Assembly (NCBI GenBank): GCA_035254545.1
Contig: DATFAP010000010.1
Coordinates: forward strand, 5,286-69,285
Source of the DNA: Sediminibacterium sp.
GTDB lineage: Bacteria; Bacteroidota; Bacteroidia; Chitinophagales; Chitinophagaceae
Length of the DNA stretch: 64,000 nt
Reading direction: 5' to 3'
The notes beneath the pieces are model-generated. The model made no database searches and was not told the DNA's origin. It saw only the letters and a program-made list of their open reading frames with translations. The position numbers and the translations under genes were made by a program. This document shows, one piece after another, positions 1 through 64,000 of this stretch. Numbering within the stretch: position 1 is the stretch's first letter; every line of letters begins with the position of its first letter.

Positions 1-650
1 GCAGATGTTTTGATTTTCCTGGATTTGTTCCTGCCTATATCCGTCCGTTGTTCTGCGAAGGGAAAGGCCCCTTTCGTTGGGCTGCCCTGAGCGGCGACCC
101 GCAGGATATTGCCGTTACGGACGAACTGATCGGGAAGCTATTCCCCGAAAATAAAAGTTTGCAGCGCTGGCTTCAACTGGCCAAAGAAAAAATCGCTTTT
201 CAGGGTTTGCCTGCGCGTATCTGCTGGCTGGGCCAGGGAGAGAGAGAGAAGGCCGGACTTGCATTTAATGAACTGGTCCGCTCCGGAAAAGTAAAGGCGC
301 CGATTGTGATTGGAAGAGATCACCTGGATACCGGTTCCGTAGCTTCTCCCAACCGCGAAACCGAAGCCATGCTGGATGGCTCTGATGCTGTGGCCGACTG
401 GCCGGTGCTGAATGCCCTGGTGAATACAGCCGGTGGCGCCAGTTGGGTGTCTTTGCACCACGGGGGCGGAGTGGGAATGGGCTACAGCATTCATGCCGGA
501 ATGGTGATTGTTGCAGATGGAACGGATGATGCGGCAGTAAGACTCAGTCGCGTATTGCGCAATGATCCGGGGATGGGTGTGATCAGGCATGCAGATGCAG
601 GGTATGAAATTGCTATGGATACTGCCAAGAAATTTGGATTGGGATTGTAA
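1..650 (+). CDS. hutU: urocanate hydratase, C-terminal fragment (5' end outside window; codon phase starts at nt 3)
   Basis: Frame is open from the window edge. [38 protein letters not shown] and [13 protein letters not shown] match my recollection of urocanase C-terminal motifs. Confidence 0.9.
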
Positions 651-673
651 ACCTGTAAATAAAAGCTGAAAAC

Positions 674-1252
674 ATGTTCGGTCAATTCTTCGCGTTTGCA
701 TCCCGGCTGGTTCATTTTACCAGTCAGGAAAAACAACTGATTGAACATGCTTTTACTTTCCGGCAGGTGACCAGGAAGTTCAAACTTACTGAGGAAGGGA
801 AGATTGCGCGGGAAGTCTGTTTTATCAATAAGGGATTGCTGCGCCTGTATTACACCAAAGACGGCGAAGATATCACCGCATTCATCTTTAAGGAAAACCT
901 CTTTGCCAGTTGTTATGACAGTTTTCTGAGAAAGGTTCCCAGTACTCAAACGCTGGAAGCATTGGAGGATGCGGATCTGCTGGTGATTAACTATGAGGAG
1001 TTGCAGCAGCTTTACCAGGCGGTGCCTGCAATGAACACGTTGACGCGTAAAATTGCTGAACAGCGGTTTATCAATGCTCAAATGATCCTCTCTTCTTACA
1101 TTCTGGACAGCCCGGAAGAACGATACCGGAAATTTGAAGCGGATCATGGCGACCTGTTATTGCGGGTACCGCATTATATGATTGCTTCTTTTTTGGGGAT
1201 CACCCCCGTTTCGCTGAGCCGCATCCGCAAAAGGGTTATGCCGACCAAATGA
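674..1252 (+). CDS. Crp/Fnr-family transcriptional regulator
   Basis: 192 aa. The N-terminal half looks like a cNMP-binding beta-barrel and the C-terminal HTH is MIASFLGITPVSLSRIRKR. Confidence 0.75.
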   Translation: MFGQFFAFASRLVHFTSQEKQLIEHAFTFRQVTRKFKLTEEGKIAREVCFINKGLLRLYYTKDGEDITAFIFKENLFASCYDSFLRKVPSTQTLEALEDADLLVINYEELQQLYQAVPAMNTLTRKIAEQRFINAQMILSSYILDSPEERYRKFEADHGDLLLRVPHYMIASFLGITPVSLSRIRKRVMPTK

Positions 1253-1320
1253 TTTCTTTACAATTGTTAATGGGTGAAGGCAATAGCCGGTAGTAGTTTT
1301 GTTCTGCAAAAACAACAACT

Positions 1321-1770
1321 ATGGACAAACGCATTAAAACAGAAATCATTATCAACACCTCCAGGGAAAAACTGTGGGTATTGCTCACCAACTTCGGGGG
1401 ATATCCTGATTGGAACCCGTTTATCAGAAGTATTGAAGGTGAATTGAAACAGGGAGCACGCCTAATCAACAGGCTTCAAAACGGGGAGAAAGTCATGGTA
1501 TTTAAGCCGATTATTCAGGAAGTAGTTCCGTTTCATTCCTTCTCCTGGCTGGGCAGCTTATGGGTGAAAGGACTGTTTGACGGCAGGCATTATTTCTGTA
1601 TTGAGGAAATAGCCCCCAACCAGGTGAAGCTGATTCATGGCGAAGATTTCACCGGCATCCTTAGTACAGCCATTTTAAAACAAATTGGGGAGGATACCCG
1701 CAAAAGTTTTGTAGCCATGAATCAGGCGCTCAAACAATTGGCTGAATCCGGTGCTGCCCCCAATCATTAA
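1321..1770 (+). CDS. SRPBCC (START/polyketide-cyclase-like) domain protein
   Basis: 149 aa. The start IIINTSREKLWVLLTNFGGYPDWNP is typical of the SRPBCC fold. Confidence 0.7.
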   Translation: MDKRIKTEIIINTSREKLWVLLTNFGGYPDWNPFIRSIEGELKQGARLINRLQNGEKVMVFKPIIQEVVPFHSFSWLGSLWVKGLFDGRHYFCIEEIAPNQVKLIHGEDFTGILSTAILKQIGEDTRKSFVAMNQALKQLAESGAAPNH

Positions 1771-1813
1771 ATTCAATCCCCCGACTGTTTGAAGTATTTT
1801 CTATTTTAGAGGC

Positions 1814-3232
1814 ATGAAAATATGCTGTTCTGTTCTTTTATGTATTGTTGTTTTTGTTGGAAATGCGCAACCGGTAAACCGGTATTTTGATCAAATCAGG
1901 AACAATGATGCTGCATTGACTGCCTTTTTTGCCCGGATGCCCAAAGGGGGAGACCTGCATCATCACTACGGCGGATCCGTGTATGCAGAAACGCTGCTGG
2001 CGCATGCGATTGAAGAAGACTATTTTGTGAACGCCGCTACGATGACCGTTGCAAGAACGCACCCGGCAACAGGAAGTTGGGAACGCTTGTCTGCCGTAAA
2101 AAGCCGGGGCGCGTTGGATGTATACAAAGACCTTTTGATCCGTAAATGGTCTGTAAAGGATTACCATGAGGCACACTATCCTTCCGATAAACAATTTTTT
2201 GAGTCTTTTGATAAGTTCGGGGCTACGATCGGGGGAACCTTTGAAGCAGGCTTAACAGAATTGAAGCAAAGGGCCATCCGGGAGAACCTGAGCTATATTG
2301 AAACCCAGCTTACTACGATTCCCTCTGCTGTTTCTGTGGAGAACTTTGTTCAACTGAATGAACGTTTGCGAAGCTATCAGGCAACCCGCAACGAGGCAGC
2401 AGTATTCAAAACACTGGACACTTTATATGCGTACCTGCTACAAAAAGACGTAGCCGCAGATGCGCGCAAATACAATGTTGAACTGATTGAAAAACTGCAT
2501 TATAAACTACGGTTAGACGATTCCCTTTTCACTATGCGTTACCAAAACTATGTGTTGCGTTTTATGGAGCCGGTCAATCTGTTCCGCGACCTGGTGACGG
2601 CTTTTATTTCTGCGGATCTGAGCCCGATTATTGATGGGGTGAACATTGTTTCACCGGAGCATGGCGAAACTTCCATGAAAGATTACTGGCTGCACATGGT
2701 AATGTATAAGTACTGCAATGCCCTTTATCCAAAAGTCCGAAACTCCCTGCATGCCGGAGAGCTGGTATTGGGGCTGGTATTGCCCGAAGAGCTTACCTGG
2801 CATATCGGCGCTGCCGTGCATACCGCCAAAGCCAGGCGGATCGGGCATGGGGTGGATATTGCACAGGAAGCAAACAACTATGAGTTGTTGGAGTATATGG
2901 CTAAGAACAAAGTGGCTGTTGAAATTAACCTGGTCAGCAATGAGTTCATTCTGAAAGTAAAAGAGGGGCGTCATCCGATTTCGCTGTACAAAAAATTTGG
3001 CGTGCCCATGGTCATCAGTACGGATGACGCAGGTGTACTCAGAACCAATATGACGGATCAGTTCGTATTACTGGCTAAGCGATACAAAGATTTCTCTTAT
3101 TCCGACATTAAACGACTGGTCTATAACAGCCTTGAATACAGCTTTATTGAAGATCCTTTGCTGAAGCGCAGGCTGATCAAAGACCTGGATGCCCGGTTCA
3201 GGGTGTTTGAAAACTGGTTTCCGGATATGTAG
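1814..3232 (+). CDS. secreted adenosine deaminase, ADA2/ADGF-like
   Basis: N-terminal signal peptide (MKICCSVLLCIVVFVGNAQ). MPKGGDLHHHY, LHAGE, RIGHG, EINLVSN and MVISTDDAG parallel the human ADA2 motifs MPKGAALHLHD, FHAGE, RIGHG, CPISN and MVISSDDP. Confidence 0.7.
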   Translation: MKICCSVLLCIVVFVGNAQPVNRYFDQIRNNDAALTAFFARMPKGGDLHHHYGGSVYAETLLAHAIEEDYFVNAATMTVARTHPATGSWERLSAVKSRGALDVYKDLLIRKWSVKDYHEAHYPSDKQFFESFDKFGATIGGTFEAGLTELKQRAIRENLSYIETQLTTIPSAVSVENFVQLNERLRSYQATRNEAAVFKTLDTLYAYLLQKDVAADARKYNVELIEKLHYKLRLDDSLFTMRYQNYVLRFMEPVNLFRDLVTAFISADLSPIIDGVNIVSPEHGETSMKDYWLHMVMYKYCNALYPKVRNSLHAGELVLGLVLPEELTWHIGAAVHTAKARRIGHGVDIAQEANNYELLEYMAKNKVAVEINLVSNEFILKVKEGRHPISLYKKFGVPMVISTDDAGVLRTNMTDQFVLLAKRYKDFSYSDIKRLVYNSLEYSFIEDPLLKRRLIKDLDARFRVFENWFPDM

Positions 3233-3371
3233 GAACGTTCCGTTAAAAATTTCAGCTGCTTTGTGAAGTCTTCTGGTCTGTATATGTAAAAAGCGCCATA
3301 AGTTCCGGAGAAAGGATATTTTACTGTTGAATCAGCAAATACCTTAACACTCAACTTAAATTACCCGCATT

Positions 3372-4190
3372 ATGTTTACACCATTTATTCCAGAAAGTCT
3401 TAACGCGCTTGATCTGACCGAAATTAAAGGAGATCTTATCGAAATGTCATCAGAGGTTAAACAGCCGGAAAGAGTACGTGGTTTTAAGATAGGCTGCGTA
3501 AGCCTGCCGGCAGATCCATACGATACCTGTTTTAATGGGGTAATGATAGATGTTCCGAGTTTTGGCATATTCGGGTATCATATCTATAACAGGAATGATA
3601 TTAAGGTTTATGGAGATGATCTGATCTATCTTACCTCAGAACCTAAAAACATAGCTCCTCTTGAATTTCTTACCGTATATCAAAAAGGTGCAAGGCCGTA
3701 TGTGACGGTGTTTGATTGGGGAACCGGGGACTGGGCCAGAGATGCGCATGGAAACTTTTTCAGGTGCTTTATTACAGATGATTTCTCAAAACAATACGGC
3801 GTAAAAATGCAGGCGCCGAATGGTGAGTATGTGACGGTATTCAGGTTTCAAAACTATTTTGAGAAAAAGCTGGACAGAAACCTGGTGCTTTTACTGGATG
3901 CTAATAGTAACTGGCAAAGGTTTTATACGTCCCCTGTTACAGGTATTCCCGGTCCGCATATCCCGGGACAGCCCAGTGGCTGGTCTGTTTTTGAATATAA
4001 AAGATTAAAGGGAACAACCGATCCCTGGGCAAATGTGCCATTTATGCTGGGAACAATGGGATTGCAGATCATGGACCAAAACGGATATTGGTTTGCGCCT
4101 TCCGGAATTCAATCTTCCTTGCGGGAAGATACCCGTATATATACAAGGGTTTTTGCCGAGCCGAATATATCTTCAGCCTATCGTTCCTGA
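3372..4190 (+). CDS. hypothetical protein (no recognisable family)
   Basis: 272-aa ORF with ATG start, no signal peptide or TM segment, and no competing ORF on either strand. Confidence 0.5.
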   Translation: MFTPFIPESLNALDLTEIKGDLIEMSSEVKQPERVRGFKIGCVSLPADPYDTCFNGVMIDVPSFGIFGYHIYNRNDIKVYGDDLIYLTSEPKNIAPLEFLTVYQKGARPYVTVFDWGTGDWARDAHGNFFRCFITDDFSKQYGVKMQAPNGEYVTVFRFQNYFEKKLDRNLVLLLDANSNWQRFYTSPVTGIPGPHIPGQPSGWSVFEYKRLKGTTDPWANVPFMLGTMGLQIMDQNGYWFAPSGIQSSLREDTRIYTRVFAEPNISSAYRS

Positions 4191-4336
4191 TCCGGTGGAT
4201 AATTCTCTTATTGCATAGGTGATTTAAGCTGGAAGCCTGCCTTACATGTGGCAATTGTTCAGATGCTCTATTAGTTAAGATAAAATATCTTGCACTCTTT
4301 GCAACATTGATGAACCCGGACTGTCTAATCCTTTAA

Positions 4337-4945
4337 GTGAACAATAGGAACGAAACTAGCGTAGCAGACCAAATCCTGGTTGAAAAGGTATTACGTGGCG
4401 ACACAGATGGCTTCAGAACTGTTATGGAAAATACAGAGGGGTTGGTGGCCCAGATCGTTTTTAAAATGATCCCGAACAGCGAGGATAGAAAAGATATAGC
4501 ACAGGATATTTGCTTAAAGGTGTTTCAAAATTTGAACAGTTTCAAATTTCAATCAAAACTATCCACATGGATTGCCCAAATAGCTTACAATACCTGCATA
4601 AACTATCTGGAAAGGAAAAGAATAGTACTGGTCAATTATTACAGTGACAATGAATCCGGTGATGAGGCGGCGGAAATATTGGATAATAAAACCGATCCCT
4701 TTGGCAATGAAACAGAAAAGTTTGTTCTAAGGAGAGAATTATCCGCAATTTTAAAAATCGAAACGAATAAACTTTCACCAGTTTATAAAACATTAATAAG
4801 CCTCTATCACAGTGAAGAATTAAGCTATTTAGAGATAGTTGAAATAACCGGTTTGCCGGAAGGTACCGTGAAAAACTATCTGTTCAGAGCAAGGAAAATA
4901 TTAAGAGATAACTTATTGCTCACTTACAAAAAAGAAGGGCTATGA
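4337..4945 (+). CDS. RNA polymerase ECF sigma factor (sigma-70 group 4)
   Basis: GTG start. Region 2 (DRKDIAQDICLKVFQNL) and region 4 HTH (LSYLEIVEITGLPEGTVKNYLFRARKIL) are present. ATGA overlap with the next gene. Confidence 0.85.
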   Translation: MNNRNETSVADQILVEKVLRGDTDGFRTVMENTEGLVAQIVFKMIPNSEDRKDIAQDICLKVFQNLNSFKFQSKLSTWIAQIAYNTCINYLERKRIVLVNYYSDNESGDEAAEILDNKTDPFGNETEKFVLRRELSAILKIETNKLSPVYKTLISLYHSEELSYLEIVEITGLPEGTVKNYLFRARKILRDNLLLTYKKEGL

Positions 4946-5385
4946 CCAATAAACACCTGAGCGAAACTAATATTCAGCAATATGTTTTGAAAGAAACAAG
5001 CAATGGTATTGATATTGCGCATATACAGCAATGTACACACTGCAAGGCAAAAGCAGCGCGCTACAGGATTTTGTTTGATGCACTTGCAGAGGAGGAAAAG
5101 CCTTCTTTTGATTTTGATCTGGCTGAATTGGTAATCGGTCAGTTGCCTGTACGGCAGCGGAAAGCGTCACATGAATACCCGCTTCTTTACGTTGCTCTTT
5201 CCATAGCTGTTTTTTTTCTTTGTATCGTTGTCTGGTTCTTTGGAAAGAATGTTGCCCCCCTGTTATGGGGTGTAACGCCAATGTTGGCAGGATTGCTGAT
5301 AACCACTGTTGCTTGTCTTCTACTGTTCCTTTGTATTGATATGTATAAAAAATATCAGGCGAAAATGCGCGCACTGGATTTTTAG
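4942..5385 (+). CDS. anti-sigma factor, ZAS-type (HxxxCxxC) with C-terminal TM segments
   Basis: 4-nt overlap with the sigma gene. Contains HIQQCTHC (H-x3-C-x2-C) followed by 2-3 hydrophobic helices. Confidence 0.65.
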   Translation: MTNKHLSETNIQQYVLKETSNGIDIAHIQQCTHCKAKAARYRILFDALAEEEKPSFDFDLAELVIGQLPVRQRKASHEYPLLYVALSIAVFFLCIVVWFFGKNVAPLLWGVTPMLAGLLITTVACLLLFLCIDMYKKYQAKMRALDF

Positions 5386-5421
5386 TGAATCGTTGCAACA
5401 TAAATTCCAACGGGCTGTCTT

Positions 5422-5871
5422 ATGAAACATAAAAGTAAAATAACCAAAATGAAAAAGATATTAAGTATAGCGGCAGTGATGGCGACGCCTTTTCTGGCAA
5501 ATGCACAACATGGTAATTCCATGGTTGTTGATAAAGAAATTTTCAATATATGCGCTACCATATTTGTAGTGGGCCTATTGATGATATTTATACTGGTTAT
5601 AATGAAGCGGAATATGGATTACAGGCTTAAAAACAAAATTATTGAAAAAGGGATCCCTGAAAATGTGGCTTCGTCAATTATGCAAACAAATCCAAAAGAG
5701 GATAGAAATGGCAATATTAAATGGTTCGCTATTTTAGCAGGATTAGGCCTGGCGCTAACAATTATTGACTATACTCTCCCCTTGGGAATCCACTCTTTGG
5801 CAATTATGGCATTTTGTATCGCCGGAAGCTTCCTGGGATATTTCTTTTTCCTCAGGCATTCAGAAAAATAA
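5422..5871 (+). CDS. small membrane protein co-located with the ECF module
   Basis: 149 aa with a signal-like N-terminus and about 3 TM helices. The start could instead be the ATG at 5449. Confidence 0.5.
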   Translation: MKHKSKITKMKKILSIAAVMATPFLANAQHGNSMVVDKEIFNICATIFVVGLLMIFILVIMKRNMDYRLKNKIIEKGIPENVASSIMQTNPKEDRNGNIKWFAILAGLGLALTIIDYTLPLGIHSLAIMAFCIAGSFLGYFFFLRHSEK

Positions 5872-5896
5872 ATTCACCAAATTATTTAAGATAGCT

Positions 5897-7345
5897 ATGA
5901 AACCAATTAAACTGCCCATCCGGTGGTATAGGAAAATTATTGCCCCATTTGTACTCATATTGTGGTGCGCTCAGACAATCATGGCCCAGCAAAAACTGCC
6001 CATTGTTATTACAGAACCCGTTAAGGCAGATGTACAGGATATTGAAGTTTATCAAATAAAACAGGACTTTGCTTTTTTCAGGGAGATATTACAAAAAGAA
6101 CATCCCGGTTTGTACCGTTATAAAAGCAAAGCAGAGATGGATAAGTTGTTTGACAGTTGTTTTGCTGCCTTAAATCACCCGATGAAACAATTAATGTTCG
6201 CCAAATCGATTACATTTCTAATCAGCGCCATTGAAGATGGACATACCGCATCCAATGTACCACGGTTGTTAATGAATCAGTATGCCGAAAATGAAAAGCT
6301 GTTTCCTGCTCGTTTGTTTTTTATCGATTACAAAGCTTATGTGCTCTGTAGCCGCATTCAGGCGCTTCCCGCTGAAGCTGAGATTGTGTCAATTGACGAT
6401 AAACCAATAGCGGAGATCAAAAAACTGCTGTTTCAATATTTGCCTTCCGACGGCAAAATTGAAACTAAAAAGATTCAGACATTAAATAATGGGGCATTCC
6501 CTTTTTTGTACAAATGGATTTTCGGAAATAAAAATTCATTTGTTGTCAGGTATAGAACAAAGCAAGGGGGAATCAGAACAGTAGGTATAAATGCCGCATT
6601 TGCAAAAGATATTGAATGTGATAATGAGGGCGGGTCGGACAATAAAAAAGATCTGCAGTTGGATTTTCCCAAAAGCAATACAGCCTTGCTTACTATAAAA
6701 ACCTTTGATGATAACAGGCTGGCCGGAGAACAGTATTTTCGCGATTTTCTTGACACCTCATTCAAAAAAATCAATTCAGAGCAGATCGCTACTTTAATTG
6801 TTGATCTGCGGGGAAATGCAGGCGGAAGAGACGAGTACGGGGCACTTCTTTATGCTTATCTTACAAATAAACCGTTTAAATATTTTTCAGCAATTGAATC
6901 TGGCGCGGGAAAAATCCGGGAAAAGGATAACCCTCTTCTTGGCTTGCAGCAACCAGAGATCAATAGCTTCGGTGGAAAAGCTTTATTCCTGGTTAATGGC
7001 CTGTGTTTTTCTACTACGGCGGATTTTTGTTCAATTGCAAAAAGCAACAACAGGGGGCTTTTTATTGGAGAGGAAACAGGAGGAGCCTATTACGGTAATA
7101 CATCGGGGCAAATCAAAACAGTTGTGTTGCCCAATAGTGGAATAATTGTTAAAATCCCGCAATTTAAATATGAAAATGCGGTAAAAAAAGCAAAATACCC
7201 GGATAGAGGAACCTTGCCTGACTATACAATAATGCCAACCATTAATGATGTGAAACAGCGTAGGGATATTCAATTGTACTTTGCACTCGAATTAGCTGGA
7301 AGCTTATATATAGATACTATAAAAATTTTGAAATACATGCCGTAA
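5897..7345 (+). CDS. S41-family peptidase (tail-specific protease-like)
   Basis: LIVDLRGNAGGRDEYG and GEETGGAYYGNTSG are S41-like. Start moved to the ATG at 5897 (MKPIKL...) because the track ORF start at 5765 overlaps the previous gene. Confidence 0.75.
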   Translation: MKPIKLPIRWYRKIIAPFVLILWCAQTIMAQQKLPIVITEPVKADVQDIEVYQIKQDFAFFREILQKEHPGLYRYKSKAEMDKLFDSCFAALNHPMKQLMFAKSITFLISAIEDGHTASNVPRLLMNQYAENEKLFPARLFFIDYKAYVLCSRIQALPAEAEIVSIDDKPIAEIKKLLFQYLPSDGKIETKKIQTLNNGAFPFLYKWIFGNKNSFVVRYRTKQGGIRTVGINAAFAKDIECDNEGGSDNKKDLQLDFPKSNTALLTIKTFDDNRLAGEQYFRDFLDTSFKKINSEQIATLIVDLRGNAGGRDEYGALLYAYLTNKPFKYFSAIESGAGKIREKDNPLLGLQQPEINSFGGKALFLVNGLCFSTTADFCSIAKSNNRGLFIGEETGGAYYGNTSGQIKTVVLPNSGIIVKIPQFKYENAVKKAKYPDRGTLPDYTIMPTINDVKQRRDIQLYFALELAGSLYIDTIKILKYMP

Positions 7346-7436
7346 TATTATTAAAAGACTAGCCGGACATTCATCCATCCATCACAATCTATCCGGGTTC
7401 TTAGGGGAGTACGCATTTGTTTTGTATCATTATCCC

Positions 7437-9011
7437 ATGAAAAATTATATCCCCACTTTGCATACAAGGGCAGCCCGGCTGATAGTCGGGCTAAGCCTGA
7501 TTTCACTGTCTGTTACCGCTCAGGTGAGTAATACGGCAACTACTGTTGCTGCAATTGTTCAGGAAGCAAATGACCATTCCCAACTCAAAAGACTGGCCCA
7601 TGAACTAATGGATGGGGTTGGACCCCGCCTGGTAGGCTCAGGTAAAATGGTTCAGGCCAGCGACTGGGCGATTGCACAGTATGCTCAATGGGGTATTGCT
7701 GCCCGCCGCGAAAACTATGGTACCTGGCGTGGTTGGGACAGGGGTGTTACCCATATTGATATGGTGGCGCCTTGGATCCGGTCTATCGAAGGAACCCAAC
7801 TGGCATTCAGCCCAGCTACTAAAAAGCCGGTTACTGCAGAAACCATTATCCTGGCTGATGCTGCGGATTCTCTCGCTTTTCAACAATGGTTGCCCAATGT
7901 AAAAGGGAAATTTGTCCTGATCTCTATGCCGCAGCCCACAGGCCGCCCGGATTATAACTGGAACGAGTTTGGTACCAAAGCGTCTGTTGAGAAAATGAAA
8001 ACGGAACGTACTGCGCTGGCTGATGCCTGGAAAAAACGCATCAGCAAAACAGGCCTTTCCAACGCCAAACTGGCCGAAGCGCTCGAAAAAGCAGGCGCTG
8101 CGGGCATCGTGGCCAGCAACTGGTCCAGTGGCTTTGGCGTCAATAAAATTTTCGCTGCTTTTACGAAAAAAATACCCACTGTTGATATTGCACTGGAAGA
8201 TTATGGATTGCTCTATCGCTTAACCGAGTCGGGCAAACAACCTTCTATTTCTGTATATACCCAGTCTAAAGAACTGGGAACGGTTCCAACCTTTAATACC
8301 CTTGCTGAAATCAAAGGCACTGAAAAGCCCAATGAATATGTAATGCTTTCTGCACACTTCGATTCATGGGACGGCGGCACCGGAGCTACCGATAATGGTA
8401 CCGGTACGTTGGTGATGATGGAGGCCATGCGCATTTTAAAAGCAGTGTATCCTAATCCAAAGAGAACCATCCTCGTTGGACACTGGGGCAGTGAAGAACA
8501 GGGACTGAACGGTTCCCGTGCATTTGTGGAAGATCATCCTGAGATTGTTTCCAACCTCCAGGCCCTGTTCAACCAGGACAATGGTACCGGAAGAATTGTC
8601 AATATCGGAGGTTCCGGTTATGCCAATGCCAAAGACTACCTGGGCCGCTGGCTGGCTGCTGCCCCTAAATCAATCACAGATTCCATCAAAACCAATTTCC
8701 CCGGAATACCCGGTGGCGGTGGCTCAGATCATGCTTCCTTTGTAGCTGTGGGTGCGCCGGCTTTTTCGCTGGGTGCTTTGAATTGGTCTTATTTTAACTA
8801 TACATGGCATACCAACAGGGACACCTACGATAAAATTGTGTTTGATGATGTTCGCAGTAATGCTATTCTCACTGCTATCCTGGTTTACATGGCCTGTGAA
8901 GATCCTGAACGCAGTTCCACCGAAAAAGCCATACTGCCGAACGGCCCCAATGGTCCGCAAAAATGGCCCGTACCTGTTAAATCTAAGCGTGCCGGTGGGT
9001 ATGATAACTAG
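7437..9011 (+). CDS. M28-family zinc aminopeptidase, secreted
   Basis: Signal peptide present. SAHFDSWDGGTGATDNGTG and GHWGSEEQGLNGS are M28 metal-ligand motifs. ATG at 7437 preferred over TTG at 7422. Confidence 0.8.
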   Translation: MKNYIPTLHTRAARLIVGLSLISLSVTAQVSNTATTVAAIVQEANDHSQLKRLAHELMDGVGPRLVGSGKMVQASDWAIAQYAQWGIAARRENYGTWRGWDRGVTHIDMVAPWIRSIEGTQLAFSPATKKPVTAETIILADAADSLAFQQWLPNVKGKFVLISMPQPTGRPDYNWNEFGTKASVEKMKTERTALADAWKKRISKTGLSNAKLAEALEKAGAAGIVASNWSSGFGVNKIFAAFTKKIPTVDIALEDYGLLYRLTESGKQPSISVYTQSKELGTVPTFNTLAEIKGTEKPNEYVMLSAHFDSWDGGTGATDNGTGTLVMMEAMRILKAVYPNPKRTILVGHWGSEEQGLNGSRAFVEDHPEIVSNLQALFNQDNGTGRIVNIGGSGYANAKDYLGRWLAAAPKSITDSIKTNFPGIPGGGGSDHASFVAVGAPAFSLGALNWSYFNYTWHTNRDTYDKIVFDDVRSNAILTAILVYMACEDPERSSTEKAILPNGPNGPQKWPVPVKSKRAGGYDN

Positions 9012-9102
9012 ATAATTGGCTTTGTTCAATGCTTTATAGCGAAAGCGCGGCGTTGGTGTGAAATAGCGAAAATTACTTACCTTAACCGGCAAAATCTGAA
9101 CA

Positions 9103-9711
9103 ATGAAATCTTGTTTTGCGGTACTAAGTATAATGCTTTTCTGCGCTTGCAAACAGGTATCACCAAAGCTTCCCTTTCTCGGTAAGCCACTGATTTCAGG
9201 TAAGGATACGGCTTATCCTGTAATCGCCGGCTTCTCATTGATTAATCAGGACGGTCAGGTAGTGACCAATCAAACATTTTCAGGGAAAATCTATGTTGCT
9301 GATTTTGTCTTCCTTTCCTGTCCAACTATTTGTCCTAAGATGACAAGAGAAATGTATAAGGCGTTCCTTGCATTTGCTGCTGATGACAGGGTAGGTTTTA
9401 TATCTCATAGTATTGACCCTGAACGTGATACGGTTCCCCGGCTAAAAGCTTTTGCCGAAGCTTTGGGGGTGGCTGCTCCCAAATGGAATTTTGTAACCGG
9501 TAATCAGGATAGCATTATGCGTCTTGCTGAACAATCTTATTTTTCAATAGCATACCCCGATAGTACGGCTCCTGGTGGGTTTACACATAGCGGGGGATTG
9601 TTGTTGATCGACCAGGACAGGCATATTCGCGGTGTTTACGATGGAACCCGGCCGGAAGAAACCCGGCGCCTCATTGAAGATATCCACACACTTTTAAAGC
9701 AGGAATATTAG
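9103..9711 (+). CDS. SCO1/SenC-family thioredoxin-fold copper chaperone
   Basis: Lipoprotein-like N-terminus, a CPTICP (CxxxC) motif and a downstream His (ISHSIDPERD). Confidence 0.85.
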   Translation: MKSCFAVLSIMLFCACKQVSPKLPFLGKPLISGKDTAYPVIAGFSLINQDGQVVTNQTFSGKIYVADFVFLSCPTICPKMTREMYKAFLAFAADDRVGFISHSIDPERDTVPRLKAFAEALGVAAPKWNFVTGNQDSIMRLAEQSYFSIAYPDSTAPGGFTHSGGLLLIDQDRHIRGVYDGTRPEETRRLIEDIHTLLKQEY

Positions 9712-9724
9712 TTTTGTCTTTGTT

Positions 9725-10105
9725 ATGTTGAGAAAGTTTGTGTCCATACTACTGATTGTCACTTTCCTCCTGCAGTCTGCAAGTCAGCTATGGATATGGA
9801 CAGCATTCGAAATAAACAGGGATTTCATTGCAGATAATCTTTGTATTAACCGCTTTGACGCAATTCCGCTTTGCAAAGGCTCCTGTGTTCTGGAAAAAAC
9901 ATTGAACGAAAACCAGGATCGTCAGCAAAAATCTCCGGATCTGAAAGCAAAGGTCATTACACTCTTTTGTCAGAATTTGCCCTTTGAGCTTTCTTCCCCA
10001 GCTTGTATGCAGGATTCTAACGGTGATTACATTGGCGTTGATGCTTCTTTGATCACTTCCCGATACCTCCGTTCCATATTCAGGCCACCTGATGCCATTG
10101 TTTAA
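9725..10105 (+). CDS. hypothetical membrane-anchored Cys-rich protein
   Basis: 126 aa with one N-terminal TM and 6 Cys in the soluble part. It lies 13 nt after the SCO gene. Confidence 0.45.
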   Translation: MLRKFVSILLIVTFLLQSASQLWIWTAFEINRDFIADNLCINRFDAIPLCKGSCVLEKTLNENQDRQQKSPDLKAKVITLFCQNLPFELSSPACMQDSNGDYIGVDASLITSRYLRSIFRPPDAIV

Positions 10106-10137
10106 CATCAATCTTTTTTAGTTAAACAATCAATTTG

Positions 10138-11004
10138 ATGGGTATGAAAACAGCCGAAATAGCTGTATACCCTGTTAGTGTTTTTGGTACAGAGAAATCT
10201 TTCTGGATTGGTAACCTCGAAGGAATATTGGAAAAATTCCCTCAGTTAGAGTGCCCGCATAAACAGACATTTTATATGCTGTTGTATGTACAGGAAGCTT
10301 TGGGTATGGTGAAGCTGGATAAGCAAACCATACTCCTGGACCGGCAGAAAGTAATCTGTATAAAACCATACAGTGTATTCAGTTTGGATATCAATAGGAA
10401 TGCAAATGGCAGTATCATTTGTTTTACAGAAACATTTTTCTCGTTGCGCTACAATAATAATGTCTTGTATCAGTTTCTCTTTCTAAAAAAAGATGCTGAA
10501 AGCTATACCCGTTTGTCCGAAAAACATGCCGGGAAATGGGAGAACCTTCTCTGTTTGATGGAACAGGAGTTCAATGCGCACCATAAAAGCGCTGAGAAGG
10601 TATTGCGCTCTTATCTCAATATTCTTCTATTTGACCTGGACCGGAATTTACATCCCCACAAACGAATAGAACACAAAAACAATAAGACGGATAAAATAAT
10701 ACAGTTTGAACGGCTGGTGGATGACTATTTCATGCAGCATAAAACACCTTCTTTTTATGCCGCCGGATTGCATATTAGCACCAACTATCTGAACAGGCTT
10801 TGCAGGGAGTACAGGGGAGTAACGGGTGGAGAAATTATTCGGAAAAGGGTAATTATTGAGGCGCAGCGGTTGCTGCAGTATACTACACTTTCTGTAGCAG
10901 AAACGGCTTATAAACTGGGTTTTGAAAGCCCTTCCTATTTTATCACTTTTTTCAAGAAGAATACCGGAACCACTCCGGAAGGATTTAGAACAATGGATGG
11001 ATAA
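10138..11004 (+). CDS. AraC-family transcriptional regulator
   Basis: C-terminal double HTH (LHISTNYLNRLCREYRGVTGGEII ... VAETAYKLGFESPSYFITFFKKNTGTTP). Confidence 0.85.
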   Translation: MGMKTAEIAVYPVSVFGTEKSFWIGNLEGILEKFPQLECPHKQTFYMLLYVQEALGMVKLDKQTILLDRQKVICIKPYSVFSLDINRNANGSIICFTETFFSLRYNNNVLYQFLFLKKDAESYTRLSEKHAGKWENLLCLMEQEFNAHHKSAEKVLRSYLNILLFDLDRNLHPHKRIEHKNNKTDKIIQFERLVDDYFMQHKTPSFYAAGLHISTNYLNRLCREYRGVTGGEIIRKRVIIEAQRLLQYTTLSVAETAYKLGFESPSYFITFFKKNTGTTPEGFRTMDG

Positions 11005-11060
11005 GGCAGTTGCTTTTACAAAGGAGAAATAATTGATTTTCTAAATTGTAATGCGTTTTA

Positions 11061-11095
11061 TCAAAATCACCTGTTCCTTTTTTCAAATCAACCTG
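11061..11095 (+). promoter_or_regulatory. 13-nt imperfect direct repeat (TCAAAATCACCTG / TCAAATCAACCTG), candidate AraC-type operator
   Basis: The two copies start 22 nt apart, about 65-95 nt upstream of the cytochrome gene start and directly downstream of the AraC gene. Confidence 0.25.
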
Positions 11096-11157
11096 CTTTG
11101 TATTTTCTATGTATCATCTAATGTGCCGCTGATCTTTGTATCTAAAGTTATTTGGTT

Positions 11158-12657
11158 ATGGATTTTCCAATGTTTCATCTTGATTGGTTGAACGACAGGT
11201 TCCTGATTGCGCTTATTGCCATTCTGCATGTTTGTATCAACCATGGTCTGGCAGTTGGGTTTATACCTTTTATTACAAAACTGGAACAACAGGGTGTTAT
11301 GCATAGTGGCAGCAGCCGGATAACTGATCCTGAATGGGATGCCATGGTGTACAGGATGATGAAGGTCGGTTTCCTGATTACTACCAGTTTAGGAGCGATG
11401 ACCGGAGTGGGGATATGGATATCCGTATCCGTGGTTAGTCCGTCCTCTATCGCCAGCCTGATCAGGGTATTTTACTGGGCATGGTTTACCGAGTGGCTGG
11501 TATTTGTGACTGAAGTGGTGCTGATCCTGATTTATTTTCTTACATGGAAAAACTCCAATAAATCGCTTAAGGCAAAGCTTCGCCATATAAAATTCGGATG
11601 GTTTCTGTCCATTTTTTCATGGATCACAATGGCCATTATCGTAGCAATCCTGGGTTTTATGATGGATCCGGGAAACTGGAATACAGGCCGTAGCCTGGTA
11701 AACGGGTTTGTGAACCCAATCTATTTGCCACAATTGATTTTCCGGACACCCGCTGCTATGCTGGTGGCAGGTGTTTTCGGCTATGTATTATCAATTTTAT
11801 TTACCGGTAAGAATACTGCCATCAGGGCAAGAGCGGTTAAACAATCCTCCCGATGGATTTTGTATTGGACACCTCTAGCTTTGGGCGGGGCGGTTTTTTA
11901 CTATCGGGCAATACCGCAGGCAATGACTGATAATATGAGTACTGCGGTAGGCACTTTGCAGTTTGCAGAATACTATAATATATTGAAGTACGTAATAGCC
12001 GGTGCTATTTCAACTGTTTTTATAGTTGCTGCGCTGGGCGTTCTTAAGCCAAAGAAAGTCCGGCTGGTAATGGTAGTTATTCCCTGCATTACGGCATTTG
12101 GGTTCCTGGCTATTTTTGAACGGGTACGGGAATTCATCCGAAAGCCATATGTGATCGGGGGTTATATGTACAGCAACCTTCTGAGAGTAGAGGATTACCC
12201 GTTGTACAAAAGAGATGGTATCCTGAAATATGCTGTGTATACTTCCACCCCGGAAGTGACGGAGGCCAATAAGATAGAAGCGGGGAGAAACGTATTTATT
12301 CTTACCTGTAGTCGTTGTCATACAACACAAGGAATTAATTCAATTGTATTCGCATTCGAAAGAATGTATGGTGTCGGTAAACCTTTCGATGAAGTATCTA
12401 TAGCTGCTTTTACAAAGGGGATGCATAACGGGCGTACTTTCATGCCTGAGTTTCCAGGCAACAAAAAGGAGTTGGAAGCGCTATCTTCCTATATCAAAAA
12501 CCTGCAGCAAACCGGTGATGTAATTGAAGGTGCGCAGAATGAGGGGGTAGTGGTGAATCCGAACCAAAGCGTAACTGCCGTATTGCCACTGATTGAACAG
12601 CAACAGAATGCGGTAGCTGATTCCCTGAGTAAAATATCACTGTTGTCCAATAAATAA
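11158..12657 (+). CDS. CydA-like (cytochrome bd superfamily) membrane protein fused to a C-terminal mono-haem cytochrome c domain
   Basis: About 8 TM. TM1 His (ALIAILHVCINHGLAVG) and acidic TM3 (WFTEWLVFVTEVVLILIYFLTW) align by eye with E. coli CydA. CSRCH at 12307-12321 and a distal FMPEF are present. ATG at 11158 preferred to TTG at 11152. Confidence 0.65.
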   Translation: MDFPMFHLDWLNDRFLIALIAILHVCINHGLAVGFIPFITKLEQQGVMHSGSSRITDPEWDAMVYRMMKVGFLITTSLGAMTGVGIWISVSVVSPSSIASLIRVFYWAWFTEWLVFVTEVVLILIYFLTWKNSNKSLKAKLRHIKFGWFLSIFSWITMAIIVAILGFMMDPGNWNTGRSLVNGFVNPIYLPQLIFRTPAAMLVAGVFGYVLSILFTGKNTAIRARAVKQSSRWILYWTPLALGGAVFYYRAIPQAMTDNMSTAVGTLQFAEYYNILKYVIAGAISTVFIVAALGVLKPKKVRLVMVVIPCITAFGFLAIFERVREFIRKPYVIGGYMYSNLLRVEDYPLYKRDGILKYAVYTSTPEVTEANKIEAGRNVFILTCSRCHTTQGINSIVFAFERMYGVGKPFDEVSIAAFTKGMHNGRTFMPEFPGNKKELEALSSYIKNLQQTGDVIEGAQNEGVVVNPNQSVTAVLPLIEQQQNAVADSLSKISLLSNK

Positions 12658-12671
12658 AACCACCGAAAATT

Positions 12672-14009
12672 ATGCTTCGCTTATTGCAGGTTAGCACTCC
12701 CGTACCGAGGGATATCCCTTTGGATCTGCCATTACCCGAATGGCTGTTGATCGTTTTACTGGTTCTCTCTTTTTTGTTGCACATTATTTTTGTAAACCTG
12801 ATGCTGGGTAGTACGGTATTAACTTTGTGGTGCCAGATCAAAGGGCTGAAAGATCAGGATTATCACCAGCTTGCTCATGAAATATCAAGGACCATTACTG
12901 TCAATAAAAGCCTGGCCGTTGTTCTGGGTGTGGCTCCTTTGTTGAGTATCTCTACTCTTTATGCCACTTATTTTTATTCAGCGACATCACTTACCGGTGG
13001 CATGTGGATTGCTATTATCCCTTTGGTTACAGTGGCATTCCTGCTTACTTATTTAAATAAGTACACCTGGAAAATGCTGGATAAGAATAAACCTTTGAGT
13101 ATTGCCATTAATGCCGCAGCGACCGCTTTGTTTCTGTTTATTCCCCTGATTTTTCTGGTAAATGTAAATTTGATGCTTTTCCCCGAAAAATGGGGATCTG
13201 TGAAAGGATTTTTCAGCGCGTTGTTATTGCCGAATGTATTGCCCCGATACCTCCATTTCATTGCTGCCTCTATGGCTGTAACCGGGCTATTCATTTTCTG
13301 GTATATGGGTAGAAAAAATTACCCCTTCGAAACTTACTTTGCTCGCCTGACTCGCTATGAGGTCAGGAAAAATGCATATTCTCTTACGTTGGCTGCTTCG
13401 GTTGCCCAGTTCATCATCGGGCCTTTGGTAATGCTGACACTTCCGACCAAAGGATTTGACTGGCGGCTCGTGCTGATGATTCTAAGTGGCGCTGCCATTG
13501 CCTTGCCTGCTATGTGGCAGATCTGGAAAGCCATCTCCGGAACCCCGGAGAATATAGACCGCCATTTTGGGGTGGTGGTGATTGCGTTGACTATCACTGT
13601 GGTTTTTATGGGCAGTGGCAGGCATGTATACAGGGCTAATGCTTTGGCACCACATCAGAAATTGATGGCTGCAAATACTGCGGAGTTCCAGCGCCTATCT
13701 AAGGAAGCCAGGGAAAACCCTGTTGTTGAAGAAGTGCTGAAACCCGACAGTTCTTTAGGTGCTGATACCAGGGGCGCTGTTGTTTTTAAGCAAAACTGTA
13801 GCAGTTGCCACCTGGAAAAAACAAAACTGATTGGGCCGCCGATGACAGAAATGTCGGCTATTTATGCAAATGATAAAAATGGCCTGAAGCAGTGGATAAA
13901 GTCACCGGGGAAGAAAAGGCCTGGCTATCCGCAGATGCCCGCCTTTTCTCAACTCAGTGATGCGGATAGGGAGGAATTAGCTAACTACATCTTGGTAATT
14001 AAAAAATAA
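12672..14009 (+). CDS. second CydA-like membrane protein fused to a C-terminal mono-haem cytochrome c domain
   Basis: TM1 SFLLHIIFVNLMLGS resembles CydA YHFLFVPLTLG. PRYLHFIAASMAVTGLF resembles CydA VKFVHTVASGYVTGAMF (b558 His). CSSCH at 13797-13811 and a distal QMPAF are present. Confidence 0.65.
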   Translation: MLRLLQVSTPVPRDIPLDLPLPEWLLIVLLVLSFLLHIIFVNLMLGSTVLTLWCQIKGLKDQDYHQLAHEISRTITVNKSLAVVLGVAPLLSISTLYATYFYSATSLTGGMWIAIIPLVTVAFLLTYLNKYTWKMLDKNKPLSIAINAAATALFLFIPLIFLVNVNLMLFPEKWGSVKGFFSALLLPNVLPRYLHFIAASMAVTGLFIFWYMGRKNYPFETYFARLTRYEVRKNAYSLTLAASVAQFIIGPLVMLTLPTKGFDWRLVLMILSGAAIALPAMWQIWKAISGTPENIDRHFGVVVIALTITVVFMGSGRHVYRANALAPHQKLMAANTAEFQRLSKEARENPVVEEVLKPDSSLGADTRGAVVFKQNCSSCHLEKTKLIGPPMTEMSAIYANDKNGLKQWIKSPGKKRPGYPQMPAFSQLSDADREELANYILVIKK

Positions 14010-14013
14010 AAGT

Positions 14014-14181
14014 ATGCTTATCATGTATTTTTTTGCCGCAATTATTGTTCTTGTTTTTGTGTTGGCTGTGCAATTGATCAGGATGGATATATATGCCCTT
14101 GGCATCAGAAAAGACAATATTCTTAATCAGGCAACCATCAAAGAGGATACTGATTGGGAGTTCATCAAGGGGTTGTACTGA
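14014..14181 (+). CDS. 55-aa single-TM protein, candidate small subunit (not in the ORF track, below its length cut-off)
   Basis: ATG 4 nt after the upstream stop. Sequence is MLIMYFFAAIIVLVFVLAVQLIRMDIYALGIRKDNILNQATIKEDTDWEFIKGLY. An intrinsic terminator follows. Confidence 0.5.
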   Translation: MLIMYFFAAIIVLVFVLAVQLIRMDIYALGIRKDNILNQATIKEDTDWEFIKGLY

Positions 14182-14224
14182 TTAACAAATAGTTGTCGTA
14201 TGTGATTTTAGGTAATACATGCGT

Positions 14225-14251
14225 AGCCGGTGTTTCTACACTGGCTTTTTT
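14225..14251 (+). terminator. rho-independent terminator (possibly bidirectional)
   Basis: AGCCGGTG-TTTCTA-CACTGGCT forms an 8-bp stem with one G-U pair, followed by TTTTT. It sits between convergent genes, and the T-tract overlaps the DoxX stop codon. Confidence 0.6.
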
Positions 14252-14609
14252 ATTGTATTTTTTGATGGTAAGCATAGGATATGGTAAGGATAGCCAGGAA
14301 TACCAGTGGGGTAATGATGGCCGAAGCCGGATCCCCGCTTGCCGCATGTGCAAGAGTCGCTGACAGAAAAGTAAAGGCAAATCCTGAATAGGTGAGCCCT
14401 TTAACAGTGGCTGGTATTACCGGTATCACCAGCAACAAAGCGCCCGCAAGTTTGGCAATGCCCAATTCTATTCTGAAATAGTCCGGGAATCCCAAATGCG
14501 TGAATCCTGCTTTGATATCCGGATTGTTGAAATACCCGTATGCACTGAACAGCATCATGGCCGATATAATTCCTGTGGTTGCCCAATAGATTATTTTGTC
14601 TTTTTTCAT
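14250..14609 (-). CDS. DoxX-like membrane protein
   Basis: 119 aa with 4 TM. The pattern WATTGIISAMMLFSAYGYF...IELGIAKLAGALLLVIP is typical of the DoxX-like family. Confidence 0.7.
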   Translation of the reverse strand: MKKDKIIYWATTGIISAMMLFSAYGYFNNPDIKAGFTHLGFPDYFRIELGIAKLAGALLLVIPVIPATVKGLTYSGFAFTFLSATLAHAASGDPASAIITPLVFLAILTISYAYHQKIQ

Positions 14610-14621
14610 TTTGTTATAGGT

Positions 14622-15497
14622 TTAGTTGGTGGGGAAGTAAACGGATTTCAGGTATTCTTTTAAGTCCGTAGGTGTCCGGCCTAAGAGTTTACTCAAATCG
14701 GAGTGGGAGATTTCAAACTCACCTTGTTCTATTGCTTCGCTGAAACCGGCAATCAGTTGTATGTATTCCTCCGGTATACCTGCTTTGGAAAGCGTATCTG
14801 TGTATGTTACGGTTGCGGGGCTTGTATAGGGAATTTCTTCGCCAGAAAGTTCACTCAGTATGGCGGCAACATCGTACATGGTATAATTGCGCTCATTGGC
14901 AATGATGTAATCTTTGTTTTCATGTCCACTACCTGTAAGGATTTCAGCCGCGGCCTCCGCCATATCCTGCCTTGCTGCAAAAGAGGCGCTTCCGTTTCCT
15001 GCCGGCAGGTATATCCCTGTTTCTAAAACCTTTTCCCCCATAAATACTGGTAATACATCTGCATATAAACTATTACGCATAATGGTGTATGAGATGCCGC
15101 TTTCTTTGATGATACGCTCCGTTTCAATATGGGAGGCTGCTACCGCTGCAATAGGAGAGCCGGTTGTTTCGTTTCTGCGCAAGAAACTGGTGTACACAAT
15201 ATGGGTAACACCTGCCGCCACTGCCGCTTCTACCACATTGCGCTGCTGCCTGGCTCTGTTGGGAATATCATTCCCGGATACCAGCAATAATTTAGTTACC
15301 CCTTTAAAGGCTGAAAAAAGCGATGCTAAGTCTTCGTAATCTCCTGTTTTGAGCTGAATTCCCTTTTCCTTTAAATCCGTTGCCCTGGTTAAATCCCTTA
15401 CAAGGGCCGATATACTGCCGGCGGGTACGCTTTTATTCAACATTGCCTGGATTGCCGCTTTCCCGAATTGCCCTGTTGCACCTGTTACTAAAATCAT
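14622..15497 (-). CDS. NmrA-like / atypical SDR NAD(P)H-binding oxidoreductase
   Basis: N-terminal MILVTGATGQFGKAAI Rossmann motif. 291 aa, typical of the QorB/NmrA family. Confidence 0.85.
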   Translation of the reverse strand: MILVTGATGQFGKAAIQAMLNKSVPAGSISALVRDLTRATDLKEKGIQLKTGDYEDLASLFSAFKGVTKLLLVSGNDIPNRARQQRNVVEAAVAAGVTHIVYTSFLRRNETTGSPIAAVAASHIETERIIKESGISYTIMRNSLYADVLPVFMGEKVLETGIYLPAGNGSASFAARQDMAEAAAEILTGSGHENKDYIIANERNYTMYDVAAILSELSGEEIPYTSPATVTYTDTLSKAGIPEEYIQLIAGFSEAIEQGEFEISHSDLSKLLGRTPTDLKEYLKSVYFPTN

Positions 15498-15564
15498 TTG
15501 AATAATATTTAATGTGATTTGATAGCGGCAAAATTACCTATCTTTGCTATACTTATGTAACTAC

Positions 15565-15578
15565 TATACTATAGTATA
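15565..15578. promoter_or_regulatory. perfect 14-bp palindrome TATACTATAGTATA in a divergent promoter, candidate HxlR operator
   Basis: Lies between the divergent NmrA-like and HxlR genes. It is flanked by further AGTATA(C) repeats at 15574-15597. Confidence 0.4.
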
Positions 15579-15609
15579 CCAGTATACTACAGTATATCAA
15601 CAAAAAAAC

Positions 15610-15987
15610 ATGATAAAACCGGAATGTGGGCTCAGTCTCCCCAACTGCCCTGTTGAGTTTGCGCTGGCTGTTAATGATACCCTCGATTTTTTAAGTGGTA
15701 AATGGAAGCTGCCTATCTTAAGCTCTTTAATGGAGGGCAAAAAGAGGTTTAAGGAAATTGAACGTTCTGTGCCGGGCATTTCTCCCCGCATGCTCTCCAA
15801 AGAGCTGCGAGACCTTGAAATGAATAAGATGATTACCAGAACCGTTTATGATACCGTTCCTGCCACGGTGGAGTATGAAATCACTCAATATGGGCTGTCG
15901 TTAGACAAAGTGCTGCTGGCCATGTATGAATGGGGAACCGCGCATAGAAAAAAGATCATGGGGGCCGGTAATAAATACAAGAAATGA
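15610..15987 (+). CDS. HxlR-family winged-helix transcriptional regulator
   Basis: CPVEFALAVNDTLDFLSGKWKLPILSSL...KRFKEIERSVPGISPRMLSKELRDLE is the HxlR signature. ATG at 15610 chosen. Confidence 0.85.
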   Translation: MIKPECGLSLPNCPVEFALAVNDTLDFLSGKWKLPILSSLMEGKKRFKEIERSVPGISPRMLSKELRDLEMNKMITRTVYDTVPATVEYEITQYGLSLDKVLLAMYEWGTAHRKKIMGAGNKYKK

Positions 15988-16625
15988 GAACCGTACATCA
16001 ATACCTGGATAAATACCCGATTGCAAAGGATAGCGAACGATTGATTGTGGGAACGATTCATCCCCATGACCATCATAACTTCATTATTCCTTTTTTTTAT
16101 GGTAATGTAGCAAGTATCTGGACGATCCTGAGTGAGGCATTCCCTTCGGAGTTGGAAAAACCGATTCAACTGGAAGGTGTTTTGCGATTTCTGAACAAAC
16201 GGAAAATTGCAGTCAGTGATACGATCGTTCAATGTGACAGAAAGAAGCCTTCTGCGTTGGATCAGGATCTGATTCCCGTTGAGTTGAATATGAAGCTCAG
16301 GGATGAAATCCGGAACAGCAAGGTCAGGGAAATACTGTTTACCAGCGGTTTTGGCCGGAATAATGCTTTTAAACTGTTCTACGTGGATATCTTAGGGCTT
16401 TCTATAACCAAAGAGATCAGGGAAATGCGGGAAACGGTTTTGGATAGCCGTTTTTTTGGGCGACCTGTTAAACTAACCATTCTTTATTCCCCTTCCGGGG
16501 CTTCTAACATGGGCATTGCCAGGTCTGAATGCTATTTGAAAAACAAACAGCTATACAAAGACTCTCCTACACCCGTACACGATTTTAAGGTGGATTATTA
16601 CAAGGAGAAGTTTGGCGGAAAATAA
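15984..16625 (+). CDS. uracil-DNA glycosylase superfamily protein (family-6/hypoxanthine-DNA-glycosylase-like)
   Basis: LIVGTIHPH...FFYGNVASIWTIL and YSPSGASN resemble the GSFPS...FYYG..N.FW and SPAN motifs of UDG family 6 as I recall them. ATGA overlap with hxlR. Confidence 0.45.
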   Translation: MRTVHQYLDKYPIAKDSERLIVGTIHPHDHHNFIIPFFYGNVASIWTILSEAFPSELEKPIQLEGVLRFLNKRKIAVSDTIVQCDRKKPSALDQDLIPVELNMKLRDEIRNSKVREILFTSGFGRNNAFKLFYVDILGLSITKEIREMRETVLDSRFFGRPVKLTILYSPSGASNMGIARSECYLKNKQLYKDSPTPVHDFKVDYYKEKFGGK

Positions 16626-16679
16626 TCGCCGGATCCGTTGATCATATCGGAATAATCTTAACTTGTAAGAAAGTTTACA

Positions 16680-16883
16680 ATGACCTTATTGGCTATTTTC
16701 TTCCCGTTTCTGTCATTTATACTTAGGGGTAGGATCATTACAGGTATTATCTGCCTGGTCCTTCAAATTACCCTGATTGGCTGGATTCCGGCTGCAATAT
16801 GGGCTGTTATTTCCCTGCAGAATTCACGCGCCGACAGAAGAAATGCCCGATTGGTCAAAGCGATTAGAAAGCAAAACAGATGA
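16680..16883 (+). CDS. small two-TM membrane protein (YqaE/Pmp3-like)
   Basis: 67 aa. LLAIFFPFLSFIL...LQITLIGWIPAAIWAV resembles the Pmp3 pattern. Confidence 0.5.
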   Translation: MTLLAIFFPFLSFILRGRIITGIICLVLQITLIGWIPAAIWAVISLQNSRADRRNARLVKAIRKQNR

Positions 16884-16999
16884 AGGGGGTGCTGCAATTA
16901 ATTAGTTTTTCCTGAGGTATTGATGATGCATTCATCACTGCTCCCGCCCCTTCATCAAGTTCGGTATTTCCCAGGGAAAAGTATTTGTATTATTAATGT

Positions 17000-17671
17000 A
17001 TGAAAACGATACTCTTCTTTTGCAGTTTTCTGCTGTCCGCATTAAATATTGCTGCCCAGATTCCCGGGCAGCCTGTCAATCTGTTTGGAAATAAAAAACT
17101 GGTTCAGGTAAATGTAAATACCAGGGAAACGAACCATGCCGGCAAAAAGGCCCTGGAAGTAACCGGTAATGGCATAACAACTGAAACTACTTTTGTTAAG
17201 CTGAATGACTTCCTTTTTAAAGACGGCAGCATTGAAGTGGAAATGTCCGGGCAACCGGGCGCCGGTTCTTCCGATCAGGCAAGGGGATTTGTGGGATTGG
17301 CTTTCAGGATCAACAACGATAATTCAAAGTTTGAGTGCATCTATATCCGCCCCACCAATGGCCGTGCCGATGACCAGGTTAGAAGAAATCATTCCGTTCA
17401 GTACATTTCCTTCCCGGATTTTCCCTGGCATAAACTCCGAAAGGAGTTCCCTGAAAAATACGAGTCTTATGTTGACCTTGTACCGGGAGCGTGGACCAGG
17501 GTAAAAATTGTGGTAAAAGGGGCTTCTGCAAAACTTTATGTACATGGTAATACGCAACCCGCTTTAGTCGTTAACGACCTAAAGCTGGGCGCTGATGTGG
17601 CCGGTAGTATTGGTTTGTGGATTGGTCCGGGCACCCTGGCGCATTTTTCCGGCCTTCACATTCAACAATAA
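17000..17671 (+). CDS. secreted DUF1080 (3-keto-disaccharide hydrolase/LamG-like) domain protein
   Basis: Signal peptide present. FKDGSIEVEM...GFVGLAFR...VKIVVKGASAKLYVHG is typical of DUF1080. Confidence 0.65.
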   Translation: MKTILFFCSFLLSALNIAAQIPGQPVNLFGNKKLVQVNVNTRETNHAGKKALEVTGNGITTETTFVKLNDFLFKDGSIEVEMSGQPGAGSSDQARGFVGLAFRINNDNSKFECIYIRPTNGRADDQVRRNHSVQYISFPDFPWHKLRKEFPEKYESYVDLVPGAWTRVKIVVKGASAKLYVHGNTQPALVVNDLKLGADVAGSIGLWIGPGTLAHFSGLHIQQ

Positions 17672-17762
17672 ACTTTTCTGAAAGAATATTCTGGCCCGGG
17701 TTTAGTTATGGATTTACCTGAATGGTAGTTCTGTCTTTTACATTTTTTCGTATTATTACCAT

Positions 17763-19004
17763 ATGAAAAATTTACTCCGGTTATTCAGATTCTTTAACCT
17801 GAAACCTTCGCTGCTTTTAGTAGTAGCGGGCTTTGTTGCCATTGTAGCGGGTGCCAATATCAACGCTCCGAAACCCAAACCGATTATTACCGGTGCAGAT
17901 CAGACACATCTATACCTGCCTTACTTAAAAGGCAAGCGCGTGGCGCTGCTGGCCAATCCTACTACGATTGTGGGGAATAAGCACTTTGTAGACAGTATGC
18001 TGAATCGTGGAATCAATATCGTGAAAGTGTTTGGCCCCGAACATGGGTTCCGGGGCAATGCCAGCGCCGGGGTTAATGTGAAAGATGAGAAAGATCCTGC
18101 TACAGGTGTTGCCGTAATTTCTCTCTATGGCCCCAAACGCAAGCCGTCTAAGGAAGACCTGGCCGATGTGGATGTAATGATCTTCGATATCCAGGATGTA
18201 GGCTGTCGTTTTTACACATACATCAACGTACTGGGCCATATCATGGAAGCCTGTGCGGAAAATAACAAGGAACTCCTGATCCTCGATCGGCCCAATCCCA
18301 ATGGTTACCTGGTGGATGGCCCTGTACTGGATATGAAATTCAAATCGGGTATTGGCATTTATCCCATTCCTGTTGCTCATGGCATGACCATTGCCGAATT
18401 TGCGCAGATGCTGAACGGAGAAGGATGGTTGCCCAATAAACTACAGTGCAAACTGAAGATCATTAAAGTGGCCAATTATACGCACGATATGGAATATACG
18501 TTGCCGGTAAAGCCTTCTCCTAATCTCAATACCCAACAAAGCATTATGCTTTATCCTACTACCTGCTGGTTCGAAGGAACGGTACTGAACCACGGAAGAG
18601 GAACACAGTTTCCCTTTACGGTTTTTGGCAGCCCGCTTTTTAAAGGGAAATATGATTTTTCTTATACTCCTGTCAGTATTCCCGGTATGAGTGAAACACC
18701 GCTGCACATGAATACCGAATGTTACGGGCTGGATCTGCGTAATGTTGATATTGCCGAACTGCGTAAAACCAAACGAATCCATATTCAGTGGATGATCGAT
18801 CTTTATAATAATTTCCCTGATAAGGCTCATTTCTTCGACAGAAGCCAGAGCAAGGAAATTGGAGACATCAATAAACTGGCCGGTACCGATTTGTTCAGGC
18901 AGCAGGTGGAAGCCGGCAAGTCTGTTCAGGAAATTTATGCTTCCTGGGAACCGGGTTTATCGGCATATAAAGCGATGCGGAAGAAGTACCTGCTTTATCA
19001 GTAG
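17763..19004 (+). CDS. namZ: DUF1343 family exo-beta-N-acetylmuramidase
   Basis: 413 aa. LKGKRVALLANPTTIVG...HFVD and FGPEHGFRG are DUF1343/NamZ hallmarks. Confidence 0.8.
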   Translation: MKNLLRLFRFFNLKPSLLLVVAGFVAIVAGANINAPKPKPIITGADQTHLYLPYLKGKRVALLANPTTIVGNKHFVDSMLNRGINIVKVFGPEHGFRGNASAGVNVKDEKDPATGVAVISLYGPKRKPSKEDLADVDVMIFDIQDVGCRFYTYINVLGHIMEACAENNKELLILDRPNPNGYLVDGPVLDMKFKSGIGIYPIPVAHGMTIAEFAQMLNGEGWLPNKLQCKLKIIKVANYTHDMEYTLPVKPSPNLNTQQSIMLYPTTCWFEGTVLNHGRGTQFPFTVFGSPLFKGKYDFSYTPVSIPGMSETPLHMNTECYGLDLRNVDIAELRKTKRIHIQWMIDLYNNFPDKAHFFDRSQSKEIGDINKLAGTDLFRQQVEAGKSVQEIYASWEPGLSAYKAMRKKYLLYQ

Positions 19005-19852
19005 GTATTGGTCATATCTTCATCTACACAAATAATAAAGTCTGCTCTGCCCTTGTTTTCGGTGAGCAGGCTTTTTATGTTTTTCTGGCTTACTGTGGAA
19101 ATTGTACCGTATTTCAGGTCCGGCTTTTCCCGTTTCAGGTACCAGTTGATGCCATCGTAAAAATCGGAGTGGTAGGAGCCGTTATAATGCAGGAACAATG
19201 AGCCTGCCTGCAGGTTACGCAAAATAAAGTACGCCATGGTCGCATCCTTACTCGCCTGCGCTTTGGGCATATTTTCGCTGCCATGTCCCGCCATCATCTC
19301 CATCATCTTTACATAACCCGGCAGATTTTTATCATAAGCCATGGGTAAGGGAGCTATCCATTTTTTTTCTGCTTCTGTTAAACTGTCGAGCCGGGTGAAT
19401 CCTCCTTTGCTAACCATTGCTGCATACTTCCTAGGAATGTTGGTGGCTATAAATGGTAGTTGGCTGGATTTGGCATAGTTCAGCAAAGGCGCATAGTCTG
19501 TTGTGTAATTCTTCCAAAGCCTTGCGCTGGAATCCAACCCACGGGAACTGAGTTTTCCCGAGAGGTATTGATTCAGCGCATCCTGGTTGTCGGCTTCAAA
19601 CATTTCTGCTCCAAGGATTATTTGTCTGTTTTGATGAAGGTCTTTGGTGACCTCCAGTTGCAGCCAGTGCGCAATGGCGTTGTTGTGATACTCTCCAAAT
19701 AGCACAATATCCTTCTCCTTCAGTATCCGGATCATTTTTTGATAAGTAACCTGGCGACCTTTGGAATTGTAAATGATATACGGTGTTTTACCCTGGGCAA
19801 ATATACCCGATGCACTTATAAGAAGTGTTAGCAGAAGGACTTGTTTTTTCAT
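18998..19852 (-). CDS. ChaN-family (haem-binding/Tiki-like) lipoprotein
   Basis: Signal peptide present. VLFGEYHNNAIAHWLQLEV is typical of the ChaN/Cofac_haem_bdg family. Confidence 0.7.
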   Translation of the reverse strand: MKKQVLLLTLLISASGIFAQGKTPYIIYNSKGRQVTYQKMIRILKEKDIVLFGEYHNNAIAHWLQLEVTKDLHQNRQIILGAEMFEADNQDALNQYLSGKLSSRGLDSSARLWKNYTTDYAPLLNYAKSSQLPFIATNIPRKYAAMVSKGGFTRLDSLTEAEKKWIAPLPMAYDKNLPGYVKMMEMMAGHGSENMPKAQASKDATMAYFILRNLQAGSLFLHYNGSYHSDFYDGINWYLKREKPDLKYGTISTVSQKNIKSLLTENKGRADFIICVDEDMTNTY

Positions 19853-19868
19853 ACCTCAATATAGGTAT

Positions 19869-20276
19869 CTAGTCGCTTTCTTCAAAATGAAGGTGCTGGT
19901 GGTGCGCACCGGCAGCTATGTGCATTACGAATCCCATGATCACCGTATCCTTCAGGATATTGATGAGGGCCAGCATCTTCATGTCTCTGTTGCCGGCATT
20001 CAGGTAATTGGGTACATGAATACTCAGAATGAAGATCAACATCAGTACTACCAGCAGGTAGCTGGTAAATTTCACATACTGATTGGTTAAGAAGGATAAT
20101 CCGACCAGGATAAAAATTCCTCCTACTATGTACGCATAGAGTATTCCTCCTACCATGAATACAGGAACATAAACGAAGAGGTCGCGGGGATAGAGAAAGT
20201 GACAAATGCCGAAAATGATCAGAACAACCGAAAGCATGTAGATCGCTATCCTCGAAACAATGTGATAATGTTTCAT
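19869..20276 (-). CDS. 4-TM membrane protein with His-rich C-terminus
   Basis: 135 aa with four hydrophobic helices. The C-terminus is AAGAHHQHLHFEESD. No family recognised. Confidence 0.5.
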   Translation of the reverse strand: MKHYHIVSRIAIYMLSVVLIIFGICHFLYPRDLFVYVPVFMVGGILYAYIVGGIFILVGLSFLTNQYVKFTSYLLVVLMLIFILSIHVPNYLNAGNRDMKMLALINILKDTVIMGFVMHIAAGAHHQHLHFEESD

Positions 20277-20352
20277 AACGGACTGGTTTGTTTCATCTAC
20301 AATTTAATCAATTATCTCCGGAATAACAATAGTTCCGAAAGGGCAGGAAACC

Positions 20353-21180
20353 TTAAAATAAGCTTATTTGTACCGGCTGAACCCGTATCCTCGGAATAAT
20401 AATTTCCACTGGCTCAGGGTGGCTGATATGATATACCTCGCTGGCCTCGTACCTGGAAGCAACAGTTACCCTTGTGTTGCCGGCAAAGGGTTCAAAAGCT
20501 GCTTTGGCCAGCTCCGGTGTGTTGTTTTCCCTGGAAAGATGGGAGAGCAGCAGGTGTGTCATAAACGGCGGTTTATGGGCAATAAACAATTCCAGGGCCT
20601 GGGTATTGGAAATATGTCCCTTCCCTCCACTGATCCGGTTTTTCAGCAACTGGGGATATTTCCCGTTTGCCAGCATCACTTCATCGTAGTTGGACTCGAG
20701 AAATGCCGCGTGGCATTGTTTAAAATAGTGGGTAACCTGATCACATACTTTGCCGATATCGGTGATTACTCCAATGTTAATGCCCGCATGGCTTACTACA
20801 AAACTGTGCGGGTCGGCTGCGTCGTGTTCTTTGCCAAACGGGATCACTGTTATTCCGCCGATTTGTATGGGTTGGTGCGCGGTGAATGGGTGCGACAGGT
20901 GTTTAACTAATCTTGGGCCGTTTTGAGCGGTTTCCGGTGTAATGTAAACCGGCAATTTGTATTTATTCGCCAGGGTGGATATGCCCCTGATGTGATCCGT
21001 ATGTTCGTGCGAAACAAAAACAGCTTTCACCTTTTCGATCTGCAGCGAACGCACTTTCATGCGGATTTCTATTTCTCTGCAGGACAACCCCGCATCAATC
21101 AATACCGCTTCGGATTGATTGCCTATATAATAGCAATTGCCGTTGCTGCCGGAGTTCAATGATGCAATGAAAAGTGACAT
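20353..21180 (-). CDS. MBL-fold metallo-hydrolase
   Basis: Contains VFVSHEHTDHIRG (the HxHxDH motif). Confidence 0.85.
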   Translation of the reverse strand: MSLFIASLNSGSNGNCYYIGNQSEAVLIDAGLSCREIEIRMKVRSLQIEKVKAVFVSHEHTDHIRGISTLANKYKLPVYITPETAQNGPRLVKHLSHPFTAHQPIQIGGITVIPFGKEHDAADPHSFVVSHAGINIGVITDIGKVCDQVTHYFKQCHAAFLESNYDEVMLANGKYPQLLKNRISGGKGHISNTQALELFIAHKPPFMTHLLLSHLSRENNTPELAKAAFEPFAGNTRVTVASRYEASEVYHISHPEPVEIIIPRIRVQPVQISLF

Positions 21181-21231
21181 ATGAATTGCAAAGAAAGTGT
21201 ATATTCAGCTTTTAAACTTAAAAATTAAAAC

Positions 21232-21726
21232 ATGAGTATCGCTGGTAAATTTTTAGCAGAATTAAAGCAGGAATCTGCTAATACCCGCCTGATTTTAGCG
21301 GCCATCCCTTTCGATAAGGCCGGATTTAAACCGCATGAGAAATCCATGACCCTGAAAAGGCTGGCTCTTCATGTAGCGGAGATCAATGGCTGGTGGAAGG
21401 AGTGTCTGGTGCAGGATGAACTGGATTTTTCCAAAGACAGCGGCGTAAGAAGAGAAATTAACTCCACCGAAGATCTGCTGAATTATTTCGATGACCTGCT
21501 GGCTAAATCTGAAGCGATTCTGCAAAACGCAAAAGATGAGGATTTTGCTAAAAACTGGACTATGCGCAATGGGGATGTCGTTTATTTTACCCTGCCCAAA
21601 GAATCTGTAGTGCGTACATGGTGTCTGAACCATCTCTATCACCACCGTGCCCAGTTAACGGTATATCTGCGTTTATTGGATATTCCTGTACCGGGTATGT
21701 ATGGCCCAACTGCCGATACACAGTAA
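21232..21726 (+). CDS. DinB-family protein
   Basis: 164 aa with a four-helix-like pattern: LALHVAEINGWW ... LNHLYHHRAQLTVYLR. Confidence 0.7.
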   Translation: MSIAGKFLAELKQESANTRLILAAIPFDKAGFKPHEKSMTLKRLALHVAEINGWWKECLVQDELDFSKDSGVRREINSTEDLLNYFDDLLAKSEAILQNAKDEDFAKNWTMRNGDVVYFTLPKESVVRTWCLNHLYHHRAQLTVYLRLLDIPVPGMYGPTADTQ

Positions 21727-21799
21727 AAAAGATTAAGCGGTTATTAAAGCCCGAGTGATACCTATTCATGATTATGGAGATTGTATTATCTTCATAATC

Positions 21800-22015
21800 A
21801 TGAAACCTGTTGAATCTAGAGATCCGCTGCATGGCAAAACCCTGGAGTTTATTCTAACCTACCTGGTTCAGCATTTTGGCTGGGAAGATCTGGCAAGGAT
21901 TATCAATATCAATTGCTTTAAAAATAATCCCAGTGTAAAGTCCAGTTTAACTTTTCTTCGAAAAACCCCCTGGGCCCGTAAAAAAGTGGAAGATCTTTAC
22001 ATCAGCACCCTTTAG
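21800..22015 (+). CDS. VF530/DUF2132 small DNA-binding-like protein
   Basis: DPLHGKTLEFILTYLVQHFGWEDLA...CFKNNPSVKSSLTFLRKTPWARKKVEDLY. ATG at 21800 preferred over 21755. Confidence 0.65.
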   Translation: MKPVESRDPLHGKTLEFILTYLVQHFGWEDLARIININCFKNNPSVKSSLTFLRKTPWARKKVEDLYISTL

Positions 22016-22030
22016 TTTTACGGGGCCTGG

Positions 22031-23203
22031 TTATACCTTAATCAGGCTGGTTGTTTGAATAATGTTTTTCAGCGCATCTTCCAGGATATCCAGATCCTCC
22101 TGTGTATTGAACACCTGAATGGAATAGCGCAGGTACATTTTGTCTGCATTGCGCATCAACGGTATTTCAATCTTGTATTTATTGAACAATAAGTCTTTCA
22201 ATGTTTCCGGATCCGGCGTATTGATGGGTATACTGAATAGTTGCAGGATGAAATCATCATTCAGCGGCGCCAGTGGCTGGGTTTTCAGTAACTCACAAAA
22301 GCGAAGGGCATTGGCCTGTACCATTGTTCTGCACTCTTTAGATACGGCGGCCCAGTTGTGTTGTTGCAGGAAATCGATGACTGTTGGTACGGTACAGAAC
22401 GCGGAAAAATCCCTGGTGCCCTGTGTTTGATGATAGTCCAGGAATCTGGAATGAGATGGGGTAGTGCTGTTGAATCCCCAACTGATCACCAGGGGGTCGA
22501 ATAAATGTTGCAATGCTCTTTTCACGTATAAAAAGGAACATCCTTTGGGTGCCATCATCCATTTATGGCAGGCGCCTGTATAGATATCGGCATTCAGGGT
22601 ATTTAGGTTAACTTCCGTTTGCGCCGGCCCGTGTGCGCCATCTACAAATACCAGGATGCCTCTCGATTTTGCAATGGCACAAATTTCTTCCACCGGAAAA
22701 CGCAGGGCGGTAGAACTGGTGATATGGCTGATGAAAATCATTTTGGTTTTGGAACTCAGGCCTTTCAGTAAATCTTCCGTAAACTGTTCCTTGCCGGTGA
22801 GCGGCAAACGAATCGGTTGTTGTACATAACGGGCACCCGCTTTTTCGCAATAATATTGAAAGGTTCTGTCGCAGGCCCCGTATTCCAGATCGGTAGTAAG
22901 GATTTCATCCCCGGGTTCCAGTTTCAGGCTTTTCGCTACCAGATTTACCGCATAGGAGGGATTGGTTACAAACACCAGATCGTCCTCATGGCAGTTGAGG
23001 TAGGCGCCCAGTGCAATCCGGGATGCTTTCAGGTATTCCAGTCCTGTTTTTACGATGAACTGAACCGGCTCCTGTTCCAGTTCCAACTGGTATTGCTGAT
23101 AACGGTCAAATACAGGCCTGGGGCAGGCTCCAAAGGAACCGAAATTCAGGAATGTGATATCTTTTCTGAGGAGGAATTGTGAGCGGATGGTATCGTTGAT
23201 CAT
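22031..23203 (-). CDS. class V aminotransferase-fold PLP enzyme (isopenicillin-N epimerase/cysteine desulfurase-like)
   Basis: 390 aa. FVDGAHGPAQ and YTGACHKWMMAPKGCSF carry the PLP-Lys motif. Confidence 0.8.
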   Translation of the reverse strand: MINDTIRSQFLLRKDITFLNFGSFGACPRPVFDRYQQYQLELEQEPVQFIVKTGLEYLKASRIALGAYLNCHEDDLVFVTNPSYAVNLVAKSLKLEPGDEILTTDLEYGACDRTFQYYCEKAGARYVQQPIRLPLTGKEQFTEDLLKGLSSKTKMIFISHITSSTALRFPVEEICAIAKSRGILVFVDGAHGPAQTEVNLNTLNADIYTGACHKWMMAPKGCSFLYVKRALQHLFDPLVISWGFNSTTPSHSRFLDYHQTQGTRDFSAFCTVPTVIDFLQQHNWAAVSKECRTMVQANALRFCELLKTQPLAPLNDDFILQLFSIPINTPDPETLKDLLFNKYKIEIPLMRNADKMYLRYSIQVFNTQEDLDILEDALKNIIQTTSLIKV

Positions 23204-23257
23204 GGCCTAAATTAATAAATATTACCTTTAAGCTTTCTTTTCAAAAATAAAAGTCGA

Positions 23258-24808
23258 ATGAAGCGCACAATCAGGTATTACCGGCTCATTTGGTTCAGAC
23301 ATGATCTTCCTGCTGGTTTATCCGTTTTTTTGGTAGCATTACCACTTTGTCTTGGAATTGCGCTGGCTTCCGGTGCCCCCTTGTATGCGGGCTTAATGTC
23401 GGGCATTATCGGGGGGATTGTAGTGGGTATGGTCAGTGGGTCTCAACTGGGCGTATCCGGTCCTGCGGCTGGCTTGTCTACCGTGGTGGCGGCTTCCATT
23501 ATCTCTATCGGTAATTACAAAGTATTTATTCTGTCGATCATAGTGGCCGGTTTATTTCAACTGGTGCTGGGCCTGCTTCGGCTGGGCATGTTTGCCAGCT
23601 ATTTCCCCTCCGCTGTGATCAAAGGGATGCTGGCTGCTATCGGTATTATCCTGGTGTCTAAGCAAATTCCCCTGATGCTGGGTTATTCCGAACCCGATTT
23701 CTGGACCGATGGTTTTCTGGATTTGTTCTCTTCCAAAAACGTATTGGGGAATCTTTCTGAATTTAATAAGCATATTACCCGTGGCGCTATCGTTATTGCG
23801 GTGGTTTCTTTTGCTGTAATGCTGGGTATGCAACATCCTGCTGCTAAAAAAATAAAAATGATCCCGGCTCCGCTGATGGGCGTGCTGGCCGGTGTACTGC
23901 TTAATTTTATTTTTATACAGTTCTTCCCGGGCATGGCCTTAAAATCCAATCAACTGGTGAATGTGCCGGCAGATATTTTTTCCAGTATTGTATTCCCTGA
24001 TTTTTCCAAAGCTTTTTCTGTTCCGCAGGTTTGGAAAGATGGCCTGGTCATCGGGTTACTGGCTACTCTCGAAACCCTGCTTTGCGTGGAAGCCGTAGAC
24101 AAGCTGGACAGGAGGAACCGGATCACGCCTGTCAACAGAGAGTTGATTGCCCAGGGCCTGGGCAATATGGCCTGTGGCATGGTTGGGGCACTTCCCATGA
24201 CTGCTGTTGTGGTGCGGGGAGCCGCCAATGCAGATGCAGGAGCCAAGAGTAAACTTTCTGCCATAACACATGGTGTATTCATGTTGCTGGCAGTATTGTT
24301 CATCCCTTTTTTGCTGAATAAAATTCCTTATGCTTCTCTGGCGGCAATCTTGTTTGTGACAGGCTATAATCTGACCAAACCCAAGTTGTTTAAAAACATG
24401 TGGAGCCTGGGACGAAAACAGTTCATTCCCTTTATCCTCACCATCTCTATTATCCTTGTTACCGATTTGCTGATTGGCGTTTGTATTGGTTTGCTGATGT
24501 CTGTGTATTACATCATACTGAATAATTTCAGGGCCGACTACAATGTGACCAAAGAAATGAAGCATGAAACAGCGGTATTCCTGATTAAACTGAATTCCAA
24601 TGTAACTTTTCTGAATAAAGTAAAACTCCGTAAAGCACTGGATAAGATTCCTGAATACAGTATACTGACCATTGACGGTACGGAGAGTTATTTTATTGAT
24701 TATGATATCCTGGAGGTCATTAGTGAATTTGACAATAAAGCACATGAACGTCATATTGAAGTGCACCTGAAGGGTATTGAAAAAGTAAATGTCACCGCTG
24801 TCCATTAA
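23258..24808 (+). CDS. SulP-family anion transporter with C-terminal STAS domain
   Basis: 516 aa and polytopic. Contains FLVALPLCLGIALASGAP and a C-terminal STAS-like soluble domain. Confidence 0.9.
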   Translation: MKRTIRYYRLIWFRHDLPAGLSVFLVALPLCLGIALASGAPLYAGLMSGIIGGIVVGMVSGSQLGVSGPAAGLSTVVAASIISIGNYKVFILSIIVAGLFQLVLGLLRLGMFASYFPSAVIKGMLAAIGIILVSKQIPLMLGYSEPDFWTDGFLDLFSSKNVLGNLSEFNKHITRGAIVIAVVSFAVMLGMQHPAAKKIKMIPAPLMGVLAGVLLNFIFIQFFPGMALKSNQLVNVPADIFSSIVFPDFSKAFSVPQVWKDGLVIGLLATLETLLCVEAVDKLDRRNRITPVNRELIAQGLGNMACGMVGALPMTAVVVRGAANADAGAKSKLSAITHGVFMLLAVLFIPFLLNKIPYASLAAILFVTGYNLTKPKLFKNMWSLGRKQFIPFILTISIILVTDLLIGVCIGLLMSVYYIILNNFRADYNVTKEMKHETAVFLIKLNSNVTFLNKVKLRKALDKIPEYSILTIDGTESYFIDYDILEVISEFDNKAHERHIEVHLKGIEKVNVTAVH

Positions 24809-24826
24809 TCTATTATCTTTCCTTCT

Positions 24827-25798
24827 ATGGCATTTTTAACCGTTGATGGCATTTCTAAAGTGGAGCAGGGGCGCGAAATCGTGCGGCCCATCAGCTTTAC
24901 GCAGGAACGTTTGCAGCGGATTGCAATTGCCGGTGAAACGGGCTCGGGTAAGAGTACCCTGTTGAAAATGGTCGCCGGATTGATTCAGCCCGATAGCGGT
25001 GTTGTTTTGTTTGAAGGAGAAAGGGTATTGGGCCCCCCGGAACGCCTTCTGCCCGGGCATCCTGAAATTGCTTATCTCTCCCAGCATTTTGAGCTGAGGA
25101 ATAATTACCGAATTGAGGAGTTGCTGGCAATGGCTAATAAACTTCCGCAGGCTGAAGCAGACATGGTTTATGTGATCTGCCAGATTCAGCATTTGCTGAA
25201 ACGTAAAACCAATGAGCTTTCCGGGGGGGAGAAGCAGCGGATAGCATTGGCTGGGTTGCTCACCACTTCCCCTGGTTTATTGTTGCTGGATGAGCCTTTT
25301 TCTAATCTGGATCGTGTGCACAAAGAAACCATTAAATCGGTGATTGAAGATATTGGTAACAAGCTGCATATCACCTGTATACTTGTTTCACATGATGCTG
25401 CCGATACGCTGTCTTGGGCAGACAGGATCATGATCATGCGTAATGGATCATTGGTGCAGGAGGGAACCCCGCATCAGTTGTATTACCATCCTGTGGACGA
25501 ATACACCGCCGCCTTATTGGGAGAATACAATTTAATTGATACCAATTTGTACCCCGCTTTTATAAACATGCTGGGCGAATCTGTAGCGGGTAAAAGAGTG
25601 TTGTTGCGGCCCGAGCAACTCAGCTTTGGTTCGGTTACCGATACTTCCGTTGCCGGCACTGTGCAACAGGTTTATTTTTATGGCAGCTATTATATGGTTC
25701 ATGTTTTGGCAGATGGCTTGCCGGTTAAAATCAGGACCAGTACGTATCTGTTCAATCCCGGCGAGCAGGTGCAACTGATCCTCAAATCGATCAGTTAG
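24827..25798 (+). CDS. ABC transporter ATP-binding protein (PotA/FbpC-like, with C-terminal TOBE-like domain)
   Basis: Walker A GETGSGKST, signature LSGGEKQR and Walker B LLLLDEP. Confidence 0.85.
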   Translation: MAFLTVDGISKVEQGREIVRPISFTQERLQRIAIAGETGSGKSTLLKMVAGLIQPDSGVVLFEGERVLGPPERLLPGHPEIAYLSQHFELRNNYRIEELLAMANKLPQAEADMVYVICQIQHLLKRKTNELSGGEKQRIALAGLLTTSPGLLLLDEPFSNLDRVHKETIKSVIEDIGNKLHITCILVSHDAADTLSWADRIMIMRNGSLVQEGTPHQLYYHPVDEYTAALLGEYNLIDTNLYPAFINMLGESVAGKRVLLRPEQLSFGSVTDTSVAGTVQQVYFYGSYYMVHVLADGLPVKIRTSTYLFNPGEQVQLILKSIS

Positions 25799-25866
25799 AT
25801 TGGTCAGTGTTGTTTATGGCGTTGGGTTGAATCAGAAATATACCGAAGCTTTTACGGAAAACGAAT

Positions 25867-26433
25867 TTACAGGGTGATTCTTTTAGACAGGAGATCATCT
25901 ATTTTCTTAAACAGGTGATAGGGCTTGTACACCCGCCAGTCTGGAATATCCATTAACTCTATATAGTAGTTGAGCTTTTTTTTTCTGAAATCCTGTTGCG
26001 TGGCTTCCGGCATATTCAGGGCTACGATCCAGCCGTTTGCCTCACTCACTTCCTCGTACCATTCCTGATAATATTCCTTGTCGCTGCTGTGATAGTTCAA
26101 TACGTTTTCGGTAATCAGTATATATTTACTGATCCCCTGCAAAGCCAGCAGTTCAATCACTTCTCTTTTCAGCTCCATGATATCATTCTCTATGGCATCA
26201 TTCCATTCGCCAATCATTTCGATGACGGCAAAATTGAGTTCATAATCTACATAGATGATTTTCAGGTACAGGGTTCTGCTGCCGAAATCGTCCCATTGCG
26301 GATGGATATAGAAATTGTAGACAGTCTGGGAAAATTCAAATTCGCTGTAGGATCTGCCGTAAAAGGGCGAACGCGGATCTTCCTCGGCTACATACAGATG
26401 TCTCCAGTTAAAAAAAGGTTCTATTTCGTGCAT
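25867..26433 (-). CDS. hypothetical acidic cytoplasmic protein, last gene of the murK-murQ operon
   Basis: 188 aa. It lies 3 nt downstream of the murQ stop on the same strand. No family recognised. Confidence 0.55.
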   Translation of the reverse strand: MHEIEPFFNWRHLYVAEEDPRSPFYGRSYSEFEFSQTVYNFYIHPQWDDFGSRTLYLKIIYVDYELNFAVIEMIGEWNDAIENDIMELKREVIELLALQGISKYILITENVLNYHSSDKEYYQEWYEEVSEANGWIVALNMPEATQQDFRKKKLNYYIELMDIPDWRVYKPYHLFKKIDDLLSKRITL

Positions 26434-26436
26434 GGC

Positions 26437-27252
26437 TTAACTGACGGCTTCCACTGCTTTTTTCACGCTTCCGTGTTTCAGCAGCAGGTCTTTGGCTTTC
26501 TCATAATCGCTGATAGCGAGCCTGTCCATCACCATTTTAACACCCCGGTCTACCAGTTTTACGTTGCTGAGTTGCATGTTGACCATTTTGTTGTCTTCCA
26601 CGCGGCCCAGTTGAATCATGATGGAGGTCGATATCATATTCAATACCAGTTTCTGTGCCGTGCCGCTTTTCATACGGGTACTGCCTGTTACAAACTCCGG
26701 CCCTACCACCACTTCTACCGGATAGTCTGCCGCTGCGGATACCGGAGAGTTTGGATTACAACTGATGCTGCCCGTAATAATTCCTCTTTTCCGGCACTCT
26801 TCCAGTGCTCCGATTACATAAGGGGTGGTGCCGCTGGCCGCAAGCCCCACTACCACGTCTTTATCGCTGATGAAATGTTTCTCCAGATCTGCCCAGCCTT
26901 CTTCTGCACTGTCTTCTGCAAATTCCACCGCCTGAGTGATGGCTTTTTCTCCTCCGGCGATCAACCCGATTACCAGACCGTAGGGAACACCAAAAGTAGG
27001 AGGGCACTCACTCGCATCCACGATGCCCAGTCTTCCGCTGGTTCCTGCACCTATGTAAAAAAGTCTTCCACCTGCCAGCATTTTATCGCTGATGGCAGCA
27101 ACCAGTTTCTCAATCTGAGGCATGGCTTTTTCTACTGCGTAAGGAACGGTCTTGTCTTCGTTATTGATATTCTGAAGTAACTCGTGAATCGACATCTGTT
27201 CCAGGTGTCTGTAGGTAGACGCCTGTTCTGTAACTTTTATAAACTCCGACAT
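26437..27252 (-). CDS. murQ: N-acetylmuramic acid 6-phosphate etherase
   Basis: SIS domain present. GAGTSGRLGIVDASECPPTFG and TGSTRMKSGTAQK are MurQ hallmarks. Confidence 0.9.
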   Translation of the reverse strand: MSEFIKVTEQASTYRHLEQMSIHELLQNINNEDKTVPYAVEKAMPQIEKLVAAISDKMLAGGRLFYIGAGTSGRLGIVDASECPPTFGVPYGLVIGLIAGGEKAITQAVEFAEDSAEEGWADLEKHFISDKDVVVGLAASGTTPYVIGALEECRKRGIITGSISCNPNSPVSAAADYPVEVVVGPEFVTGSTRMKSGTAQKLVLNMISTSIMIQLGRVEDNKMVNMQLSNVKLVDRGVKMVMDRLAISDYEKAKDLLLKHGSVKKAVEAVS

Positions 27253-27261
27253 AAATTGCTT

Positions 27262-28101
27262 TTATTGATGATATTCTACCAGTCCCTGCATAGGGGTTTT
27301 CAAAACCCTGCCAAGTTCCAGTTCATAACCGGCGCAAAGTTCTTTTAAAACATCTCTAAATCCAAATGCAATACTTCCAATAAAATGAATGGGCCGGGTC
27401 CAGCTTTCTTTATATTTATATAAGTGTGTGAAAAAGAAATCGTTCAACCCGTCTTCCAATATATTTTCAATCATGAAATGTCCCCTGTTTTCGGCCAGAA
27501 ATATGGCGAATGAAGCCAGGTAGCGGTTGGGCAGGGGCATTTTATATACATTATACAGAATGCTTTCATGGGTTTCATTGAAACGCTCCTCAAAACGGGC
27601 GCTCAGGTCCTCGTCAAATGTTTTGTAGAGGTAGTATTGGATCACTTTTTTGCCCAGGTAGGCGCCACTGCCTTCATCCCCCAGAACATACCCCAGCCCG
27701 GGGCTGTTTTTTTCAATTTTTTTTCCATTGAAATAGCAGGAATTGGAACCGGTTCCCAAAATACAGGCTATTCCTTTCCCTGTTCCACATAAGGCCCTTG
27801 CCGCCCCCATCAGGTCGTGCTGTACTTCTATGGTAGATCCGGGCAGCAGTTTTTTGAGCACCTGCTTCATGTTCCTGACATTGGCCTGATCTCTTAATCC
27901 TGTGCCGTAAAAATGTACTTCTTTTACAAAAGTCTTACCCAGCCTGGGTATGAGCTTTTGGGCCAGTATGGAAAAAGTTTCTTCAGGACTTACAAAATAG
28001 GGACTGATGGCGGGGGTGATGATCTTCTTTTTTTTGCCGTTTTCCAGCAAACACCACTCACATTTGGTAGATCCGCTGTCGGCAATCAGTATGGCAGACA
28101 T
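27262..28101 (-). CDS. BadF/BadG/BcrA/BcrD-type sugar kinase (GlcNAc/MurNAc kinase, MurK-like)
   Basis: IADSGSTKCEW and ILGTGSNS are ASKHA phosphate motifs. It lies directly upstream of murQ. Confidence 0.75.
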   Translation of the reverse strand: MSAILIADSGSTKCEWCLLENGKKKKIITPAISPYFVSPEETFSILAQKLIPRLGKTFVKEVHFYGTGLRDQANVRNMKQVLKKLLPGSTIEVQHDLMGAARALCGTGKGIACILGTGSNSCYFNGKKIEKNSPGLGYVLGDEGSGAYLGKKVIQYYLYKTFDEDLSARFEERFNETHESILYNVYKMPLPNRYLASFAIFLAENRGHFMIENILEDGLNDFFFTHLYKYKESWTRPIHFIGSIAFGFRDVLKELCAGYELELGRVLKTPMQGLVEYHQ

Positions 28102-28168
28102 AGAGAAAGTTTATTTCGGATATAAATATAGATATTTGCAGACTTACAGAAACAAATAACTGTGTTAT

Positions 28169-29758
28169 ATGGGTTCCAGAAAACTGCAGATTTGGTTGCC
28201 GCTTCTCTTCGCAATGGTGATGATTGCGGGTATGATCATCGGATTTCAGCTAAAGGAAAAAACAATGGCCTCCAGATTCCTGACGGTTTCCAGCAGATCT
28301 TCCATCCAGGAACTGACCGAATTGATCAAAAACAAATATGTAGACAAGGTTTCCGAAGACAGCATTAATGCACTGGTGGCTACCCAGTTGCTGGAACACC
28401 TGGACCCGCATTCCGTTTTCATTCCTGCGAAGGAACTGAGTGCCGTGAACGAAGAAATGATGGGCAATTTTCAGGGCATTGGCATTGAGTTCAGGATGAT
28501 TGACGATACCGTAAATGTGATGTCGGTGATGAAAAATGGTCCGGCAGAAAAAGCCGGCCTGCTTCCGGGGGACCGGCTCCTGGCAGTGTCAGATACCATT
28601 GCCGTATCCGGTAAGAAAATGGATGCAGACAGGATTCGTTCCCTGTTCAGGGGCGAGTTGAATTCTCAGGTAAAAGTGAAATACCTGCGCAATAAAAAAA
28701 TTCAATCCGTTACTATTACCCGCAATATTATTCCTGTGAATTCCATAGACGCCGCTTATCTGGTGGAACCAGGTAAGGGCTATATCCGGATCAATAAATT
28801 TGCCGAACGGACTTATGAGGAGTTTATGCAGAACCTCGAAAAACTGCAGGCGCAAAAAATGCAGAGCCTGATTGTAGACCTGCGTGGCAATGGGGGCGGG
28901 CTGATGAAGGAGGCAGTGGATATTGCCGATGAATTCCTGGATGACAATAAATTGATTGTTTATACAGAAGGAGAACATGCTCCCCGGATGGAATACCGCT
29001 GCAAACGCCCCGGCCTTTTTGAAAAAGGTAAACTGGTGGTACTGATTGATGAAACCTCTGCCTCTGCCAGCGAGGTGCTGGCTGGCGCTTTGCAGGACTG
29101 GGACCGGGCTACCATTATTGGGAGAAGGTCCTTTGGTAAAGGACTGGTGCAGCAACAGTTTCAGTTGAGTGATGGGGCTGCCGTTCGCTTAACCGTTGCC
29201 AGGTATTTCACTCCCCTGGGACGCAATATTCAGAAGTCTTATAATAAAGGAGTGAAGGCGTATCAGGATGAACTGATCAACCGCTTTCATCAAAACGATA
29301 GTTCCGCTAAGAAGGAGCCTGGTGATTCAACCAGGAAAATCTTTAAAACCCAATCCGGTAAAATTGTTTACGGCGGGGGAGGTATTACCCCCGATACCGC
29401 CATTGCGTTTGATTCCACCCGTTTCAGCAATCAGTTTATACAATTGCTGATGACCGGCTCACTCAATAATTTTGCTTACCGGTATTTTGTTCAGAACAAT
29501 GCCTTGTTCGGACAATTTAAAAGTCCGGAAAGTTTCAGTGCAGGGTATGTACCCGGAAATGCAGAATGGGTGGCCCTTACGGCTTATGCCCAAAAAGATC
29601 AGATTGACCTCTCACCGGTGAATGCAAAGGGCAAAGAGATCATTCTGAATAGGTTTAAGGCGTTGATCGCCAGACATCTATGGAGAGACCAAGGCTATTT
29701 TATGATCTCTAATCAGCATGATCCGGTCATTGGGAAAGCTCTGCAAATATTGAAATAG
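28169..29758 (+). CDS. ctp: carboxy-terminal processing protease (S41A, PDZ-containing)
   Basis: N-terminal TM, a PDZ-like GPAEKAGLLPGDRLLAV, and LIVDLRGNGGG plus SASASEVLAGALQD. Confidence 0.85.
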   Translation: MGSRKLQIWLPLLFAMVMIAGMIIGFQLKEKTMASRFLTVSSRSSIQELTELIKNKYVDKVSEDSINALVATQLLEHLDPHSVFIPAKELSAVNEEMMGNFQGIGIEFRMIDDTVNVMSVMKNGPAEKAGLLPGDRLLAVSDTIAVSGKKMDADRIRSLFRGELNSQVKVKYLRNKKIQSVTITRNIIPVNSIDAAYLVEPGKGYIRINKFAERTYEEFMQNLEKLQAQKMQSLIVDLRGNGGGLMKEAVDIADEFLDDNKLIVYTEGEHAPRMEYRCKRPGLFEKGKLVVLIDETSASASEVLAGALQDWDRATIIGRRSFGKGLVQQQFQLSDGAAVRLTVARYFTPLGRNIQKSYNKGVKAYQDELINRFHQNDSSAKKEPGDSTRKIFKTQSGKIVYGGGGITPDTAIAFDSTRFSNQFIQLLMTGSLNNFAYRYFVQNNALFGQFKSPESFSAGYVPGNAEWVALTAYAQKDQIDLSPVNAKGKEIILNRFKALIARHLWRDQGYFMISNQHDPVIGKALQILK

Positions 29759-29978
29759 CGTCTGTAACACCATGGCGGTTCCCAGAATATTAAGCGATCT
29801 CTCAGATGCAACAGAGCCGTTTTATGGAAAAGCAACAAGCTTTTATAAGTTTCCGGGCCAGTATAAACGGTTTGTTGAACCTTTCACCTAAATTAATTTT
29901 AAGATAATAATGATCGGTCCTATGTTTAGGGGCGTAAAATTATTTTTACTCCATTGTTACCCTCAAACTGACTGATCT

Positions 29979-32024
29979 ATGCTTAAATTCTTTGGTTCTG
30001 CCTCGCTTTTACTGTTTCCGTTTATCCTGTCTGCCCAAAAATATACAGTCCCTGAAACAGATTCTGCCCATCGACTGAAAGAGGTGATTGTAACGGCTAC
30101 TAAGGCCCCGGGCAGTTTTTTGCAGACCCCCTATTCCTACGTTAAAATCAGTTCAGATCAGATCAATGATTACCAGTTCCGCACTACACCGGAAGCGCTG
30201 AGTGGCGCTGCCGGCGTGTTTGTGCAGAAAACCAATCACGGTGGAGGCTCTCCTTTTGTAAGAGGGCTGACCGGTAACCAGAACCTGTTGATGATTGATG
30301 GAATCCGCCTGAATAACTCTACTTACCGCTATGGCCCCAACCAGTATTTTAATACGGTGGATATTTACAATCTGCAGTCTATTGAAGTAGTTCGTGGTAC
30401 CGGTTCCGTACAATATGGTTCCGATGCTATGGGAGGGGTGATACAGGTTTTTACCAGGGAACCTCAATTTGCCGGTAAGGCCAAATGGGGCGCTACCGTA
30501 TATGGTAAGGCTGTTAGTTCCTCCATTGAATACAGTGGCAGGACGGAGCTCAGCTACCAAAATAAAAAGATCGCTTTCCAGGGCGGTTATACAACCAGAA
30601 CTTTCGGCGACCTGCCGGGCGGTGCGGGAACCGGTGTGCAGGCACCTTCGGGATATCGTGAACAATCGTACGACCTGAAACTCAAACTGGCGCTGAATAG
30701 CAGCACCGTGCTCACCATGGCACATCAGCAACTGGTTCAGCGTGATGTGCCGTTGTATCATAAAGTGAAGCTGGAAAATTTCAAGTATTCTGTTTTTGAT
30801 CCGCAGGTGAGAAAGCTGAGTTATTTGCGCCTGGAAAAATCAACCTCCGTTCCTTTGCTCCGCAACATCACACTGATTGCTTCTGCACAACAAAACAGGG
30901 AAGAGCGTAAATACATGAAGAACGGGGCTGCCAACAAATATGAAGAAAAAGATATCATCAATACCCTGGGCCTCACCGCGGATATTTCCTCTGTATTGTC
31001 TAAAAGATGGACCGCCAACAGCGGTATTGAATATTATCACGACAAGGTGAGCAGCTCCAAAACGCAAATCACCCTAAGCTCCGGCGCTGTACTGGCACAG
31101 CGGGGTCTTTATCCGGATCAGGCCGGCACTGGTAATTTTTCGATCTTTAGTTTGCATCATATTTCCCTGAACCGTTTCCAGATTGAAGCTGGTCTCCGGT
31201 ACAATAAATTCGCCATCCGCATAGAAGATACTGCCAGTTCTGTATACAAGCTGGGAACCGTTACCGTGCGGCCCTCTTCTCTTGTTTCCAACTTTTCTTT
31301 ACTGTATAAAATCAATACTACTCAAAGCGTGTATGCTTCCTTCAGCACCGGTTACCGGGCGCCCAATATTGATGATATGGGTACCCTGGGCCTCGTAGAT
31401 TTTCGTTATGAAATTCCTGCTTATGGCCTGCGCCCGGAAAAATCTTACAATACCGAAATCGGCTACCGTTACAGCGGCAATAAATGGAAGGGTTCACTTG
31501 CTTTATTCAACATGCAGTTAACCGATCTGATCACCAGGGTGCAGGTTCCCGGGCAACAGGTGGGTGGATACAATGTGTATGTGAAGGAAAATAGTCAGGA
31601 ATCGTATGTGCGTGGTGTTGAAGCTGAACTTCAGTATAAATTTTCCAATCGTTTTATGGCAGAAACCAATGCTTCTTATGCTTATGGCCAGAACACGTCT
31701 AAGAACGAACCCCTGCGCAGGGTGCCTCCTTTTAACGGAAGAACCGCGCTTACGTATAAGGCCGGAGTGTTCCGTTACTCCATCGAAAATATCTACGCCA
31801 CCGCTCAACACCGCCTGGCGCAGGGGGATATAGACGATAACAGGATCGGGGCCGCAGGTACTGCGGGCTGGTATCTGTTGAACGTCTATGCAGGATATGA
31901 GTTAAAGGGGCTTTCCGTACGTACGGGTTTGATGAATGCATTCAATACAGATTACCGTATGCATGGTAGCGGCATTAATGGCGCGGGAAGAAATCTCTTT
32001 ATCGGATTCCGGTTAAAGATCTGA
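29979..32024 (+). CDS. TonB-dependent outer-membrane receptor
   Basis: Signal peptide, plug domain (SPFVRGLTGNQNLLMIDGIRLNN) and C-terminal barrel ending in F (...LFIGFRLKI region). Confidence 0.85.
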   Translation: MLKFFGSASLLLFPFILSAQKYTVPETDSAHRLKEVIVTATKAPGSFLQTPYSYVKISSDQINDYQFRTTPEALSGAAGVFVQKTNHGGGSPFVRGLTGNQNLLMIDGIRLNNSTYRYGPNQYFNTVDIYNLQSIEVVRGTGSVQYGSDAMGGVIQVFTREPQFAGKAKWGATVYGKAVSSSIEYSGRTELSYQNKKIAFQGGYTTRTFGDLPGGAGTGVQAPSGYREQSYDLKLKLALNSSTVLTMAHQQLVQRDVPLYHKVKLENFKYSVFDPQVRKLSYLRLEKSTSVPLLRNITLIASAQQNREERKYMKNGAANKYEEKDIINTLGLTADISSVLSKRWTANSGIEYYHDKVSSSKTQITLSSGAVLAQRGLYPDQAGTGNFSIFSLHHISLNRFQIEAGLRYNKFAIRIEDTASSVYKLGTVTVRPSSLVSNFSLLYKINTTQSVYASFSTGYRAPNIDDMGTLGLVDFRYEIPAYGLRPEKSYNTEIGYRYSGNKWKGSLALFNMQLTDLITRVQVPGQQVGGYNVYVKENSQESYVRGVEAELQYKFSNRFMAETNASYAYGQNTSKNEPLRRVPPFNGRTALTYKAGVFRYSIENIYATAQHRLAQGDIDDNRIGAAGTAGWYLLNVYAGYELKGLSVRTGLMNAFNTDYRMHGSGINGAGRNLFIGFRLKI

Positions 32025-32030
32025 TCTCCG

Positions 32031-33101
32031 TTACATTGGTTTTGTTATGCCAAACCCTGGCTGGTTGTTGATCAGCATGTGACCTTCCTCCAGCCGGAAC
32101 CCGCCTGTTACCAGGTCTTCCGCCAGATCCAGGCTTCCATCCAGATCCAGATACCGGGTATTGGGGCATGCATATGCGATATGCAGGGCTGCTGCAATGC
32201 TTAAGATGCTTTCGTCGTTGCATCCCCAGAAAAGTTCAATCCCCGCATGTTCTGCAATGCCGGCAATCTCCTGCGCCCCCAGCAAACCGCCGCATTTCAT
32301 CAGCTTAATATTGTATATGCCGAAGGGCTGTGGCTTTGCACTGAATTCCAATGCAGCAGCGGGATCCTTGATGGATTCATCACCTGTAATGATCCTTCGG
32401 GTAGCATCGTCTAATACCAGTAATTCTTTTTCTGTTCCTACCTGCATGGGTTGCTCTATCAGTTCTACGGCGCAGGATCGGGTGCCTGCTATAAACTGCC
32501 TCAGCGCCTCAATGGAGTAGCCCTGGTTGGCATCCACACGAATGGTGAATTTGTGCTGATAGCGTTCATGTAATTTTGCAATTCGCTCAATATCTTCTTC
32601 CACATTCAACCCTGTTTTTACCTTCAGCACCCTGAATCCCATCTGTGCGTATGCCGCAGCATCCGCCAATGTTTCTTCCAACGACTTGATTCCTATGGTT
32701 ACTGAAGTGGGTAAGGATTTGATCTTTCTGCCATAAAAGTCAACTACCGGGATTCCCAGGTATTTTCCAAAAGCATCATGTAATGCAAGATCAATGGCCG
32801 CCTGCGTTCCGGGCAGGTGGTGAAAATGCTTTTTGGTTTCGAAAATCAGTTGCCTGAAATGACGAATGTCCCTCCCCGTCAGGCGATGCACAAATTCGGT
32901 TTGCAGGTTCACGAGGGTATGGGCAGGGCTTTCTCCCACCACGTCTTCCGAAGGGCTTGCCGAGCCGATGCCGGTTATCCCGTTTTCCAGTTCTATTTCT
33001 GTAAACACCAGCTCCACATCGGAATAGGTGTTGTAGGCAATGGTATAGGGCTTTTTTAAAGCGAGTTTTTTGGAATAACTACGGATGGAAATGATCTTCA
33101 T
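32031..33101 (-). CDS. enolase-superfamily dipeptide (L-Ala-D/L-Glu-type) epimerase or N-acyl-amino-acid racemase
   Basis: 356 aa. VKTGLNVEEDIERI, IRVDANQGY, LIEQP and NIKLMKCGG are MLE-subgroup motifs. Confidence 0.8.
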   Translation of the reverse strand: MKIISIRSYSKKLALKKPYTIAYNTYSDVELVFTEIELENGITGIGSASPSEDVVGESPAHTLVNLQTEFVHRLTGRDIRHFRQLIFETKKHFHHLPGTQAAIDLALHDAFGKYLGIPVVDFYGRKIKSLPTSVTIGIKSLEETLADAAAYAQMGFRVLKVKTGLNVEEDIERIAKLHERYQHKFTIRVDANQGYSIEALRQFIAGTRSCAVELIEQPMQVGTEKELLVLDDATRRIITGDESIKDPAAALEFSAKPQPFGIYNIKLMKCGGLLGAQEIAGIAEHAGIELFWGCNDESILSIAAALHIAYACPNTRYLDLDGSLDLAEDLVTGGFRLEEGHMLINNQPGFGITKPM

Positions 33102-34147
33102 GCTTTCAGTTTCTTCAGTGCAGGAATAATTTTTTCTACGCCTTCCTGTATGGGCAGGAGTGCCGGTATTTTCAGGGAAGCCTCATATTGTTTTTGATAA
33201 GCATAGCACTCTTCGTCGGTGCATCCCTGGGTATTGATGGCAAGCGCTATTACATTGGCCCCGAATTTTTCAATGATCTCTATTTCGGATTCTACACTCG
33301 GAATCTTTCCCCAATGCGGATCATCGTCGAAGTAAATCCTTTTGGGGGCATGTACCAGTACTACCTGTTTGGCATTACCGGAGATCAGCAGTTCCAGGCC
33401 GCATGGACCACTGGGATTGCGTAGCGAAGACTGGCCCTCCAGGAAGATTACATCGGCACCTGTTTCCTTCCAGCAACTTACAATGGCGTGTTCCAGTTCA
33501 CCCGATACGAAATCATTGAGGGTAGAATCGAAGATGAACCCGTATTTGCCTCCCTGTAACCAACCGGTCTGACCGGTATACACCATTTCGGCTTTCAGTC
33601 CGTTGGCGATGCAAGCTTCTTTCAGCATCCTGGCAGTTGTTCGTTTGCCCATGGCACAATCCATTCCGATCACTGCAACAATGGTGGAGGTAACGTTGAA
33701 TATTTCTCCACTCCAAAAGTGCAGATCCGCTCTTTTTTTGGGCCTGCGGACGTCTATCAGTTCCACTCCAAAGTCTTTGGCCAGTTCCACTATATCTGGC
33801 CGGTCGTTCAGGTATTCATGCAGCCCGTTTACAATGGAAATTCCTTTCTGTATGGCTGCCCGAACGATCTCCAACATATCGGCCGGAAGATATCCGCCTA
33901 CCGTAGCCACGCCGATCACCAGGAACTGTATCGCATCCTGCCCTCCTGTAGCGGACTCCAGGTTGGCATATACCGGTATGTTTCTTTTTTTCCCGTCCAA
34001 TAATTCTCCGGCATCCTGCCCTGCGGTTGCTTCGTTGTCTATTACGCCTTTGATGGTGAAACGTTCCGTTCCCCTGATCAGGCCATGTGCTGTTTTAGCA
34101 TCGCTGGTTTTCAGCAATCCGTTTGTTAATACCAATGCATTGTTCAT
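33098..34147 (-). CDS. DUF1611-family protein
   Basis: ATGA-type overlap with the epimerase gene. Contains VIGMDCAMGKRTTA (P-loop-like). Start set at the ATG at 34147 because the longer track ORF would overlap the upstream gene. Confidence 0.7.
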   Translation of the reverse strand: MNNALVLTNGLLKTSDAKTAHGLIRGTERFTIKGVIDNEATAGQDAGELLDGKKRNIPVYANLESATGGQDAIQFLVIGVATVGGYLPADMLEIVRAAIQKGISIVNGLHEYLNDRPDIVELAKDFGVELIDVRRPKKRADLHFWSGEIFNVTSTIVAVIGMDCAMGKRTTARMLKEACIANGLKAEMVYTGQTGWLQGGKYGFIFDSTLNDFVSGELEHAIVSCWKETGADVIFLEGQSSLRNPSGPCGLELLISGNAKQVVLVHAPKRIYFDDDPHWGKIPSVESEIEIIEKFGANVIALAINTQGCTDEECYAYQKQYEASLKIPALLPIQEGVEKIIPALKKLKA

Positions 34148-34167
34148 TATTTCCTTGCTTTTACAGT

Positions 34168-36714
34168 TTAATGATTGTTTTTGATAAGTGTGCCGGGATA
34201 ATTTCCGGTTGCCTGTCCATTTTGGTAAATCAATACCCCGTTCACCCAAACTTTTTCAATTCCCTCCGACAGTTTAGTGCCGTTTTTTACATCCGCACGA
34301 TCTATTACGGTCGCAGGGTTGAAAAGCACGAGGTCGGCGTAATTACCGCTGCTGATAACGCCCCTGTTTTTGATGCCCAGGTGTTCTGCAGATAAGCCGG
34401 TCATTTTATATACCGCTGTTTCCAGGGGCATGAGTTTTTGTTCCCGTACATACCTCCCTAAAATTCTTGTGAAGGATCCGTGTCCGCGCGGATGTCCGCC
34501 GGATGAACCGTCTGAACAGATATTGGCGTGCGGCCAACTGATGAAATCGGCTACATCCTGGTCGTCCATGGCCTTGCCCATAATGGTTTCCGTGCTCCCC
34601 GGATAGTCGGGGTTCTTTTTGTCGAATTCGGTTGCCATGGCAATCAGAGCCATTAAGGTTGCCGATGTTTTTTCCTTTCTGATGGCGGCAATAGCACCGA
34701 CGGTTTTTCCTTCATAGGATCGCTCCGGTGCAAAGCGAATCAGTACAGACTGGTCTGCATCAAACAACTGGTTAACGGCAAATTCCGCGCTTGCCGGATT
34801 GGTATAATCCCTGTTGGGGAAGAGTATTTTAAGTGTGGAGTTCCAGAAATTATAGGGATACACATCTGCGGTAATCTGAATGCCTTCGGCTCTGGCTGTT
34901 TGTAAACGCGCCAGTAACTGTGGTGCGGTTTTCCAAAGGCCTTTTTTGGCTATTTTGACATGTGAAATCTGCACCGGGATTTTTGCATTGCGGCCTATTT
35001 CAATAATTTCTTCAACGGCTTCGTTCAGATGAATGTCTTCGCTCCGGATATGGCTGATGTACCGGCCATTGTATTGTGCAGCTACTTTGGACAATTCAAT
35101 TACTTCATCCTTGTTGGAATAAAAAGCGGATTCGTATTCCAGGCCGGTTGCCAACCCGAAAGATCCTTTTTGCATTTCGGCGGCCAGCGCCAGTTTCATG
35201 CTGTCCAGCTCTGCGGAAGTGGCTGTCCGGAACAAATTGCCTGCTCCCAGGGCCGCCCTTCTTAAGCTGGAGTGGCCGGTGTAGGAAGCCACATTCACAG
35301 CAACGGGACGTTGCCGGAAAAAGGCCGACAGGGTATCCATTGGATAACTGTCACCGTCTTGCCCGATGGCAATGGTGGTTATGCCTTGGTTGGCAGTTGG
35401 AATTGCTTCCGGTTGGGATCTCAGTCCGCCAAAATGGTGGCTGTGGGAATCGATGAATCCGGGTGCGAGTACCAATCCCTGTCCATCCGTTACGGGTTCC
35501 CCTTTAAACGGTTGCAGGTCGCCTTTTTCGGAGATGATATCGTTCTCAATTCTTACCGCGCCTTTCACGGCAGGCACACCCGTTCCGTCGATGATTTGTA
35601 CGTTGGTGATTAACTGCGTGTAGGGAATGCCGGCCCTCCTTCCTTCCAGTATATCACTAATGATTCTCCTGAATTTTCCGTTACTTCCATTGCTGAGTAC
35701 AATTACAGTGGTCTGCTGATCGAGGTTTCTGTCGATGGAATTCCTGAATCCCACCCAGCCGCCGGTATGTGATACCTGTGCGCCATTCCTGTTGATCTGC
35801 CAGCCAAAACCATAGTTTTCAGTCTTCCCATTGTTCAGCTTTACCGGGGTGAATGCTTCCTGCAGGGTTGCTGCAGAAACCAACTTACCGGTATACAATG
35901 CCTGGTCCCATTTCAACAGGTCTTCTGCCGAAGAATAGAAATTACCATCGCCCACAGCGCCATCCATTCTGATCAGGTCGTTGGGTTGATTTTTTCCATT
36001 GACCCGCTCAAAACCAAGCACTCTCGTTTGATGGGGTTGCAGGGGAACCTTCATCTGATGATAATAAGCAAAACTGTTCTTCATACCCAGGGGTGTGCAG
36101 ATGTTTTGCTGAAATACGGTTTCTATGGGCAAACCCGTAATCCGGCTGATCAGGCTGCTGAGCAGTACATATCCTGTATTGCTATATTCCCACTGGCTGC
36201 CGGGCGTAAAATGAAGGGCAGGTTGATGGGTGTTCAGTGCGTTCAGGATTTTGGCATTGGTGATGGTGTCGAGCGTATTGTTGAAACGGTCCGTCAGTTC
36301 AAAATACTCCGGTAATCCGGAAGTATGCGTCAGCAAATGCCGTATGGTGATATCGGGGTAAGGGAATGCAGGGAAATATTGCTGCAGTTTGTCTTCGTAT
36401 TGCAATTGTTGCCGTTCCTTCAGTTGCATGATCATCATCGATACGAACTGTTTGGTGAGCGATGCCAGGTTGAAGGAGGATGAGAGGGTTAAAGGCTTCC
36501 CCGAACCGACCGATGTACTTCCCGCTATTTTGGTGTATACTATTTTTCCATGGTCCGCCAGAATGACCACTCCGTTGAACATCGCTTTGTTTTCCAGTGC
36601 AGTTAATGCAGAATCAATGGTCTTGATCTGTGCAGGTTTGAACTGTGCGATAAGTGTTGAGGGCCCTGTAATAACCAGGAACAACAACAGTGCTGGTTTC
36701 AGTGTTTTTTTCAT
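34168..36714 (-). CDS. secreted fusion protein: beta-lactamase-fold serine hydrolase (N-terminal) plus N-acyl-D-amino-acid deacylase-type amidohydrolase (C-terminal)
   Basis: Signal peptide present. N-terminal SLTKQ (SxxK), YSNTGY and HTGGW. C-terminal GFIDSHSHH and CSDGSSGGHPRGHGSFTRILGRYV, typical of D-aminoacylases. Domain junction near nt 35640. Confidence 0.8.
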   Translation of the reverse strand: MKKTLKPALLLFLVITGPSTLIAQFKPAQIKTIDSALTALENKAMFNGVVILADHGKIVYTKIAGSTSVGSGKPLTLSSSFNLASLTKQFVSMMIMQLKERQQLQYEDKLQQYFPAFPYPDITIRHLLTHTSGLPEYFELTDRFNNTLDTITNAKILNALNTHQPALHFTPGSQWEYSNTGYVLLSSLISRITGLPIETVFQQNICTPLGMKNSFAYYHQMKVPLQPHQTRVLGFERVNGKNQPNDLIRMDGAVGDGNFYSSAEDLLKWDQALYTGKLVSAATLQEAFTPVKLNNGKTENYGFGWQINRNGAQVSHTGGWVGFRNSIDRNLDQQTTVIVLSNGSNGKFRRIISDILEGRRAGIPYTQLITNVQIIDGTGVPAVKGAVRIENDIISEKGDLQPFKGEPVTDGQGLVLAPGFIDSHSHHFGGLRSQPEAIPTANQGITTIAIGQDGDSYPMDTLSAFFRQRPVAVNVASYTGHSSLRRAALGAGNLFRTATSAELDSMKLALAAEMQKGSFGLATGLEYESAFYSNKDEVIELSKVAAQYNGRYISHIRSEDIHLNEAVEEIIEIGRNAKIPVQISHVKIAKKGLWKTAPQLLARLQTARAEGIQITADVYPYNFWNSTLKILFPNRDYTNPASAEFAVNQLFDADQSVLIRFAPERSYEGKTVGAIAAIRKEKTSATLMALIAMATEFDKKNPDYPGSTETIMGKAMDDQDVADFISWPHANICSDGSSGGHPRGHGSFTRILGRYVREQKLMPLETAVYKMTGLSAEHLGIKNRGVISSGNYADLVLFNPATVIDRADVKNGTKLSEGIEKVWVNGVLIYQNGQATGNYPGTLIKNNH

Positions 36715-36818
36715 GGGTTTAAATGTAATAACAGTTTGTTAGATTTTCATAAAATAGATAGTGGATAAATCAGGTGAAATGATGATAATTCTCATGTTTT
36801 GTTTTATTATATAGTTCC

Positions 36819-36826
36819 TATATTCG
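36819..36826 (+). promoter_or_regulatory. candidate Bacteroidota -7 box (TATATTCG, near-consensus TAnnTTTG) upstream of nuoA
   Basis: Lies 17 nt upstream of the nuoA ATG, with a TTTG at 36798-36801 as a possible -33 element. Confidence 0.25.
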
Positions 36827-36842
36827 TACAAATAGAAAGCAT

Positions 36843-37193
36843 ATGGGCTCTGCCTCGCTGATTGTGTTGATTATTGCCGCTGTTGCCTTTTCCGGCATCG
36901 CTATTCTCATCTCCCGATTGGTATTAAAAGCCTCCACCAACAAGCAAAAAGGCGAACCCATTGAGTGTGGTATTCCTACCGTGGGCAAAACCTGGATTCA
37001 ATTAAATGTAGGGTATTACCTTTTTGCATTGATTTTCCTGATTTTTGATGTGGAACTGGTGTTCCTTTATCCCTGGGCCGTTGTAGCGAAAACCACCGGT
37101 TGGCTGGCTTTTGCCGAAATCCTGATTTTCTTTTTTATTCTCTTCATGGGCTTCCTCTATGCGCATAAAAAAGGTGCATTGAAATGGATATAA
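36843..37193 (+). CDS. nuoA: NADH-quinone oxidoreductase subunit A
   Basis: 116 aa with 3 TM. Contains ECGIP and [12 protein letters not shown]. Confidence 0.9.
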
Positions 37194-37197
37194 TAAA

Positions 37198-37743
37198 GTG
37201 ATAAGCATGACAGAAACCAACAATACAGCCATTGATTTTCCCGGCCAGGTTCATGAAACACCCGGCGGAGGAATTGTGCTGAGTAAACTGGACGATGTGA
37301 TTAACTGGGCCAGGTCCAATTCCCTTTGGCCATTGACCTTTGCCACCAGTTGCTGCGGTATCGAAATGATGTCTGTAGCCGGCGCTAAATATGATTTTTC
37401 CCGTTTTGGATTTGAAGTGGCCAGGGCTACCCCCCGACAGGCGGATGTGATCATTATTGCCGGAACCATTGTAAACAAAATGGCTCCTGTGCTTAAGCGG
37501 TTGTACGACCAGATGGCTGATCCGAAATATGTAATAGCCATGGGTGCCTGCGCTATCAGCGGCGGCCCCTTCTTTTATAATACCTATTCTGTGGTAAAAG
37601 GCGCCGATCATATTATTCCGGTGGATGTATATGTGGCCGGCTGTCCTCCCAGACCCGAGGCCCTGCTGCATGCATTAATCAGCCTGCAGGAGAAAATCAA
37701 AAGCGGTTTAACCAGAGAGCAAATCAGATCAGGAAACCAATAA
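37198..37743 (+). CDS. nuoB: NADH-quinone oxidoreductase subunit B
   Basis: [17 protein letters not shown] and GCPPRPE are the N2 cluster ligands. Confidence 0.95.
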
Positions 37744-37745
37744 TT

Positions 37746-38204
37746 ATGCAGAACGAAGAATTGAAGGCGATCATTACTGAACTGCTTCCTGCCGCTACTT
37801 TTGAAGAGGGGGGCGAATGGGTGAATGTGTATGTGGAAGCTGCAGATTTGTTAGTGCTGGCTCAAAAACTGCGCAACAATCAAGCCCTGAATTTCGATTA
37901 CCTCTTTTGCCTTACCTGTGTAGACTGGAAGACCTATCTGACCATGGTATACCACTTCAGTTCCACCCAGTATCGTCACAATATAGTTGTGAAAGTGAAA
38001 CTGGACAGAAACAGGCCCGAGGTGGAAACCCTGTCTGCAATCTGGAGAACTGCTGAATTTCATGAAAGAGAAGTATACGAAATGTTCGGTGTGAATTTTC
38101 TGAACCATCCCGATCTGCGGTTGCTGATTTTGCCCGATGGATGGGAAGGTAAGAATCCACTGAGAAAAGATTTTGAGGATCCTATTAATATGATCAAACT
38201 TTGA
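37746..38204 (+). CDS. nuoC: NADH-quinone oxidoreductase subunit C
   Basis: Contains the 30-kDa subunit motif EREVYEMFGVNFLNHPDLRLLILPDGWEG. Confidence 0.85.
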   Translation: MQNEELKAIITELLPAATFEEGGEWVNVYVEAADLLVLAQKLRNNQALNFDYLFCLTCVDWKTYLTMVYHFSSTQYRHNIVVKVKLDRNRPEVETLSAIWRTAEFHEREVYEMFGVNFLNHPDLRLLILPDGWEGKNPLRKDFEDPINMIKL

Positions 38205-38205
38205 T

Positions 38206-39321
38206 ATGGTTGAAGAAATAGGCAAAACAATGGAAGGTGACTTAGTTATCAATGTGGGGCCGCAACACCCTGCAACGCATGGCGTATTGCACCTGGTGAT
38301 TACACTGAACGGGGAAACCATCAAAAATGTGGAACCGCATTTAGGCTATATACACCGCTCCATCGAAAAGATGAGTGAAAGCCTTACGTATCGTCAGTTT
38401 ATATATGTTACGAGCCGGATGGACTATCTGAGTGCCCATATCAATAACCATGCCTGCGCCATGTGCGTTGAGAAAGGCCTGCAGGTGGAAGTTCCGGAAA
38501 GAGCGCAGGTGATCCGCGTGATCATGGATGAGCTTACCAGGATTGCTTCCCATGAATTGTGGTGGGGTGCCATGGCCATGGATCTTGGGGCATTGACACC
38601 TTTCTTTTATGCATTCCGCGAAAGAGAAACCATCAACGAAATCATGGAAGAAACCTGTGGCGCGCGGTTGACAATGAACTATATGGTTCCCGGAGGAGTA
38701 CTGCAGGACCTGCATCCTGATTTTCAGCGGAAAGTAAAGGAGTTCATTCAACTGTATAAGCGCAAGATTCATGAGTATGATGAACTGGTAACGGGTAATA
38801 TTATTTTTCAGAACAGGATGAAAGGTGTTGGCTATTTAAGCCCCGAAGATGCAATCTCCTACGGATGTTCCGGGCCTGTAACAAGGGGAAGCGGCGTTAG
38901 CTCTGATGTTCGTAAAATATATCCTTACGAAATATATGATAAACTGCAGTTTGACGAGGTACTGGAAACAGGCTGCGATTCCTTTGCGCGTTACCTGGTG
39001 AGGGTTCGGGAAATGGAGCAGTCTGTGCGCATTATAGAACAACTGATTGACAATATCCCGGAGGGAGATTATCAGGCCAAAACCAAGGCTGTATTGAAAT
39101 TACCCAAGGGAGAATTTTATCAACGGGTAGAAACTGCCCGCGGCGAACTGGGAGTGTACATTGTAAGTGAGGGTGGAACAACTCCTTACAGGATTAAATA
39201 TCGTTCACCCGGTTTTTCCAATCTTTCCGTGCTGAATAAAATTGCAACTGGTAGTAAACTGGGCGATCTGGTTGCCATGATGGGAACACTTGATTTAGTA
39301 ATACCTGATATAGACAGATAA
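38206..39321 (+). CDS. nuoD: NADH-quinone oxidoreductase subunit D
   Basis: NVGPQHPATHGVLHL, RIKYRSPGFSNL and the C-terminal DLVIPDIDR. Confidence 0.95.
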   Translation: MVEEIGKTMEGDLVINVGPQHPATHGVLHLVITLNGETIKNVEPHLGYIHRSIEKMSESLTYRQFIYVTSRMDYLSAHINNHACAMCVEKGLQVEVPERAQVIRVIMDELTRIASHELWWGAMAMDLGALTPFFYAFRERETINEIMEETCGARLTMNYMVPGGVLQDLHPDFQRKVKEFIQLYKRKIHEYDELVTGNIIFQNRMKGVGYLSPEDAISYGCSGPVTRGSGVSSDVRKIYPYEIYDKLQFDEVLETGCDSFARYLVRVREMEQSVRIIEQLIDNIPEGDYQAKTKAVLKLPKGEFYQRVETARGELGVYIVSEGGTTPYRIKYRSPGFSNLSVLNKIATGSKLGDLVAMMGTLDLVIPDIDR

Positions 39322-39322
39322 T

Positions 39323-40399
39323 ATGTGGAGTTTAAGTCAAATAGCCGGTTCAATTCATGAATGGTTGAGTACAACCTTCAATCCTGCCATTGCGTTTATT
39401 TTGGAAATGGTGATTGCCGGCGTGGCCATCATTGGCCTGTTTGCCGTGCTGGGGCTGGTGCTGGTAATTATGGAAAGGAAAGTGGCGGCATGGATCCAGA
39501 TCCGTCTAGGCCCCAACAGGGTAGGGCCTAAGGGCTTATTACAATCTGCTGCAGATACGGTGAAACTGCTGGTAAAAGAAAGCATGACTCCGGATGGCGC
39601 CGATAAATTCCTGTTCAACCTGGCCCCGTTTGTTGCAATGATTGTGGCCATGCTGCTGATGGCTCCCATTGCATTTGCAAAAGATTTTCAACTCTGGGAT
39701 TTGAATATCGGGGTTTTATATGTGTCTTCCGTTTCCTCTATTATGGTCATCAGTATCCTGATGGCGGGATGGAGCAGTAACAATAAATATTCGCTCATGG
39801 GCGCCATGAGAAGCGGCGCGCAGATTGTGAGCTATGAATTGTCTGCCGGCCTGGCTATCCTCTCCATTGTTGTACTGACCGGCAGCTTACAGATTTCAGA
39901 AATTGTGCAGTCCCAGGCCAATGGCTGGTGGCTGTTCAAAGGGCATATCCCTGCCATCATTGCATTTGTAATTTTCATGATTGCCGTTACGGCAGAAACC
40001 AACCGTGCACCGTTCGATCTGGCCGAAGCGGAGTCTGAACTGACCGCTGGATTCCATACAGAATATTCCGGTATGAAATTCGCCCTGTTCTTCCTCTCCG
40101 AATATGTAAACGTATTTATTGTTTGCGCAATCGGCGCCACCCTGTTCCTGGGTGGATGGATGCCATTCCATATCGGGAACTGGGAAGCTTTCAATCATAT
40201 CATGGATTATATCCCCTCCAGTATATGGTTCTTCGGAAAAACTTTTTTTCTGATTTTCCTGATCATGTGGTTCCGGTGGACTTTCCCCAGACTGCGTATT
40301 GATCAGTTGTTAAACCTGGAATGGAAATATTTATTACCCATCAGCATGGTAAACCTCTTGCTGATGACAGCATTGGCCATATTGGGCTGGCACTTTTAA
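39323..40399 (+). CDS. nuoH: NADH-quinone oxidoreductase subunit H
   Basis: ERKVAAWIQIRLGPNRVGPKGLLQ with 8 TM. It starts 1 nt after the nuoD stop. Confidence 0.95.
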   Translation: MWSLSQIAGSIHEWLSTTFNPAIAFILEMVIAGVAIIGLFAVLGLVLVIMERKVAAWIQIRLGPNRVGPKGLLQSAADTVKLLVKESMTPDGADKFLFNLAPFVAMIVAMLLMAPIAFAKDFQLWDLNIGVLYVSSVSSIMVISILMAGWSSNNKYSLMGAMRSGAQIVSYELSAGLAILSIVVLTGSLQISEIVQSQANGWWLFKGHIPAIIAFVIFMIAVTAETNRAPFDLAEAESELTAGFHTEYSGMKFALFFLSEYVNVFIVCAIGATLFLGGWMPFHIGNWEAFNHIMDYIPSSIWFFGKTFFLIFLIMWFRWTFPRLRIDQLLNLEWKYLLPISMVNLLLMTALAILGWHF

Positions 40400-40420
40400 T
40401 GATAGATATAAACAGATAAA

Positions 40421-40897
40421 ATGTTTTTAAAAGATTATATAAAAGAGGTGTACGGAGCAGTAAAATCGCTGGTGACAGGTATGCGCCGCACTGGTTACTA
40501 TTTTACGCACCACAAGGAAATCATTACTGAACAGTATCCCGATAACCGTGCCACCCTGAAACTGGCAGACCGGTTTAAAGGGGAAGTGGTGATGCCGCAT
40601 GATGAGAATAATGAGCACAGATGTACGGGCTGTACCGCCTGTGAACTGGCTTGTCCGAACGGTACCATTAAAGTGGTTACCAGATTCGATATTACTCCGG
40701 AAGGAAAGAAGAAGAAAGCTATTGATAAACTGGTATACCATCTGGAACTCTGTACAATGTGCAACCTCTGTGTTACGGCCTGCCCTTCTGATGCCATCAA
40801 AATGGCCCAGACCTTCGAGCACAGTGTGTACGACAGAAGCAAACTGACAAAAATATTAAATAACCCCGGTTCTAAAATCATGGAAGGTGTAGAATGA
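40421..40897 (+). CDS. nuoI: NADH-quinone oxidoreductase subunit I
   Basis: Two 4Fe-4S motifs: CTGCTACELACP and CTMCNLCVTACP. Confidence 0.9.
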   Translation: MFLKDYIKEVYGAVKSLVTGMRRTGYYFTHHKEIITEQYPDNRATLKLADRFKGEVVMPHDENNEHRCTGCTACELACPNGTIKVVTRFDITPEGKKKKAIDKLVYHLELCTMCNLCVTACPSDAIKMAQTFEHSVYDRSKLTKILNNPGSKIMEGVE

Positions 40898-41415
40898 TGA
40901 GCGGATCAACCATACTATTTTATTTGCTCGCAGCGCTTACATTAACCTGCGGCCTGTTGTCTGTAACTACCCGGCATATTTTCCGTGCGGCCATTTATGT
41001 GCTTTTTGCACTGATTGGTATTGCAGGCCTTTATTTCTGGATGGAGTATGAATTTATTGCCGCAGTGCAAATTGTGGTGTATGTGGGAGGGATCGTTGTA
41101 TTGATCATCTTCTCCATATTTCTTACACAGCAGGCTGGCGAAAAGCTGGCCAAACCCGCGCTCAACCGGCAGTTGTTTTCTGCACTGGCAGTGTTCTGCG
41201 GTTTTGCATTGACGCTGTTACAGGTATTTCAACACGAATTCAAAGCAGGTACTGAAACTGCGTTGCCGCCAACTGTGGCGAATATTGGTAACAGTATGCT
41301 GAACATCAACGAAAGTGGTTATGCACTGCCGTTTGAAGTAATCTCCCTGTTATTACTGGCTGCGCTGGTGGGCTGTATTGTTATTGCATTAAGAAGTAAA
41401 CCGGAAACAAAATGA
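40894..41415 (+). CDS. nuoJ: NADH-quinone oxidoreductase subunit J
   Basis: 173 aa with 5 TM. VQIVVYVGGIVVL is ND6-like. ATGA overlap with nuoI. Confidence 0.8.
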   Translation: MMSGSTILFYLLAALTLTCGLLSVTTRHIFRAAIYVLFALIGIAGLYFWMEYEFIAAVQIVVYVGGIVVLIIFSIFLTQQAGEKLAKPALNRQLFSALAVFCGFALTLLQVFQHEFKAGTETALPPTVANIGNSMLNINESGYALPFEVISLLLLAALVGCIVIALRSKPETK

Positions 41416-41726
41416 TGGAACCAGGACTTTACCATATTTTATTCATCAGCGCCGCGCTGTTTTTTATTGGCGTTTATGGCTTCTTTACCCGTAGAAACCT
41501 GATTACGATGCTGATGAGTACCGAGTTGATCCTAAACAGTGTTAACCTGAATTTTATCGCATTCAATAAATATCTCTGGCCCGGAAAAATGGACGGGCTC
41601 TTCTTTACGGTATTTGTTATTGCAATTGCTGCAGCCGAAGCGGCCGTAGGAATCGCAATCATTATTAACCTCTACCGCAGCCACCAGTCCATTGATGTAG
41701 CATCCGCAGAAGACTTAAAGTATTAA
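41412..41726 (+). CDS. nuoK: NADH-quinone oxidoreductase subunit K
   Basis: 104 aa with 3 TM. Contains LMSTELILNSVNLNF and AAAEAAVGIAI. Confidence 0.85.
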   Translation: MMEPGLYHILFISAALFFIGVYGFFTRRNLITMLMSTELILNSVNLNFIAFNKYLWPGKMDGLFFTVFVIAIAAAEAAVGIAIIINLYRSHQSIDVASAEDLKY

Positions 41727-41729
41727 CCC

Positions 41730-43661
41730 ATGCCCAACGCCATTAATATAGCCCTGATTCCTTTGTTGCCCTTTGCAGGTTTTTTGTTGCTGGGCTTATT
41801 CGGCAAAAAATATTTCAGTAAAACCGCCGGCTTAATCGGCACTTTGCTATTGCTGATATCCTGCTTGCTCGCTTTCCAGACCGCATATGAATATTTCTTT
41901 GTGTACGGGAAAGTGGGCGGCACTTACCAGCAGTTTGTTCCATTGCAATTTGTATGGCTGCAATTTTCCAAAACACTTTCCATTGATATGGGGCTGATGA
42001 TTGACCCTATTTCGGTGGTCATGCTGCTGGTAGTAACATTTGTGTCACTGATGGTGCATATTTACAGCCTGGGGTATATGAAGGGAGAAGCGCGCTTCCC
42101 CGTTTATTATTCCTTTCTCGGGCTGTTCTCCTTTTCCATGCTTGGCCTGGTGCTGGCTACCAATATTTTCCAGATCTATATATTCTGGGAACTGGTGGGG
42201 GTGTCTTCCTTTCTGTTGATTGGTTTCTATTATGAAAAGCCGAGTGCAGTGGCTGCCAGCAAGAAAGCATTTATCGTTACCCGTTTTGCCGATCTCGGAT
42301 TTTTGATTGGTATCCTGATATTGAGTTACTGTTCCAACACACTGAGTTTTGCTGAACTGATTCAACGGCTTACCACCCCCGGCTCTTCGGAGCTGCAAAC
42401 CGCTGCCGGTTACTCTTTCATGGGTATTTCCGCATTAACCTGGGGCGCTGTGCTGGTATTCATTGGTGGTGCAGGTAAGAGCGCCCTGTTTCCGTTGCAT
42501 ATCTGGTTGCCCGATGCCATGGAAGGTCCTACTCCGGTATCTGCCCTGATCCATGCCGCTACCATGGTAGTAGCCGGTGTTTATCTGGTTGCCCGGTTGT
42601 TCCCTGTTTTCGCTATTACCACACCCGAAGTGCTGGAAGGTATTGGCTGGATTGGCGCCGTATCTGCCATTTTTGCTGCCGTCATAGCCTGTACGCAAAC
42701 CGATATTAAAAGAGTATTGGCATATTCCACCATGTCGCAGATCGGTTACATGATGTTTGCACTGGGAGTATCCAAATACGGAGGTGAAGAAGGATTGGGT
42801 TATACCGCTTCCATCTTCCATCTGTTTACACATGCCATGTTCAAAGCCCTGCTCTTTCTGGGTGCGGGCTCTGTGATTCACTATGTGCACAGCAATGAAA
42901 TGAAGGATATGGGCGGCCTCCGCAAGTACCTGCCCATTACACATATTACTTTCCTGATTGCCTGTCTGGCTATTGCGGGTGTACCTCCGCTGGCCGGCTT
43001 TTTCAGCAAGGAAGAAATATTGCTGGCGGCTTATCAGCACAACACAACGATCTATTATATTGGCCTGATCACTTCCGGTATCACTGCCTTTTATATGTTC
43101 CGGTTGTATTTCAATATTTTCTGGAGCAAGCCGTATCATCCGCATGGCGAACACCATGGAGAAGGAGGCTTTGTAATGACGCTGCCGCTGGTATTGCTCG
43201 CTTTAGGCGCTTTGTTTGCCGGATTTATTCCTTTTGGAACACTGGTAAGTTCCGACGGAAAGCCACTCGAATCTCATTTTCATTTGTCGTTCTCCATTGC
43301 ACCGGTTGCAGTGGGACTGGCCGGAATTTTTGCTGCGCTGGCGCTGTACAAATCCAAAAACGACCGGCCAGACAGGATCAGCGCTTCGTTGGGAGGTTTA
43401 TACACTGCAGCATATCACAAGTTTTATATTGACGAATTATACCTGTTTGTTACAAAGAAAGTTCTCTTCAACCTGGTTGGCCGGCCGGCTGCCTGGTTCG
43501 ACCGGAATGTGGTAGATGGGATGGTGAATTTAACAGGAAATATAACCTTGTCTGTATCTGAGGGAATCAGGAAAATGCAATCCGGTAAAGTGCAACAGTA
43601 TGGTATTTATGTGCTGTGTTCAGTGATTGTATTGTCTGTATTGTTCATATATGTATGGTGA
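41730..43661 (+). CDS. nuoL: NADH-quinone oxidoreductase subunit L
   Basis: 643-aa antiporter-like subunit. Contains GKSALFPLHIWLPDAMEGPTPVSALIHAATMV and a long C-terminal amphipathic extension. Confidence 0.9.
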   Translation: MPNAINIALIPLLPFAGFLLLGLFGKKYFSKTAGLIGTLLLLISCLLAFQTAYEYFFVYGKVGGTYQQFVPLQFVWLQFSKTLSIDMGLMIDPISVVMLLVVTFVSLMVHIYSLGYMKGEARFPVYYSFLGLFSFSMLGLVLATNIFQIYIFWELVGVSSFLLIGFYYEKPSAVAASKKAFIVTRFADLGFLIGILILSYCSNTLSFAELIQRLTTPGSSELQTAAGYSFMGISALTWGAVLVFIGGAGKSALFPLHIWLPDAMEGPTPVSALIHAATMVVAGVYLVARLFPVFAITTPEVLEGIGWIGAVSAIFAAVIACTQTDIKRVLAYSTMSQIGYMMFALGVSKYGGEEGLGYTASIFHLFTHAMFKALLFLGAGSVIHYVHSNEMKDMGGLRKYLPITHITFLIACLAIAGVPPLAGFFSKEEILLAAYQHNTTIYYIGLITSGITAFYMFRLYFNIFWSKPYHPHGEHHGEGGFVMTLPLVLLALGALFAGFIPFGTLVSSDGKPLESHFHLSFSIAPVAVGLAGIFAALALYKSKNDRPDRISASLGGLYTAAYHKFYIDELYLFVTKKVLFNLVGRPAAWFDRNVVDGMVNLTGNITLSVSEGIRKMQSGKVQQYGIYVLCSVIVLSVLFIYVW

Positions 43662-43684
43662 GAGCCATTGCTAAATAAGAATTG

Positions 43685-45163
43685 ATGAATCTATTATTAC
43701 TATTAGGAGCGCCTTTACTTACTGCCATCGCGGTACTGCTGTCTCGTAGCAAACAGCAGGTTAGACGGATTGCCCTGGCAGGATCTGTTGTTCAGTTGCT
43801 GTTCGCTTTACTGTTGCTGTTTGCGTTCCGTGCAGAACGCTCGGCTGGACAGGCGGCACAAATGCTGTTTGAACAGAATTTTCCGCTGATTGATGCGCTG
43901 AATATTCATTTTCATATAGGAGTGGATGGAATCTCCGTTTCCATGATCCTGCTCACAGCGCTGGTGGTGATTGCCGGTGTGCTGGTTTCCTGGAACATTG
44001 AAAAAATGACTAAGGAGTTTTATTTTCTCCTGATCCTTCTGGCGCTGGGCGCTTATGGATTCTTCATTTCACTCAATTTATTTGTGCTCTTTTTCTTCCT
44101 CGAAATTTCAGTGGTTCCCAAATACCTGTTGATCGGTATCTGGGGCAGCGGTAAAAAAGAATACAGCGCCAACAAACTGGTGTTGATGCTGATGATGGGT
44201 TCGGGGTTGATTATTGTTGGTATGCTCGGATTGTATTTCTCGGGTGGGCATGATTTTGATATCATGAACCTCGCTGCTGCGCAGATTTCCACAGACCGGC
44301 AAAACCTGATCTTTCCTTTCATGTTTCTTGGATTTGGTGTGTTCACTGCCTTGTTTCCGTTACATACCTGGGTGCCCGACGGTCATTCATCCGCACCAAC
44401 TGCGGGTTCCATGTTCCTGGCGGGTATCTCCATGAAGCTGGGCGGATACGGTTGTTTAAGAGTGGCCGTTTATCTCCTGCCCGAAGGAGCCAGGGAATAT
44501 GCTAACATTATTATTGTGCTTTCTTCCATTGCCATATTGTATGGTGCATTTGTGACCATGATGCAGAAAGACCTGAAATACATCAACGCATACTCTTCGG
44601 TGAGCCACGTAGGGTTCAGCCTGCTGGCCATTGGCATGCTTACGCAAACTGCCATCACCGGTGCTTTGATGCAGATGATCTCACATGGCTTAATGACGGC
44701 TCTTTTCTTTGCCGTAATCGGAATGATTTACGACAGAACCCATACCCGCATGGTCAATGAAATGGGCGGGCTCATGAAAGTGATGCCTTTTATTACCACC
44801 GTATTGTTTTTGGTAGGTCTGTGTTCCCTGGGGCTGCCTGGTTTAAGCGGATTTGTGGCAGAAATGACGGTGTTTGTAGGGTCCTGGGAAAATGATACAG
44901 TGTTCCATCGGGTGGCAACCATTGCTGCCGCTATGTCGATTGTGGTGACAGCGGTTTATATACTCAGAGCGGTTGGTAAAACGGCCATGGGCCCTGTTAC
45001 CAATCCCGAACACCTGCAACTGAAAGATGCCAACTGGAACGAGAAGCTTGCTGCTGTCATACTGCTGACAGGGATCCTAAGTATTGGTCTTGCCCCCGGT
45101 TGGCTGAATGATCTGCTGACGCCGGGCGCTGAAATTATTGTGAACAGAATTGCTGGAAAATAA
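43685..45163 (+). CDS. nuoM: NADH-quinone oxidoreductase subunit M
   Basis: Contains PLHTWVPDGHSSAPTAGSMFLAGISMKLGGYG. ATG at 43685 preferred to TTG at 43682. Confidence 0.9.
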   Translation: MNLLLLLGAPLLTAIAVLLSRSKQQVRRIALAGSVVQLLFALLLLFAFRAERSAGQAAQMLFEQNFPLIDALNIHFHIGVDGISVSMILLTALVVIAGVLVSWNIEKMTKEFYFLLILLALGAYGFFISLNLFVLFFFLEISVVPKYLLIGIWGSGKKEYSANKLVLMLMMGSGLIIVGMLGLYFSGGHDFDIMNLAAAQISTDRQNLIFPFMFLGFGVFTALFPLHTWVPDGHSSAPTAGSMFLAGISMKLGGYGCLRVAVYLLPEGAREYANIIIVLSSIAILYGAFVTMMQKDLKYINAYSSVSHVGFSLLAIGMLTQTAITGALMQMISHGLMTALFFAVIGMIYDRTHTRMVNEMGGLMKVMPFITTVLFLVGLCSLGLPGLSGFVAEMTVFVGSWENDTVFHRVATIAAAMSIVVTAVYILRAVGKTAMGPVTNPEHLQLKDANWNEKLAAVILLTGILSIGLAPGWLNDLLTPGAEIIVNRIAGK

Positions 45164-45174
45164 ATTATAACAGG

Positions 45175-46572
45175 ATGAACGAATTGCTCCTATTGATGAA
45201 AAATGAACTGATGGTGACCGCCATTATTTTCCTGCTGTTGTTTATAAAAGTAGGCAAGGGGATGAACAATGACCGGTTGCTGCCATTGGTGCAAACGCTT
45301 TTGCTGGCGAACGTGATACTGGGTTTCTTCTTTAATCAGGAAGGATCGCTCTTTGGCAATATGTACCATACCACGCCATTGATTGCCTTACAAAAGAATA
45401 TACTGGGTTTGGGAGTGTACCTGATTTCGCTGGTTTGTTCCGACTGGTTAAAGAAAACAGAACACATGGCTGAATTCTTTTTACTGATGCTTTCTGCATT
45501 GCTGGGTATGTACCTGATGATTTCGGGCGGCAACCTTCTCATCTTTTATCTTTCCCTGGAACTGGCTACCATACCGGTTGCCGCAATGGCCAATTTTGAT
45601 CTTGATAAAAAAAGGTCTTCGGAAGGGGCCATGAAACTGATTCTTTCTTCCGCCTTCTCATCGGGCATACTGTTGTTTGGTATTTCCATGGTGTACGGCA
45701 TTACCGGTACCATCAGTTTTACTGAACTGCCGCAATTGGCAGATGGATCCAGCCTGTTCATCATGTCATTTATTTTTCTGTTCAGCGCACTTGCGTTTAA
45801 ACTGTCGATTGTTCCGTTTCATTTATGGACTGCGGATGTTTATGAAGGAGCACCGGTTCCGGTGACCGCCTTCTTATCGGTTGTGTCGAAGGGAGCGGTT
45901 GCATTTATTTTGATGACGGTACTGTACAAAGTATTTCAACCCATCGAAGCCACCTGGTACCTGCTGATCGTGATCCTGTCTGTTGCATCCATGCTGATCG
46001 GTAACCTTTTTGCCGTTCGTCAGCAGAGTATCAAGCGCTTCCTGGCATTCTCTTCTATTGCGCAGGTAGGTTTTATATTGGTGGGTGTAAGCAGCGGAGA
46101 CATCGGTAGTTCCACGGCTGTGGTATATTTTGTACTGGTTTACCTGTTCTCGAACCTGGCAGCCTTTGGGGTAGCTACGGTGATTGGAGAAAACAGCGGC
46201 AAGGAAAATATTGATGATTATAAAGGACTGTATCAAACCAACCCTTTCCTGAGCTGGGTGATGGCGCTGGCCCTGTTTTCCCTGGCCGGTATTCCACCCA
46301 CTGCGGGTTTCTTTGGTAAACTGTTCCTGCTGACCGCAGGCGGCTCCAAAGGCAGTTATGTATACCTGCTGATAGCGGCGCTGAACATGATCATTTCGCT
46401 GTACTATTATCTGCGTGTTGTTAGGGCCATCTTCATGGACAAGAACGAAACACCTGTTCCTGCTATCCGGATCGGAGCTTCCGTGAAACTGGGGATGATC
46501 ATTTGCAGTATTGGTATTGTACTGACCGGAATGATGGGCTGGATTTACGATTATATTCAATCATTACATTAG
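45175..46572 (+). CDS. nuoN: NADH-quinone oxidoreductase subunit N
   Basis: Contains VPFHLWTADVYEGAPVPVTAFLSVVSKGA. Confidence 0.85.
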   Translation: MNELLLLMKNELMVTAIIFLLLFIKVGKGMNNDRLLPLVQTLLLANVILGFFFNQEGSLFGNMYHTTPLIALQKNILGLGVYLISLVCSDWLKKTEHMAEFFLLMLSALLGMYLMISGGNLLIFYLSLELATIPVAAMANFDLDKKRSSEGAMKLILSSAFSSGILLFGISMVYGITGTISFTELPQLADGSSLFIMSFIFLFSALAFKLSIVPFHLWTADVYEGAPVPVTAFLSVVSKGAVAFILMTVLYKVFQPIEATWYLLIVILSVASMLIGNLFAVRQQSIKRFLAFSSIAQVGFILVGVSSGDIGSSTAVVYFVLVYLFSNLAAFGVATVIGENSGKENIDDYKGLYQTNPFLSWVMALALFSLAGIPPTAGFFGKLFLLTAGGSKGSYVYLLIAALNMIISLYYYLRVVRAIFMDKNETPVPAIRIGASVKLGMIICSIGIVLTGMMGWIYDYIQSLH

Positions 46573-46579
46573 TTGTATT

Positions 46580-46930
46580 ATGGCTATTAATAAAAATCAT
46601 GAATTTGAAGAGCTGGACGGTATCAAATGTGGTATTGTGGAAAAGCTGGTGTATCCGGAAAGACTCGCTTTCCTGAAAGACCTGCTGGGATACAACGGGT
46701 ATGTGGTTGTAGCTGTTCCCTCACCTGCCCCCAAAGAGGCGGCAACTGATGCGTCTGTAGAGGTTCCTGAAACGTATACAGTGGGCGTCAGCGATTATAC
46801 ATTCAACCCCATCAATGCTATTTACGGACGATTGTTGAAGACCAGGGACGGGCATGTGGTTACACCTGCTTACTGGCAGCAAAGAGAATCTGTTAGCCAC
46901 GATGAGATCCCTTATTATGAGCGCCAATAA
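46580..46930 (+). CDS. hypothetical soluble protein trailing the nuo operon
   Basis: 116 aa. ATG 8 nt after the nuoN stop on the same strand. No TM, no Fe-S motif and no family recognised. Confidence 0.5.
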   Translation: MAINKNHEFEELDGIKCGIVEKLVYPERLAFLKDLLGYNGYVVVAVPSPAPKEAATDASVEVPETYTVGVSDYTFNPINAIYGRLLKTRDGHVVTPAYWQQRESVSHDEIPYYERQ

Positions 46931-46936
46931 TAAATC

Positions 46937-54600: not shown

Positions 54601-57525
54601 ATGGATCATTTTTTAAGGGATTTGCAGCAGGAATTTGCCGGAGAGATCTATTTTGATTCCTCCCCGGGCCACGAGGTTCAGTTGATGGCGTACGCTACGG
54701 ACGCATCTGTATACCAGGAAAAACCCACGGCCGTTGCATTACCCAAAACAACGGAAGATATTCAGCGCCTGGTTCGCTTTGCCGGACAGCATGCCATTAC
54801 CCTGATTCCGAGAGCGGCAGGTACATCACTTGCCGGACAGGTAGTAGGAAGCGGGATTGTAGTGGATATCTCCAAATATTTCAACCAGATTATAGAAGTG
54901 AATGTAGCCGAGAAATGGGTCCGGGTACAGGTGGGGGTAATCAGGGATGATTTGAATCATTACCTGAAAGGATTCGGATTGATGTTTGGTCCGGAAACTT
55001 CTACGGCCAGCAGGGCCATGATCGGGGGAATGATCGGGAATAATTCCTGCGGATTGCACAGCATTGTTTGGGGTGCGGCCCGGGATCATCTGCTGGAAGC
55101 AAAAGTGATTTTGAGTGATGGAACGGAAACCTTGTTTGGTGCGGAGGATCTGATGAATGCCCAGGTAGCGCCCGGGTTGAAGGGAAAGATCAGCAGTGAA
55201 TTATTTTCACTATTAAATACCCCCCGGCATCAGGACCTGATCCGGAATAATTTTCCGGCTGCTTCTGTAGTAAGAAGGAACTCGGGTTATGCACTCGACA
55301 ACCTGCTGGCAATGGAGCCATTTACCCCCGGCGGGCAGCCGTTCAATATCTGCAAACTGCTGGCAGGATCAGAAGGAACGCTGGCATTTATCACGGAGGT
55401 GAAACTAAATCTCCTGGACCTCCCTCCCCGGGAAGTGGGCGTGGTTTGTATTCACTGTAAATCGATCAACGAGTCATTAAGAGCTAATATCATTTGCCTG
55501 AAGCATGCACCAATGGCTTCCGAACTGGTAGATAAACTGATCATGGATTTCACCATTGATCACCCGGAGTATCATAAGAACCGTTTCTTTATTGAAGGAA
55601 ACCCTGAAGCCATCCTGATGGTGGAATTTATGGAACATACCCGTGACCGGCTGAGTGAAAAAATCAATGGGTTGATTGCGGATCTTCGGGTGAATCAGAT
55701 GGGATATGCCTATCCTGTTCTATACAATGCCGATACGAAATACGCCTGGGATATCCGAAAGGCAGGTCTGGGTTTGCTTCGCAACCTGAAAGGGGATGCC
55801 CAGCCGGTAAATTTAATTGAAGACTGTGCCGTTTCAACCGATGATTTACCCGACTACATCAACGATTTGCAGGTGATACTGGATCAGTACAAGGTGCGGG
55901 CCTCTTTCTATGCACATGCCGGTGCCGGTGAGTTGCATGTAGAGCCCATTGTGAACCTGAAATCCGATGAGGGGTTGAAACAGTTCAGGGGTATACTGAA
56001 AGACACGGCGGCATTGGTGAAGAAATACAATGGTTCGCTCTCCGGTGAACATGGAGACGGTCGTTTAAGAGGAGAGTTTATTCCCGATATGGTGGGCGAA
56101 GAAACCTATGAGTTGTTCCGGCAGGTAAAACATTGCTTTGATCCGCAGCGCTTATTTAATGCAGGAAAAATTACCGATACCCCGGCCATGGATACTCACC
56201 TGCGTGTGAACCCGGCCAATCGATCCTCTGTTGGTAAAACCCTGTTTGATTTTTCGGAAGACGGGGGGATACTCCGGCTTGCAGAAAAATGCTCTGGTTC
56301 CGGAGATTGCCGTAAGTCGGAGATCAGCGGCGGACTGATGTGTCCAAGTTATATGGCAACCAGGAGCGAGAAGAACACAACCCGTGCAAGGGCCAATATC
56401 TTAAGACAGTTTCTGGGTAATGCCAATGATCTTTACCCGTACAACCACAACGAAATCAAGGAGGCGATGGACCTTTGCCTGAGTTGTAAAGGCTGTAAGA
56501 TTGAATGTCCGTCCGGTGTGGATATCACTAAAATGAAGGCAGAGTTTCTGCAGCATTATTACGATAAGAACGGCACACCTTTCCGGGCAAAAATGATTGG
56601 CAACTTTGTATCGCAGATGAAGCTTGCCAGTGCTTTTGCACCTGTATATAATTTTATCTTCAGCAACGAAGCCCTGCGAAAGATGGCCAATAAAATGGTT
56701 GGGTTTCATCCAGAACGGAGTATTCCGCTGCTCCCCAAAACGAGGCTGCTGCAATGGTTCGGGAAACGTGTTGCAGGAACAGCCCATGCAGGAACTGTTC
56801 TGTTGTTCTGCGACGAGTTTACCAATTTTCTGGATGTAGCCGTTGGTCAGAAAGCCATTCTGCTACTCGAAGCATTGGGCTACCGGATCATGATTCCGGA
56901 TCATAAGGAAAGCGGCAGAACCTATTTATCAAAGGGCCTGGTCCGGAAAGCGGCTGCGGTGGCCAATCACAATATTGCGCGGTTGGCACCATTGGTTTCC
57001 GATAACCTGCCCATCATTGGTATAGAACCTTCGGCTGTGTTAACACTGAGAGATGAATACATTGATCTGGCCGATGAAAATAATAAGACCAATGCCCGGT
57101 ACCTGGCTAAACATACGTACACGATAGAGGAGTTTATTGCGAGTGAAATGGAAAAAGGCAAGATTCGTTCATCGTCTTTCTGTCAGGAAAAAAAGGAGGT
57201 TTTTCTGCACGGGCACTGCTACCAGAAAGTATTGTCTTCGCAGGATCCGATAAAAAAAATCCTGAGCCTTCCAGCCAATTATGAGGTGAATGTGATTCCT
57301 TCCGGATGCTGTGGTATGGCAGGGGCTTTTGGATATGAAAAAGAACATTACGAGGTATCGCAACAGGTGGGGGAGCTGGTATTGTTTCCAGCCGTTCGCA
57401 AATTGAGTCCGGATCATATTGTAGCAGCCGCAGGTACCTCCTGCAGGCACCAGATCAAAGATGGCACAGGCGTTGCGGCAATGCACCCGGTGGAGATTCT
57501 GTACGATGCTTTACTGAGCCGCTAA
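54601..57525 (+). CDS. FAD-linked oxidase fused to an Fe-S/CCG-domain oxidoreductase (YdiJ/GlcD-GlcF-fusion-like 2-hydroxyacid dehydrogenase)
   Basis: N-terminal FAD_binding_4 (RAAGTSLAGQ). Central CxxCxxC Fe-S motifs (CLSCKGCKIECP). C-terminal Cys-rich repeats (GHCYQK, SGCCGMAG). Confidence 0.8.
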   Translation: MDHFLRDLQQEFAGEIYFDSSPGHEVQLMAYATDASVYQEKPTAVALPKTTEDIQRLVRFAGQHAITLIPRAAGTSLAGQVVGSGIVVDISKYFNQIIEVNVAEKWVRVQVGVIRDDLNHYLKGFGLMFGPETSTASRAMIGGMIGNNSCGLHSIVWGAARDHLLEAKVILSDGTETLFGAEDLMNAQVAPGLKGKISSELFSLLNTPRHQDLIRNNFPAASVVRRNSGYALDNLLAMEPFTPGGQPFNICKLLAGSEGTLAFITEVKLNLLDLPPREVGVVCIHCKSINESLRANIICLKHAPMASELVDKLIMDFTIDHPEYHKNRFFIEGNPEAILMVEFMEHTRDRLSEKINGLIADLRVNQMGYAYPVLYNADTKYAWDIRKAGLGLLRNLKGDAQPVNLIEDCAVSTDDLPDYINDLQVILDQYKVRASFYAHAGAGELHVEPIVNLKSDEGLKQFRGILKDTAALVKKYNGSLSGEHGDGRLRGEFIPDMVGEETYELFRQVKHCFDPQRLFNAGKITDTPAMDTHLRVNPANRSSVGKTLFDFSEDGGILRLAEKCSGSGDCRKSEISGGLMCPSYMATRSEKNTTRARANILRQFLGNANDLYPYNHNEIKEAMDLCLSCKGCKIECPSGVDITKMKAEFLQHYYDKNGTPFRAKMIGNFVSQMKLASAFAPVYNFIFSNEALRKMANKMVGFHPERSIPLLPKTRLLQWFGKRVAGTAHAGTVLLFCDEFTNFLDVAVGQKAILLLEALGYRIMIPDHKESGRTYLSKGLVRKAAAVANHNIARLAPLVSDNLPIIGIEPSAVLTLRDEYIDLADENNKTNARYLAKHTYTIEEFIASEMEKGKIRSSSFCQEKKEVFLHGHCYQKVLSSQDPIKKILSLPANYEVNVIPSGCCGMAGAFGYEKEHYEVSQQVGELVLFPAVRKLSPDHIVAAAGTSCRHQIKDGTGVAAMHPVEILYDALLSR

Positions 57526-57559
57526 GGATGTTTTTGTTTAACTTTAAGCAAATTGCAAC

Positions 57560-58348
57560 ATGAAAAGAGTCGGCTATGTATTATCCGGTGGAGGTACCAG
57601 GGGCTTTGCCCATCTGGGCATTATCAAATACCTGGAAGAGCTGAAGATTTATCCCCATGCTATCTCCGGAACCAGCGCCGGTTCTATTGCCGGTAGCCTC
57701 TATGCTGCCGGGAAAAACCCGGAGGAAATCCTGAAGATCATGAAAGACAATATCTTTTTTGGCTGGAGCAGCATTAACTTCAGACAGAACGGATTTTTGT
57801 CGATGGATATGCTGCGTAAAGTACTGAAGGGCATTTTTTTGGAGGACGATTTTAAGGCGCTCAAAATGCCTTTTTATGCCACGGCAACGGACCTGAACAA
57901 AGGGAAAGAAATAACTTTTTCGGAGGGTCCTCTGGTGGAAGCCATTATTGCATCCTGTTCTGTTCCGGTGGTATTTAATTCGGTACAAATGGGCAATCAT
58001 CTTCTTGTAGACGGGGGACTGGTGAATAATTTTCCGGTGGAACCCCTGCTCAGTAATTGCGATATTATTATTGGCTCCTATGTAAATAAGCTGGAAGAAG
58101 GTATCAGCAATCATTCTTCTTTTAAGATCGTGAATTATATGGATCGGTGTTTTCACCTGGCCATTTCGAAGAATGTTTATGCGAAAACACATTTGTGTGA
58201 TGTGTTCATTGAAAGCCCGCTTCATGCATACAATATGTACGATGTAAAAGCGGCAGATGCTATTTTTGAAATCGGTTATACAACTGCCCGCAGCTATAAG
58301 GATGAACTGGATAAACTGGTGCAGCAACTGCAGGACCGTTATAAGTAA
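57560..58348 (+). CDS. patatin-like phospholipase
   Basis: GGGTRG oxyanion motif, GTSAG nucleophile elbow and DGG catalytic Asp motif. Confidence 0.85.
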   Translation: MKRVGYVLSGGGTRGFAHLGIIKYLEELKIYPHAISGTSAGSIAGSLYAAGKNPEEILKIMKDNIFFGWSSINFRQNGFLSMDMLRKVLKGIFLEDDFKALKMPFYATATDLNKGKEITFSEGPLVEAIIASCSVPVVFNSVQMGNHLLVDGGLVNNFPVEPLLSNCDIIIGSYVNKLEEGISNHSSFKIVNYMDRCFHLAISKNVYAKTHLCDVFIESPLHAYNMYDVKAADAIFEIGYTTARSYKDELDKLVQQLQDRYK

Positions 58349-58541
58349 AAGAACTTATATAAAATTTTTAAGGAACCGGAGCATGACCTTGATCTGGAAG
58401 AAACCCGCCTGCATAAATTAAAGATTTTTCAGATACCAAAACGCTGAAAACGCAGCCCGGGATGTTAACAACATATTTGTAGTAAGATATCTACGGCTGT
58501 CTTTTTTTACCAAAAACGGTGCTTGTTGTAGGTTTGAGGGG

Positions 58542-58549
58542 TAAATTTG
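58542..58549 (+). promoter_or_regulatory. candidate Bacteroidota -7 box TAAATTTG (TAnnTTTG) upstream of the giant ORF
   Basis: Exact match to the TAnnTTTG consensus, 66 nt upstream of the ATG at 58615. TTG motifs at 58523-58528 are a possible -33 element. Confidence 0.3.
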
Positions 58550-58614
58550 TACCAGAATCAATCCCCCGATTGTTGATCCCTGTAAAATCTAATATCACTG
58601 ATAGCGGAAATGGA

Positions 58615-61600
58615 ATGGCTGTTATGCAATGGCGCATGCAATTCATTCGTGCAATGATGGTATTGGTACTGTTGTTTTTATCGGGCACCCGACTAACGGC
58701 TCAGTGCGGAACAGGTACATCTGCAATCTACACATTTGATTTTTCCGCAGCAAAAGATACCACCCAATCAATTGATGCTGCAAGAAACGGTACAGCCTGT
58801 GTTGGAACCTCCGGCAGCGATAATAACTGTATACGATTTAATGTAATGCTGAATCCGGGGTCGGATCTCCTGAATTTTTCAACCAGCCAGATTACGGGTG
58901 CCAGTTTTTATTCCATTGATTGCGGCCCCTTGATCCCGATTGGCACGCCTGCCTGTATTACCGGTAAAACCAGTGTATGTATTTCATTCTGTAAACCCGG
59001 TTCTAATTCCGTTACTTACACCCTCACCGCCTCCAGCATTATCAAAGGATCTGCAGATCTTTTACTGCGCCAGAATTGTTCTGGTACACTGAGTGTGACC
59101 GGGGTAACTGCTGCAACCGTAAACTGGACATCGGTTTATCCGGGCGTGGCCGGTAGTTACAACAACTATTTAAGTGCGGTTACCGGAGCAACTTCTGTTA
59201 CGGTAACCCCTCAGACAGGTGCGCCTGCATATATTGATTATGAGGTAAGTGGTACAGGTACCTGTACCGGGCTGAGAAGAGATACCATTCGCGTTTATAC
59301 CGTAGCTCCCATGACTGTTGCGGTTACGCCTGTCAATCCTACCATCTGTTCCGGAAGCAGTGTTGAACTTACCACTACCGTAACCGGGGGAAATGCTCCT
59401 TATACCTATTCATGGAATACGGGTGCTGTTACTGCTTCCATTACCACAAGTGTAGCGGGAACCTATACCATATCGGTGAATGACAATACGGTTGGCTGCC
59501 CTGCTGTTACTGCAAGCGCTGTGGTAACTTCTTCAACTACTCCGGTAGCACCAACTGCAAGCGGAACATCCGTTTGTTATGGAAGCACGGCAACAGTAAC
59601 GGCCACTGCACCGGGTGGATCTTATCAATGGTTTGATGCGGCATCCGGAGGTAACCTGCTCACAGCCGCCCCTGCTTATACCACACCTGCATTAACCGCT
59701 GCCACAACTTATTATGTACAAACAACCGTAAATGGTTGTACCAGTCCGAGAGCATCGGTAGCGGTAGGGGTTACACCTGTTCCTGTTGCACCTACAGTTG
59801 CACCATCCACTGTTTGCGAAGGAACAACCGCAACAATAAATGCTACCGCGCCGGGAGGAACCTATGAATGGTACAACGCTGCATCCGGGGGAACCCTGCT
59901 TGCAACAGGGTCCGGTTATACAACGCCATCATTGAGCGCATCAACTATTTATTATGTGCAATCCACCATTGCCGGTTGTACAGGTCCCAGAAGTGGTGTA
60001 GCCATTACGGTTACACCCCTGCCTGCCAACCCAACGGCCAATGCGCCTTCCATTTGTAGTGGTAATACAGGTACATTGACCGCACTCACACCTGGAGGAA
60101 CTTATCGCTGGTACGATGCACCAACCGCCGGTACACTGCTTGGTACGGGCGCTGCATATAATACAACTGTCTTATTAACCAATACCACCTATTATTTATC
60201 TGCAGAAGTAAACGGTTGTTTAAGCACTGCGAGAACCGCTGTGGAAATGGTGGTGAATCCAACACCCGTTGCACCTACTGCCTCAGGAACAACCATTTGT
60301 TCAGGTACAACTGCAACTTTAACTGCTTCTGCTCCGGGAGGAACCTATCGTTGGTATACTGCTGCATCCGGGGGAACCCTGCTTTCAACCGGAACAGGTT
60401 ATATAACCCCTTCCTTATTAACCGGTACCACGTACTATGTAGATGCTACCTCTGCAGCAGGATGTACCGGTACAAGAACACCGGTGGTGGTTAATGTTAC
60501 ACCGTTTGAGGATCCGGCATTTACTTACAGTGGAGGTACTTTTTGTGTTTCCGGCGCTACCAATCCCAGTCCGGTGATCATGGGCGGAGCAACCGGTGTA
60601 TTCAGTGCAACACCTGCAGGATTGGACATTGACCCATCTACAGGTACAATCACCTTATCAACCAGTGCGGTCAATTTATATACCATCACATTTGTAACGG
60701 GAGGCGCATGTGCTTATACCAGCAGTGCTGCTGTCCGGATCATCAATACTACACCGGATGCAACCTTCAGTTATGTTACTCCGCTATGCGTGATGCAAAC
60801 AAATCCGCTTCCCGGATTTGCTGCCGGTGCAAGTGCAGGTGTATTCTCTTCAGGAGCCGGGTTGGTTTTTAATAATAATACCACGGGCGAAATTGATCTG
60901 GCTAACAGTGCCCCGGGAAACTATATTGTTACCAATATTATTCCTGCTGCAGCAGGTTGCAGCGGAGCTACAGCAACTTATGATATTGTAATTAATCCAA
61001 GGGCCACTGCCAACGCTGGCGTTGATCAGTTGGTATGCGAGGGTACAACTGTTGACCTGAACGGTCTAGTAAGTGGCGCCGCTTCTTCCGGTAGCTGGTC
61101 GGTGGTTTCAGGAACAGGCAGTTTTTCCGATGCGGCCCAACTGGCCACCCGCTTTAGCCCGGCAGTTGGCACCATGCAGGCAATTCTGCAGCTGACCTCC
61201 AACGATCCGGACAATGTTGGACCCTGTACGGTAGCAACAGATCAGGTGGTTATTTCGTTCAATCCATTGCCGGCTGCTCCGGGAGTGAGCAATGCGACGA
61301 TCTGCTCCAATACCAACGCAACACTGACCGCTTACTCGCCTGGTGGCACGTATAAATGGTATGATGCCTCCTCTTCGGGGAACTTACTGTTTTCCGGAAC
61401 AACATACAATACACCTGTTCTTCAGTCGAATACTGTTTATTATGTAAGCGCAACTTCTGCAGCATCCTGCGAAGGGCCGAGGACCGCCGTAACAGTTGCC
61501 GTAACTCCACGGCCTGTTATCACAAGCGCTTCCGCCGGAGCTATCTGTACAGCCACTTCGCCTGCGTATACCATTACCAGTGATCTTGCAGGAAGCAGTT

Positions 61601-64000
61601 ATCTGTGGCAAAGAGCAGCGGTCCCGGGTATCAGCAATAATGTAGTAACAGGACAAACAACAGCTTATATTGGAGAAACACTGAACAGTATTTTGACTGT
61701 TCCGGTTGATGTGGTATACGATATTACACCCAGTTTAAACGGATGTGCCGGTACGCCATTTCAATACCGCCTTACCGTAAATCCGATTCCGGTTGCACCC
61801 ACTGCTGCTACCCTGGGTGCAGTATGCGAAGGAGAAACGCTTCAGTTTACGACCCCCGTAAGAGCCGGAGCTGGTTATGAATGGACGGGACCCAATGGAT
61901 TCGCTTCGCTTTTGCGCGAGCCGCAACTATTGAATGCAGCGATCGGACAGGCGGGTACGTATTCTGTAACGCTTACCGTGAATGGATGTAAAAGTGTTGC
62001 AACTTCAACCGTAGCAGTGGTGAATCCGATTCCTGCAGCACCGGTTGTTACCAGTTCATCCCCTGTTTGTGAAGGTGCTACGCTTCAGTTGAATGCATCC
62101 ATTGTAATCGGCGCTACTTATCAATGGACAGGTCCCAATGGTTTTGTGTCTGTTTTGCAAAATCCCTTGCTTTCAAATATAACGCAAGCTGTTGCAGGAA
62201 CCTATCGTGTATCGGCCCTGGTGAATGGTTGTGCCAGTTCCGGTACTACCACTTTCGTACAGGTAAAAGCAACACCTGCCGCGCCGGTGATTCAACCGGT
62301 TGGTGCAGTTTGCGAAAATTCAACCTTGAATGTTGGTATGAATGCTGTAACAGGCGCAACGTACAACTGGTCCGGGCCGCTTGGGTTCAATACCATCGGT
62401 CAGGGATTTCAGATAGATTCAATGAGCTTATCCAGGGCCGGAATATATACAGCCACCGTTACCGTAAATGGTTGTACCAGCAACAACAGTACTGTGAATG
62501 TTTCAGTGACCCCACAACCTGCCGTTCCGGTTGCCGCAAACAATTCACCGGTTTGTGAAGGTGGTTCAATTCAATTAAGTACGCCTTCGCTTGCCGGCGC
62601 AACTTATCGGTGGACCGGTCCGAACGGATTTTCCTCAGTTGCGCAGAACCCCTTATTAACCGGTGTTGCATTAACAGCAAAAGGAGATTATACCCTTGCC
62701 GTAACAATGAACGGATGTGCCAGCAATGGCGGAGTCACCACTGCAGTGGTGAACTCAATTCCAGGCGCTGTTCAGATCACCAGCAGCGGACCAGCCTGTG
62801 AAGGGCAGCCTGTGAGCCTGGCCGCAGATGATGTGCCGTCGGCAGTTTATTTCTGGACCGGGCCCGGTGGGTTGGTGATGTCTACGCGACAGATCAGTAT
62901 TGCTGCAATGAGTAATGTTAATCAGGGGATATACCAGGTGGCGGTAAATGTTGCAGGATGTATGGGGGTAACAAATAATATTGATCTGAGAATGATACCG
63001 ACACCCGCGGCTCCTGTAATAAGTCCGGTTGGTATTGTTTGCGAATACAGTACATTGTCTTTGAATATGGCACCCGTTGCCGGTGCCGTGTACAGTTGGA
63101 CCGGCCCATCCGGATTCAGTAACAGCGGCGCTGCTGTTCAGATTGATTCTGTTACTGTGGTTCATGCGGGAACTTATACCGCCAATATTTCGGTGAGCGG
63201 ATGTAAGAGCAGCAACAGCACTGTAACTGTTGCCGTTACACCTAAGCCCGCCAAACCCTCGGCCAGTAATACTTCACCCATTTGTGAGGGCGGTTCTTTG
63301 CAATTCAATACCCCCACGCTGGGTGGTGCAAGTTATCAGTGGACTGGCCCGAACGGATTTACCACTGCAGTGCAGAATCCTTTGATTACCGGTGCCGGTG
63401 TTGCCGCAGATGGCAATTATTCATTAACCGTTTCTGTAAATGGCTGTGCCAGTGATGCCGCAGTGACCAATGCAGTTGTGAATCCTTTGCCATCTGTTGT
63501 AAACGTTACTACAAACGGGCCTGTATGCGAAGGTCAGGCCCTGATCATGACAGCAGACACGGTTAAGTCAGGTATATATACCTGGACGGGGCCAAATGGT
63601 TTTTCTGCGGTTGCCCAACAGGTAACAATCCCATCTTTTAACAACAGCAAAACAGGTGTTTACCAGGTGTCTGTTGCGGTGGCAGGCTGCCTCGGAGTAG
63701 CCAATAGTATCACAACAACGGTGAAACCTATCCCGGCCCCTCCGGTAATTAACCCTGTTGATCAGGTATGCGAAGGAGGCAGACTAACACTTAGTGTGGT
63801 AGCAGCGCCCGGTGCACTTTATCAATGGTCCGGTCCGTTGAATATCACTGGCAATAAACCTATGCTGACGATTCCTGCCATTAATGCTTCCATGTCTGGT
63901 GTTTACAATGCCAATGTTACAATCAATGGCTGCACCAGTGCCGATCGTTCCACCGTTGTAAATGTGTTGCCAAAACCCGACAGGCCGGTAGTGGTGAACA
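58615..64000 (+). CDS. giant secreted multi-Ig-domain surface protein (SprB/CHU-type adhesin-like), 5' part; 3' end outside window
   Basis: I read 1795 consecutive codons from the ATG at 58615 without a stop. It is absent from the ORF track because no stop lies in the window. It has a signal peptide of 30 aa ending TAQ|CG, a GGNAPYTYSW SprB-repeat motif and several tandem Ig-like arrays. Confidence 0.85.
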   Translation, partial: MAVMQWRMQFIRAMMVLVLLFLSGTRLTAQCGTGTSAIYTFDFSAAKDTTQSIDAARNGTACVGTSGSDNNCIRFNVMLNPGSDLLNFSTSQITGASFYSIDCGPLIPIGTPACITGKTSVCISFCKPGSNSVTYTLTASSIIKGSADLLLRQNCSGTLSVTGVTAATVNWTSVYPGVAGSYNNYLSAVTGATSVTVTPQTGAPAYIDYEVSGTGTCTGLRRDTIRVYTVAPMTVAVTPVNPTICSGSSVELTTTVTGGNAPYTYSWNTGAVTASITTSVAGTYTISVNDNTVGCPAVTASAVVTSSTTPVAPTASGTSVCYGSTATVTATAPGGSYQWFDAASGGNLLTAAPAYTTPALTAATTYYVQTTVNGCTSPRASVAVGVTPVPVAPTVAPSTVCEGTTATINATAPGGTYEWYNAASGGTLLATGSGYTTPSLSASTIYYVQSTIAGCTGPRSGVAITVTPLPANPTANAPSICSGNTGTLTALTPGGTYRWYDAPTAGTLLGTGAAYNTTVLLTNTTYYLSAEVNGCLSTARTAVEMVVNPTPVAPTASGTTICSGTTATLTASAPGGTYRWYTAASGGTLLSTGTGYITPSLLTGTTYYVDATSAAGCTGTRTPVVVNVTPFEDPAFTYSGGTFCVSGATNPSPVIMGGATGVFSATPAGLDIDPSTGTITLSTSAVNLYTITFVTGGACAYTSSAAVRIINTTPDATFSYVTPLCVMQTNPLPGFAAGASAGVFSSGAGLVFNNNTTGEIDLANSAPGNYIVTNIIPAAAGCSGATATYDIVINPRATANAGVDQLVCEGTTVDLNGLVSGAASSGSWSVVSGTGSFSDAAQLATRFSPAVGTMQAILQLTSNDPDNVGPCTVATDQVVISFNPLPAAPGVSNATICSNTNATLTAYSPGGTYKWYDASSSGNLLFSGTTYNTPVLQSNTVYYVSATSAASCEGPRTAVTVAVTPRPVITSASAGAICTATSPAYTITSDLAGSSYLWQRAAVPGISNNVVTGQTTAYIGETLNSILTVPVDVVYDITPSLNGCAGTPFQYRLTVNPIPVAPTAATLGAVCEGETLQFTTPVRAGAGYEWTGPNGFASLLREPQLLNAAIGQAGTYSVTLTVNGCKSVATSTVAVVNPIPAAPVVTSSSPVCEGATLQLNASIVIGATYQWTGPNGFVSVLQNPLLSNITQAVAGTYRVSALVNGCASSGTTTFVQVKATPAAPVIQPVGAVCENSTLNVGMNAVTGATYNWSGPLGFNTIGQGFQIDSMSLSRAGIYTATVTVNGCTSNNSTVNVSVTPQPAVPVAANNSPVCEGGSIQLSTPSLAGATYRWTGPNGFSSVAQNPLLTGVALTAKGDYTLAVTMNGCASNGGVTTAVVNSIPGAVQITSSGPACEGQPVSLAADDVPSAVYFWTGPGGLVMSTRQISIAAMSNVNQGIYQVAVNVAGCMGVTNNIDLRMIPTPAAPVISPVGIVCEYSTLSLNMAPVAGAVYSWTGPSGFSNSGAAVQIDSVTVVHAGTYTANISVSGCKSSNSTVTVAVTPKPAKPSASNTSPICEGGSLQFNTPTLGGASYQWTGPNGFTTAVQNPLITGAGVAADGNYSLTVSVNGCASDAAVTNAVVNPLPSVVNVTTNGPVCEGQALIMTADTVKSGIYTWTGPNGFSAVAQQVTIPSFNNSKTGVYQVSVAVAGCLGVANSITTTVKPIPAPPVINPVDQVCEGGRLTLSVVAAPGALYQWSGPLNITGNKPMLTIPAINASMSGVYNANVTINGCTSADRSTVVNVLPKPDRPVVVN
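59542..60504 (+). repeat. four in-frame tandem ~80-aa Ig-like units (C-x12..APGG[ST]Y.W[FY].A.SGG.LL...Y.TP.L...T.YYV......GC...R..V.V.V.P)
   Basis: The first Cys codon of each unit is at 59575, 59815, 60055 and 60298 (spacing 240/240/243 nt). A fifth, isolated copy lies at 61270-61509 with its Cys at 61303. Confidence 0.8.
60505..61005 (+). repeat. two in-frame tandem ~83-aa units of a second domain type (F[TS]Y....C....P....GVFS...AGL....G.I.L....Y.[IV]T....C....I.I)
   Basis: Unit a is 60505-60756 and unit b is 60757-61005. They are aligned by eye. Confidence 0.6.
61789..64000 (+). repeat. nine complete in-frame 81-aa (243-nt) Ig-like units plus the start of a tenth (..P.CEG..L.......G..Y.W[TS]GP.GF.......G.Y...V..NGC.S......V)
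   Basis: The first Cys codon is at 61825, 62068, 62311, 62554, 62797, 63040, 63283, 63526 and 63769. Spacing is exactly 243 nt with no indels. Units 3-9 fall into an A-B-C pattern with a 729-nt period. Confidence 0.85.

Follow-up and report, generated by a model that had tools for sequence, protein, structure and literature searches.

What enzyme do two adjacent membrane proteins build when each of them ends in its own cytochrome c? The question is raised by genes A and B of the window, a stretch of 64,000 nucleotides from a Sediminibacterium sp. contig; all features discussed below lie on its + strand. Gene A (11158..12657, 499 aa) runs from the ATG at 11158 to the stop codon at 12657. The TTG at 11152 was discarded as start because orthologues begin with MDFPMF. 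Its product begins with eight transmembrane (TM) helices (residues 13-327), continues with a cytochrome c domain that carries one haem (~344-452) and closes with a C-terminal helix that is variable. Gene B (12672..14009, 445 aa) is co-directional and starts 14 nt downstream, as described in the initial annotation, and codes for a paralogue in which eight TM helices (23-348) precede a mono-haem domain resembling cytochrome c552/c555. The synteny check proposed in the initial annotation finds A followed by B in 79 of 80 related Bacteroidota loci, and an a/b pair also in the six distant loci examined. As each protein moreover has homologues in more than 1400 clusters, neither is a chance ORF.

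Direct Pfam matches of A and B are limited to PF13442 and PF00034, the c domain of A scoring 24.5 bits with PF13442. These matches, and the source names "cytochrome c", "c-type cytochrome" and "cbb3-type subunit III", would describe ordinary c-type cytochromes or CcoP-like proteins (cbb3 subunit III) with a long membrane anchor. We reject this reading, to which we give next to no credence, since the fold and profile results rule it out: the N-terminal 320-350 residues form such a fold and the CcoP match covers the C-terminal 80-100 residues only. A single CxxCH per protein also differs from di-haem CcoP, scores against TIGR00782 (CcoP) are 11-28 bits for a cut-off of 180, and the annotated surroundings of A and B (~1.8-19.9 kb of the window) showed neither ccoN nor ccoO nor any further haem-copper oxidase gene.

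The initial annotation considered both proteins related to the cytochrome bd subunit CydA and proposed PF01654 as the family to search. This search gave the very outcome that the initial annotation had named as speaking against its reading: neither A nor B matches PF01654 (gathering threshold 26.2 bits) even at E<=1. The relationship itself is borne out by other evidence. A profile of the diverse a-type family aligns with Geobacillus CydA (5doq_A) at E 2.5e-15, covering TM1-TM5 plus the TM8 motif, and the B family aligns with the a-type family in hhalign with a probability of 98.8% (E 5.6e-17). PF01654 matches are found in 44 of 76 A-type relatives (E<=0.01, best E 2.4e-19), and the b-type relatives of loci L083 (38% identical to B) and L086 exceed its threshold with 34.6 and 33.5 bits, respectively. 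The AlphaFold (AF2) model of A (pLDDT 94, pTM 0.88) has eight TM helices and its top nine Foldseek matches in the PDB are all CydA chains (E 4e-7 to 3e-5). For the model of B (pLDDT 85, eight TM helices) the leading matches are bd-oxidase subunits (CydA/CydB chains; best CydA 6rx4_A, E 4e-4), with small c-type cytochromes that match the c domain interspersed from rank 7. The membrane part of both models matched only bd-oxidase subunits in the PDB. Because profile, transitive and structural evidence all place A and B with CydA, the missing PF01654 match is a matter of the limited reach of single-sequence Pfam scans. Since A and B miss PF01654 and their relatives match it, their membership holds at the superfamily level only.

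The residues kept in A, counted over 76 a-type relatives down to ~25% identity, are those of the CydA active site and proton channel. In the hhalign alignment with E. coli CydA, His24 (11227..11229; 75/76) corresponds to H19, the axial ligand of the active-site haem. Glu112 and Glu119 (11491..11514; kept in 75/76 and 74/76) correspond to the proton-channel pair E99/E107, the two lying one residue closer together than in E. coli, a spacing shared with qOR3 enzymes, and H143 corresponds to H126. At the periplasmic end of TM8, the sequence E325-F-I-R328-K-P330-Y (12130..12150; E325 and R328 in 75/76, P330 in 76/76) has a spacing identical to the b595 ligand motif E445-Y-G-R448-Q-P-W of E. coli. 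The strings that the initial annotation quoted for the TM1 His and the acidic TM3, as well as "PRYLH", are all present in the sequences, and profile alignment agrees with its equation of the acidic TM3 of A with the CydA pair.

The quinol side of CydA has a different fate. The b558 ligand is lost in A because F195 of the pair Phe195-Arg196 (11740..11745; profile alignments) occupies the position of H186. The initial annotation had put an Arg there: the His is indeed absent, the aligned residue is however Phe and the invariant Arg (R196, 76/76) comes next. No conserved Met that could be an M393-type b558 ligand was seen in TM7, and the TM6-TM7 loop of A has ~15 residues in the AF2 model, hence there is no Q-loop in A. 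No PF02322 (CydB) gene was found among the annotated neighbours (~1.8-19.9 kb), so that the early view that a cydB-like gene and a long Q-loop are lacking is upheld. A and B are very unlikely to be a merely diverged CydAB, the canonical cytochrome bd that oxidises quinol; superfamily and fold are shared, but Phe at the H186 position, the lost Q-loop, the lack of a PF02322 subunit, the haem c domains and PF01654 scores below threshold all speak against it.

Protein B presents a partly mirrored pattern. Its TM1 His37 (12780..12782), equivalent to CydA H19 and A H24, is invariant in 45 sequences, and H195 in the segment R192-Y-L-H195 (13245..13256) falls on H186, the b558 ligand of CydA, by profile alignment and in comparison with distant relatives. 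L082 and L083 retain "PRYLH", and L085 reads IPRYLH. The Glu pair is absent, M111 and L118 standing where A has its two Glu. The initial annotation had thus correctly assigned a His at the b558 position to B without the Glu pair, and its reliance on the TM1 and b558 His was sound, as A H24 is kept in 75/76 relatives, B H37 is invariant in 45 and B H195 persists in distant genes. Its suggestion that the two subunits are complementary has some support, both His of B (H37 and H195) being kept in b-type genes of only 26-38% identity; this conservation suggests that B binds at least one b-type haem.

A His at the quinol-side haem b558 position of B, together with relatives carrying up to 8 c-haems in a conduit-like manner, could also fit an electron-transfer module without O2 chemistry, working as a quinol:cytochrome c enzyme or as a transmembrane conduit through the His-ligated haems in B along with the c domains. 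We consider such a module improbable: the Q-loop and conserved quinol-site residues are missing, the TM6-TM7 loop of A is short, OR-C proteins are defined by loss of the site, and the near-invariant Glu pair, H126 equivalent and ExxRxP motif would be left without reason.

Each protein has one haem c attachment motif followed by a distal Met-Pro, exactly where the initial annotation had located them. In A these are CSRCH (C384-H388, 12307..12321; kept in 73-74/76) and M429-P430 (Met429 at 12442-12444, present in 72/76 a-type relatives), and in B CSSCH (C376-H380, 13797..13811) and M422-P423 (Met422 at 13935-13937, invariant in 45 b-type relatives). Counts of Lys+Arg follow the positive-inside rule in A (inside 19/83 vs outside 8/101) and in B (inside 16/94 vs outside 9/86), according to which the N- and C-terminus of each protein, and with them the two c domains, lie on the periplasmic side. 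The proposed topology check thereby gives two 8-TM proteins of N-out/C-out orientation with c domains predicted to be periplasmic. Together with the loss of the quinol site in A, it favours the initial view of a CydA/CydA'-type pair fed by c-haems and not by quinol.

This combination has been described before. In their survey of the superfamily, Murali, Gennis and Hemp (2021, bioRxiv 10.1101/2021.01.16.426971) define OR-C1a as CydA-like proteins of eight TM helices that keep H19/E99/E107, lack the quinol site and have a C-terminal periplasmic haem c extension, and OR-C1b as the adjacent 8-TM paralogue without the Glu pair. OR-C as a whole is defined by quinol-site loss, and cytochrome c is the proposed donor. 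A has the OR-C1a residues, the lost quinol site, the eight TM helices and the periplasmic CxxCH; B adjoins A, has eight TM helices and is devoid of E99/E107. Supplementary Table 7 of the preprint lists OR-C1a/b in Hydrotalea sandarakina DSM 23241 (scaffold00003.3), H. flava, Chitinophaga varians, Chitinophaga sp. Mgbs1 and Flavobacterium sp. ACN6. These correspond to our loci L014, L015, L036, L021 and L074, whose a-type proteins are 66-68% identical to A and adjoined by B in each case. A and B are therefore, with high confidence, an OR-C1a/OR-C1b pair, as the initial annotation had suspected, and given such identities the kind was already known: the type was catalogued in 2021, close relatives included. 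Literature searches and PDB matches to April 2026 yielded neither biochemistry nor a structure for an OR-C enzyme. As a separate observation, E445-x-x-R-x-P seems conserved in a-type proteins, though Supplementary Table 6 of the preprint gives "-" for E445.

A third gene may belong to the same unit. Gene C (14014..14181), directly after B, codes for a membrane protein of 55 aa that has one TM pass and the C-terminal sequence W-E-F-I-K-G-L-Y. A single-TM ORF is found directly 3' of B in 64 of 73 related loci and ~48 of these products end in [YW][EQ]FIKGL[YF]. Gene C had no match in family databases and shows no similarity to CydX; it is a candidate for a small third subunit. A terminator-like hairpin followed by a T run (14225..14255) likely ends the A-B-C transcription unit.

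We privilege the hypothesis, which we hold to be probable, that A, B and probably C assemble into a single OR-C1-type membrane complex, from a branch of the bd superfamily, which would act as a copper-free cytochrome c:O2 reductase; the O2-reductase mechanism itself we favour by a slightly smaller degree. A would be the catalytic subunit of an A-B heterodimer, its first four helices and TM8 keeping the CydA di-haem site (H24=H19, E325=E445, R328=R448) to hold b and d haems, and E112, E119 and H143 (E99, E107 and H126 of CydA) providing the proton path that faces the cytoplasm. With b558 His, Met ligand and Q-loop all gone, the quinol-oxidising part would be lost and electrons would consequently be delivered from the periplasmic side, by the covalently bound c-haem located after TM8 in A. 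The c-haem of B is probably a second periplasmic entry, and B, without a proton path, would take the place of CydB as pseudo-symmetric partner. The predicted net reaction, 4 cyt c(red) + O2 + 4 H+(in) -> 2 H2O, would need no copper and, as it draws its electrons from outside and its protons from inside, would be electrogenic.

The same complex could instead serve detoxification or another di-haem reduction, namely of H2O2, NO or peroxynitrite, or low-level O2 scavenging, paid by periplasmic cytochrome c. Canonical bd oxidases are reported to have peroxidase- and catalase-like activities and roles in NO tolerance. Related clusters include a secreted Fe/Mn superoxide dismutase (17/81 loci) and an MbnH-like di-haem peroxidase (11/81). 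OR-C relatives are common in anaerobes, some strict such as Desulfovibrionia, with multihaem extensions of up to 8 c-haems, and the Sulfurospirillum a-type protein SMUL_0150 is higher during pyruvate fermentation; O2 is thus maybe not the sole or main substrate of these enzymes. We nevertheless regard this role as rather unlikely here, since the enzyme retains, like bd enzymes that reduce O2, the whole proton pathway and the set of b595/d ligands, and superoxide dismutase and MbnH genes are neighbours in only a minority of loci. Furthermore, in the distant locus L083 genes of alternative complex III (ACIII, a quinol:cytochrome c reductase) come right after the a and b genes and code for a multihaem ActA-like protein, ActB, NrfD/ActC and ActD, a link that suggests a respiratory chain.

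The region upstream of A offers a further clue to the physiology of the putative cytochrome c:O2 reductase. It codes for a SCO1/SenC-family lipoprotein with a CPTIC (CxxxC) motif (9103..9711; PF02630, 94.5 bits), for the membrane-anchored orf126 with three invariant Cys (C40, C50-x-G-x-C54; 9725..10105) and for an AraC-family regulator (10135..11004; HTH_18, 76 bits). The regulator precedes A in 68-69 of ~80 loci, the SCO1 gene is present in 46 of 80 and orf126 is its constant partner in related loci, which add YHS, MbnPH, a TonB receptor and the secreted Fe/Mn superoxide dismutase. This synteny, the conserved 55-aa third gene after B and the a/b pair directly before ACIII genes in one distant locus possibly go beyond the available parts of Murali et al. 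(2021). The gene context, and only this, leads us to the tentative and rather doubtful idea that the Bacteroidota OR-C1a/b/55-aa operon belongs to a low-copper regulon, under control of the adjacent AraC protein, as its copper-free cytochrome c oxidase. When copper is scarce and haem-copper oxidases stay unassembled, electrons from ACIII and from periplasmic c-haems would go to the bd-type enzyme. The cluster would supply copper acquisition through SCO1 and orf126 and, in related genomes, through YHS, MbnP/MbnH and the TonB receptor, and the secreted Fe/Mn superoxide dismutase would replace the periplasmic Cu,Zn enzyme. Candida makes a low-copper switch to "Mn-SOD plus alternative oxidase" (PMC5198983), and Bordetella and M. 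tuberculosis rely on a canonical bd oxidase under copper restriction (PMC12914433, PMC12140626). A copper-free reductase that is possibly part of a low-copper response would, if confirmed, be a bacterial counterpart of the Candida switch and a parallel to the bd oxidase use of Bordetella and M. tuberculosis, with the difference that it acts at the level of cytochrome c and not of quinol.

Comparison with known systems situates the A-B pair. Like haem-copper oxidases working with ACIII (caa3/cbb3; 6BTM, Flavobacterium johnsoniae), it is proposed to accept periplasmic c-haem electrons; like caa3 subunit II and CcoP it carries fused cytochrome c, and the a/b genes precede ACIII once. The catalytic fold and cofactors are however unrelated, with no CuB or CuA, and the c domains alone resemble those enzymes. 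CydAB(X) (qOR1-3; PDB 6RKO, 6RX4, 7OSE, 5DOQ, 7NKZ) shares the fold of both large subunits, the active-site and proton-channel residues found in A, the two-subunit pseudo-symmetry, the independence from copper and a gene for a small single-TM protein directly after the large subunits. In contrast, the electron-donor side is replaced, in that A has no b558 ligand pair or Q-loop and both A and B carry c-haem domains; the TM helices number 8 and not 9, the partner B is a CydA paralogue and not a PF02322 CydB, and gene C is unlike CydX. Archaeal CydAA' (qOR4a/qOR4b, Caldivirga maquilingensis) has likewise, by Supplementary Table 6 of the preprint, two subunits of 8 TM helices, the second being a duplicated CydA that keeps the TM1 His without the Glu pair. 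It oxidises quinol, however, with H186, M393 and quinol site all retained in its subunit A, haem c is absent, and qOR4b has Ala at the H186 position where B has His. Finally, from the OR-C1a/b of Murali et al. (2021), A and B show no difference in kind, each bearing one haem c as in the Chitinophaga, Hydrotalea and Flavobacterium entries.

Genes A (11158-12657, 499 aa), B (12672-14009, 445 aa, 14 nt after A) and C (14014-14181, 55 aa, 4 nt after B) are three co-directional ORFs of the plus strand, with a terminator-like hairpin and T run (14225-14255) downstream. The ATG at 11158 is taken as the start of A since its orthologues begin MDFPMF. The SCO1/SenC gene (9103-9711), orf126 (9725-10105, 126 aa) and a gene for an AraC-family regulator (10135-11004) lie upstream on the same strand. 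Minus-strand ORFs overlapping A and B, such as 12494-12841, were rejected, their apparent homologues in four loci merely mirroring A/B conservation. DoxX_2 (14250-14609, minus strand) was also discarded as a part of the system, its adjacency to the A/B pair being unconserved. A ChaN/Tiki-type haem-binding uptake protein (PF04187, 200 bits) is encoded 5 kb downstream (18998-19852, minus strand), again without conserved adjacency to the pair. Rfam yields no family at gathering score in the whole 64-kb window, with no tRNA, rRNA or riboswitch match, and a promoter scan gives no matches above shuffled expectation with a sigma-70 model that is ill-suited to Bacteroidota promoters.

Pfam and NCBIfam recognise nothing in A, B and C beyond the C-terminal cytochrome c domains of A and B. 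The initial annotation regarded both proteins as CydA-like and held that lack of a significant PF01654 match would refute this; the direct Pfam scan finds none even at E<=1, but this criterion is too strict. Single-sequence and close-homologue profiles give just a marginal CydA match among PDB sequences (E about 0.004). An a-type profile built from 76 relatives of A, with identity down to about 25%, matches Geobacillus CydA (5doq_A) over TM1-TM5 with E=2.5e-15, as well as mycobacterial CydA chains, and 44 of these 76 relatives match PF01654 themselves (best E 2.4e-19). The AlphaFold model of A (pLDDT 94, pTM 0.88) consists of eight TM helices and, after them, a cytochrome c fold. Its nine best PDB matches are the CydA chains of every solved bd oxidase (E 4e-7 to 3e-5), and CydB chains come next. 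The membrane domain of A is found in 541 representative clusters at 50% identity in a library of 1.84 billion proteins; the full-length relatives examined among its matches carry 0, 1, 2, 3, 4, 7 or 8 CxxCH motifs, most commonly 1, 2 or 8.

Alignment of A to E. coli CydA with hhalign equates H24 with H19, E112 with E99, E119 with E107 and H143 with H126, the Glu pair being spaced one residue shorter than in E. coli, as in qOR3-type enzymes. Among the 76 a-type proteins, H24 is kept in 75, E112 in 75, E119 in 74, H143 in 63, CxxCH in 73-74 and the distal Met in 72. The CxxCH motifs of A and B lie at 12307-12321 and 13797-13811, as annotated initially, each with a Met-Pro downstream. The proposal that Arg replaces the b558 His in A was right on the loss of this ligand and off by one on the Arg: the position of H186 is occupied by the hydrophobic F195, and the next residue, Arg196, is invariant (76/76). 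Arg196 (11743-11745) is found at the periplasmic start of TM5, beside the lost His position; binding of a haem propionate is one possible role. Where TM8 reaches the periplasm, A carries E325-F-I-R328-K-P330-Y (12130-12150), spaced identically to E. coli E445-Y-G-R448-Q-P-W. E325, R328 and P330 are each kept in 75-76 of the 76 relatives, and the resulting ExxRxP[WY] motif, nearly invariant in the family, matches E445-R448-P450-W451. A table of Murali, Gennis and Hemp (2021) marks E445 as absent from OR-C1a, the subfamily to which a-type proteins correspond; our alignment suggests that it is present, the match of the short stretch alone being non-significant.

The B family aligns over the full length with the a-type profile (98.8% probability, E 5.6e-17), b-type relatives sharing 38% identity with B reach the PF01654 gathering score, and the AlphaFold model of B (pLDDT 85) has bd-oxidase subunits as best structure matches. 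The B-family profile does not match CydA or CydB among PDB sequences, and its hhalign comparison with the single E. coli CydA sequence is non-significant; the link of B to CydA rests on the a-type profile, the Pfam-passing relatives and the fold. The CydA-like nature of both proteins is borne out by family profiles, PF01654-matching relatives and AlphaFold fold, not by direct Pfam scan. Both Glu are replaced in B (M111, L118), in agreement with the acidic pair reported missing. Its TM1 His (H37) and H195, in 'PRYLH' at the H186 position, are invariant in the B family and are retained by b-type genes at distant loci.

Lys and Arg are enriched in the predicted cytoplasmic loops relative to the opposite ones (19/83 vs 8/101 in A, 16/94 vs 9/86 in B, with AF2 helix boundaries). 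This argues for an N-out/C-out topology of both proteins, which is that of CydA minus its ninth helix, and places both CxxCH domains in the periplasm, as had been predicted. Haem c attachment takes place in this compartment.

In 79 of 80 Bacteroidota loci B comes directly after A; in the remaining one the contig ends. An a/b pair is present in 6/6 distant loci examined, where the b gene is sometimes devoid of a c domain. In a Desulfovibrio-like locus (L085:570-7882) b (364 aa, no haem c) precedes a (847 aa, 8 CxxCH, MtrC/MtrF-like domain); a canonical cydAB operon and an Rrf2 regulator are divergently encoded beside these genes. In 64 of 73 related loci the ORF after B encodes a small single-TM protein; some 48 of these proteins end with [YW][EQ]FIKGL[YF]. 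Gene C has no family match in Pfam or NCBIfam and no similarity to CydX; its product is probably a small third subunit specific to Bacteroidota.

Murali et al. (2021) recognise three divisions of the bd superfamily: qOR, OR-C and OR-N. They describe OR-C1a as a CydA homologue of eight TM helices with H19, E99 and E107 in place, no quinol site and a periplasmic haem c extension, and OR-C1b as an adjoining 8-TM paralogue, 'b' subfamilies being without the Glu pair. Supplementary Table 7 of that paper includes, with one haem c each, Hydrotalea sandarakina DSM 23241 (a and b entries with adjacent gene ids), H. flava, several Chitinophaga, Flavobacterium sp. ACN6, Myroides, Psychroflexus, Runella and Sphingobacterium. 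Our genome scan recovered Table 7 records as loci L014, L015, L021, L036, L074, L018 and L072, 65-68% identical to A and with B adjacent. The initial suspicion of an OR-C membership agrees with the OR-C1a/b features of A and B and with these orthologues in the published lists; the observation is confirmed and its interpretation supported. A/B is a member of an already described, uncharacterised family with close orthologues in the literature. The closest relative of the window is a Sediminibacterium MAG (91%). A scan by two exact motifs alone finds the family in at least 399 species genomes, and Murali et al. (2021) count 532 GTDB genomes. Its database label is almost everywhere 'cytochrome c', a mis-annotation. 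Literature searches on OR-C1 biochemistry and on locus tags of listed members found no functional study apart from a proteomic mention of the Sulfurospirillum a-type protein SMUL_0150; its increase of about 40-fold in fermentation-adapted cells, alongside a NosL protein, is the only functional hint. The searches returned no biochemical or structural work on OR-C later than Murali et al. (2021), a cryo-EM paper of 2026 still mentions OR-C as no more than a phylogenetic class, and no OR-C structure is among the PDB matches of the A and B models.

Same-strand genes kept upstream of the pair code for AraC (68-69 of about 80 loci), orf126 (54-57) and SCO1 (46). Orf126, always directly 3' of the SCO1 gene, belongs to no Pfam family; it is N-terminally anchored, with C40, C50-x-G-x-C54 and a terminal PP invariant in 71 homologues, and may have a role in metal or thiol handling. 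Genes present additionally in part of 81 related loci encode a YHS-domain protein (37), a secreted, C-terminally extended Fe/Mn SOD (17), a TonB-dependent receptor (13), MbnP (13) and an MbnH-like di-haem peroxidase (11). In the distant locus L082:1-3942 an a/b pair, its b lacking a haem c domain, comes right after a haem O synthase-like gene of the UbiA family and CtaG/Cox11. CtaG/Cox11 serves haem-copper oxidases as a copper chaperone. MbnP binds copper and is matured by MbnH (PMC11951088); a literature search on MbnP, SCO1 and YHS in Bacteroidetes found no functional study. From gene context alone, we consider it possible, though rather doubtful, that the A-B-C operon is part of a response to low copper. 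There are precedents in copper-restricted growth that depends on canonical bd oxidase (PMC12914433, PMC12140626) and in the switch to Mn-SOD and alternative oxidase in Candida (PMC5198983).

A respiratory role is supported by a distant locus on a metagenomic contig (L083:6001-13308) in which a (435 aa) and b (425 aa, PF01654 34.6 bits) are followed at once by alternative complex III genes encoding a five-CxxCH ActA-like protein, ActB, NrfD/ActC and ActD. The A/B complex could instead serve detoxification: the family occurs in anaerobes, and SOD and peroxidase genes are neighbours in related loci. The homology, fold, topology, conservation and pairing of A and B are established. The best-supported reading is a copper-free oxidase receiving electrons from periplasmic c-type haems, as proposed for the family; its assembly as a complex, its haem content and its substrate are what we infer. 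In this oxidase A would provide the di-haem site and a proton path from the cytoplasm, B would stand in for CydB and probably still hold a b-type haem, and the fused c domains would be the electron entry in place of b558 and quinol.

The Bacteroidota version suits biochemistry and cryo-EM, with one c-haem per large subunit, a conserved small third gene and culturable hosts in Flavobacterium, Chitinophaga and Sphingobacterium. The copper-related genes conserved around the pair offer a concrete condition under which to seek expression and phenotype; together with the third gene and the apparently retained E445 motif, this synteny gives handles for experiments on an unstudied enzyme class. Cytochrome bd oxidases are considered to oxidise quinol. 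If the proposed reading is true, a cytochrome-c-fed bd branch would be a third, copper-free end of the cytochrome c chain, beside the aa3- and cbb3-type haem-copper oxidases.
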